This document shows, one piece after another, positions 1 through 10,271 of a stretch of 10,271 nucleotides of DNA (positions within the stretch are counted from its first letter, which is position 1; every line of letters starts with the position of its first letter). Origin of the DNA: a virus. Lineage: Duplodnaviria; Heunggongvirae; Uroviricota; Caudoviricetes. Made by a program: the position numbers and the translations under genes. The stretch is taken from positions 1-10,271 of the IMG/VR virus record IMGVR_UViG_2917855067_000001; one strand, given 5' to 3'. Under the pieces are notes generated by a model. It saw only the letters and a list, made by a program, of their open reading frames with translations. It ran no database searches and was not told the origin of the DNA.

Positions 1-296
1 TCAACTCACGTATTTCAATCTGCTCAGGTGTCATGGTAAAGCAGGTGGATTTTCCCGCTTCGCTCTTCTTTCAGTTGTCGAACCCATTTATCCATCGTGG
101 ATTTGCCGACATTCATCGCAGTGGCAGCGGCGGCAACGGTGTAATGCTGATCGAGTACAAGCTGGGCAGCCTCGAGGCGAAACTCGGGGCTAAAATTGCG
201 TCTGTTACGTCCGGTCATAATGTCACCTGTTTTGACTATGAGGTGATGATATCACCTCTATTCAGGTGGCCAAATTTACTATGCCACTACATTTCA
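1..296 (-). mobile_element. IS3-family insertion sequence, one end only (element continues beyond window start)
   Basis: Contains an orfA-type ORF (24..218) whose product resembles IS911/IS3-group OrfA (RNFS.EF...AQLV.DQ.YTVA.AA.AM.VG.STM..WV.QL..ER.GK), with ..[10 protein letters not shown] continuing in another frame at the window edge. About 80 bp of leader separates the orfA start from a putative 5'-TG terminus (complement of CA near 295-296). Exact boundary and IS name cannot be fixed without a reference inverted repeat. Confidence 0.7.
24..218 (-). CDS. IS3-family transposase OrfA (HTH DNA-binding part), apparently frame-disrupted
   Basis: 64-codon [59 protein letters not shown]..., matching recalled IS911 OrfA up to ..ERQGK. 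The expected continuation (GK-S/T-..[10 protein letters not shown]) is readable only in a different frame after the A-run in GGGAAAA, so a 1-nt indel or sequencing error is likely. Confidence 0.6.
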
Positions 297-378
297 TCGC
301 TTTATTTGCTTCAAGCCACATTTTTGAATCACCAATAAATCGGGCTATTACTGCTTTGTTTTGTGCTGCACGAAGCAT
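297..378 (-). pseudogene. kil: kil-like gene, 5' fragment truncated by the IS insertion
   Basis: Reverse-strand reading from ATG (complement of 376..378) gives MLRAAQNKAVIARFIGDSKMWLEANKA, which resembles recalled lambda Kil (..KFTIATFIGDEKMFREAVDA..). The frame runs straight into the IS terminus, so the 3' part of the gene is missing. Confidence 0.45.
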
Positions 379-392
379 CTGGTGATTGATGG

Positions 393-527
393 CTATTTCA
401 TTGCGCATAACGCCTCCAGTTGTTTCTTTGCTGCTCTGATTAATTGTTTAACTCGGCGTGATAATTCAGATTCGTGCGGGTAGAAAGCGGACATGACGCC
501 GCTACCCGCGAGCTGAAAGTGCATCAT
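393..527 (-). CDS. cIII-like small protein (putative FtsH inhibitor)
   Basis: 44-aa ORF MMHFQLAGSGVMSAFYPHESELSRRVKQLIRAAKKQLEALCAMK. A Shine-Dalgarno AAGGAG (complement of 534..540) sits 6 nt upstream of the ATG. Position between ea10 and kil matches lambda gene order, and the helical region resembles cIII (..ESLLERITRKL..). Internal start of the 61-aa track ORF. Confidence 0.5.
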   Translation of the reverse strand: MMHFQLAGSGVMSAFYPHESELSRRVKQLIRAAKKQLEALCAMK

Positions 528-602
528 GGGTAACTCCTTATATTTGATTGCATAACGAAAATGCCTCTGGTGAAGCATTATTGGTATGCGGTAAAGCCGC
601 GC

Positions 603-971
603 TCAGGCGGCTTTGATAGTCATATCATCTGAATCAAATATTCCTGATGTATCGATATCGGTAATTCTTATTCCTTCACTACCATCCATTGGAGGCCATC
701 CTTCCTGACCATTTCCATCATCCCAGTCGAACTCACAAACAACACCATATGCATTTAAGTCTTTCGAAATTGCTATAAGCAGAGCATGTTGCGCCAGCAT
801 GATTAATACAGCATTTAATACAGCGCCGTGTTTATTGAGTCGGTATTCAGAGTCTGACCAGAAATTATTAATCTGGTGAAGTTTTTCCTCTGTCATTACG
901 TCATGGTCGATTTCAATTTCTATTGATGCTTTCCAGTCGTAATCAATGATGTATTTTTTGATGTTTGACAT
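603..971 (-). CDS. ea10: Ea10-like early protein (lambda ea10 family)
   Basis: 122-aa ORF MSNIKKYIIDYDWKASIEIEIDHDVMTEEKLHQINNFW..., matching my recollection of lambda Ea10 in sequence and length. GAGGA-type ribosome-binding site upstream. Sits between ral and cIII as in lambda. Confidence 0.7.
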   Translation of the reverse strand: MSNIKKYIIDYDWKASIEIEIDHDVMTEEKLHQINNFWSDSEYRLNKHGAVLNAVLIMLAQHALLIAISKDLNAYGVVCEFDWDDGNGQEGWPPMDGSEGIRITDIDTSGIFDSDDMTIKAA

Positions 972-990
972 CTATTCATATCCTCATAGA

Positions 991-1017
991 TAAAAAATCG
1001 CCCTCACACTGGAGGGC
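991..1017 (-). terminator. Rho-independent terminator candidate between ral and ea10
   Basis: On the minus strand, hairpin GCCCTC-cagtgt-GAGGGC (plus coordinates 1000..1017) is followed by GATTTTTTA. It lies about 30 nt upstream of the ea10 start. Confidence 0.5.
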
Positions 1018-1153
1018 AAAGAAGATTTCCAATAATCAGAACAAGTCGGCTCCTGTTTAGTTACGAGCGACATTGCTCCGTGTATTCACTCGTTGGAATG
1101 AATACACAGTGCTGTGTTTATTCTGTTGTTTATGCCAAAAATAAAGGCCACCA

Positions 1154-1354
1154 TCAGGCAGCATTGTTATTCTGTTTACCAAGTTCTCTGGCAATCATTG
1201 CCGTCGTTCGTATTGCCCATTTATCGACATATTTCCCATCTTCCATTACAGGAAACATTTCTTCAGGCTTAACCATGCATTCCGATTGCAGCTTGCATCC
1301 ATTGCATCGTTTGAATTGTCCACACCATTGATTTTTATCAATAGTCGTAGTCAT
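1154..1354 (-). CDS. ral: Ral (restriction alleviation protein)
   Basis: 66-aa ORF MTTTIDKNQWCGQFKRCNGCKLQSECMVKPEEMFPVMEDGKYVDKWAIRTTAMIARELGKQNNNAA, matching recalled lambda Ral nearly residue for residue. Has a 4-Cys cluster. Position downstream of N in the pL operon fits. Confidence 0.8.
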   Translation of the reverse strand: MTTTIDKNQWCGQFKRCNGCKLQSECMVKPEEMFPVMEDGKYVDKWAIRTTAMIARELGKQNNNAA

Positions 1355-1424
1355 ACGGATAGTCCTGGTATTGCTCCATCACATCCTGCGGATGCTCTTC
1401 GAACTCTTCAAATTCTTCTTCCAT
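1338..1424 (-). CDS. Small acidic peptide, lambda orf28-like (28 aa)
   Basis: Minus-strand ORF MEEEFEEFEEHPQDVMEQYQDYPYDYDY (28 codons plus TGA) overlaps the ral start by 17 nt in a different frame. This is the arrangement I recall for lambda orf28 and ral. Confidence 0.45.
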   Translation of the reverse strand: MEEEFEEFEEHPQDVMEQYQDYPYDYDY

Positions 1425-1530
1425 ATCTCACCTTAAATAAGTGGTTTGCTGCCTAATTTCATTTTCTGGCGACCAACACAAGTTACACCCATTTCACTGC
1501 GTGGCTTGCTGTAATAAATTCGGTTAGTTC

Positions 1531-1557
1531 GGACAATAATAAACCCACCGAAGTGGG
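1531..1557 (-). terminator. Rho-independent terminator candidate in the pL operon
   Basis: On the minus strand, hairpin CCCAC-ttcg-GTGGG (plus 1544..1557) is followed by TTTATTATTG. It lies between the 88-aa ORF and orf28/ral, and would be read through under N antitermination. Confidence 0.45.
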
Positions 1558-1630
1558 CTATGACCATTTTTTATTTGGATTTCGTTGGTGAGCGTGGTTA
1601 ACAACTCTGTGCATTACATCCTCATATTTT

Positions 1631-1897
1631 TCATCTGCAATTTTTTTCTACATCTCGAGGAAATGGTGTTGCTAATGCTTTGTCAACTTTGTCCATTGGG
1701 TCTTCATTAATCTTATATTCCGGACCGTCATCTATAGCATTAAATCCAGGTGTTACACCGTTTTCTAATGCATATGCCATTCTCTTTTCCCATCTCGTTA
1801 TTCTCCTTCTGTCTTGAGGTGTAAGACCTCTATCAAATACTTTCCTGTTTTGTCCGCAGTTAGGGTTAACATAGATAGTCTTTTTCACCATAAGCAT
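1631..1897 (-). CDS. Hypothetical protein, AT-rich ORF immediately downstream of N (the slot where lambda has sieB)
   Basis: ORF ..MLMVKKTIYVNPNCGQNRKVFDRGLTPQDRRRITRWEKRMAYALENGVTPGFNAIDDGPEYKINEDPMDKVDKALATPFPRDVEKNCR. Start choice is uncertain (ATG at 1897 or 1891; the track uses TTG at 1903). It abuts the N stop codon. No family recognised. Visibly more AT-rich than its neighbours. Confidence 0.55.
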   Translation of the reverse strand: MLMVKKTIYVNPNCGQNRKVFDRGLTPQDRRRITRWEKRMAYALENGVTPGFNAIDDGPEYKINEDPMDKVDKALATPFPRDVEKNCR

Positions 1898-1899
1898 AC

Positions 1900-2205
1900 T
1901 CAATAAGCACCGTACGGTGGTTTACTATACAATCTTATTCTTTGAACTGCATGTATCTTGTTTCCTAATGGGTTTAAATCCTTGTAGTAAACCCTCCTAT
2001 TTTTTTTCTCGACTTCATCTACTTTCTTGCAGAGAAGGCTGCCAAGTGATGCTGCTTTGTCTGCTCTGACGCAACCAGAGAGTTTTAGCGCAATCTTTCG
2101 CGCCAGTCTCTGTTCTTTCATTGCCTGTTCACGTTGAGCCTGTCTGCGTGCTCTGCGGCGATTTCTGGCGTTATCGTCAGCCAGATATGTAATGACTACT
2201 GTCAT
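1900..2205 (-). CDS. N: N-like transcription antiterminator (arginine-rich motif)
   Basis: 101-aa ORF MTVVITYLADDNARNRRRARRQAQREQ... with an N-terminal arginine-rich motif typical of lambdoid N proteins. Shine-Dalgarno GGAGG 5 nt upstream. nutL lies about 115 nt upstream. First gene leftward of pL. Confidence 0.75.
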   Translation of the reverse strand: MTVVITYLADDNARNRRRARRQAQREQAMKEQRLARKIALKLSGCVRADKAASLGSLLCKKVDEVEKKNRRVYYKDLNPLGNKIHAVQRIRLYSKPPYGAY

Positions 2206-2231
2206 GTTGACCTCCGATGATTGACTTTAGC

Positions 2232-2297
2232 GGTGACGTAACTGGGGGAGGGAGGTTAACTCCCTGATGCTGTTGCGCGGCTGCACTTTACGTCACC
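2232..2297 (-). promoter_or_regulatory. Large inverted repeat in the N leader (candidate RNase III / translational control stem)
   Basis: Perfect 10-bp arms GGTGACGTAA (2232..2241) and TTACGTCACC (2288..2297) enclose an inner hairpin GGGAG-gttaa-CTCCC. The location, between nutL and the N ribosome-binding site, matches where lambda has its RNase III-processed leader structure. Confidence 0.4.
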
Positions 2298-2319
2298 CCA
2301 AAGCCAACTACTCTTTGGT

Positions 2320-2361
2320 TCCCGCATTTCGGCGGGACAATCCCATCAATGTTAAAGAGCC
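2320..2361 (-). promoter_or_regulatory. nutL (boxA + boxB)
   Basis: On the minus strand, boxA GCTCTTTAACA (complement of 2350..2360) is followed by a boxB hairpin TCCCGC-cgaaat-GCGGGA (complement of 2320..2337). The same boxB sequence recurs at nutR. Confidence 0.7.
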
Positions 2362-2399
2362 TGCCAATCTGTTCCGTTTGGCTACCAGCGTCCTGCTGA

Positions 2400-2490
2400 T
2401 GACTTAAATTTAAGATTTCTTTAATTGGTGGTCAAGGGTATTTTTGAAGAAAACTTAAATTTTATTGCGAAGTTTAAGTTTTGCTTTGAT
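2400..2490 (-). promoter_or_regulatory. OL operators and pL promoter (P22-type operator half-sites)
   Basis: OL1 ATTTAAGATTTCTTTAAT (2408..2425) has the same symmetric arms as OR1. Further ..TTAAG/CTT.. sites occur at about 2450..2490. A -35-like TTGACC on the minus strand is the complement of 2430..2435. The -10 is not clear-cut. Confidence 0.5.
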
Positions 2491-2496
2491 TTTTAA

Positions 2497-2526
2497 AGGA
2501 AAGAAAAAAGGGGCGAATGCCCCTTA
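2497..2526 (-). terminator. Rho-independent terminator directly after the c2 stop codon
   Basis: On the minus strand, hairpin GGGGC-attc-GCCCC (plus 2510..2523) is followed by TTTTTTCTTTCC. Confidence 0.65.
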
Positions 2527-3174
2527 TGGAAGGTTTGCTATTTTTGCATCGACAACTACACCGATGATTTTGCAGTTCCCGTTGATCTCAATCATCGGAT
2601 ATTGTGGGTTAAGTGGTTTTAGAAACCTTCTGCCAGCATCAATAACTAACTTCTTGAAAGTTGCCTCGTTTTCTCCTTCGAGCTTTGCCACTACCAGCTT
2701 CCCATTACGAGGTTCTACTTCAGGATCGACTAGTATTATCATCCCTTCCGGGATGCTAAGACCGGCTGGAGCCGTCATCGAATCACCCTTTACGTCCAGC
2801 CAAAACGAATCTTCTGAACAATCTACGGTTGTATCGTACCAGTTATCTATTGCACGCTTATGATATGGCTCTACAGCTTCCATCCAACATCCTGCGCTTA
2901 CCCAACTAATTAGAGGATACGAACCTCTTGGATCATGCCTGCTGTGATAGGCAATGTTTGAAAGACTATCTTCTCCTTTCAACAAGTAATCAGGGGAGCA
3001 CTGCAAAGCCTTGGCTAAGGCCAATAGGTTTTCGCCATTGGGCTCAGTTTCAGAACGCTCCCATTGGGAAATAGCAACATTAGACACGCCAACCATCTTG
3101 CCAAGGGCAGCCTGCCTAATCTTGAGTTCTTTTCTGCGAGCGCGAATACGCTCACCCATCAGTTGTGTATTCAT
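2524..3174 (-). CDS. c2: Prophage repressor, P22 C2-type (LexA/S24 peptidase family, lambda cI functional analogue)
   Basis: 216-aa ORF MNTQLMGERIRARRKELKIRQAALGKMVGVSNVAISQWERSETEPNGENLLALAKALQCSPDYLLKG..., near-identical to my recollection of P22 C2. N-terminal HTH and C-terminal S24 autocleavage domain (..GDSM.., ..KIIGVVV..). Divergent from cro across an operator-rich intergenic region. Confidence 0.92.
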   Translation of the reverse strand: MNTQLMGERIRARRKELKIRQAALGKMVGVSNVAISQWERSETEPNGENLLALAKALQCSPDYLLKGEDSLSNIAYHSRHDPRGSYPLISWVSAGCWMEAVEPYHKRAIDNWYDTTVDCSEDSFWLDVKGDSMTAPAGLSIPEGMIILVDPEVEPRNGKLVVAKLEGENEATFKKLVIDAGRRFLKPLNPQYPMIEINGNCKIIGVVVDAKIANLP

Positions 3175-3182
3175 AGTTAAGA

Positions 3183-3240
3183 CATCTTAAATAAACTTGA
3201 CTTAAGATTCCTTTGATAGATAATTTAAGTGTTCTTTAAT
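3183..3240. promoter_or_regulatory. OR operators with divergent pR/pRM
   Basis: P22-type 18-bp operators ATTTAAGTGTTCTTTAAT (3223..3240) and ACTTAAGATTCCTTTGAT (3200..3217), plus a third TTAA-containing site near 3183..3200. pR: -35 TTGACT (3197..3202), 16-bp spacer, -10 GATAAT (3219..3224), with cro ATG at 3255. Confidence 0.7.
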
Positions 3241-3254
3241 TTCGGAGCGAGTCT

Positions 3255-3440
3255 ATGTACAAGAAAGATGTTATCGACCACTTCGGAACCCAGCGTGCGG
3301 TAGCTAAAGCGTTAGGCATTAGCGATGCAGCAGTCTCTCAGTGGAAGGAAGTCATCCCAGAGAAAGACGCCTATCGACTGGAAGTCGTTACAGCTGGCGC
3401 CCTGAAGTATCAAGAAAGCGCTTACCGCAAAGCGGCATAA
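3255..3440 (+). CDS. cro: Cro (P22-type)
   Basis: 61-aa ORF MYKKDVIDHFGTQRAVAKALGISDAAVSQWKEVIPEKDAYRLEVVTAGALKYQESAYRKAA, matching recalled P22 Cro. Confidence 0.92.
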   Translation: MYKKDVIDHFGTQRAVAKALGISDAAVSQWKEVIPEKDAYRLEVVTAGALKYQESAYRKAA

Positions 3441-3446
3441 GCAAAT

Positions 3447-3490
3447 TGCTCTTTAACAGTCATGGTCCTCATTCCCGCCGAAATGCGGGA
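3447..3490 (+). promoter_or_regulatory. nutR (boxA + boxB)
   Basis: boxA TGCTCTTTAACA (3447..3458), identical to the rrn-type boxA core, followed by boxB hairpin TCCCGC-cgaaat-GCGGGA (3473..3490). Lies just downstream of cro. Confidence 0.75.
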
Positions 3491-3548
3491 ATACAACGCG
3501 CATCAGTTGGTGCGTATAACTTCTTATTTGTTAAGGAAATACTTACAT

Positions 3549-3827
3549 ATGCAACTTACAAGTACTCGCAAGAAAGCGAATGCAATCACAAGCAATATCC
3601 TAAATCGAATTGCTGTACGTGGTCAGCGAAAGGTTGCTGATGCATTAGGGATTAATGAATCGCAAATTTCGCGATGGAAAGACAGCTTTATCCCAAAGAT
3701 GGCCATGCTTCTGGCTGTGCTGGAGTGGGGTGTTGAAGACGAGGAATTAGCAGAGCTGGCAAAGAAAGTAGCCATGGTGCTGACAAAAGAAAAGCCTCAA
3801 GACTGCTGCAACAGTTTTGAGGCCTGA
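3549..3827 (+). CDS. c1: cII-like transcriptional activator (P22 C1-type)
   Basis: ATG at 3549 within the 3462..3827 track ORF gives MQLTSTRKKANAITSNILNRIAVRGQRKVADALGINESQISRWKDSFIPKMAMLLAVLEWGVEDEELAELAKK..., matching recalled P22 C1 / the lambda cII family. Confidence 0.8.
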   Translation: MQLTSTRKKANAITSNILNRIAVRGQRKVADALGINESQISRWKDSFIPKMAMLLAVLEWGVEDEELAELAKKVAMVLTKEKPQDCCNSFEA

Positions 3828-3861
3828 TGTAGAAAGACTGGCTCAATCCACAGGAGTAATT

Positions 3862-4023
3862 ATGACAAAACGTCGTAAGAAATACCAGGAAAAAGAAGAG
3901 ATTCGACACCCTGATTCACCTGAGGGATTAGTGGTAGCCGCAGCAAATAACAGGGCGTTCGCAGAGCGCCTTGTTGGTGTTTACAGACTAGCCAAAGCAG
4001 GAGTGAAACATGGGCGTCGTTAA
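3862..4023 (+). CDS. Hypothetical small basic protein between c1 and the O-like gene
   Basis: ATG at 3862 preceded by AGGAG at a good spacing. Product [53 protein letters not shown]. Its 3' end overlaps the O-like start by 14 nt. No family recognised. Confidence 0.4.
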   Translation: MTKRRKKYQEKEEIRHPDSPEGLVVAAANNRAFAERLVGVYRLAKAGVKHGRR

Positions 4024-4831
4024 GTTAGCTGATTACAGGCCTCAACTGGAGGTCGTGGAGCATCGCGTGGCAGATACCGAAGATGGTTTCATGCGCGTTG
4101 CTAACGAGATTACCGACAGTCTGCTGATGGCTGATTTAACCGTCCGGCAGTTGAAGGTGATGCTCGCTATCATGCGCAAGACATACGGATTCAATAAGCC
4201 GATGGATCGACTCACAAACACGCAGATAGCAGCCATGACAGGTATTCATCACACTCATGTTTGCGCTGCCAAGCGCCAGCTTATTGAGCGTAAATTCCTC
4301 ATTGCTGATGGCGTGAAAATCGGAGTGAACAAGGTGGTTTCTCAGTGGATTAGCCAGGACAGCTTAACATTAGCTAAAACAGCTAATAAAACATTAGCCA
4401 AGTCGGCTAATGGGTATAAGCCAAGTCAGCTAAACACAAAAGACAATATACAAAAGACAATAAATACAAATACCCCCTTACCCCCTAACGGGGGCGGCGA
4501 TGGGCAGGTTAAACCTGAACGTCGCAAGGCAGAACGAATCGACTACGAATCCTTCCTGAACGCCTACAACACCGAAGTCGGTGACAGACTGCCACACGCT
4601 GTTGCGGTCAACGAGAAACGCAAACGTCGCCTGAAGAAAATCATCCCGCAACTGAAAACGCCAAACGTGGACGGTTTCAGAGCGTATGTCAGGGCGTTTG
4701 TGCATCAGGCCAAGCCGTTTTACTTCGGAGACAACGACACGGGCTGGACGGCCGATTTTGATTACCTGCTGAGGGAAGACTCGTTAACGGGAGTACGGGA
4801 AGGGAAGTTTGCAGACAGGGGGATTGCATGA
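4010..4831 (+). CDS. Replication initiator, lambda O-like (P22 gene 18-type)
   Basis: 273-aa ORF with an N-terminal domain resembling lambda O (..[37 protein letters not shown]..). Iteron-like repeats and an AT-rich tract lie inside the gene, as for ori-lambda. AGGAG ribosome-binding site upstream. Stop overlaps the helicase start (ATGA). Confidence 0.85.
4350..4475. repeat. Origin-like iteron array plus AT-rich tract inside the O-like gene
   Basis: Four dyad-symmetric repeats of 17-18 bp spaced about 20-24 bp apart (TTAGCCAGGACAGCTTA, TTAGCTAAAACAGCTAA, TTAGCCAAGTCGGCTAA, TAAGCCAAGTCAGCTAA), followed by the A/T-rich run ACACAAAAGACAATATACAAAAGACAATAAATACAAATA and then a G/C palindrome CCCCC..GGGGG. 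Confidence 0.6.
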
Positions 4832-6204
4832 AACAGGATATCGAAGCGAGCGTTATCGGTGGCCTGCTGATTGGTGGATTAACACCAACCGCCAGCGACG
4901 TTCTGGCAACGCTGGAGCCGGAAGCGTTTTCAATTCCGCTCTACCGGAAAGCCTTCGAGGTTATCCGCAAGCAGGCGAGAAACAGAAACCTAATCGACGC
5001 GCTGATGGTTGCCGAGGCGTGCGGAGAGGAGCATTTCACGTCAATCCTGATGACCAGCAAAAACTGCCCGAGTGCCGCAAACCTGAAGGGATATGCCGGA
5101 ATGGTCGCGGATAACTATCACCGCCGTCTGGTGCTGGAAATCATGGATGAAATGCGTGAACCAATCCAAAGCGGAACCATCGACGCATCGAGTCAGGCGA
5201 TGGATGAACTTGTAAAACGGCTCTCAGCCATCAGAAAGCCCCGTGACGAGGTTAAACCTGTACGGTTAGGGGAAATCATCACTGACTACACTGACACGCT
5301 TGACAGGCGTCTGAGGAACGGAGAAGAGTCAGATACCCTGAAGACCGGAATCGAAGAACTTGACGCCATCACCGGAGGGATGAACGCGGAAGACCTGGTG
5401 ATTATCGCCGCTCGTCCTGGTATGGGGAAAACCGAACTGGCGCTGAAGATTGCCGAAGGCGTTGCAAGCCGCGTTATTCCTGGTTCTGACGTCCGGCGCG
5501 GAGTATTGATTTTCTCGATGGAAATGAGCGCATTGCAGATTGCAGAGCGAAGCATTGCCAACGCCGGGAGGATGTCGGTTAGCGTGCTGCGAAATCCTGC
5601 ATCGATGGATGACGAAGGCTGGGCGCGCGTTGCTAACGGCATGAGTCAGCTTGCAGATTTGGATGTATGGGTAGTCGATGCCTCGCGGTTATCTGTCGAA
5701 GAAATTCGCTCAATCGCAGAACGACACAAACAGGAAAATCCAAACCTGTCACTCATCATGGCGGATTATCTTGGCCTGATTGAGAAGCCGAAAGCAGACC
5801 GCAACGACCTCGCAATTGCTCACATCTCAGGAAGCCTTAAGGCGATGGCGAAAGACCTGAAAACGCCTGTTATCTCCCTAAGTCAGCTTTCACGCGATGT
5901 TGAGAAGCGACCAAACAAACGCCCGACAAACGCAGATTTGCGTGATTCAGGAAGCATTGAGCAGGACGCAGACTCAATCATCATGCTCTATCGGGAAGCG
6001 GTATATGACGAGAACAGTAGCGCCGCGCCATTTGCTGAAATCATCGTGACGAAAAACCGTTTTGGCTCACTTGGTACGGTTTACCAGCGGTTCTGTAACG
6101 GACACTTTGTTGCATGTGACCAGGATGAAGCCAGACAGATTTGCACAGCATCAAATGCACCTGCTGCGCGTGGCAGACGATATGCACAAGGGGCTGACGT
6201 ATGA
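4828..6204 (+). CDS. Replicative DNA helicase, DnaB family (P22 gene 12-type)
   Basis: 458-aa ORF with DnaB-like N-terminal domain and a Walker A motif ([15 protein letters not shown]). Translationally coupled to the O-like gene. Confidence 0.9.
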
Positions 6205-6281
6205 CCATCTACATCACTGAGCTAATAACAGGTCTGCTGGTAATCGCAGGCCTTTTTATTTGGGGGAGAGGGAAGTCATGA
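6201..6281 (+). CDS. Putative small hydrophobic peptide (26 aa)
   Basis: ATG 6201 overlaps the helicase stop (ATGA). Product [26 protein letters not shown] is a single hydrophobic helix. Its stop overlaps the ninB ATG. Not in the ORF track because it is below the length cutoff. Confidence 0.3.
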
Positions 6282-6766
6282 AAAAGCTAACCTTTGAAAT
6301 TCGATCTCCAGCACATCAGCAAAACGCTATTCACGCAGTACAGCAAATCCTTCCAGACCCAACCAAACCAATCGTAGTAACCATTCAGGAACGCAACCGC
6401 AGCTTAGACCAGAATCGAAAGCTTTGGGCTTGCCTTGGTGACGTCTCTCGTCAGGTTGAATGGCATGGTCGCTGGCTGGATGCAGAAAGCTGGAAGTGCG
6501 TTTTTACAGCAGCATTAAAGCAGCAGGACGTTGCTGAGGTAACAGGCGCAACAGTAACCAGCATAAATCAGGCTGCGGCTAAAATGGCGCGGGCAGGAAT
6601 CTTAGTCATTGATGGTAAGGTCTGGCGAACGGTGTATTACCGGTTCGCTACCAGGGAAGAACGGGAAGGAAAGGTGAGCACGAATCTGATTTTCAAGGAG
6701 TGTCGCCAGAGTGCCGCGATGAAGCGGGTTTTATTTGTTTATGCGGCGGGGGGAGGAAATCAGTGA
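6278..6766 (+). CDS. ninB: NinB/Orf-family protein (recombination mediator) with divergent C-terminal half
   Basis: From ATG 6278 (Shine-Dalgarno GGGGGAGAGGG upstream), the first ~87 residues [85 protein letters not shown] match recalled lambda NinB. The remainder (AEVTGATVTSINQAAAKMARAG...) diverges from lambda but keeps a family-like pattern. Confidence 0.75.
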   Translation: MKKLTFEIRSPAHQQNAIHAVQQILPDPTKPIVVTIQERNRSLDQNRKLWACLGDVSRQVEWHGRWLDAESWKCVFTAALKQQDVAEVTGATVTSINQAAAKMARAGILVIDGKVWRTVYYRFATREEREGKVSTNLIFKECRQSAAMKRVLFVYAAGGGNQ

Positions 6767-6768
6767 GG

Positions 6769-6798
6769 TTGACGATAACTAATATCTGGCGCTATATT
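6769..6798 (+). promoter_or_regulatory. Sigma70-like promoter candidate just after ninB
   Basis: TTGACG (6769..6774), 18-bp spacer, TATATT (6793..6798). Motif match only. Confidence 0.3.
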
Positions 6799-6861
6799 CT
6801 GTGCGTTGCCGCAAAATCGGCACACGGGATTGGCGTCCCGGATAAGGTAATCGCGACTACT

Positions 6862-6887
6862 ACACGCCGCGAGCGTGTTTTTTATTG
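6862..6887 (+). terminator. Rho-independent terminator candidate
   Basis: Hairpin ACACGC-cgcga-GCGTGT (6862..6878) followed by TTTTTTATTG. Confidence 0.55.
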
Positions 6888-6923
6888 TCGTAAGCATACG
6901 CACATCTGAATTATGGTGGGGCG

Positions 6924-7017
6924 TGTAGGGCCGACTTCGGTCGGGCCGGTTGATTACCCCGGTTACGCCAACCCTACATGTCTCACCACCAAACTGATTG
7001 GCGTCAGCGGTGGTGGT
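6924..7017. repeat. Cluster of GC-rich palindromes (structured element upstream of the Bro-N gene)
   Basis: TGTAGGG (6924..6930) pairs with CCCTACA (6972..6978). Inside: a hairpin GGCC-GAC-ttcg-GTC-g-GGCC with a UUCG-type loop (6929..6947), then GGTTG...CAACC (6948..6973), then CCACCACC-loop-GGTGGTGG (about 6984..7016). Nature unknown. Confidence 0.35.
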
Positions 7018-7041
7018 TAACTTGATTTATAGGTAATCATC

Positions 7042-7647
7042 ATGAGCACACAACTAGTCTTTCATCAAACAAAATTCCATCCTGTTAAACACAACAACAG
7101 TATCTGGCTTACTGCCGTTGAGATTGCTCAAGCTCTCGGATATAAAAAATCTGATGCCGTAACTCAGATCTACGATCGAAATTCCGATGAATTTAGGGCA
7201 GATATGACTGAGACCCTCAATTTGAGTGTCTCAGGGAACTACCAGAAAACAATACGCATTTTCTCCCTCCGTGGTGCCCATTTGATCGCTATGTTCGCCC
7301 GCACTCCTGTAGCCAAAGAATTCCGCCGCTGGGTTCTGGATATTCTCGATCGAGAAGTTCAACAATCCCCAATCACAAAACAATTCACTGATAACGAACT
7401 TTGCACACTCGCCTGGTTATGGCGAGCAGGGGATGTGATGTTAACCGCCTGCCAGAATGTTACTCCACTTCTTCAGGTTGCGGAGCATCGCGAAGCCGGT
7501 CGCTTTACTTCTATTGAGCAAGAATATCCCCAGATACTACATAAGGCGCGCGAAATCCTTGCCAGAGAAACGGCACATGTAAGATTCCAGCCGTGGCAGG
7601 ATGATAAGTGGAGCCGAGTATTGCCGCATTTGCGTTCTGAGCAGTAG
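7042..7647 (+). CDS. Bro-N domain protein (antirepressor / Roi-like family)
   Basis: 201-aa ORF. The N-terminal ~105 aa carry Bro-N-like motifs (..SIWLTAVEIAQALGY.. and ..IRIFSLRGAHLIAMFARTPVAKEFRRWVLDIL..). The C-terminal half is unassigned. Confidence 0.7.
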   Translation: MSTQLVFHQTKFHPVKHNNSIWLTAVEIAQALGYKKSDAVTQIYDRNSDEFRADMTETLNLSVSGNYQKTIRIFSLRGAHLIAMFARTPVAKEFRRWVLDILDREVQQSPITKQFTDNELCTLAWLWRAGDVMLTACQNVTPLLQVAEHREAGRFTSIEQEYPQILHKAREILARETAHVRFQPWQDDKWSRVLPHLRSEQ

Positions 7648-7828
7648 CAATAAAGTTTCCGGTGAGAAATGTCACCAGCATTTTGTTATGAAACGGGTAT
7701 TGGCGGTATATGGGGGCGGGGCTTTAGTTATTAGGTGTCGAGAATTAATTGTTTGTAGCAATATAAAAAGGAGCGCTTAAGTCCGTTTATTTTTTTTAAG
7801 CTTCATATACATAGTGGATAAAAATGAG

Positions 7829-7853
7829 AACCACCCGCTGAACGGGTGGTTTT
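7829..7853. terminator. Terminator hairpin between convergent genes (possibly bidirectional)
   Basis: AACCACCCG-ctgaa-CGGGTGGTT followed by TTTT on the plus strand; the complement is followed by a T-rich tract on the minus strand. It lies between the Bro-N gene end (7647) and the orphan gene end (7928). Confidence 0.6.
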
Positions 7854-7927
7854 GCGCAAGTTAAATTTTATAATTTCAGTGAATCTTTACGCTGTAATAA
7901 TGCAAATGATAGTTGAAAAAAACACAA

Positions 7928-8605
7928 TCAGTCGATGGATTCTCCGTAGGATGCAACTGCCTGAGCGACGCAAAAACGATCAATACACTCTATTTCTCCA
8001 TAATCACGCAGGCAATAATAAGTATTATTGTCTTTATCAAAAGCGTAAATGCTACAAATACCCTCAAGCTCACAACTTGCGTCCCATCCACTATTAGATA
8101 ACGTGCCCCATTCCTGGTAAAGCCCTGCGTTAACTTCTCGATTGATAATATGCGGTCCACTATAGTTATCATAATCGTAACTATAGATGTCACGTGCCTC
8201 AGGAAAATTCCCGTTCATGTTTTCAATCCACGGTAAAATATCTTTAACTGAGTTATAAAGTTCAATGCTGTATTTGAAAAAACGCTTCACAATAAAAACA
8301 TAGATGCCGGCAGATTTGTTTGTTGATTTATCAGTGGCGAAAATGACAAAAATCTTCCCAACGCACTTTTCATCTACGCCCGGAAAAGTTACTGTGCCAT
8401 CCTGGCTAACCGCCAGAACATTATTGTCTGCATTAGTGCTACAGGTCCATTTTACCTTGTCATTATTAATAGGGTCATTATCAATGACCATCTTGAAGGT
8501 TGCTCCTGGGAACAAACTGTTAGGGAAACAGTAACCACTCTCCATATCATTTTTAATATCATAGATATGGCTATCAACTAACACGCCTGTAATTTTGCTC
8601 ATCAT
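7928..8605 (-). CDS. Orphan AT-rich hypothetical protein (moron candidate), opposite strand to the phage early operon
   Basis: Long open frame on the minus strand within visibly AT-rich DNA, where long chance ORFs are unlikely. Probable start is ATG-ATG at 8605/8602 with AGAGAG upstream, giving MMSKITGVLVDSHIYDIKNDMESGYCFPNSLFPG... of about 225 aa (the track's TTG start at 8650 is less likely). Cys- and Asp/Asn/Tyr-rich C-terminal part, no obvious signal peptide. No family recognised. Confidence 0.6.
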   Translation of the reverse strand: MMSKITGVLVDSHIYDIKNDMESGYCFPNSLFPGATFKMVIDNDPINNDKVKWTCSTNADNNVLAVSQDGTVTFPGVDEKCVGKIFVIFATDKSTNKSAGIYVFIVKRFFKYSIELYNSVKDILPWIENMNGNFPEARDIYSYDYDNYSGPHIINREVNAGLYQEWGTLSNSGWDASCELEGICSIYAFDKDNNTYYCLRDYGEIECIDRFCVAQAVASYGESID

Positions 8606-9018
8606 TGAACTCTCTTTGTTTGTTAAATAAAAAGTTTTATTCCTGAACAACGGAACACGCTGATATTAATGCAGCCAATGAATTGTTGTTGTTATTTGGA
8701 GGTTATATAGTGGTATGAATGTTATTATGCGATGTCTCTGAGTGATGGGGTAAGGATTATATGATTCGCTTTTGAGATTTACCTATGTCAGGCGTTGCTG
8801 TTCATGTTCGTCCCCGTTGTCAGTCTTCTTAGTCTGAGCTAATGTCATCATCAATGGGTTATCAGTTTTCTCTGAAGTTATATAATTAATTGAGCGCCAT
8901 AGCACCATGGGGCATTGTTGAATTTCATCTTCAATTGATTTTCCATAATCAACTCGCCATAATCATGTCATCGGAGCCTGAACACCTCCGGTGACTTCTG
9001 CGCTAAACGGGGACGTTT

Positions 9019-9120
9019 ATGCGCACACACAATCTAAACTCTCTTCTCCCTTCACAGATGCAGAAATGCACCTGCGATTTTTTGCATCCAACGTTTGACC
9101 TCTGCGGAGGTGAAGCGTGA
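9019..9120 (+). CDS. ylcH: Small ORF, ylcH-like (33 aa)
   Basis: ATG 9019 to TGA 9118..9120 gives [33 protein letters not shown]. Its stop overlaps the ybcN GTG start, the position ylcH holds upstream of ybcN in DLP12. Sequence match to ylcH is not verified. Confidence 0.35.
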
Positions 9121-9572
9121 ACCTCCCACAAGACGGCATCAAATTACATCGCGGCAACTTCACCGCTATCGGTCAGCAGATCCAGCCTTATCTGGAGGAT
9201 GGCAAATGCTTTCGCATGGTGCTTAAACCGTGGCGCGAGAGACGCAGTCTTTCCCAGAATGCACTCAGCCACATGTGGTACAGCGAAATCAGTGAGTACC
9301 TCATCAGCAGGGGTAAAACGTTCGCTACTGCAGTATGGGTAAAAGATGCACTCAAACACACATACCTCGGTTATGAAACCAAGGACCTGGTTGATGTCGT
9401 AACCGGCGAAATCACTACGATCCAGTCGTTACGCCATACCTCCGATCTTGATACCGGAGAGATGTATGTCTTCCTGTGTAAGGTTGAAGCCTGGGCGATG
9501 AATATTGGCTGCCACCTGACTATTCCGCAGAGCTGCGAGTTCCAGCTGCTGCGCGACAAGCAGGAGGCGTAA
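9117..9572 (+). CDS. ybcN: YbcN-like protein (DLP12-type; Orf/NinB-family, reported base-flipping protein)
   Basis: 151-aa ORF from GTG 9117 with GGAGG 6 nt upstream: [67 protein letters not shown]..., matching recalled E. coli YbcN. Confidence 0.85.
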
Positions 9573-9742
9573 TGGCTACACCGCTTATTCGTGTCATGAG
9601 CGGACACATCTACAGAGTACCAAATCGTCGTAAGCGTAAGCCTGAGCTGAAACCATCCGAAATACCAACACTGCTCGGATATACCGCCAGCCTGGTTGAT
9701 AAAAAATGGTTGCGACTGGCAGCAAGGAGGAATCATGGCTGA
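9572..9742 (+). CDS. ninE: NinE
   Basis: 56-aa [59 protein letters not shown]. Its start overlaps the ybcN stop (TAATG). Matches recalled NinE. Confidence 0.85.
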   Translation: MATPLIRVMSGHIYRVPNRRKRKPELKPSEIPTLLGYTASLVDKKWLRLAARRNHG

Positions 9743-10025
9743 TTTGAGAAAAGCAGCGCGTGGTCGGGAATGCCAGGTAAGAATCCCTGGCGTATGTAAT
9801 GGCAATCCTGAAACGTCTGTACTGGCACATATCCGGCTGGCTGGATTGTGCGGTACCGGTATCAAACCGCCAGACCTGATTGCCACCATTGCATGTTCTG
9901 CCTGTCACGACGAAATCGACCGCCGCACACATTTTGTCGATGCTGAGTATGCAAAAGAATGCGCGCTGGAAGATATGGCGAGAACGCAGGTTATCTGGCT
10001 GAAAGAGGGGGTAATCAAGGCGTGA
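9735..10025 (+). CDS. ybcO: YbcO-like protein (DUF1364; putative nuclease, Cys-rich)
   Basis: ATG 9735 with AGGAGG upstream, inside the 9696..10025 track ORF. 96-aa product [64 protein letters not shown]... matches recalled YbcO. Confidence 0.85.
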
Positions 10026-10258
10026 ATACTTACTACATCACACTACCCTGGCCGCCGAGCAATAACCGCTACTACCGCCATAATCGCGGGCGCACGCACA
10101 TCAGCGCAGAGGGGCAGGTATACCGCGATAACGTCGCCCGAATCATCAAAGGCTCCATGCTGGATATCGGTCTGGCTATGCCAGTGAAATCCGTATTGAC
10201 GTGCCACATGCCGGATCGCCGTCGCCGTGACCTGGATAATCTGCAAAAGCAGCTTTGA
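10022..10258 (+). CDS. rusA: RusA-like Holliday junction resolvase, frame ends prematurely relative to canonical RusA
   Basis: GTG 10022 overlaps the ybcO stop (GTGA). Product [76 protein letters not shown] matches recalled RusA up to ..DNLQK, then reads QL-stop. RusA-like sequence (DALNQ) continues in another frame to the window end. Confidence 0.7.
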
Positions 10259-10271
10259 CGCACTCAACCAA

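Follow-up and report, generated by a model that had tools for sequence, protein, structure and literature searches.

The window, i.e. the whole stretch of DNA analysed here, corresponds over its entire 10,271 bp to contig PDIE01000014.1 of the draft genome GCA_004745295.1 from strain E3356 of Escherichia cryptic clade II, and carries the early region of a lambdoid prophage with a gene order like that of phage lambda. The genes of the leftward (pL) operon and the repressor gene that follows them lie on the minus strand, together with part of an insertion sequence (IS) of the IS3 family at the extreme left (Table 1); the 101-residue ORF with an arginine-rich N terminus is, as judged from its sequence, a putative N antiterminator. 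On the plus strand are cro, cII, an O-like replication gene, a DnaB-like helicase gene, ninB, a Bro/antirepressor gene, ninE, ybcO and rusA. With respect to the window together with a sibling contig described below, the ORFs for cI, cro, cII, the O-like protein, the DnaB-like helicase, Q, holin, lysozyme and Rz are all full length.

Table 1. Features of the IS/kil end of the window and of the neighbouring leftward genes
Feature	Position	Strand	Evidence or remark
IRL-proximal 291 bp of an approximately 1,256-bp IS3-family element	1..291	-	97.3% identity to annotated copies; remainder off the contig
IS orfA, 5' part (HTH)	24..218	-	Pfam HTH_Tnp_1, E=3e-9
Low-quality consensus patch	36..60	no strand	8/9 differences from all other IS copies, of homopolymer-indel type
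Promoter-like site, TTGGCC, 16 nt, TG-TATCAT (candidate)	246..273	-	Consensus scan; partly inside the inverted repeat; also in the E. coli H8 copy
Kil-IS fusion ORF, 48 aa	262..408	-	CSGIVNLAT, encoded by the IS inverted repeat, follows 39 native residues
Left terminal inverted repeat	265..291	-	Reads TGTAGTGGCATAGTAAATTTGGCCACC; checked against both termini of the element in E. coli H8 and in Klebsiella
Native part of kil, codons 1-39 of 50	292..408	-	Pfam Lambda_Kil; aligned to lambda Kil and the uninterrupted 50-aa allele
TTT flanking triplet, expected right-hand copy of a 3-bp target duplication	292..294	no strand	Inferred from the TTC/ATT duplications of relatives
cIII	393..527	-	Pfam cIII, E=4.6e-30; overlaps the kil start
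ea10/DUF2528	603-971	-	Pfam DUF2528
ral	1154-1354	-	Pfam Ral
Gene split by a homopolymer indel	about 1631-1903	-	Gene downstream of N
N-like antiterminator, 101-aa ORF	1900-2205	-	Arginine-rich N terminus
cI-type repressor	2524-3174	-	Gene after the pL operon

Positions 1-291/293 share 97.3% identity with features that carry the annotation 'IS3 family transposase' and occur in 80 E. coli genomes and 92 plasmids, the plasmid copies being from Escherichia, Klebsiella, Yersinia, Rahnella and others. The full-length copy in E. coli H8 is 1,256 bp long, has the tips TGTAGTGG...CCACTACA, and encodes an OrfA with an HTH_Tnp_1 domain and an OrfB with an rve domain (E=7e-29), scoring 291 bits against the NF033516 IS3-family model; an A6G slippery site is present in its sequence and a 'programmed frameshift' is annotated in its record. 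The same model gives 23.8 bits on the window OrfA, relative to a cutoff of 160, with only the helix-turn-helix part of OrfA lying within the window. The H8 copy (WP_085967274.1) and a copy on the Klebsiella plasmid pKP18-2110-2-1 (WP_094645175.1) share the inverted repeat and the orfA N terminus of the window and, outside positions 36-60, are identical to window positions 1-291 except at the polymorphic base 270, at which it is the Klebsiella copy that agrees with the window. Whereas the window holds the first 291 bp, both of them span the whole 1,256 bp, with the orfA/orfB frameshift arrangement intact and 3-bp target duplications visible. ISPsy24, a Pseudomonas IS3-family element with similar tips that emerged from a literature search on terminal repeats, is not the same element. 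IS3-family elements transpose by a copy-out/paste-in mechanism catalysed by a DDE transposase.

The phage-proximal terminus of the element can be placed with precision. Its left repeat, TGTAGTGGCATAGTAAATTTGGCCACC, and the right repeat seen in full-length copies, TGTAGTGGTCAACAAAAACTGGCCAC, form an imperfect pair, and the one IS end in the window is of the TG...CA type, the sequence at 284-291 reading ...CCACTACA, i.e. TGTAGTGG on the minus strand; this tip matches the opposite end, TGTAGTGGTCAAC..., of full-length copies, the right end of which reads TGTAGTGGTCAACAAAAACTGGCCACAGC. The window, the E. coli H8 copy and a copy on plasmid pPK8217 are collinear as far as ...GCCACTACA and then diverge at once, and an uninterrupted kil allele (E. 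coli MS 16-3) matches the window from 291 or 292 on, such that base 291 ('a') is attributable to either the IS or kil. Three independent copies and the uninterrupted allele thus put the terminus at 291, a 5-bp correction of the boundary at 296 that was initially proposed, and the alignment of the three copies gives TGTAGTGG as the IS tip, in place of the TGAAATG suggested earlier. Two copies of independent origin are flanked by 3-bp target duplications, the one in E. coli H8 by TTC and the one in the Klebsiella plasmid by ATT, and the triplet adjoining the window terminus is expected to be one half of such a duplication.

The IS is oriented in the direction of pL transcription. Its promoter-like site (Table 1) is a candidate promoter for orfA on the basis of a match to consensus. 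Between the inverted repeat and the orfA start, positions 243-261 form a perfect 8-bp hairpin (gaggtgat/gat/atcacctc) containing the Shine-Dalgarno-like AGGTGA of orfA and its complement, and orfA translation may be regulated by this hairpin, on the pattern of other IS elements. When RNA reading through from pL is folded across the junction, kil pairs with the ribosome-binding region of orfA, a result which is marginal relative to shuffled sequences (z = -2.1). The orfA reading frame of the window stops at 24-26, and continues in another frame after a net change of -2 nt, whereas OrfA has 103 residues in intact relatives; the stop is probably an artefact of the contig end. An exact-protein look-up of the apparent 64-residue OrfA returned no record, as expected if it is an artefact.

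The gene into which the element is joined is kil. The Pfam Lambda_Kil profile (PF06301) is matched at E=1.5e-20 and 72.7 bits (cutoff 27.6) over 31/31 profile positions by residues 9-39 of the fusion ORF, alignment gives 46% identity to lambda Kil, and the start of the gene overlaps the end of cIII, as in lambda. The native protein of uninterrupted relatives has 50 residues and ends ...KSAINLPWYRRK; in the window residues 40-50 give way to CSGIVNLAT, the stop codon being at 262-264, so the native frame is incomplete and the basic C terminus (...WYRRK) is lost, and the whole Lambda_Kil core survives. The proposals of the earlier note that an IS3-family insertion truncates kil, and that the kil-like frame runs directly into the IS, are thus borne out, with 39 native codons and 9 IS codons in place of 50, and with an orfA helix-turn-helix match in the adjoining DNA. 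The exact fusion product is on record only in PDIE01000014.1 and two Logan contigs, all of which break at the IS.

With respect to function, studies on lambda provide the nearest guide. Kil-deltaC11 of lambda (Kil 1-36) resembles the window product in that some 11 C-terminal residues are gone and most of the helix-turn-helix core is kept; it still blocks division, although about 10 times more Z rings are left intact, and a basic C-terminal motif of the RSK/RSSK type is thought to be important for Kil (PMC11762379). The window product differs from Kil-deltaC11 in keeping the equivalent of lambda residues 1-32, i.e. four fewer, with the cut falling into helix 2, and in that, along with loss of the basic tail, it has a foreign tail of nine residues and an N-terminal extension of seven. 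By analogy, the fusion probably weakens or abolishes host killing, and the lambda truncations (PMC11762379) suggest that its activity would be reduced, possibly not to zero. For kil of lambda, a gene that kills the host independently of lysis, PMC3961180 gives that activity is abolished when the stop codon of kil is disrupted, that kil- phage replicates, assembles and lyses, slightly earlier than kil+ phage, and that kil is dispensable. Given that kil is dispensable for growth of lambda, its loss alone would not be enough to make a prophage defective.

The kil/IS3-family junction is real and independently confirmed. It is found, identically, in Logan contig SRR8068136_243, which stops 30 nt into the IS, and in NCBI contig RHJQ01000033.1, which begins 21 nt into it, and its presence in an independent data set and assembly establishes it. 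The 30 nt correspond to k-1 of a 31-mer graph and are the signature of a branch at a repeat. Between these two contigs identity is 100%; over the approximately 10 kb shared with the window, they differ from it by one SNP, one homopolymer length and five one-base indels. The junction 27-mer, GCCACTACATTTCATCGCTTTATTTGC, had no match in the GTDB species representatives, IMG/VR or the JGI metagenomes, and the junction was covered by none of 5,426 complete E. coli genomes.

An understanding of how the window was assembled is essential to its interpretation. E3356 was sequenced at 40x on the Ion Torrent platform, with single-end reads of 35-400 nt, and its assembly comprises 49 contigs (PMC6639607). 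At base 1 the draft contig itself runs out, 291 bp inside an IS of approximately 1,256 bp, and this edge is physical rather than biological. Since that repeat is longer than the reads (<=400 nt), the assembly was unable to cross it and the contig stops within the IS; on entry into a multi-copy IS, a contig must stop within about one read length, which here is 291 bp. Both ends of the window lie in repeats and both are error-rich. At the left end, positions 38 and 40 are 'a' in the window but N in the deposited contig, the two sequences being otherwise identical. The patch at 36-60 is found in no other IS copy in the plasmid and E. coli collections (>170 copies, best match 89%). An origin of the patch in a different, related IS found no support in either collection, and a genuine, frameshifted dead IS copy is disfavoured by the N calls and by the indel-type differences at 36-60. 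At the right end, comparison with the sibling contig shows five one-base indels at 10190-10267, within the last 82 bases, and the rusA frame is corrupted.

Two further differences from the siblings lie within the window. At 1641-1647 it has a run of seven T residues, where both sibling assemblies have six; the longer run splits the gene downstream of N, which encodes 110-112 residues in the siblings, into an ORF of 90 or 49 residues, and is probably an Ion Torrent homopolymer error. The sole base substitution is at 8674 (G in the window, A in RHJQ01000033.1 and the Logan contig), reflecting either that the second data set derives from a near-clonal sibling or a further sequencing error in the window. 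The window thus carries errors of the Ion Torrent type, with both contig ends being especially unreliable. The methodological lesson is that genes missing past a contig edge, and frameshifts near one, are not to be read as biology.

The nin region has features of its own. NinB (6278-6766, plus strand) is chimeric, in that residues 1-85 are 85-100% identical to NinB, whereas the remaining residues, approximately 77, are unrelated, giving 162 residues compared with 146 in relatives. Exactly the same chimeric NinB is present in all three assemblies, so the chimera is genuine, and a deletion or a recombination event in nin probably left it as a joint. The ninB gene is non-essential. On the minus strand at 7928-8605 there is an ORF of 225-240 residues with a weak Invasin_D4 match, and the GC content at about 7500-9000 is 38-41%, compared with about 50% in the adjacent replication and nin regions; the ORF has the look of a moron (cargo of an accessory kind) that has entered the nin region. 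It is within this ORF, at window position 8240, that the Logan contig stops.

What lies beyond the IS is the question of most consequence for the prophage. The reading we favour, with a probability of about 0.65, is that of a simple insertion with phage DNA continuing on the far side. A copy of the approximately 1.26-kb IS3-family element has transposed into the 3' part of kil, which is predicted to encode the small FtsZ/ZipA-directed division inhibitor of the pL operon, in a lambdoid prophage of E3356 and at least one sibling isolate, exchanging the last 11 residues of Kil for nine encoded by the IS; on the favoured reading it would have generated a 3-bp target duplication. The remaining 11 codons of kil, an Erf/Rad52-type recombination module and xis/int would then be on another contig. 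A simple insertion predicts a plus-strand left junction of TCATTTCCTGCGATACCACGGAAGGTTGATAGCTGATTT|TGTAGTGGTCAAC, i.e. ...CCACGGAAGGTTGATAGCTGATTT joined to the right end of the IS.

The earlier note had instead argued that the IS replaces the distal pL operon and that the prophage is likely defective. This is unsupported, since it relies on a contig that ends inside a repeat. That gam, bet, exo, xis and int are absent on the left is literally true, but uninformative, because only 291 bp lie there and all of these are IS. Since the window ends inside the IS as a short-read contig, the absence of distal genes is no evidence of their loss; the missing distal pL genes are an assembly artefact, not evidence for a deletion. 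Nor were lambda-type gam, bet and exo the genes to be expected beyond kil: the closest relatives have a P22-like set there, comprising an Erf/Rad52-type protein, ssb, an exonuclease and an anti-RecBCD protein. With kil itself being non-essential, the insertion need not make the prophage defective, and the full-length regulatory, replication, Q and lysis ORFs fit a recent insertion in a young prophage, as they suggest this one to be.

If phage DNA does continue beyond the IS, its genes could still be expressed. Transcripts from pL would enter the IS in the sense direction, the two having the same orientation, and a consensus scan of the pL-sense strand of a full-length relative of the IS found no terminator-like site. 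Adhya, Gottesman and de Crombrugghe reportedly found in 1974 that pL transcription modified by N reads through polarity caused by IS elements. The distal genes, if present, could thus be reached by read-through.

The main alternative is that the IS marks the end point of a deletion or rearrangement, in which recombination between IS copies, or an IS-mediated adjacent deletion, removed the last codons of kil and the distal pL operon with its recombination genes, xis and int, and left the prophage locked in and defective. Multi-copy IS elements mediate deletions and inversions, and the fact that all three assemblies break at the IS implies that it is present in more than one context of these genomes, which would supply substrates for IS-IS recombination. 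No phage-derived DNA lies to the left of the IS in the window, and the chimeric ninB indicates that the prophage is not pristine, with some rearrangement having occurred elsewhere. Disruption of kil is, moreover, especially advantageous in prophages no longer able to lyse, which also counts for a deletion. The argument from the missing DNA, however, rests on absence past a contig end, and any multi-copy IS would be expected to give such an end when 400-nt single-end reads are assembled; the same logic demonstrably fails at the right end of the window. There, RHJQ01000033.1 extends further, with an intact RusA of 120 residues, a Q-type antiterminator, a cold-shock gene, ynfU, holin, lysozyme and Rz; with Q and the lysis genes thus contiguous in the sibling, genes that are missing past the edge of the window are not thereby missing from the genome. 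Intact genes for regulation, replication, Q and lysis also speak against a deletion, as does the nearest natural analogue, the prophage of E. coli CUVM3 described below, which is a simple insertion. We thus regard a deletion as unlikely, although clearly to be reckoned with. Should the far side prove to be non-phage, the locus would be one more case of IS-driven prophage decay, in the little-studied Escherichia cryptic clade II.

That the kil/IS junction might be an assembly chimera at a low-quality contig end is very improbable and effectively refuted: although the outermost bases are unreliable, given the N calls and the indel patch, and the right contig end is equally error-rich, the junction at 291/292 is 230 bp inward of the bad patch, where the sequence otherwise agrees fully with that of other IS copies, and the same junction is present in SRR8068136 and RHJQ01000033.1.

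Returning to the simple insertion, comparison with related prophages is instructive. The closest relative is the E. coli CUVM3 prophage (NZ_CP116970.1), which is 98.7% identical over window positions 292-6533. Like the window, it has an IS3-family element in the 3' end of kil in the pL orientation, with the two sites being 21 bp apart. The CUVM3 insertion is nonetheless independent, involving a different IS (locus 9553-11010) with a 5-bp duplication, CATGG, and with both junctions visible; from the termini of IS2 and the 5-bp duplication, we take this element to be IS2-like, the record annotating it only as IS3 family. In CUVM3 phage DNA continues past the IS, where a small ORF is followed by genes for a Rad52/Erf-like annealase, Ssb, a 3'-5' exonuclease, an anti-RecBCD protein and others. 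The CUVM3 record has peculiarities of its own, in that PGAP annotates a 50-codon 'kil' with a tail read from the IS, and the 3'-5' exonuclease gene is annotated as frameshifted. As an analogue with another IS in another host, CUVM3 proves nothing about E3356. The intact relative MS 16-3 has the same P22-like module, with an integrase further to the left.

A 266-nt probe across the kil allele matched 1,110 E. coli genomes, in 652 of which the match was uninterrupted over >=80% of its length; among the partial matches listed, many end at about positions 57-61 and at position 110 of the query, and look like mosaic boundaries. A laboratory precedent is provided by the lambda cI857 kil::IS2 lysogen LT1566, a standard strain (Haeusser et al. 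2014, PMC3961180), which likewise has an IS3-family element in the kil gene of a lambdoid prophage. At least two natural prophages have thus independently acquired an IS3-family element in the last third of kil, in addition to one laboratory phage with such an element in kil, for which the text consulted leaves the position unstated.

These cases raise the idea, a doubtful one, that in natural lambdoid prophages IS3-family elements repeatedly settle in the 3' end of kil. If so, lysogens with a blunted Kil might survive transient or abortive derepression of pL, such that the IS would tame a prophage toxin while the rest of the operon would be expressed by N-mediated read-through; alternatively, the region might be a structural hot spot for IS3-family transposases. 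Were IS hits to prove enriched in kil, they would provide a modest, testable case of host selection against a prophage toxin.

IS insertion in kil is, however viewed, ordinary and already known biology, with IS elements in prophage accessory genes being commonplace, and kil::IS alleles are already in laboratory use, so the insertion at E3356 is of little biological import. The window differs from one of these, LT1566, in its particulars: LT1566 (PMC3961180) is a laboratory strain in which IS2, with a 5-bp duplication, lies in lambda proper, whereas in the window a 1.26-kb IS, expected to have a 3-bp duplication, has interrupted kil in a natural isolate of cryptic clade II.

Follow-up and report, generated by a model that had tools for sequence, protein, structure and literature searches.

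The 88-aa ORF at positions 1631–1897 of the prophage sequence analyzed here (10,271 nt, hereafter the window) is almost certainly the 5′ three-quarters of nun, the gene for the HK022 transcription-arrest and lambda-exclusion factor, and not a separate gene, however the question of its frameshift falls. The remaining codons lie in the next frame, beyond a single extra A in a homopolymer that is probably technical in origin. The gene is already known and well studied, and the finding is in this sense ordinary. Its value is mainly corrective: the slot does hold an anti-phage gene, but a long-characterized one, and the 88-aa frame arose from the homopolymer discrepancy.

Identification of the ORF as nun

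The initial annotation had described an AT-rich ORF of no recognized family directly after the stop codon of N. Translation confirmed the 88-aa frame and its quoted peptide on the minus strand, starting 2 nt past the stop of the N-like gene and with a GC content of 0.378 against 0.462 for the window. The open frame spans 1631–1903 and encodes 90 aa from a TTG, 88 aa from the ATG at 1897, and 86 aa from the characterized Nun start at 1891. The lack of a family, however, did not hold. A PHROG profile search assigned the ORF to phrog_5632, “Nun-like transcription termination factor” (E=8.7e-45, profile positions 1–85 of 112), next to one weak match to a family without known function. By megablast, its DNA is ~90% identical to HK022 nun and ~92% identical to nun as annotated in phage mEp235. 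The rest of Nun (..KKIADEKYEDVMHRVVNHAHQRNPNKKWS*) was found in the +1 frame of a three-frame minus-strand translation, down to the TAG at 1563–1561, and deletion of one A gives a 112-aa translation that aligns end to end, over residues 1–109, with PDB 6ALG chain N (E=1.6e-66). This restored sequence is identical to a database protein (P0016) of Escherichia sp. E14S1 and E1V33, and 88–92% identical to members of the Nun family. These strong PHROG, PDB, and DNA matches are the reason why we assign the ORF to the front part of nun. The 88-aa frame as written is thus a frameshift product without the arrest domain and not a distinct protein; what had been presented as unrecognized and possibly new belongs to a conserved, characterized early-operon protein, ~88–90% identical to that of HK022.

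The initial annotation had also proposed that the slot carries another exclusion or defense cargo in place of sieB, which is indeed annotated between N and orf28/ral in lambda. This proposal was right in kind, as the slot does contain an anti-phage gene, although a known one; sieB itself is absent from the N–ral interval of this prophage. Lambda SieB and Nun share this map interval and are both prophage gene products acting against other phages, but they have no sequence relationship and their mechanisms are entirely different. A SieB-like protein was rejected for want of homology, Nun being the sole strong PHROG match, and tblastn searches with SieB in related loci found nothing downstream of nun. 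An uncharacterized 88-aa exclusion or defense protein of a new family would agree with the zero matches of the ORF in Pfam (E<=0.1) and PADLOC scans and with the names of its relatives at NCBI (P0002 cluster), merely “hypothetical protein” or “transcriptional regulator.” We give this reading virtually no weight, as it is refuted by the Nun matches (PHROG, PDB, DNA), by an ORF end that was created by the frameshift, and by the intact codons that continue in the next frame.

Standard annotation misses nun, as neither Pfam nor PADLOC has a model for it, and this gap explains why the gene was not recognized at first. For the intact nun of two related prophages, in strains CUVM3 and CPww7 (L003 and L004), PGAP calls only a 73-aa CDS (6159–6380).

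The window covers the immunity and early region of a lambdoid prophage, which is listed in Table 1 in leftward order along the minus strand.

Table 1. Features of the immunity and early region of the window, with the nun cassette and its parts
Feature	Positions	Strand	Details
C2/LexA-type repressor	2524–3174		
pL-like promoter	2435–2407		
nutL of the resident phage	2320–2361	minus	boxA GGCTCTTTA at 2361–2353; boxB-like hairpin UCCCGC-CGAAAU-GCGGGA at 2337–2320; not lambda-type
N-like antiterminator gene, 101 aa	1900–2205	minus	phrog_271, E=1.7e-29; stop 2 nt before the first nun ATG
nun cassette, mosaic module of ~480 bp	1526–2007	minus	substitute N 3′ end (last ~35 codons, P_Nun inside), nun, terminator
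P_Nun promoter homolog	1924–1952	minus	−35 ATGCAG (1952–1947), 17-nt spacer, −10 TATAGT (1929–1924); inside the N 3′ end
Full nun footprint	1561–1897	minus	characterized ATG 1891–1889; restored-frame TAG 1563–1561; interrupted by a +1 nt frameshift
88-aa ORF	1631–1897	minus	Met-Leu-Met, Nun residues 1–82, and out-of-frame Asn-Cys-Arg; TGA stop 1633–1631; arginine-rich RNA-binding motif inside
A7 run (T7 on the plus strand)	1641–1647	minus	site of the single extra base, GTAG-AAAAAAA-TTG; A6 in relatives
Out-of-frame 3′ part of nun	1561–1630	minus	encodes Nun residues 87–109 (arrest segment)
Intrinsic-terminator-like hairpin	1533–1559	minus	AGCCCAC-UUCG-GUGGGUU then UAUUAUU; directly after the full-length nun stop
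Remnant of the displaced original N 3′ end, 31 codons	1433–1528	minus	TNRIYYSKPRSEMGVTCVGRQKMKLGSKPLI*; lambda-N-like; phrog_271 positions 139–170
ral	1154–1354	minus	Pfam Ral, E=9e-48; downstream of nun
DUF2528/ea10-like gene	603–971	minus	
cIII and kil		minus	further along the leftward early region

Domains of Nun and proposed mechanism of exclusion

In HK022, the arginine-rich motif (ARM) of Nun binds lambda boxB in the nascent nut RNA, in competition with N (PMC5386594, PMC4124055, PMC4496710), and all the known determinants of arrest are held by residues 87–109 (PMC5386594). The C-terminal residues sit in the active-site cleft of RNA polymerase, where they contact the beta-prime zipper, lid, and rudder, the hybrid, and both DNA strands, and mutants in H98, K106/K107, and W108 are defective in vivo (PMC5386594, PMC4124055, PMC4496710). 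HK022 lysogens are estimated to contain ~100 nM Nun (PMC5386594). The sole known role of the protein is the exclusion of lambda and lambda imm434 (PMC5386594, PMC4124055, PMC4496710). The host factors on which Nun activity depends are NusA, NusB, NusE, and NusG. Nun has been termed a lambda N homolog (PMC4124055), and the two share an N-terminal arginine-rich helix that binds nut boxB as well as a dependence on Nus factors (PMC5386594). They differ in outcome, antitermination for N and arrest for Nun, which is set by the C-terminal segment, and belong to separate PHROG families (271 and 5632, respectively).

The restored protein of the window aligns with all 109 residues of HK022 Nun (6ALG chain N; ARM–boxB complex 1HJI) with ~9 substitutions. 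The motif for RNA binding is in frame in the ORF: Nun residues 22–47 match the Nun ARM peptide of PDB 1HJI (E=2.7e-8, 21/26 identical). The five changes relative to HK022, in Nun numbering, are S24P, R25Q, A31T, I37M, and K42E. Judged by the presence of the motif, this variant ARM is a candidate for the binding of lambda boxB, with the five changes counting against lambda specificity. In the arrest segment, H93, R94, N97, H98, H100, R102, K106, K107, and W108 are all unchanged, and residues 85–109 are identical to those of HK022. As deposited, however, this segment (87–109) is not joined in frame to the ARM, owing to the A7 run; an in-frame combination of both would be present if the extra A is an error.

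The full-length frame is a real gene, as judged from the uninterrupted state of its alleles, the distribution of their variable sites, and the conservation of the C-terminal block. All 61 full-length nun alleles from phages, IMG/VR contigs, and genomes are uninterrupted, single-frame, and A6. Variable sites across them fall at codon positions 1, 2, and 3 in the ratio 10/5/30 overall and 0/1/8 in the C-terminal 27 codons, and homologs of only 57–65% identity, among them one from Citrobacter braakii, still have the block EDVMHRVVNHAHQR-P-KKWS. A chance ORF was rejected on account of the strong third-position bias across nun alleles.

By analogy, the cassette of the window would act as HK022 Nun does when its frame is intact. 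The repressed prophage would make a small amount of Nun from a constitutive P_Nun, as in HK022, and the N-terminal arginine-rich helix would bind the boxB of a nascent lambda-type nut RNA in competition with lambda N. The C-terminal 23 residues would then thread into the RNA polymerase cleft and lock the polymerase to DNA and RNA, thereby halting the transcription of the superinfecting phage. The resident phage, which has a different boxB and its own N, should be spared by its Nun, because it possesses no lambda-type boxB and a different hairpin follows its boxA. Indeed, a search of the window for lambda boxB, allowing 3 mismatches, gave 0 matches, and the boxB-like hairpin of the resident nutL reads UCCCGCCGAAAUGCGGGA.

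A self-contained cassette in the 3′ end of N

Judging from homology breakpoints, nun belongs to a self-contained cassette lodged in the 3′ end of N (Table 1). This conclusion rests on two comparisons. Escherichia coli strain 4114 has the same immunity region and flanks without the cassette, and its homology with the window breaks at 1525/2008, while the segment that HK022 has in common with the window is limited to 1538–2005. The N gene of strain 4114 is uninterrupted and encodes 99 aa, of which the first ~60 residues match the N of the window. Its C-terminus (..NRIYYRKPRSEMGVTCVGRQKMKLGSKPLI) is the same as the remnant found beyond the cassette at 1433–1528, apart from one residue (YYRKP in strain 4114 vs YYSKP in the window). 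It is this 31-codon remnant that separates nun from the genes that follow: ral does lie downstream, as had been stated initially, but not directly.

The cassette is predicted to provide nun with its own promoter and terminator, both of which have conserved sequence features. Placement of P_Nun relies on the “nun gene promoter” signals in the GenBank annotation of phage O276 (MH547045). The −35 hexamer of the window is identical to that of O276 and the −10 hexamer is TATAGT instead of TACAGT; the positions of the promoter hexamers and of the terminator are also the same in HK022. The O276 record was made by an author of the P_Nun paper, a study from 2000 by King and colleagues, and P_Nun is reportedly, going by the title of that study, constitutive in lysogens.

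On the terminator side, the hairpin that had been noticed after the 88-aa ORF exists (1559–1542; −12.1 kcal/mol, z=−2.67, from a terminator scan and folding), but it lies ~70 nt beyond the ORF stop (1631–1633) and directly after the stop of full-length nun (1561–1563). The end of the ORF is not a natural gene end; it was made by the 1-nt insertion in the A-run. A terminator-like hairpin is kept in HK022 with compensatory changes (CCCGCTCAGGCGGG).

Distribution of nun and of its neighbors

IMG/VR contains 58 nun loci, and the gene was traceable in 56 of them. A complete N is located directly upstream in 46 of these 56, with an N of the mEp235 type in 45 and of the window type in a single locus (L062), whereas about 5 of the 56 are HK022-like, with putL. 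A displaced N remnant was found downstream of nun in 49/53 loci, and the gene downstream of nun is ral in 16 and codes for a 207-aa Nmad5 protein in 9. The N–nun tandem is thus the usual arrangement, and HK022, the model system, is therefore atypical.

The same tandem, with the stop of N abutting the start of nun, is seen in N-bearing lambdoid phages such as mEp235 (gp38), mEpX1, and PA28 and in many Stx prophages; in mEp235, a homolog annotated as “antitermination protein N” occupies the same place as the N-like gene of the window. These phages differ from the window in that their nun is intact (112 or 110 aa) and in that their N is mostly of the mEp235 type. In mEp235, the 207-aa Nmad5 protein (PF18757, E=4e-72; mEp235_037, L002 1867–2490) follows the cassette and replaces the orf28 and ral of the window.

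HK022, by contrast, lacks the complete N that precedes nun in the window, and uses put RNA. A comparison of the region just upstream of nun in HK022 and O276 (L001/L065) showed that HK022 keeps ~140 nt homologous to the 3′ end of the mEp235- or window-type N, with P_Nun within. By this remnant, HK022 looks like a derivative of an N–nun phage, having lost the 5′ part of N.

Our literature search, for which older HK022 papers were outside the scope, found nothing specific on Nun homologs in N-bearing phages or on the cassette arrangement. Of wider use is the view of nun as a compact cassette that is present in ~4% of complete E. coli genomes, usually beside an intact N.

Origin of the extra A

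DNA alignment showed A6 in HK022, mEp235, and two 99%-identical E. coli prophages where the window has A7, and the extra A shifts the last 27 Nun residues out of frame. A pattern specific for A7 matched 0 contigs in IMG/VR, against 58 nun loci with A6, 0 species-representative genomes (genome_contigs), and 0 records in metagenome_contigs. Among complete E. coli genomes, 219/5,426 (about 4%) contain a matching nun stretch, and none of these 219 carriers gave a 100% match to short A7 queries in two allele backgrounds. Exact look-up of the truncated 86-, 88-, and 90-aa proteins found none on record, and the 49-aa product called for the broken nun was found on no contig but the source. A single further A7 occurs, in a different nun allele on a metagenome contig (L006) in which the cI and DnaB genes are split and homopolymer deletions are frequent; we counted it against an artifact, although that contig is full of indel errors. 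Database entries have indels at the same A-run (P0010, P0014) and at a second A-run, 1567–1572 (P0009, P0013), which marks both A-runs of nun as indel hot spots, be the changes genuine or technical.

In draft assembly GCA_004745295.1, the window makes up the whole of contig PDIE01000014.1. Two other copies of the prophage were found using its unusual ninB-fusion protein as a tag. The first (L070, a Logan assembly of SRR8068136) has 0 mismatches over 7,979 nt and a sole gap, at the A-run, where it reads A6. The second (L068, RHJQ01000033.1) has 1 mismatch over 10,004 positions and six gaps, namely, the A-run and five 1-nt indels. These five are packed in the last 85 bases of the window (10189–10267), where strain 4114 and L068 both contradict it, and they scramble the 3′ part of rusA (..PVKSVLTCH.. 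vs ..PVKIRIECH..). At the opposite end, the deposited contig has an N at positions 38 and 40; the contig ends thus show signs of low quality. Away from its ends the contig is clean, and since the A-run is the only indel in 5.5–8 kb relative to three close relatives, the mid-contig error rate is evidently low. Because the extra A is private to one draft assembly that contains other indel errors, and otherwise-identical copies have A6, we consider it a probable homopolymer error of sequencing or assembly, with the true prophage encoding a normal full-length Nun.

It is possible, if rather doubtful, that the extra A is real and arose by a very recent slippage mutation in the isolate, in which case nun would be a fresh pseudogene. 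This is how the deposited sequence itself reads, in a part of the contig where quality is otherwise high (one indel in 5.5–8 kb). Homopolymers are natural hot spots of slippage, as the frameshifted database variants at both nun A-runs (P0010, P0009, P0013) would illustrate, and a very recent event would also account for the lack of decay 3′ of the frameshift, where the window does not differ from CUVM3 as far as the stop and hairpin. On the other hand, L070 is otherwise 100% identical but has A6, so the mutation would need to postdate every substitution in 8 kb; plain indel errors and ambiguous bases occur at the ends of this very contig; and A7 was seen in no other clean assembly. Transcription from P_Nun would then yield a product of 85–86 residues (Nun 1–82 and Asn-Cys-Arg) that keeps the boxB-binding ARM but has lost residues 83–109, and with them all the known arrest determinants (PMC5386594), and would not arrest RNA polymerase. 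As Nun and N compete for boxB (PMC4124055), such a product would be at best a competitor of N, and lambda-type exclusion would be either lost or reduced to this competition.

One could also imagine that the extra A is real and that a constitutive, ARM-only Nun(1–82) partially protects the lysogen by occupying lambda-type boxB against N without arrest, slippage on A7 adding traces of full-length Nun. If true, this would be a natural “competitor-only” or switchable form of Nun exclusion, but we regard it as a very slim possibility.

It is similarly improbable, and to a high degree, that A7 is a recoding site, with transcriptional or +1 ribosomal slippage on A AAA AAA, or a phase-variable A6/A7 switch of exclusion. 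Recoding would produce mostly an ARM-only competitor of N and a little full-length Nun. Long bacterial A-runs are known to allow shifts of the kind required here (loss of one A from the mRNA or +1 slippage on Lys codons), and both the A7 in a second allele background and the recurrence of indels at the two A-runs in database entries would be consistent with such a site. However, recoding sites are conserved among homologs, and A7 is absent from every clean relative (0/58 and 0/219), while L006 and several of the variant entries stem from error-prone assemblies. In addition, A7 is short for efficient slippage by RNA polymerase, and the shift site is without a stimulatory element (stop or rare codon). 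With the ~100 nM Nun of HK022 lysogens as a reference (PMC5386594), a rescue of a few percent would amount to negligible protein. A programmed frameshift or slippage was rejected, as the slippery run and the two-frame arrangement are not conserved (61/61 alleles are single-frame with A6).

Additional features of the window

The leader between nutL and N contains another private homopolymer difference between near-identical assemblies: the G-run at 2244–2248 is G5 in the window, CUVM3, and L062 and G6 in the contig of Escherichia sp. E1V33. At the left end of the window, a fragment of an IS3-family transposase orfA (HTH_Tnp_1; 24–218, minus strand) adjoins kil; the related CUVM3 and CPww7 prophages have a complete IS3-family element at this place.

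The nin region contains an antirepressor module of the P1/P7 immI-like or Gifsy isrK type (6807–7647). Rfam models matched isrK at 6807–6883 (61 bits) and a C4 antisense RNA at 6909–6993 (74 bits). Immediately downstream of these come a 35-aa ORF and a Bro-N/P22_AR_C antirepressor-like gene (7042–7647). The minus-strand ORF at 7928–8650 (225–240 aa, GC 0.38) is a moron. It gave only a weak Invasin_D4 match (E=0.004), with no Pfam or PADLOC family assigned, and it accompanies the antirepressor module in several lambdoid prophages that are otherwise unlike (L072–L076). Finally, ninB (6278–6766) is chimeric: normal ninB homology ends at 6533, and the unrelated 3′ part has a weak match to a Crp-like HTH. 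Together with a second, divergent NinB-like ORF at 9117–9572, it brackets an inserted module of ~2.6 kb.

Follow-up and report, generated by a model that had tools for sequence, protein, structure and literature searches.

The mosaic 'novel joints' of lambdoid phages reportedly come from illegitimate recombination, as the Hendrix/Juhala model has it. The debate over mosaic joints of this origin is summarised in PMC3945230. The nin region of DLP12 and phage 82 runs ren-[cargo]-ylcH-ybcN(orf151)-ninE-ybcO-rusA-ylcG-Q, the cargo slot holding emrE-ylcJ-ybcK-ybcL-ybcM in DLP12 and PD-lambda-1 or HEPN genes in other prophages. Curtis et al. 2014 placed YbcN in the Orf/NinB family, and Orf mutations at R103, V106 and alpha5 abolish or impair DNA binding (PMC4118853). 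For C4 and IsrK the published models differ, C4 repressing in one and IsrK activating in trans in the other (PMC4825925).

In the window (the whole 10,271-nucleotide stretch of viral DNA analysed; Table 1), the original prediction saw at 6278-6766 a ninB gene that is lambda-like at its start and then changed, and took its 3' half for a diverged NinB allele. The lambda-like start is real, residues 1-85 of the product being 100% identical to lambda NinB 1-85 and the likeness stopping after ..KQQDV. Alignment of the remainder led elsewhere: residues 84-155 match lambda Ren 21-92 at 65 of 72 positions (90%, E 3e-47), and the C-terminal half is thus fused sequence unrelated to NinB. Profile searches divide the protein in the same way, with Pfam NinB on residues 3-106 (E 8.5e-35), PHROG 72 on residues 1-100 and PHROG 142 (Ren) on residues 82-157 (E 1.2e-30), whilst the protein ends in ..MKRVLFVYAAGGGNQ*, exactly as does the intact Ren of locus L011, and the reading frame reaches the natural ren stop codon. 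The gene joins ninB codons 1-85 in frame to the final 77 codons of ren, an unrelated gene, with Q-D-V codons that are common to both parents.

Table 1. Features of the window, with positions counted from its first nucleotide.
Feature	Position	Strand	Remarks
Lambda ren-ninB intergenic homologue	6201..6277	+	95.5% identical to lambda 40567-40643, within the 6201-6533 match
tR2-like intrinsic terminator	6230-6253	+	Hairpin and T-run by terminator scan
Chimeric ORF ninB'::'ren	6278..6766	+	162 aa; NinB residues 1-85 and Ren residues 23-99, in frame
Recombination joint, 10-nt microhomology CAGGACGTTG	6524..6533	+	Switch of parental identity
Variable cargo slot, two stacked cassettes	6733..8931		Between ren 3' end and ylcH leader
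Promoter-like site TTGACG-18-TATATT	6769..6798	+	10/12 consensus matches only; upstream of isrK/C4 leader
Leader RNA	6792..6883	+	c4-a1b1 target element (6792-6844) overlapping isrK-like sRNA (6807-6883)
isrK-like RNA terminator hairpin	6862-6878	+	Terminator scan
C4-type antisense RNA	6909..6993	+	Rfam RF01695, 74.2 bits, gathering score 45
35-codon ORF	6913-7020	+	Overlaps C4 RNA; positional counterpart of Gifsy-1 orf45
Antirepressor-type gene, Bro-N and P22AR C-terminal domain	7042..7647	+	201 aa
Second, orphaned ren 3' end copy ATGAAACGGGTATTGGCGGTATATGG	7688..7713	+	26/26 identical to lambda ren 3' end
Intrinsic terminator of orphan gene	7829..7851	-	10-bp stem and T-run
Orphan cargo gene	7928..8605	-	225 aa; about 38% G+C; convergent
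Conserved right slot border	8932..9120	+	ylcH leader 8932-9018, ylcH 9019-9120; DLP12, PhiR26_1 and PhiR5_1 homology restarts at 8932-8935
ybcN	9117..9572	+	NCBIfam PRK09741, E 7.5e-83, full length
ninE	9572-9742	+	Pfam NinE 23.4 bits, just below cut-off 25
ybcO	9735-10025	+	Pfam YbcO E 1.4e-42

The switch falls on CAGGACGTTG, the longest exact string common to parental ninB and ren, which stands in frame 0 in both (ninB codons 83-86, ren codons 20-23). Across it, identity to the ninB parent (L014) falls from 0.91-0.99 on the left to 0.22-0.29 on the right and identity to the ren parent (L011) rises from 0.09-0.28 to 0.89-0.96; flanking homeology is absent, with cross-identity of 9-29% on either side. 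Window 6201-6533 is 95.5% identical in DNA to lambda 40567-40899, and the intergenic part of this match, ahead of the ORF, belongs to the ninB-donating module. Homology of ninB to lambda, P22 and one E. coli prophage ends exactly at 6533 and homology of ren (lambda, DLP12, PhiR26_1, L011) starts at 6523/6524. The mosaic junction proposed for this place is genuine, but it leads into ren and not into another ninB. E-values for the locus identities run from 1e-78 to 0, far beyond chance. For a pair of genes this long, chance would produce about 0.1 matches of 10 nt, and use of the microhomology appears plausible but statistically not compelling alone.

Both parental arrangements exist. L014 and 260 E. 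coli genomes carry the helicase and an intact ninB, at about 98% identity to window 5300-6533. In L011 the order is O-P-intact ren (99 aa)-35-aa ORF-BroN-orphan, with isrK/C4 after ren and no ninB upstream of the intact ren and cargo, and the locus is 99.1% identical to window 6524-8715; its contig stops inside the cargo, and we infer the run-on into ylcH-ybcN from other loci. No parent is 100% identical, and since L011 differs at 7 positions in 6524-6766, two of which come immediately beyond the joint (A-A-V vs A-E-V), the true ren donor would have been a relative of L011 or the mutations would have come after the crossover. As both arrangements exist and the intact-ren locus matches so closely from 6524 on, the cargo would already have lain between ren and ylcH before the fusion.

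One microhomology-mediated illegitimate crossover between two lambdoid genomes very probably explains the locus as a whole. Parent A would be of the HK97/P22/CUS-3 type, with an O-like initiator, a DnaB-type helicase, tR2 and ninB; parent B would be of the lambda-P/DLP12/phage-82 type, with O, P, ren, the variable cargo slot and ylcH-ybcN-ninE-ybcO-rusA-Q. A single joining at CAGGACGTTG would leave an open hybrid of 162 codons, ninB(1-85)::ren(23-99), because the string has the same reading frame in both genes. The recombinant would owe its entire replication module to A and its entire nin region to B, with the cargo, an isrK/C4-controlled Bro-N/P22AR cassette and a low-G+C invasin-D4-D5-like gene, carried passively along with B, and the joint would be tolerated because it hit two dispensable genes and ybcN provides a complete Orf-family function. 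We are highly confident that the joint itself was made by one illegitimate crossover of ninB with ren at the 10-nt microhomology, which is ordinary phage mosaicism, although an unusually well documented case.

We infer that the crossover was intermolecular. A microhomology-mediated deletion between tandem or neighbouring lambdoid prophages of one chromosome (A upstream of B), in which everything from mid-ninB of A to ren codon 20 of B was lost, predicts exactly the observed joint and module order, and Escherichia genomes often have several lambdoid prophages, with up to 8 matching places per genome; however, the tandem precursor is a hypothetical one, and the sequence data fit both this deletion and a phage × prophage crossover. 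We give this intramolecular route a smaller part of the confidence placed in the single event as a whole, a share within it and not additional to it.

Contigs assembled independently, from several genomes, code for the same fusion protein (L005, the window itself, L007, L010 and L012), and an IMG/VR contig (L019) has the joint sequence too. The carriers, 99-100% identical, trace to a handful of isolates. A search of 5,426 complete E. coli genomes and 50,697 phage records gave no single-piece match to the junction; the junction pattern has one occurrence in IMG/VR and one in 185,579 species-representative genomes (Escherichia sp. E1V33), and these two finds are the same prophage. The fusion is thus very young and rare. 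Every carrier has the ORF unbroken, lineages differing by one non-synonymous change, and the hybrid might accordingly be imagined as a selected, functional new protein, for example a Ren-type winged helix with an N-terminal NinB RAGNYA/alpha2 module, and not a neutral scar; it keeps Orf alpha2 residues R41, Q45, N46, K48 and W50 and 77 of 99 Ren residues. We consider this improbable: the open frame is uninformative on selection because the fusion is so young and rare, and known from few isolates; the shared Q-D-V codons explain the in-frame outcome; and the hybrid has lost the Orf dimer-interface strands, R103, V106 and alpha5. Intactness across carriers would be neither proof nor exclusion of function. 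As Orf function depends on the absent R103, V106 and alpha5, where mutations abolish or impair DNA binding (PMC4118853), the hybrid is predicted to be inactive as Orf.

The original prediction had further drawn an island bounded by two Orf/NinB paralogs, in which homologous or homeologous recombination between family alleles (ninB × ninB or ninB × ybcN) caught the cargo. The gene order on which it drew, structured non-coding DNA, a Bro-N gene, a convergent orphan on the minus strand and ylcH-ybcN-ninE, is present, and YbcN is a distant Orf/NinB relative: it matches PHROG 72, the PHROG of lambda NinB, over its full length (E 1.6e-51), the top PDB fold matches of its model are two chains of 1PC6, and Curtis et al. 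reached the same conclusion (PMC4118853). It is 95% identical to DLP12 YbcN, and ybcN is the only complete Orf/NinB-family gene of the prophage. A NinB-derived segment does sit upstream of the cargo, yet YbcN and lambda NinB have no DNA or BLASTP-level similarity to support homologous exchange, the partner in the crossover was ren, and the cargo stands 99% identical behind an intact ren without ninB in L011. The left border is likewise the ren 3' end (6732/6733) and not ninB: DLP12 homology stops at 6732 and restarts at 8935, and that of PhiR26_1 and PhiR5_1 stops at 6732 and restarts at 8932, which makes the island the ordinary variable cargo slot that prophages of the DLP12/phage-82 type have. 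Capture between paralogs is accordingly very improbable, and is refuted on the prediction's own terms by a C-terminal half fused from sequence unrelated to NinB. The orphaned ren-end copy is a scar between the two cassettes, one that every window-type locus carries and that PhiR26_1 and PhiR5_1 lack downstream of the Rha gene; PhiR26_1 has window 8999-9087 a second time, between its own two cassettes. To the right, ninE and ybcO continue the DLP12/82-type nin region, window 8935-10266 being 94.2% identical to DLP12. There is next to no chance that an assembler mis-joined two prophages, for although the window is a short 10.3 kb draft contig with an IS fragment at its flank, no more than 10 nt are shared and the joint recurs in at least 5 contigs, assembled independently from different strains, one of them 131 kb long, and in IMG/VR.

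The structured DNA at 6766-7042 is an isrK/C4 antisense-RNA module, Rfam identifying both RNAs. The isrK match (RF01394, an Hfq-binding sRNA type) scores 61.2 bits against a gathering score of 50, and the c4-a1b1 match (RF03163) 41.9 bits, just under its gathering score of 46.7 (E 5e-8). The C4 loop GATTACC (6952-6958) is complementary to GGTAATC at 6846-6852 and 7032-7038, the second of these sites taking in the Bro-N gene's putative Shine-Dalgarno sequence (TAGG), and the bulge ACGCCAA (6965-6971) to TTGGCGT at 6830-6836 and 6998-7004. The module is predicted to control the antirepressor, with C4 possibly repressing its translation by pairing over the ribosome-binding site, and the promoter-like site is a candidate promoter of the operon. 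The Bro-N gene itself is as claimed, with Bro-N (Pfam, E 1.9e-13) and P22_AR_C (E 1.7e-15) domains and matches to PHROG 245 and 5060, 'anti-repressor Ant'; the isrK-C4-P22AR_C cassette is also found in L001, L011, L017 and L018. The orphan protein has only 24 homologue clusters and is restricted to Escherichia. Its AF2 model (pLDDT 86.5, pTM 0.85) matches 1CWV invasin (Foldseek, E 6.9e-12, TMq 0.66) and 1F00 intimin (E 1.7e-6), and remote HMM matches are to the C-termini of IAT_beta/Invasin_D3/D4 adhesins (inverse autotransporters); the model points to a stand-alone invasin/intimin D4-D5-like protein with Ig-like and C-type-lectin-like domains. No N-terminal hydrophobic signal sequence was seen on reading the sequence by eye, and the product is a stand-alone prophage cargo protein, probably cytoplasmic.

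Compared with known systems, the cargo resembles the immI region of phages P1/P7 (c4-icd-ant) and isrK-orf45-anrP of Salmonella Gifsy-1 in its Rfam-level C4, isrK and a1b1 target matches, in a C4 loop and bulge with two target sites each, one over the antirepressor ribosome-binding site, and in a short ORF between RNA and antirepressor; it differs in lying in a lambdoid nin-region cargo slot and in having a 201-aa Bro-N/P22AR_C antirepressor. The whole orphan superimposes on the Ig-like and C-type-lectin-like C-terminal module of Yersinia invasin D4-D5 and EPEC intimin D2-D3 (1CWV, 1F00), the receptor-binding superdomain, but has no LysM domain, IAT beta-barrel or Big_1 repeat array. The hybrid shares residues 1-85 with lambda NinB/Orf (1PC6; PF05772; PHROG 72), including the RAGNYA segment and conserved alpha2 residues, and the upstream intergenic region and tR2-like terminator are lambda-like too; after residue 85, however, the beta3-beta4 dimer-interface strands, R103, V106, alpha4 and DNA-binding alpha5 are replaced by Ren, and the NinB part is a fragment and not an allele. 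Compared with lambda Ren (the Rex-exclusion resistance protein; PHROG 142), to which residues 84-155 are 90% identical, the first 22 residues and the upstream P gene are swapped for NinB 1-85 and a DnaB-helicase replication module.

The locus has the same order and sequence as the DLP12/phage 82 nin region, nucleotide identity being 94% from 8935 on and 91-95% over the ren segment, and the slot has the same position. On the left, DLP12 has a remnant of P with a whole ren split by IS3, the window a helicase and ninB', and the isrK/C4-antirepressor and invasin-like genes stand in place of the DLP12 cargo. As in other lambdoid novel joints, homology switches sharply without flanking similarity, in dispensable genes, with functional modules kept on both sides; unlike the usual ones, this joint breaks into two ORFs, which it fuses in frame, and the survival of both parental configurations at 98-99% identity allows the event to be reconstructed with single-base precision.

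The open-reading frame at 6278-6766 is a hybrid of two different genes, in which the first 85 residues of NinB are joined in frame to a part of Ren. Over residues 1-85 its product shares 100% identity with both lambda NinB and 1PC6 chain A (Pfam NinB, E 8.5e-35), and the similarity to NinB stops after KQQDV; these features, and all of the downstream elements described in the original prediction, are present. The 3' half had been read as diverged NinB; instead, residues 84-155 correspond to lambda Ren 21-92, with 65 of 72 positions identical (90%, E 3e-47), and no significant alignment to NinB 105-146 was found. In the PHROG search, residues 1-100 match PHROG 72 (NinB/Orf) and residues 82-157 match PHROG 142 (Ren-like exclusion protein; E 1.2e-30, profile positions 29-109 of 116). 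The first 22 Ren residues are missing, and the C-terminal half appears to be Ren-derived sequence rather than a full-length member of the Ren family. At the DNA level, window 6201-6533 shares 95.5% identity with lambda 40567-40899 (the ren-ninB spacer and ninB codons 1-85), and 6523-6732 shares 90% with lambda ren (40336-40545) and 96% with the ren genes of PhiR26_1 and PhiR5_1. As ren lies upstream of ninB in lambda, this is a joint between two different genes and not a local divergence.

Both parental arrangements were found, and they meet at 6524-6533. An E. coli prophage carrying the helicase and an intact ninB (L014) matches the window as far as 6533, with 98.2% identity over 5300-6533; this arrangement occurs in about 260 complete E. 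coli genomes, and P22 homology to the window likewise ends at 6533. From the other side, L011 (RHJN01000010.1), a contig of a related Escherichia genome with O, a lambda-type P, an intact 99-aa ren, the 35-codon open-reading frame and the Bro-N and orphan genes of the window, aligns to 6524-8715 at 99.1% identity, beginning precisely at the joint. The mosaic junction expected at KQQDV is confirmed. Base by base, the window is 0.91-0.99 identical to the ninB parent on the left side of the joint and 0.22-0.29 on the right side; for the ren parent, the values are 0.09-0.28 and 0.89-0.96, respectively. At the joint the parents have CAGGACGTTG alone in common (6524-6533); this 10-mer is the longest exact string shared by the parental ninB (nt 247-256) and ren (nt 58-67), and the fusion is in frame because it lies in frame 0 in both genes (Q-D-V). 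The crossover was thus between ninB and ren at these 10 nt, not between ninB alleles as had been proposed, and the absence of flanking homeology argues for microhomology-mediated illegitimate recombination as its origin rather than relaxed homologous exchange, the process studied in PMC3945230.

Independently assembled contigs of several strains encode the same 162-aa protein; an assembly artefact was considered as the source of the joint and rejected. A degenerate pattern spanning the joint had one match among 2.9 million IMG/VR contigs and one, in Escherichia sp. E1V33, among 185,579 species-representative genomes; the two matches are the same prophage (98.8-99.2% identity). The joint in a single piece was absent from all 5,426 complete E. 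coli genomes and all 50,697 phage records, where every match with 100% coverage consisted of two pieces about 565 bp apart, the ordinary ren...ninB arrangement. Taken together, these results show that the joint is real, recent and rare.

The hybrid keeps the N-terminal core of Orf, namely the beta1-alpha1-beta2 RAGNYA segment and alpha2 with R41, Q45, N46, K48 and W50. The complete Orf fold, taken as including the beta3-beta4 dimer-interface strands, R103 and V106 at the channel mouth, alpha4 and alpha5 (residues about 86-146), is absent, the sequence being Ren from residue 86 on. Judged by the secondary structure of our YbcN model and the hhalign register, the NinB part probably ends at the end of alpha3 (residue 85), and the hybrid would lack beta3-beta4 (part of the dimer interface), R103, V106 and the alpha5 helix (PMC4118853). 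Residues about 86-146 of NinB are needed for DNA binding, which is abolished by the Orf substitution R103E (PMC4118853); with the strands, both residues and the helix lost, the hybrid is unlikely to be an active Orf. RefSeq names the protein 'recombination protein NinB' (WP_130210692.1 and relatives), and Pfam-based naming catches the N-terminal NinB match alone and misses the Ren half. Being Ren from residue 86 and having lost its DNA-binding residues, the chimera should not be filed as a NinB protein or counted as an Orf-family recombinase, and the annotation should be corrected.

Among the genes of this phage, ybcN (9117-9572) alone is a complete Orf-family gene; it lies directly upstream of ninE in the nin region. 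Its product is 95% identical to DLP12 YbcN, matches NCBIfam PRK09741 over its full length and belongs, as anticipated, to the Orf/NinB family, with a full-length match to PHROG 72 (E 1.6e-51), the same PHROG as lambda NinB (E 9.5e-59). Support for the kinship comes from PHROG 72, the fold search and published work; the sequence-only tests were weak or negative: Pfam PF05772 scored 20.9 bits, under its gathering score of 23.8 (several close homologues have a precomputed match), BLASTP of YbcN against NinB was not significant and recovered only the RSLxQN motif, hhalign gave a weak alignment (E 0.055) with 111 columns in register, and neither phmmer nor hmmsearch with a 33-sequence YbcN profile found anything among PDB sequences. 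When the AF2 model of YbcN (pLDDT 88.1) was searched against 350,542 PDB chains, the top two matches were 1PC6_B and 1PC6_A (E 3.9e-3 and 1.6e-2, probability 1.00 and 0.99, TM 0.47-0.52), followed by a match at E 0.24 and probability 0.21; YbcN is predicted to have the Orf fold, with a similarity that is moderate and clearly the best. R43, Q47, N48 and H52, invariant in the 33 YbcN sequences, align with Orf R41, Q45, N46 and W50 (channel motif RSLxQN...W/H). DLP12 YbcN has been described as a distant Orf-family member (16% identity) which binds ssDNA and SSB (Curtis et al. 2014, PMC4118853). The dispensability of ninB and ren, together with the complete Orf-family protein supplied by ybcN, would explain why the ninB-ren joint is tolerated.

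The window is the entire contig PDIE01000014.1 (assembly GCA_004745295.1), representing the early-right region of a lambdoid prophage, and RefSeq places its proteins in 'unclassified Escherichia' strains. The left end carries a fragment of an IS3-family transposase orfA (24-218, minus strand, within 1-270), and the two sister contigs with the same fusion, L005 and L007, begin at window 271 and 262, as would fit assemblies broken by a repeated IS element beside kil. Relative to L005 (99.93% identity), the window carries an additional T at 1641, which splits a 112-aa gene (called as 49 aa in the window), and several 1-nt indels in its final 80 nt (rusA start; 10189-10267); these differences probably reflect sequencing or assembly errors, or else a real frameshift. 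Pfam NinE scores ninE (9572-9742) at 23.4 bits, just under the cut-off of 25, and the region is 94% identical to DLP12 ninE at the nucleotide level.

Features of the window, with positions, strands and supporting scores where available
Feature	Position	Strand	Remarks
kil, cIII, ral			first genes in window order
P22-c2-like repressor, cro, cII			after kil, cIII and ral
O-like initiator	4010-4831
DnaB-type helicase	4828-6204
Chimeric ORF	6278-6766
Bro-N gene, convergent orphan gene, ylcH-ybcN-ninE-ybcO			in this order after 6278-6766
Cassette 1, antirepressor module	6733-7687
a1b1 target element (RF03163)	6792-6844		Rfam 41.9, slightly under threshold 46.7, E 5e-8
isrK-like sRNA with terminator (RF01394)	6807-6883		Rfam 61.2, gathering score 50
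C4 antisense RNA (RF01695)	6909-6993		Rfam 74.2, gathering score 45
Cassette 2	about 7747-8743		low G+C, about 37-40%
Terminator of cassette 2	7851-7829	minus
Orphan gene	7928-8605	minus	225 aa, in cassette 2

The original prediction placed an island between ninB and ybcN, with cargo that recombination between ninB alleles could have captured. Homology to DLP12 extends across the ren segment (6524-6732, 91-95%) and restarts at 8935, 84 nt upstream of ylcH, running to 10266 at 94.2%, and the homology of PhiR26_1 and PhiR5_1 breaks at 6732 and 8932. Together these breaks define a variable slot at 6733-8931, with the final ~11 codons of ren on one side and the ylcH leader on the other; this slot replaces the island proposed between the two paralogs. 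No long repeats, direct or inverted, were detected at the island bounds by a generic repeat scan of 6000-10271. As L011 carries the window cargo behind an intact ren, the cargo was in place before ninB and ren were joined, and the joint did not capture it. The slot is occupied by emrE-ylcJ-ybcK-ybcL-ybcM in DLP12, by PD-lambda-1, Rha and a hypothetical gene in PhiR26_1, by small genes and Rha in PhiR5_1, by P22AR_C and a holE-like pseudogene in strain 95-3322 and by P22AR_C and a HEPN gene in strain 2014C-3057.

Between the antirepressor and orphan cassettes lies a 26-nt orphaned lambda-type ren 3' end (7688-7713), 100% identical to lambda; the ren end at 6722-6766 is another allele. An origin of the Bro-N cassette by direct repeat or target-site duplication was considered and rejected, since the two ren 3' ends (MKRVLFVYAAGGGNQ-stop versus MKRVLAVYGGGAL...) are distinct alleles and thus did not arise by duplication upon insertion; a homologous crossover and an illegitimate one would together explain them better. 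The presence of both alleles suggests that the cassettes were stacked by earlier recombination, and 7688-7713 is probably the scar of an event which put cassette 1 and a different ren allele before an older ren-orphan arrangement. In PhiR26_1, the ylcH-leader border sequence (window 8999-9087) occurs twice (L001 4807-4895 and 6741-6829), one copy lying between the PD-lambda-1 and Rha cassettes, possibly a second footprint of cassette stacking at the slot borders.

A modest side lead is the invasin-like cargo gene of cassette 2. Its homologues form only 24 clusters, all Escherichia and many from E. ruysiae or species without a name, and its profile gave 50 matches against 1.84 billion representative proteins, the distant ones at the C-termini of adhesins with IAT_beta/Big_1/Invasin_D3/D4 domains. 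The AF2 model (pLDDT 86.5), with an Ig-like domain from its start, superimposes over its whole length on invasin D4-D5 (Foldseek 1CWV, E 6.9e-12, TMq 0.66) and on intimin (1F00, Foldseek E 1.7e-6), and Pfam gives a weak match to Invasin_D4; the product is predicted to be a stand-alone Ig-like and C-type-lectin-like superdomain similar to D4-D5 of invasin and intimin. Inverse autotransporters such as these have a signal peptide, an IAT beta-barrel and a Big_1 stalk, whereas Pfam found no IAT_beta, LysM or Big_1 domain in the orphan and its N-terminus, read by eye, has no evident signal sequence; at 225 aa and with none of these domains, it would be the tip module only and not an inverse autotransporter. 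Searches of PADLOC, PHROGs and NCBIfam gave no match, BFVD gave single Ig-domain matches only, and a megablast of complete E. coli genomes with the cassette gave none. A 74%-identical copy is present on the chromosome of other Escherichia genomes (L008 5782-7825, JAVHFG010000040.1), in a nearly erased DLP12-site remnant (argU-int'-emrE-orphan-ninE'-ybcH) where int and ninE are fragments and the two cargo genes, emrE and the orphan, are the sole survivors; dN/dS between this copy and that of the window is 0.43.

A wider reading would combine a ren-ylcH slot acting as a cassette-stacking hotspot, at which cargo may be swapped via recombination at both conserved borders and of which the ren scar and the doubled ylcH leader would be footprints, with an orphan gene that is a new kind of conversion or defence factor: a previously undescribed stand-alone invasin/intimin D4-D5 module kept with emrE in a remnant prophage, which could be an adhesin tip domain acting inside the cell or exported by an unfamiliar route. 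We consider this combination rather unlikely, and the feature is a well-resolved case of ordinary lambdoid mosaicism beside a known kind of cargo slot. Its value lies in an apparently illegitimate joint resolved to the base, with 10 nt of microhomology, no flanking homeology and both parental arrangements surviving at 98-99%, a case relevant to the long debate on illegitimate versus relaxed homologous recombination as the source of phage mosaicism. The 'island' is relocated to the ren-ylcH interval, a sensible place to seek new cargo since the slot holds emrE in DLP12 and the anti-phage PD-lambda-1 or HEPN genes in other prophages. The current understanding of lambdoid phages is unchanged by the chimera, joint or slot findings.

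The 'structured non-coding DNA' at 6792-7041 comprises an isrK-like sRNA, a C4 antisense RNA and the a1/b1 and a2/b2 target sites of the latter. The C4 loop GATTACC (6952-6958) is a perfect 7-nt complement to GGTAATC at 6846-6852 and 7032-7038, the latter (the a2 site) including the putative Shine-Dalgarno TAGG of the Bro-N/P22AR_C gene (start codon 7042), and the C4 bulge ACGCCAA (6965-6971) is a perfect 7-nt complement to TTGGCGT at 6830-6836 and 6998-7004. The minimum-free-energy fold places 6952-6958, except for its last base, in a hairpin loop and 6965-6971 in an internal bulge, so that by predicted pairing two exposed C4 elements would each have an upstream and a downstream target, a C4-type arrangement. 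The isrK-C4-P22AR_C cassette recurs in L011 and in several E. coli prophages (L001, which is PhiR26_1, L017 and L018). The c4-icd-ant operon of P1 has the same architecture as this RNA-antirepressor module. The same architecture is also found in the Gifsy-1 isrK-orf45-anrP locus (PMC4825925).

Follow-up and report, generated by a model that had tools for sequence, protein, structure and literature searches.

An IsrK-family small RNA gene ahead of a C4 RNA and an antirepressor gene in a lambdoid prophage

Described relatives and the locus

The closest described relative of the element studied here is IsrK of the Salmonella prophage Gifsy-1, a verified small RNA that has its own promoter and a terminator that is partly read through (Hershko-Shalev et al. 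2016, PMC4825925). The isrK promoter has been shown to drive isrK-anrP transcription, which passes through the terminator into orf45-anrP and yields a long RNA that is not translated (PMC4825925). STnc1160 is a processed RNA derived from this read-through transcript (PMC4825925). IsrK supplied in trans from a plasmid raises anrP translation 114- to 171-fold, and the activation requires base-pairing, as demonstrated by compensation between C18U and G173A (PMC4825925). Two up-mutations, G28A and G31A, have compensating partners in C162U and C159U, and IsrK-G28A and IsrK-G31A are inactive in trans (PMC4825925). IsrK mutations also act in cis (Table 1D and 1F of PMC4825925). Full activation of anrP needs translation of orf45, and constitutive expression of STnc1160 failed to counteract IsrK toxicity (PMC4825925). 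The authors of that work compare IsrK to seqA of phage P4 and STnc1160 to the P4 CI RNA (PMC4825925).

A second described system is the immI region of phages P1 and P7. The P1 record annotates immI as a P1c4 promoter followed by a1, b1, c4, a2, b2, icd, and ant, with b2 as the site of icd-ant translational repression and with a1 and b1 only as "putative" C4 target sites in the c4-icd-ant mRNA. The P1 C4 RNA is matured from a precursor transcript by RNase P. The two RNA families of immI are c4-a1b1 (RF03163) and C4 (RF01695), which form clan CL00128; both motifs were catalogued by Weinberg et al. 2010 (PMC2864571). A third point of comparison is tR2 of phage lambda, the terminator that lies between ren and ninB.

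The DNA analyzed here, referred to as the window, is a stretch of 10,271 nucleotides. Pfam and PHROG annotation identifies it as the early-right region of a lambdoid prophage, and in addition to the proteins listed in Table 1 it encodes a P22-type Cro, CII, O, and a DnaB-like helicase. A 240-aa ORF at 7928-8650 on the minus strand had no match in Pfam, PHROGs, PADLOC, or a phage tblastn search. None of the complete E. coli genomes carried more than 55% of positions 6200-7700 in one place, and the window is therefore a mosaic that is absent from that collection. IMG/VR contains exact copies of the region upstream of ant, for example in L001.

An earlier reading of the window from its sequence only had drawn attention to the segment 6769-6887 as a unit of one promoter, two hairpins, and a terminator located after ninB. 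The placement is roughly right, since the upstream ORF consists of an N-terminal part of NinB fused to a C-terminal part of Ren. That reading missed the larger arrangement, of which the unit is the first part: the IsrK RNA, a C4 RNA, and an antirepressor gene (Table 1). As set out below, the unit is very probably isrK, the 5′ module of a P1-immI-type RNA switch with the order IsrK (a1/b1), C4 (a′/b′), a2/b2, and antirepressor.

Table 1. Coordinates of the RNA control region and neighboring genes in the window
Feature	Position	Strand	Remarks
Sigma-70 promoter of isrK	6769-6798	+	10 of 12 consensus matches; conserved position; activity predicted
IsrK-family sRNA, ~79 nt	6805-6883	+	Rfam RF01394; 5′ end 6805 predicted
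Hairpin 1, TGCCG-CAAAAU-CGGCA	6807-6822	+	Folding and covariation
Hairpin 2, CGGGA-UUGGCG-UCCCG	6825-6840	+	Loop 6830-6835 is the a1 box
b1 box, GGUAAUC	6846-6852	+	Single-stranded stretch between hairpin 2 and terminator
IsrK intrinsic terminator	6862-6883	+	Stem-loop 6862-6878, U-tract 6879-6883
C4-type antisense RNA	6909-6993	+	RF01695; equivalent of Gifsy-1 STnc1160; b′ loop UGAUUACC 6951-6958, a′ box CGCCAA 6966-6971
35-codon ORF overlapping C4	6913-7020	+	Positional analogue of Gifsy-1 orf45; possibly translated
a2 box, TTGGCG	6998-7003	+	Downstream of C4; corresponds to a2 of the P1 record
b2 box, GGTAATCA	7032-7039	+	Overlaps Shine-Dalgarno AGG (7031-7033) of the antirepressor gene
Antirepressor gene, 201 aa, Bro-N + P22_AR_C	7042-7647	+	PF02498 (1.9e-13), PF10548 (1.7e-15)
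N-like protein	1900-2205	−
CI-like repressor	2524-3174	−
NinB	9117-9572
RusA	from 9959

Family identity of the small RNA

The individual motifs were found where the sequence-only reading had put them. The sigma-70 promoter has its −35 element TTGACG at 6769-6774 and its −10 element TATATT at 6793-6798, separated by an 18-nt spacer, and both hairpins are present as described. The terminator stem-loop ACACGC-cgcga-GCGTGT is likewise present, but the run of six T residues reported to follow it contains five (six if the last T of the stem is counted). The run is followed by an A and then by TT. A hairpin energy of −7.6 kcal/mol was calculated for the terminator. A transcript from 6805 to about 6883 would be 79 nt long, in agreement with the length of about 80 nt predicted earlier.

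Judged on this single sequence alone, the unit is no better than chance. A scan of 1.8 kb found one promoter-like site against 2.5 expected in shuffled sequences and four terminator-like sites against 2.1 expected. Folding of the predicted RNA gave −24.1 kcal/mol with a z-score of −0.33, which is no better than shuffles. The unit is counted as real because of homology and covariation.

Scanning the window against Rfam at gathering thresholds returned two matches, isrK (RF01394) and C4 (RF01695). The isrK model matched 6807-6883 over its full length (positions 1-77 of 77) with 61.2 bits, against a gathering score of 50, and an E-value of 2e-11. The c4-a1b1 model also matched over its full length (positions 1-53 of 53) at 6792-6844 with an E-value of 2e-9; its score of 41.9 bits falls just short of the gathering score of 46.7, unlike that of P1, which scores 51.0 bits. 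In Gifsy-1, c4-a1b1, which belongs to the same clan as C4, overlaps isrK with 48.1 bits. Conversely, the isrK model recognizes the a1/b1 leader of P1, including its hairpin and U-run, with 35 bits (E = 7e-6). IsrK and the a1/b1 leader are thus two names for one piece of RNA. The unit at 6805-6883 is an isrK gene, a copy of an already described prophage small RNA, and is not new. The earlier suggestion of a compact small RNA gene, some 80 nt long and driven by a promoter of its own, is borne out by the full-length family match and by the verified status of the Gifsy-1 prototype (PMC4825925). The Rfam description of the isrK family is of an Hfq-binding RNA, and the RNA of the window would be expected to bind Hfq as well.

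The window and Gifsy-1 (NC_010392) share the order and spacing of isrK, C4, and a Bro-N-type antirepressor gene (STM2616 in Gifsy-1). The two IsrK sequences have 77% nucleotide identity, with the Gifsy-1 RNA scoring 79.3 bits on the isrK model, and the C4 regions are 74% identical. The promoter geometry TTGAC(A/G)-18-TATATT, the three hairpins, and the terminator sequence, which is identical, are also held in common. However, hairpin 1 has another, shorter stem in the window, and the b box reads GGUAAUC rather than the UCACCG of Gifsy-1. The genomic settings differ as well. In Gifsy-1 the module is directly downstream of the Q-like antQ and the antirepressor gene is followed by isrJ, whereas in the window the module follows the ninB′-′ren fusion in the early nin region and the Rfam scan detected no isrJ after ant.

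The 5′ end of the RNA was put at 6805 because this numbering places G28 and G31 of Gifsy-1 inside the loop UUGGCG. With Gifsy-1 numbered in this way, its transcript starts at the seventh base after the −10 element, which corresponds to G6805 in the window.

Structural covariation in homologues

Homologous loci were collected from IMG/VR and from species-representative genomes via the antirepressor protein together with an IsrK loop pattern. The collection comprises at least 59 distinct modules and at least 36 distinct C4 hairpin-2 sequences, and includes loci from Pectobacterium, Xanthomonas, and Escherichia whittamii. In viral contigs, the loose pattern GCAAAATC-N(7-11)-GATTGGC had at least 120 matches. 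Chance matches among these, such as L095, L098, and L127, were filtered out on the criterion of a T-run downstream together with CGCCAA and a second TTGGCGT. A stricter 27-base pattern applied to contigs of one genome per species found five loci only, two in Pectobacterium and one each in Xanthomonas, Escherichia whittamii, and Escherichia sp. Because both loops, GCAAAATC and GATTGGC, were fixed by the pattern used for collection, their invariance and that of the a box are partly a selection effect.

The RNAalifold consensus of 40 distinct IsrK sequences contained exactly the three helices described in the sequence-only reading. Across these homologues 96.4% of the cells in paired columns could pair, and 117 cells carried double changes, compared with 34.3 in shuffled alignments; none of 500 shuffles reached 117. 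Compensatory double changes occurred in 10 of the 18 base pairs. As a control, sliding the partners by one to three columns lowered pairing to 29-40% of cells. Of the helices, hairpin 1 varies most and is fully compensated, with compensatory double changes in six of the seven stem pairs of the family alignment. For example, columns 8-17 hold AU in 17 sequences, CG in 14, GC in 8, and UA in 1, with none unpaired. The window has a 5-bp version of this hairpin in which the two outermost pairs of the family stem are mismatched. Hairpin 2 was paired in 100% of cells in the 40 sequences. For the terminator, two of five pairs show compensatory changes in the family, and the terminator and its U-tract are kept in all 40 homologues, which indicates that a discrete short product is conserved.

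The covariation also bears on whether the segment encodes protein. Two ORFs on the mechanical ORF list cross it, a 69-codon GTG ORF at 6700-6909 on the plus strand and a 47-codon ORF at 6760-6903 on the minus strand. However, the plus-strand ORF has no Pfam match, the substitutions among homologues are paired stem changes, and the indels and hypervariability of the b box would shift the reading frames. With an RNA family match above the gathering score besides, a protein-coding origin of the signal is barely credible.

The position of the promoter is likewise constant. Among the matches listed, most of the 59 modules have a −10 element whose end lies 12 nt upstream of the closing GC pair of hairpin 1, in the same alignment columns, and most modules listed have the 18-nt spacer between the −35 and −10 elements. 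Upstream of the −35 element the sequences are unrelated between these modules. The same position is found in unrelated contexts: after Q in Gifsy-1 (TTGACA-18-TATATT), after ren in the window, and in P1, Pectobacterium, and Xanthomonas. Because its position is fixed while the upstream flanks are unrelated, the promoter is, by this comparison, part of the module and no chance match.

The sequence-only reading had offered as an equal possibility a tR2-type pR-operon terminator that N antitermination would override, with a promoter match due to chance; on this view the hairpins would be incidental. Several features fit such a reading. Like lambda tR2, the IsrK terminator is of the intrinsic type and belongs to a similar part of the lambdoid early-right operon; its nin-region site, past the replication genes and a ren-like 3′ end, is also the place that tR2 occupies in lambda; the window encodes an N-like protein; the number of promoter-like matches in the 1.8-kb scan does not exceed chance expectation; and any intrinsic terminator here would also stop unmodified transcription from pR. 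However, the lambda tR2 sequence (AGGCCTGCTGGTAATCGCAGGCCTTTTTATTTGG) matches the window at 6230-6253 and not at 6862-6883. This true homologue of tR2 is located 600 nt upstream of the unit and upstream of the ninB′-′ren ORF, and the IsrK terminator has no sequence relationship to tR2. The combination of a tR2-type terminator and a chance promoter is rejected on this ground. The full-length IsrK match above the gathering score, the conserved promoter position, and the covarying hairpins also count against it, and we regard it as very improbable. The IsrK terminator may nevertheless stop unmodified pR transcription as a side effect, a secondary role in the nin region.

Complementary boxes in IsrK, C4, and the antirepressor leader

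The C4 RNA begins 25 nt after IsrK. It matched RF01695 over the full model (positions 1-87 of 87) with 74.2 bits against a gathering score of 45 (P1 c4 scores 68.8 bits). As to maturation, the window has just the conserved CACCACC tail at the 3′ end of the C4 model. The gap between C4 and the ATG of the antirepressor gene is only 48 nt, and the product of this gene matches PHROG anti-repressor Ant families (e.g. phrog_245 at 4e-52).

The a1 sequence UUGGCG, which forms the loop of hairpin 2, is complementary to the a′ box of C4 and is repeated downstream of C4 as a2. The 9-mer ATTGGCGTC that includes this sequence has plus-strand copies in the window only at 6829-6837 (a1) and 6997-7005 (a2), with 0.13 expected. 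Residues G28 and G31 of Gifsy-1 fall in the a1 loop and C159 and C162 in the a′ box CGCCAA, and the window keeps this pairing base for base, between 6832 and 6969 and between 6835 and 6966. Since the Gifsy-1 mutations map to the a1 loop and the a′ box, the genetically proven pairing is the a1:a′ interaction.

The b1 box is complementary to nucleotides GAUUACC of the C4 loop (6952-6958) and identical to the core of b2 (7032-7038), and b2 is complementary along its full length to 6951-6958 of the C4 loop. Between module types the b box is hypervariable, yet it changes in step at its three sites, namely IsrK, the C4 loop, and the leader or ribosome-binding site of ant. Specifically, b1, b′, and b2 read GGUAAUC, GAUUACC, and GGTAATCA in the window; UCAAAACGA, UCGUUUUGA, and TCAAAACGA in L008; CUACUCAA, UUGAGUAG, and CTACTCAA in L019; and GAAAAAGG, CCUUUUUC, and GAAAAAGGA in L154. 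Among the 36 types listed, the longest exact complement between IsrK and C4 had a median length of 8 nt for cognate pairs and 5 nt with the C4 of other modules, and the medians were likewise 8 nt (cognate) and 5 nt (non-cognate) between leader and C4. Two modules that differ in their boxes occur together on one viral contig.

Energy calculations discriminated less well. Cofolding of IsrK with its own C4 gave a gain of −4.0 kcal/mol, compared with about −1 kcal/mol for non-cognate C4, and since these gains are small the cofold evidence is weak. RNAduplex applied to the long partners produced sprawling duplexes with large loops. Of 500 shuffles, 3 scored beyond the IsrK-downstream duplex and 1 beyond the C4-leader duplex; these results were not relied on.

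The arrangement resembles immI of P1 and P7 in the order of its parts and in having an antirepressor as output. P1 and the window agree in a distance of 32 nt from the −10 element to the start of a1, in a leader that ends with a hairpin and a U-run, and in a b2 that covers the ribosome-binding site of the next gene. In the window b2 ends 2 nt before the ant ATG and, unlike in Gifsy-1, is positioned directly on the Shine-Dalgarno sequence. In 25 of the 36 module types listed, the end of b2 is 7-12 nt from the automatically chosen start codon, i.e. over the ribosome-binding site. The boxes of P1 are different sequences (a, UUGACAG/CUGUCAA; b, GUUAGUG/CACUAAC), which are again mutually complementary. 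P1 also differs in having icd between c4 and ant, translationally coupled, where the ORF list of the window contains no icd-like gene between C4 and ant. The P1 promoter P2c4 is under a C1 operator, whereas no operator was identified in the window. The window derives from a lambdoid and not a P1-like phage.

The immunity region of P4 (seqA - CI RNA - seqB/seqC) is similar in having a small, C4-related processed RNA with complementary sequences upstream and downstream, the upstream copy being in the leader of the same transcript (PMC4825925). It differs in that the P4 CI RNA causes premature transcription termination of replication genes and does not block translation of an antirepressor (PMC4825925).

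The ORF that overlaps C4 is shorter in the window (35 codons, with its stop 21 nt upstream of ant) than in Gifsy-1 (45 codons). In the 36 module types listed, ORFs starting from the ATGG at the 5′ end of C4 range from 14 to at least 108 codons and run in three frames through the conserved core. As judged from this comparison, the ORF at 6913-7020 is no conserved protein. The published Gifsy-1 model uses orf45 translation; the variable frame and length of the ORF and the position of b2 on the Shine-Dalgarno sequence bear on which route activation may take in the window.

Proposed action of the switch and its meaning

By analogy with Gifsy-1 and P1, most transcripts from the isrK promoter would stop at the IsrK terminator (6883) and give the 79-nt small RNA. 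The terminator is predicted to be of modest strength and would let some transcripts read on into C4 and ant, producing a C4-ant mRNA. The wording "attenuator" in the title of the sequence-only reading is partly apt, as the Gifsy-1 IsrK terminator is partly read through (PMC4825925). The C4 segment of the read-through RNA would keep translation of ant off, either in cis, through pairing of the middle of IsrK with the 3′ half of C4 as in structure A of Gifsy-1, or through a processed C4 RNA acting on a2/b2. Free IsrK acting in trans would mimic the a2/b2 target and pair with the C4 segment, so that the ribosome-binding site would be freed and antirepressor made. Synthesis of the antirepressor would push the prophage towards induction. 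The b box would decide which IsrK works with which C4 and ant. IsrK may act either on free, processed C4 as a decoy or by remodelling the long mRNA; the failure of STnc1160 to counteract IsrK toxicity in Gifsy-1 makes a poor fit to a simple titration model.

An alternative is that a1/b1 is a 5′ leader or attenuator acting only in cis, which would matter only in the long transcript by sequestering C4 or setting the frequency of read-through, with the short RNA as a by-product. The annotation of a1 and b1 in the P1 record, solely as putative C4 target sites within the mRNA, agrees with this idea, as do the cis effects of IsrK mutations in Gifsy-1 (PMC4825925) and the minimum-free-energy fold of 6805-7060, in which the middle of IsrK pairs with the 3′ half of C4 in cis, like structure A. 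However, short IsrK supplied from a plasmid activates anrP in a pairing-dependent manner that is lost in G28A and G31A (PMC4825925), the terminator is conserved with compensatory changes and a U-tract in every homologue aligned, and the Rfam description names an Hfq-binding RNA. An exclusively cis-acting leader is therefore unlikely, and the trans-acting IsrK of a P1-immI-type switch is preferred.

For annotation, we propose that 6805-6883 be labeled isrK and 6909-6993 a C4-type antisense RNA. Together they make up the RNA control of the antirepressor gene (7042-7647), probably an induction switch of the lambdoid prophage. The element itself brings no new biology, being IsrK/c4-a1b1 in its usual partnership with C4 and an antirepressor. 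The modest addition is a comparative picture: across many module types, the three copies of the b box change together, and the promoter moves with the module. At the level of sequence comparison, these two features support the view that Gifsy-1 IsrK and the a1/b1 leader of P1 are the same device in many specificity classes.

A broader idea, which we put forward tentatively and with more doubt than conviction, is that IsrK-type RNAs are general target mimics (anti-antisense RNAs) of their own C4, and that a b box of 7-10 nt defines dozens of orthogonal classes of antirepressor switch. The co-variation of the b box at three sites fits this idea, and at least 36 C4 loop types were found. P1/P7 heteroimmunity and the c4-a1b1 motif of Weinberg et al. 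2010 already carry the concept implicitly. If the idea is correct, prophages residing in the same cell could trigger each other's induction, or stay insulated from it, via RNA alone.

The chimeric ninB and its surroundings

The open reading frame called ninB upstream of IsrK is composite. The match to NinB (Pfam positions 2-110 of 131; phrog_72) covers residues 5-106, and that to the C-terminal portion of lambda Ren (phrog_142) covers residues 88-163. The gene order P - ren - ... - P22AR antirepressor is present in E. coli prophages (H41/L207). Judged from these matches, the chimeric frame looks like a recombination scar in which a truncated ninB has been joined to a ren-IsrK-C4-ant segment. 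A second, divergent NinB is encoded further downstream. This protein is full-length and has no similarity detectable by BLASTP to the NinB part of the chimera, which makes positions 6525-9116 look like an insert with a remnant of ninB on one side and an intact ninB gene on the other. At positions ∼7650-9000 the GC content falls to 36-40% (flanks ∼50%), forming a low-GC island. Its 240-residue ORF gave nothing in Pfam, PHROGs, PADLOC, or a tblastn search against 50,697 phage records and may be an orphan moron gene.

Features of the window discussed in this part
Feature	Position	Strand	Remark
lambda tR2 terminator homologue	6230-6253	+	loop carries GGTAATCGC
chimeric "ninB" ORF	6260-6766	+	NinB N-terminal match and Ren C-terminal match
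orf45-like ORF overlapping C4	6913-7020	+	start at conserved AUGG of C4 5' stem
240-aa ORF in low-GC island	7928-8650	-	no match in Pfam, PHROGs, PADLOC, or phage tblastn
second NinB, full-length, divergent	9117-9572	+	phrog_72 at 1.6e-51

Sequences shared or conserved around IsrK and C4

The 9-mer in the loop of the tR2 homologue also forms the IsrK b1 box (6846-6854), and because of this identity the terminator loop is likewise complementary to the C4 loop. The window contains 7 copies of the heptamer GGTAATC where 1.08 would be expected, and none of 200 shuffles has as many. Flanking similarity is absent among the remaining copies (4108, 4760, and 10010), and the recurrence, including the copy in the terminator loop, may be coincidence.

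The spacer immediately 5' of the isrK -10 element (6783-6792) is kept in many modules as TATCCGGGGC-TATATT; the window version is ATCTGGCGC-TATATT. This conservation exceeds the requirement of a promoter, and a regulator may bind to the spacer. Among the 36 module types, the ORF that resembles Gifsy-1 orf45 varies in length, from 14 codons to 108 or more, and is read in three different frames; a conserved peptide product appears unlikely.

IsrK-C4 modules in other elements and hosts

The P1 a1/b1 leader (L205, 4231-4312) terminates with a hairpin and U-run to which the isrK model aligns (35 bits, E = 7e-6), so a short RNA of the IsrK kind may be produced from P1c4 in this phage too. In the P1 record, a1 and b1 are listed solely as putative target sites. 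Outside the Enterobacteriaceae, the IsrK-C4-leader module is present in full, and with b boxes that match, in L201 (Xanthomonas sp. Leaf131), L171, and L200/L204 (Pectobacterium), the terminator hairpin being longer in the L201 and L171 modules. One viral contig, L144 (IMGVR_UViG_2872180393_000005), carries two modules, at 3965-3988 and 7227-7250. Their b boxes differ (UACGGA and UCGAAAC), suggesting two orthogonal switches within a single element.

Follow-up and report, generated by a model that had tools for sequence, protein, structure and literature searches.

The nested palindromes at positions 6924-7017 of the window (the whole 10,271-nt stretch of viral DNA analysed here) very probably constitute a gene for an antisense RNA of the C4 family, read from the + strand. 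We hold with the same high confidence that this C4 element sits in an isrK-C4-antirepressor module of a lambdoid Escherichia prophage. It most likely represents a known family with a known mechanism, namely an antisense block of antirepressor translation that is countered by an IsrK-like decoy RNA. The window itself corresponds to the immunity, replication and nin genes of a lambdoid prophage and encodes an S24 CI-type repressor (2524-3174), O, a DnaB-like helicase, NinB and a RusA-like protein. Positions 4474-10271 match contig NZ_RHJI01000023 of Escherichia sp. E1V33 at 99.2% identity, and positions 6523-8908 match an IMG/VR contig at 99.8% identity.

When the whole window was scanned against Rfam, two matches exceeded the curated cut-offs, C4 and isrK, both on the + strand. 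An Rfam scan had been proposed in an earlier note on this DNA, which was made from the sequence alone. The C4 antisense RNA model (RF01695) matched 6909-6993 over its full length (model positions 1-87) with 74.2 bits (cut-off 45, E = 2e-13), and one copy of C4 was found in the window. The predicted mature RNA has 76 nt (6915-6990, + strand), its ends being derived from the alignment to the annotated 77-nt c4 RNA of phage P1. It is closed by a 17-bp stem (6914-6930/6972-6988) that encloses two hairpins. Hairpin 1 (6931-6944) has the sequence CCGAC-TTCG-GTCGG with a UUCG loop. In hairpin 2 (6945-6963) GCCGG (6945-6949) pairs with CCGGU (6959-6963) around the loop UUGAUUACC, and this helix is present in the Rfam family consensus as well as in the minimum-energy fold. 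After the closing stem a 3' tail, A-CC(A), is found at 6988-6991. At the predicted 5' end, G6915, the sequence AU|GG is the same as at the annotated 5' end of P1 c4; an RNase P-type cut between U6914 and G6915 is predicted by analogy, with C6990 as the 3' end. Despite its resemblance to a tRNA acceptor, the stem is not that of a tRNA gene, because ARAGORN found no tRNA or tmRNA.

Folding of 6915-6991 gave -42.8 kcal/mol (z -4.5, with 0 of 200 shuffles as good), and the longer segment 6909-7045 gave z -4.2. The 94-nt segment 6924-7017, for which a comparison with shuffled controls had been suggested, comprises the inner two thirds of the C4 fold together with a conserved downstream hairpin. For its + strand the z score was only -2.2, with 6 of 200 shuffles folding just as well, and for its - strand -3.5; the fold signal is weak because the segment cuts a larger unit.

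All four complementarities named in the earlier note are in the sequence: TGTAGGG (6924-6930) with CCCTACA (6972-6978), the two arms of hairpin 1, GGTTG (6948-6952) with CAACC (6969-6973), and 6983-6990 with 7009-7016. Their arrangement differs in part from what was described there. The outer pairing is present, but its stem is 17 bp long and not 7, ten pairs having been cut off. GGTTG and CAACC are indeed complementary; the family helix, however, is GCCGG/CCGGU, and CAACC lies in the recognition segment a' (see below) and at the base of the outer stem. In the last stem, TCACCACC (6983-6990) does pair with GGTGGTGG (7009-7016), but it does not simply follow the outer stem as a neighbour. The CCACCACC/GGTGGTGG stem shares 6983-6988 with the closing stem, and the two are therefore alternative helices in the unprocessed transcript.

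The C4 RNA was searched for complementarity to its flanks, and two segments were found, each with one upstream and one downstream partner on the + strand. Segment a' (6965-6971, ACGCCAA) is single-stranded and is the perfect 7-nt complement of two identical sites of sequence UUGGCGU, a1 (6830-6836) and a2 (6998-7004). Segment b' (6951-6958, UGAUUACC) lies in the loop of hairpin 2. It forms an 8-nt pairing with one G.U with b1 (6846-6853, GGUAAUCG), and b2 (7032-7039, GGUAAUCA) is its perfect 8-nt complement. Site b2 covers part of the Shine-Dalgarno-like AGGU (7031-7034), and 2 nt separate its end from the ATG at 7042. In the full read-through RNA, folding predicts that a1/b1 pair with a'/b' in cis. 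RNAcofold of the mature C4 RNA with the downstream targets gave no net gain, in a program that cannot represent loop-loop pairing with the stems intact.

The ATG at 7042 opens an antirepressor-like gene (7042-7647, + strand) for a protein of 201 aa with Bro-N and P22_AR_C domains (Pfam PF02498, 1.9e-13, and PF10548, 1.7e-15). The protein also matches PHROG 'anti-repressor Ant' families, down to 4e-52. The earlier proposal of a structured RNA or regulatory leader for the Bro-N gene was essentially right: the structure is a C4-family antisense RNA, and its loop sequence complements the stretch around the Shine-Dalgarno sequence of the gene.

Between the C4 RNA and this gene lies a two-tier hairpin (6983-7016, + strand) with arms UCACCACC/GGUGGUGG and an inner CUGA/UCAG helix, which presents a2 at its tip. 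The 5' arm of this hairpin is the 3' end of the C4 RNA. It was also considered as an intrinsic terminator, which was rejected in a terminator scan of 6600-7800, as it has no U-run and is followed by the tail UUAACUUGAUUU. The sequence GGUGGUGGUU (7009-7018), freed once the C4 3' end is removed, is predicted to pair around the antirepressor start, at approximately 7033-7043. Such pairing might be a second way in which the start site is occluded.

Upstream of the C4 RNA the window contains an IsrK-like leader or small RNA (6807-6884, + strand), with a match to isrK (RF01394), a family of Hfq-binding small RNAs, at 6807-6883 of 61.2 bits (cut-off 50). It comprises hairpin 1 (6808-6821), hairpin 2 (6825-6840) with a1 in its loop, and an intrinsic terminator (6862-6878) followed by a U-run to approximately 6883. 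Both upstream target copies, a1 and b1, are carried by this RNA. A sensitive Rfam scan also gave c4-a1b1 (RF03163) at 6792-6844 with 41.9 bits, below its cut-off of 46.7, and the isrK model, which covers the same stretch, passes its own cut-off. A promoter-like site, TTGACG-18 nt-TATATT with 10 of 12 matches, is located at 6769-6798 (+ strand) and is the only such site in 6600-7800. It predicts a transcription start at approximately 6805-6807, and 6807 is the first base of the isrK model. By analogy, it may act as a promoter like PisrK of Gifsy-1. The window RNA thus resembles isrK in its score, its own promoter-like site, its intrinsic terminator and its place upstream of a C4/orf45 element. 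Two GTG ORFs, one of 69 codons (6700-6909, + strand) and one of 47 codons (6760-6903, - strand), overlie the promoter, the IsrK-like RNA and the terminator. For the 69-codon ORF neither Pfam nor PHROGs gave a match, and it is most probably spurious.

A homologue search with a pattern comprising hairpin 2 and a' retrieved at least 120 viral contigs; as both elements were fixed by the pattern, neither could covary within the set. With a stricter DNA pattern that included the UUCG hairpin, only 2 viral contigs matched. For the structure 46 sequences were aligned: the window, Gifsy-1, P1 and 43 loci with distinct loops. In this alignment 91.3% of the cells were paired, against 77.3% in column shuffles and 39-51% when the partners were slid. 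Double changes were observed in 169 cells where 45.8 were expected, a number reached in 0 of 500 shuffles. Two-sided changes occurred in 12 of the 17 closing-stem pairs and in all 5 hairpin-1 pairs. A tally of pair types in the same alignment showed that approximately 16% of the paired cells were G.U. Such pairs would become A.C mismatches if the opposite strand folded or the DNA formed a cruciform, and they are therefore strand-specific evidence for a + strand RNA.

The b' loop covaries with its targets on both sides. This was determined for 104 non-identical loci on viral contigs, which together contain more than 50 different loop sequences. The longest perfect complement of the loop averaged 7.95 nt in its own downstream flank and 4.96 nt when loops were swapped; upstream the corresponding values were 7.04 and 5.01 nt. 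At these 104 loci the downstream complement was typically located on a GGA/GGAG-type Shine-Dalgarno sequence, approximately 50-58 nt past GCCAACC and a few to approximately 15 nt before an ATG. The upstream complement was typically found 90-100 nt before the search pattern, and up to approximately 140 nt before it in some loci. In the window the loop is of a rarely sampled type: UGAUUACC was found in only 1 of 185,579 species-representative genomes.

The surroundings of the element are conserved as well: in all 46 homologues an a1 site precedes it and an a2 hairpin follows it. The hairpin was predicted in every member of a set made up of the window, Gifsy-1 and 44 distinct-loop loci, from which P1 was left out; TTGGC is at its loop, and its arms change along with the 3' strand of C4. 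In most homologues the b2 site is at the start of the next gene. For 34 homologous loci the next genes encoded Bro-N (7), Rha (6), ORF6N (6) or P22_AR_C (4) proteins, the rest being short ORFs.

These data bear directly on the idea that the palindromes are a REP-like or small mobile element (a dispersed REP/BIME- or MITE-like palindrome), or a protein-bound DNA palindrome that marks a recombination junction. The GC-rich nested inverted repeats, the - strand that also folds well (z -3.5) and a mosaic junction nearby, where similarity to ninB ends near 6730, would agree with such an origin. Nevertheless, it is highly improbable. The element is present once in the window, and the search for dispersal among enterobacterial genomes showed a match in 814 of 5426 complete E. 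coli genomes, in which the median number of places was one and the highest four; 1116 of the 1118 places were chromosomal. This copy number and the constant context, in which all 46 homologues keep the same flanks and the same orientation to the next gene, exclude a repeat of the REP or MITE kind. Against a DNA site bound by protein stand the matches to curated Rfam RNA families, which are on the + strand only, the G.U content and the compensatory changes, which preserve pairing of the + strand RNA. As to a marker of a recombination junction, the palindromes belong to the inserted module itself, and the junction lies approximately 60-180 nt upstream of them.

In the mechanism that we propose, transcription would start near 6805 from the promoter at approximately 6769-6798. 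Most transcripts would end at the terminator (6862-6884) and yield an IsrK-like small RNA of approximately 77-80 nt with a1 and b1, while read-through transcripts would run through the C4 fold into the antirepressor gene. From these the C4 fold would be excised, the 5' cut being made by RNase P at U6914/G6915 as in P1, to give an RNA of approximately 76 nt whose stem resembles a tRNA acceptor and whose tail is ACC(A). Its a' segment would pair with a2 in the hairpin loop, and b' would then pair with b2 over the Shine-Dalgarno sequence of the Bro-N/P22_AR_C gene. Translation of the antirepressor would thereby be blocked and lysogeny stabilised. The a1 and b1 sites of the IsrK-like RNA would bind a' and b', in cis while still part of the precursor or in trans once released as a small RNA, and so lift repression by acting as a decoy. 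This scheme takes transcription, processing and the direction of regulation from P1 and Gifsy-1. That the C4-type RNA masks the ribosome-binding site of the antirepressor and the IsrK-like decoy activates it is, as far as the analogy carries, the probable direction of regulation.

A 35-codon ORF (6913-7020, + strand, AUG at 6913, UAA at 7018-7020) lies over the C4 RNA and is the positional counterpart of Gifsy-1 orf45. The region could be mainly a uORF leader, in which, along the lines proposed for Gifsy-1 orf45, translation of this ORF opens the structure and activates the antirepressor by coupling, the C4 RNA being an inert by-product of processing. We regard this as unlikely, although several data agree with it. 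AUGG is kept in 43 of 47 homologues, and of the three frames across C4 that of the AUG is open in 39 of 43, the other two in 30 and 29. In the work on Gifsy-1, stop mutations or start-codon mutations in orf45 lower IsrK-dependent translation of anrP, and IsrK promotes 30S binding at the orf45 ribosome-binding site (PMC4825925). P1 c4, however, is a proven non-coding repressor, in which RNase P cuts at this same AU|GG and the counterpart frame stops after 14 codons. Among homologues the ORF has anything between 5 and more than 100 codons and ends at widely differing points, and in the window it ends 21 nt short of the antirepressor ATG, without overlap. According to a review of the Gifsy-1 work the nucleotide sequence of orf45 is conserved but the peptide is variable (PMC12197685). 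Furthermore, coding leaves the co-variation of the hairpin-2 loop with the Shine-Dalgarno sequence of the next gene unexplained. Translation of the ORF could coexist with the antisense mechanism as an added layer, and it is a possibility that the C4-type RNA is also translated through this ORF and hence has a dual function.

It is equally doubtful that the C4-like RNA works mainly as P4 CI does, by ending transcription prematurely (either at the IsrK terminator or at the a2 hairpin), and not by masking the ribosome-binding site. In P1, Rho-dependent termination is said to occur as a consequence of the translation block, which would fit a part for termination. The authors of the Gifsy-1 study raised termination for STnc1160, noting the likeness of IsrK to P4 seqA, and in the experiments reported there IsrK lifts transcription of an anrP fusion 8-fold besides raising its translation 139-fold (PMC4825925). 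However, in the window and in most homologues b2 is located exactly on the Shine-Dalgarno sequence, which points to translation as the primary target, and the a2 hairpin is without a U-run. In Gifsy-1, constitutive STnc1160 did not lessen the IsrK-mediated growth arrest (PMC4825925). We retain the antisense block with an IsrK-like decoy as the main mechanism and treat P4-like termination and purely uORF-based control as minor or complementary possibilities.

Among the approximately 120 viral contigs there are more than 50 different b' loops, each matched by its own flanks. One contig (L045) carries two isrK-C4-antirepressor modules 3.2 kb apart (approximately 3960-4230 and 7220-7490). Both have the same a sites (UUGGCGU/ACGCCAA), and their b' loops, UUUCCGUAC and AUGUUUCGA, are each matched by their own b1 and b2. 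These tandem sequences suggest that the b site sets the specificity of a module. Because of the loop diversity with matched flanks, the tandem modules and the rarely sampled UGAUUACC type, we tentatively consider the b' loop with its matched b1 and b2 as a diversified RNA 'address' that prevents cross-talk between co-resident antirepressor modules. If true, this would be a broad extension of the heteroimmunity of P1 and P7.

The element is nothing new in kind: a routine Rfam scan labels it, its architecture has been studied in P1 and Gifsy-1, and the mechanism class is unchanged by the present results. What may be under-appreciated is the breadth of the b' diversity with matched targets, and the equivalence of IsrK to a1b1 and of orf45/STnc1160 to c4. 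In practice, where a lambdoid prophage has such intergenic palindromes ahead of a Bro-N/antirepressor gene, they are to be considered regulatory RNA genes rather than repeats or junk. C4 loci are usually unannotated in genome records, the annotation under most matches being 'none'.

With respect to its genomic setting, the isrK-C4-antirepressor-cargo block is at a mosaic junction and not within a duplication. The NinB gene at 6260-6766 is of the lambda type, with 94-96% DNA identity to lambdoid ninB up to approximately 6730, where this similarity ends. The block is flanked by this gene and by a second gene of the NinB/Orf family (9117-9572), which is of the PRK09741/phrog_72 type. A recent duplication of ninB around the module was considered and rejected, since the two NinB-family proteins are unrelated by BLASTP (E = 1); long direct repeats around the module were not found. 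Directly after the antirepressor gene an AT-rich block is present (7650-9050, 35-40% GC compared with approximately 50% around it). It carries an ORF of 240 aa on the - strand (7928-8650), for which Pfam gave no significant match (one weak, sub-threshold match, E 0.005) and PHROGs, PADLOC and NCBIfam gave none. PADLOC and NCBIfam also gave no match for the orphan ORFs near the module. ORF 7928-8650 looks like a putative moron or cargo gene.

Small RNAs that control antirepressors or the leader of their own transcript are known from several phages. The sar RNA of P22 is a true cis-antisense transcript, made from the opposite strand across the start of ant. The window RNA differs from it in being on the same strand as its target and in pairing by short dispersed sites. 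The two systems are alike in their targets: sar blocks translation of the ant (antirepressor) mRNA (reviewed in PMC12197685), and the window protein bears the C-terminal domain of the P22 antirepressor. The CI RNA of P4 is cut from the leader of the very transcript that it controls, as is proposed for the window RNA, and both have complementary sites upstream and downstream; unlike the window RNA, P4 CI acts (through seqA/seqC) by premature termination of transcription of replication genes and not at the ribosome-binding site of an antirepressor. A link to the 'microRNA-size' 24B_1 RNA of the Stx phage phi24B, said to control an antirepressor, was considered and rejected, as the lom-vb_24B_43 intergenic region that encodes it has no C4 or isrK match. 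In that phage positions 45636-45797 (HM208303) gave a sub-threshold sok match (38.4 bits, cut-off 59, E 7e-7), a hint that the lom-vb_24B_43 region may be a hok/sok-like locus.

A close likeness in organisation is seen with Gifsy-1, in which Rfam gave isrK (79.3 bits), C4 (69 bits) and c4-a1b1 (48.1 bits) between the Q-like antQ and anrP. Gifsy-1 and the window have the same three Rfam models in the same order and spacing, with 78.6% DNA identity over 220 nt, and share the IsrK-type terminator, the downstream hairpin and identical a1, a' and a2 sequences. The specificity of b differs: b' and its sites are UGAUUACC/GGUAAUCR in the window and UCGGUGAU/AUCACCGG in Gifsy-1, where UCGGUGAU complements AUCACCGG at the anrP Shine-Dalgarno sequence. 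The target gene is antirepressor-like in both, although AnrP is annotated only as similar to an antirepressor and the window protein has Bro-N and P22_AR_C domains. The overlapping ORF has 45 codons in Gifsy-1, with a stop codon that by our reading of the sequence overlaps the anrP AUG, and 35 codons in the window. The module is located after ninB in the window and after the Q-like antQ in Gifsy-1.

In Gifsy-1, according to the parts of the study by Hershko-Shalev et al. (2016, PMC4825925) that concern this locus, the short IsrK ends at its terminator, the read-through isrK-orf45-anrP mRNA is translationally silent, and IsrK in trans activates that mRNA more than 100-fold. A stable processed RNA, STnc1160, is present downstream of IsrK, and compensatory mutations connect IsrK G28/G31 with orf45 C162/C159. 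We found that G28/G31 map to a1 (UUGGCGU) and C159/C162 to a' (ACGCCAA), both of which are identical in the window. The predicted cis pairing of a1/b1 with a'/b' in the window resembles 'structure A' described for Gifsy-1 in the same study (PMC4825925). Control was explained there by translation of orf45, which is needed for translation of anrP, together with coupling, and the authors reported no structural change at the anrP ribosome-binding site (PMC4825925); this account differs from a simple block of the ribosome-binding site by b'-b2 pairing. The authors liken the system to P4 CI RNA, and in the passages concerned a link to P1 c4 is not drawn (PMC4825925); it is the Rfam models that make this link.

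The GenBank record of P1 annotates a1, b1, the 77-nt c4 RNA, a2 and b2, followed by icd and ant1/ant2. The window aligns to this immI region, and the order a1-b1-c4-a2-b2 on one strand and the fold of the RNA are common to both. The 18 nt around the mature 5' end of P1 c4, GAAUUAUGGUGGGGCGUG (GAAUUAU|GGUGGGGCGUG), are identical in the window, and the RNA has a predicted 76 nt in the window and an annotated 77 nt in P1. Where the two systems differ in their recognition segments, the changes are mutually compensating: a' is CUGUCAA with UUGACAG as a1/a2 in P1, and ACGCCAA with UUGGCGU in the window; b' is UCACUAAC with b1/b2 GUUAGUGC/GUUAGUGA in P1, and UGAUUACC in the window. Hairpin 2 is GCUGG/CCAGU in P1 and GCCGG/CCGGU in the window, with both sides changed. 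By eye, the 3' end of P1 c4 and the sequence downstream of it also form a hairpin with a2 in the loop. In both, b2 is at the ribosome-binding site of the next gene and the operon ends in an antirepressor.

The two systems differ in their setting, a nin region of a lambdoid prophage in the window and a plasmid prophage in P1, and no C1 operator is known at the window promoter, unlike in P1. They also differ in the ORF that is regulated, which would be the antirepressor itself in the window and is the small icd, ahead of ant1/ant2, in P1. Biere, Citron and Schuster are said to have found in 1992 that the translation block in P1 leads secondarily to Rho-dependent termination. Since in the window C4 is followed by the antirepressor gene without an intervening icd-like ORF, the P1 route, in which a block of icd is followed by Rho-dependent termination before ant, is not literally transferable. 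The papers on P1 c4 from 1992-1995 reportedly offer a further basis for the transcription, the RNase P processing and the regulatory outcome that we assume by analogy. For P1 this analogy goes back to Citron & Schuster (1990).

Judged by sequence, the comparison would join two literatures, with IsrK corresponding to the a1b1 leader of P1 c4 and orf45/STnc1160 to c4 itself; a review of phage small RNAs treats them separately (PMC12197685). This equivalence predicts that b'-b2 pairing masks the antirepressor ribosome-binding site in Gifsy-type and Stx-type prophages too.

Follow-up and report, generated by a model that had tools for sequence, protein, structure and literature searches.

Four unrelated pieces make up the gene-free gap between an orphan gene and ylcH in a lambdoid prophage of Escherichia

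Layout of the window and of the gap

The window, by which we mean the whole stretch of DNA analyzed here, is the complete 10,271-bp contig PDIE01000014.1 (assembly GCA_004745295.1), which comes from an Escherichia that is not among the complete E. coli genomes; on it lies the early-right region of a lambdoid prophage (Table 1). The repressor, replication and antirepressor genes are followed by an orphan gene on the opposite strand and then by the gap that concerns us; to the right of the gap come ylcH (9019-9120), ybcN, ninE, ybcO and rusA, in this order.

Table 1. Coordinates of the features discussed, in order along the window (an empty cell means that no value is given; a dot marks a feature that has no strand).
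Feature	Position	Strand	Remarks
Repressor and cro-like genes			first in window order
DnaB-like replication gene	4828-6204
NinB-family ORF	6260-6766
isrK RNA	6807-6883		Rfam match at threshold
C4 RNA	6909-6993		Rfam match at threshold
Antirepressor	7042-7647
Intrinsic-terminator-like hairpin	7829-7851	-	AACCACCCGTTCAGCGGGTGGTT then T-run; from terminator scan
Orphan gene	7928-8602	-	224 aa from the conserved second ATG
Conserved 5' flank of orphan gene	8603-8727	-	putative promoter and ~93-nt leader; from alignments of relatives
Shine-Dalgarno sequence AAGAGAG	8616-8610	-	within the 5' flank
Small hairpin	8657-8638	-	within the 5' flank
TTAATATC	8669-8662	-	within the 5' flank
AAATAAC	8697-8691	-	within the 5' flank
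-10-like TATAAC	8707-8702	-	other strand of motif 1, GTTATATA at 8702-8709
IS1-family left-end relic	8728-8833	+	degenerate terminal inverted repeat and first 15 insA codons
Filler	8834-8934	.	motif 3 (GTTATATA, 8877-8884) and TTATCA-16-TATAAT
Promoter-like element	8935-8963	+	TTGATT (8935-8940), 17-nt spacer, CATAAT (8958-8963)
Hairpin 1	8967-8995	+	10-bp stem, 9-nt loop CCUGAACAC with conserved core UGAAC
Hairpin 2	8999-9025	+	GGGA loop is part of the ylcH Shine-Dalgarno sequence
ylcH/orf33 small ORF	9019-9120	+	33 aa; stop overlaps the ybcN GTG start
Hairpin 3	about 9057-9088	+	inside ylcH, then T-run
Hairpin 4	about 9091-9118	+	inside ylcH; pairs the ybcN Shine-Dalgarno sequence

That the gap is free of genes, as an earlier note on this DNA had observed, is confirmed: no ORF of at least 60 aa lies on either strand between the orphan start and the ylcH ATG at 9019, and the only smaller ones are a 41-aa ORF (8783-8908, minus strand) and an extension of the orphan ORF that begins at a TTG, reaches 8650 and is not conserved. 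Its description as AT-rich fits 8606-8934 (GC 0.368) but not 8935-9018 (GC 0.476). The orphan gene (GC 0.391) and its 3' flank (GC 0.357) are GC-poor too, so the low GC belongs to a whole inserted unit and not to the gap alone. The gap itself is not one regulatory element; it consists of four unrelated pieces set end to end, most of them ordinary: the 5' flank of the orphan gene, a relic of an IS1-family element, a stretch of filler, and the beginning of the ylcH-ybcN module.

The ylcH-ybcN leader

When 8500-9120 was compared by megablast with 5426 complete E. coli genomes and 50,697 phage records, matches were found only from 8935 rightward. The segment 8935-9120 is present in 2853 of the 5426 genomes and in phage 82, HK639, HK225 and others, and the left edge of this homology coincides exactly with the first base of the -35 hexamer, at 8935, of a promoter-like element that matches the consensus at 9 of 12 positions (TTGATT-17-CATAAT). 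The same hexamer forms one arm of a palindrome, TTGATT-N6-AATCAA (8935-8952). In a comparison of 108 distinct sequences, drawn from viral contigs, phages and E. coli, TTGATT, AATCAA and CCATAAT hardly change, in contrast to the 6-nt core of the palindrome, which varies freely. An FNR site was considered for this palindrome and rejected, as its half-sites TTGAT and ATCAA are separated by 8 nt, and those of the FNR consensus by 4 nt.

The region upstream of orf33 in phage 82 (X92588) is 92.5% identical to 8935-9120, and each feature annotated there has its one counterpart in the window: first a putative -35, then a putative -10, next a 'possible regulator-binding site' in the form of an inverted repeat, and finally an RBS and orf33. 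The features of X92588 are putative annotations, whereas our comparison shows that this inverted repeat, our hairpin 1, and a second one covary as plus-strand RNA hairpins in more than 100 contigs. Positions 8935-9018 are the first 84 nt of the neighboring module, with a putative sigma-70-like promoter that is overlapped by the palindrome and followed by two hairpins. Our literature search found no functional study of ylcH or of a ybcN promoter. In K-12, one transcriptome lists ylcH as its own, separately changing transcript unit (PMC8910356), and genetic work indicates that adequate expression of the rusA operon requires an inserted promoter supplied by an IS (PMC4118853). The 9/12 score, taken together with these rusA genetics, suggests that the ylcH site may be weak or repressed, or that its transcripts end early.

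The RNA of this region folds with z-scores of -5.6 for 8960-9030, which contains the two hairpins, and -5.8 for 8967-9125. Hairpin 1 occurs in 34 sequence variants with at least five unrelated stems, in which 8-11 of 11 positions are paired; the one exception, HK225, pairs in a shifted register. Hairpin 2 is represented by the stem families TAAACG/CGTTTA, ATTTAAG/CTTAAAT, TTTGAG/CTCAAAG and ATATGATT/AATTATAT, all of which pair and all of which carry the GGGA loop. When 35 distinct variants are aligned without gaps and anchored on the loop, 91% of the cells are paired and 14 of the 17 pairs have changed on both sides. None of 500 shuffles attains the observed value on any of five measures, and sliding the pairing partners leaves 27-45% paired. 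The sequences were gathered with a pattern that fixes the loop and the linker, so the invariance of these two parts is partly by construction; true relatives still carry UGAAC when the loop is left free in the search. At one stem position U.G outnumbers every other pair, and G.U is frequent elsewhere; the opposite strand would have mismatches at such positions, which argues that the structure belongs to the plus-strand, rightward transcript.

An Rfam 15 covariance scan, which the earlier note had named as a check for a non-coding RNA in the gap, returned no family there at the gathering threshold or at E<=10; only isrK and C4 reach threshold in the whole window, and nothing in 7600-9150 exceeds 20 bits. 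The last 84 nt of the gap do form a covarying structured RNA, but its direction is opposite to that of the orphan gene and it is part of ylcH-ybcN. In phage lambda, the tR2 terminator between ren and ninB occupies the same position, as a structured element of the pR transcript upstream of a gene of the NinB/Orf family. However, tR2 combines a GC-rich hairpin with a U-run behind it, whereas hairpins 1 and 2, which are trailed by UUCUGCGC and ACACAC and by no U-run, do not form an intrinsic terminator of this type and stand next to a promoter-like site and a small ORF. A resemblance of hairpin 1 to boxB/nut was considered as well: its loop measures 9 nt, that of boxB 5 nt, and nut sites lie elsewhere in the genome.

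Hairpin 2 has the ylcH start codon (9019-9021) in the 3' arm of its stem, and its loop includes part of the ribosome-binding site of ylcH; the hairpins inside ylcH cover the ribosome-binding site of ybcN, where the pairing that sequesters the Shine-Dalgarno sequence is seen in three sequence versions when read from the alignment of relatives. This coverage of starts and ribosome-binding sites suggests that expression of the downstream recombination genes is most likely gated by this structured, translationally coupled leader. It is also possible, though somewhat doubtful, that 8935-9018 and ylcH together constitute an undescribed and widespread cis-regulatory RNA of lambdoid prophages, which would have its own promoter, a UGAAC loop recognized by a factor of phage or host, and a cascade of hairpins that hides the start codon and Shine-Dalgarno sequences and decides the expression of ybcN, rusA and Q; such an element may also act as a short independent RNA.

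A further reading of the piece from 8935 onward goes beyond a leader, and takes it for an independent sRNA or dual-function small mRNA that starts from the TTGATT/CATAAT promoter, ends at about 9088, acts in trans or as an attenuator, and is not simply the 5' end of the nin operon. Its promoter hexamers are conserved around a variable spacer, its hairpins covary, hairpin 1 has a conserved loop core, and ylcH itself contains, at 9059-9086, a hairpin that resembles a terminator and is followed by a T-run. The separate ylcH unit in the K-12 transcriptome (PMC8910356), the poor expression of the downstream rusA in K-12 (PMC4118853) and the presence of lambda tR2 at the equivalent position point the same way. 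We nonetheless consider this reading unlikely, since the T-run hairpin is weak (5 pairs by scan) and its 5' arm is replaced in some relatives, conservation extends to the ylcH frame and to the overlap of ylcH with the start of ybcN, in agreement with ordinary translational coupling, and no Rfam family matches. The structured ylcH-ybcN leader is the only mildly novel part of the gap: its two hairpins covary, occur in roughly half of the complete E. coli genomes, and are not represented in Rfam. The position of the leader upstream of ybcN, rusA and the antiterminator gene Q means that it could bear on the silence of rusA in K-12 and on the leakage of prophage genes.

The orphan gene, its 5' flank and the IS1-family relic

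The start codon of the orphan gene that is conserved is its second ATG, at 8602, the first (8605) being missing in relatives. The terminator-like hairpin, which has a 10-bp GC-rich stem and a T-run, lies 77 nt past the stop codon and is also kept in chromosomal relatives; it marks the 3' end of the cargo unit. At cluster level the protein has 24 homologs, all from Escherichia and 43-98% identical, and several paralogs can occur within one genome. The exact protein is found in prophages with differing replication modules, always between the antirepressor and ylcH. Its relatives lie elsewhere: on the chromosome of other Escherichia species, flanked by ybcH (DUF4434) on one side and an emrE-like gene on the other; in an island beside toxin-antitoxin genes; and on a small ColE1-type, Rop-bearing plasmid.

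The orphan protein is predicted to adopt the fold of the invasin/intimin tip, with an Ig-like and a lectin-like domain. An AlphaFold model made from the family alignment (pLDDT 86) matches the D4-D5 tip of Yersinia invasin (1cwv) in Foldseek with E=6.5e-12 and a TM-score of 0.72, and also that of intimin (1f00). Pfam gives only a weak match to Invasin_D4, and neither PHROGs nor PADLOC gives any match. The N-terminal Ig-like half is strongly conserved within the family and the C-terminal lectin-like half is variable. The predicted fold is thus common to the orphan protein and the C-terminal superdomain of invasin and intimin (1cwv D4-D5, 1f00), but sequence identity to these structures is 10-18% and the orphan protein is free-standing: in its 224 aa it has the tip fold alone, with a non-hydrophobic N-terminus (MSKITGVLVDSH) and with no signal peptide, beta-barrel or stalk of Ig repeats. 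As signal peptide, barrel and stalk define the inverse autotransporter adhesins, we do not count it among them. This by-product of the analysis is a mobile, fast-diverging, Escherichia-restricted and multicopy family of free-standing invasin-tip-like proteins with a conserved 5' leader, and a testable candidate for a host-interaction or defense cargo.

A block of about 125-165 nt upstream of the gene moves with it through the prophage, ybcH/emrE chromosomal, island and ColE1-type plasmid contexts. In two examples, identity to relatives is 0.79 over -100 to -1 versus 0.83 over the coding sequence, and 0.80 versus 0.82; it is intermediate from -165 to -101 and at background past about -165, where the contexts are unrelated. 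The elements T-TATA-A(C/T) (8709-8702), AAATAAC (8697-8691) and TAAT/CATC (8668-8662) are invariant or nearly so even in the farthest paralogs, and TATA(A/T)(C/T) and AAATAA are invariant down to paralogs of 43% amino-acid identity. A sigma-70 consensus scan of the minus strand upstream of the orphan gene and of three relatives found no canonical -35/-10 pair, so we infer the promoter of the orphan gene from conservation only. The stretch 8603-8727 most likely works as a weak or activator-dependent promoter centered on the invariant TATAAC, from which transcription would start in AAATAAC, about 93 nt 5' of the ATG, and yield an A/U-rich leader with a small hairpin and a Shine-Dalgarno sequence. 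The earlier note had suggested that the gap could hold the promoter of the orphan gene, and our results support this for the proximal 125 nt or so only, which have a conserved flank and a -10-like element but no canonical sigma-70 promoter.

The small hairpin of this leader (8657-8638) recurs at the same position in relatives, with three compensated versions of the stem. RNAalifold gives no consensus fold for the leader, the single-sequence fold has z=-1.7, the named structure is equalled by 39-47 of 500 shuffles and its covariation is marginal; with fold support this weak, we take the idea of a structured leader no further than the one small, position-conserved hairpin. A fourU thermometer that would sequester the Shine-Dalgarno sequence was also considered: in the MFE fold (z=-1.7) ACUUUUU pairs with AAAGAGAG and the helix is 84% paired in relatives, and the structure of the whole leader does not rise above shuffles at the strict level.

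The flank is bordered by the left end of an IS1-family element. A blastn search of 7650-8940 against a plasmid collection gave a sole match, 8758-8832, to the start of an IS1-family transposase (80% identity, E=1e-7), and an nhmmer profile built from three copies of the plasmid-matched IS aligned its positions 4-107 with 8727-8833 on the plus strand (E=1.5e-13). The match to the three copies runs from the terminal repeat (GGTGATGCCTCT... in the window versus TGCGATGTCTCT... in the IS) through the start of insA, whose remnant has an ATG at 8785, the CPRC motif and a stop at 8830-8832; the window has MSGVAVHVRPRCQSS-stop where the IS continues with MASVTVHCPRCQSAQ... The left terminal repeat and the beginning of insA are thus homologous to those of IS1-family elements, but only about 106 nt are left. 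The insA/insB frame ends after 15 codons, the right terminal repeat is absent, and the profile found nothing for the rest of the element or its right end, so this piece is a relic and not an element. An internally deleted IS1 was likewise rejected, the right end being absent both from 8880-8907, inspected by eye, and from the profile search. In the relatives closest to the orphan gene, some 20 nt of this left terminal repeat survive, just as far from the gene (TAATGCCTCTGAGTAGTGG), which indicates that the junction with the IS is ancestral to that clade. The IS1-family element probably contributed to the rearrangements by which the orphan gene moved, and its stump, adjoining the control region of that gene, would now be inert.

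IS1 insertion is known to create promoters, and the orphan gene could in principle be run by a hybrid promoter at the IS1 junction, where a conserved (C/T)ATAAT (8729-8724) straddles the end of the IS. In the window as well as in the closest relatives, this TATAAT/CATAAT lies precisely where the IS1 terminal repeat joins. However, what stands 17 bp upstream, within the end of the IS, reads as a poor -35 and gave no match in the scan, and more distant family members that have no IS end retain the downstream TATAAC/TATAAT and the leader; we therefore hold a hybrid promoter to be improbable, and prefer the one centered on TATAAC within the flank that travels with the gene.

Origin of the gap

The unit that ends at 8934 is foreign to its surroundings. 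In blastn searches, 7650-8934 has no match in the 5426 complete E. coli genomes or the 50,697 phage records, which indicates that everything from the orphan gene through 8934 is an insertion relative to common prophages, and GC is 0.36-0.39 in the inserted unit versus 0.47-0.52 around it. We think it likely that the gap is a composite spacer between two divergently transcribed units, made by the insertion of cargo. An AT-rich cargo unit, or 'moron' (about 7650-8934), would have been inserted directly upstream of ylcH-ybcN-ninE-ybcO-rusA in a lambdoid prophage of a cryptic-clade Escherichia, and the gap would then read, from left to right, as the control region of the cargo gene, the IS1 stump, the filler and the ylcH-ybcN leader. 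As posed in the earlier note, the gap matters little, being explained by cargo insertion, an IS relic and a module boundary.

Morons are autonomous cargo units of lambdoid phages, such as bor and lom of lambda, and were defined for HK97 and HK022. The inserted unit resembles them in being a single gene of lower GC, on the opposite strand, between genes that are adjacent in related phages, with flanks that are common and an interior that is absent from the E. coli and phage records; its base composition deviates, it has a factor-independent terminator of its own (7851-7829, minus strand), and its upstream region moves with the gene. It differs from them in that its upstream flank has the conserved -10-like TATAAC but no recognizable canonical sigma-70 promoter, in being bordered by an IS1 relic, and in occurring outside prophages as well, on a small plasmid and in islands.

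One rival to a composite spacer is that the whole 400 bp form one regulatory region of the orphan gene, in which the recurring TTATATA-type motifs pointed out in the earlier note, among them GTTATATA, serve as operator sites. These motifs do exist: there are two exact copies of GTTATATA (8702-8709 and 8877-8884) versus 0.2 expected, a number reached in 5 of 200 shuffles of the whole window, and the copy at 8702-8709 lies in the invariant block upstream of the gene family. The third site, 8755-8762, is imperfect and reads only GATTATAT. However, some exact repeated 8-mer appears in 75% of simulations matched for length and local composition, so the recurrence of GTTATATA, which was noticed post hoc, does not exceed chance and is no evidence of function. 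The three copies moreover lie in three pieces of separate origin, motif 1 in the conserved flank, motif 2 (8752-8766) inside the IS1 relic, where it corresponds to the TATAAT just within the IS end, and motif 3 in the lineage-specific filler; only the first is conserved in relatives, and beyond about -165 the contexts are unrelated. These comparative data speak against an operator built from the motifs and already largely refute a single regulatory region, which we regard as very unlikely.

The second repeat singled out in the earlier note, CCATAATCA, is indeed an exact direct repeat (8943-8951 and 8957-8965). Relatives keep the second copy, which provides the -10 hexamer, and of the first copy only AATCA, its CCAT falling within the variable spacer; the repeat as such is therefore incidental. 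Collinear short repeats at 8699-8741 and 8859-8884 were considered as a duplicated promoter and rejected: their order is inverted and the second copy occurs in no relative, for which reasons we treat them as chance.

That the gap is instead made of decayed DLP12 genes of the same position, ybcL and ybcM or ybcK and emrE, is most improbable: the position is equivalent (K-12 ybcM ends 116 bp before ylcH) and the copy of the orphan gene on the chromosome of other Escherichia species adjoins an emrE-like gene, but a comparison of 7648-9018 with K-12 emrE-ybcM, by blastn (word size 7) and by tblastx, found no remnant of ybcK, ybcL, ybcM or emrE in the gap and gave only the shared 84-nt ylcH leader. 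The expectation of a gene remnant was thus right insofar as a relic is present, but the sole one is the left end of an IS1-family element, not ybcL/ybcM. The remaining piece of the composite spacer, the filler at 8834-8934, has no homolog beyond its own prophage lineage in blastn searches of E. coli genomes, phages and plasmids, and is 99-100% identical within it. The promoter-like TTATCA-16-TATAAT on its plus strand (8859-8886) is one of 8 such matches in the scanned region, versus 4.7 expected.

Relatives and divergence of the orphan gene

The orphan gene (7928-8602, minus strand) encodes a free-standing protein of 224 amino acids without a signal peptide, for which structure prediction confidently proposes the fold of an invasin/intimin tip, with an Ig-like domain and a lectin-like domain. 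Across the window and the loci that carry relatives (L009-L029), the family is confined to Escherichia, with up to four paralogs per genome, and conservation is seen in the N-terminal half of the protein, with high variability in the C-terminal half. The same half stands out when the window is compared with another prophage bearing the gene (L009): identity is 98-99% over the 330 nt upstream of the gene but drops to 90% in the coding sequence and 84% in the protein, with most of the differences in the C-terminal domain. The clustering of these differences in a diverged coding sequence next to a near-identical upstream region suggests that the C-terminal domain has been subject to recombination or diversifying selection.

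Relatives also occur on chromosomes and plasmids. In E. ruysiae and its relatives (L010-L012, L018 and L020), the chromosomal homolog is flanked by nfrA-ybcH and by an emrE-like gene beside folD, which is the site occupied by DLP12 in K-12. The 3' flank of this homolog retains a match to the end of the window's antirepressor gene, so the locus appears to be a final vestige of a similar prophage. About 330 nt of the window's 3' flank, the region of the terminator-like hairpins listed in the table, are conserved with the chromosomal relatives. A homolog with 52% identity is borne by a ColE1-like plasmid (small Rop-type plasmid contigs, L014-L016), where its neighbours are a 731-amino-acid protein with a weak glycoside-hydrolase-19 match, a DUF4087 protein and, immediately upstream, an ORF of 81 amino acids; this group of genes could be a bacteriocin-like cassette.

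Candidate signals in the ylcH-ybcN module

The -35 hexamer of the promoter-like element preceding ylcH is overlapped by a palindrome, TTGATT-N6-AATCAA (8935-8952). Comparison of more than 100 contigs shows conserved arms around a variable core, a pattern typical of a dimer-binding site, making the palindrome a candidate for such a site. Within 9019-9125, the ylcH coding region is near-invariant at the nucleotide level over about 45 nt (TCACAGATGCAGAAATGCACCTGCGATTTT) and folds into a hairpin with a T-run after it. The Shine-Dalgarno sequence of ybcN is paired in another hairpin of this interval, and the pairing is maintained in relatives in three different sequence versions. ylcH may be a coupling or leader ORF rather than primarily protein-coding.

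Other features of the prophage

The succession of isrK and C4 antisense RNA before the antirepressor gene is a known arrangement for immunity and antirepressor control.

RNA elements and terminator-like hairpins around the antirepressor gene
Feature	Coordinates	Strand	Rfam match	Location
isrK	within 6807-6993		RF01394, 61 bits	immediately upstream of antirepressor gene
C4 antisense RNA	within 6807-6993		RF01695, 74 bits	immediately upstream of antirepressor gene
Terminator-like hairpin	7659-7678	both		between convergent antirepressor and orphan genes
Terminator-like hairpin	7829-7851	called on minus only		between convergent antirepressor and orphan genes

The prophage has two genes of the NinB/Orf family (6260-6766 and 9117-9572). 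In the product of the first, the Pfam NinB match is limited to residues 9-112 of 168. In many genomes, homology to E. coli prophages breaks off at about position 6533, suggesting that this copy is chimeric or truncated.
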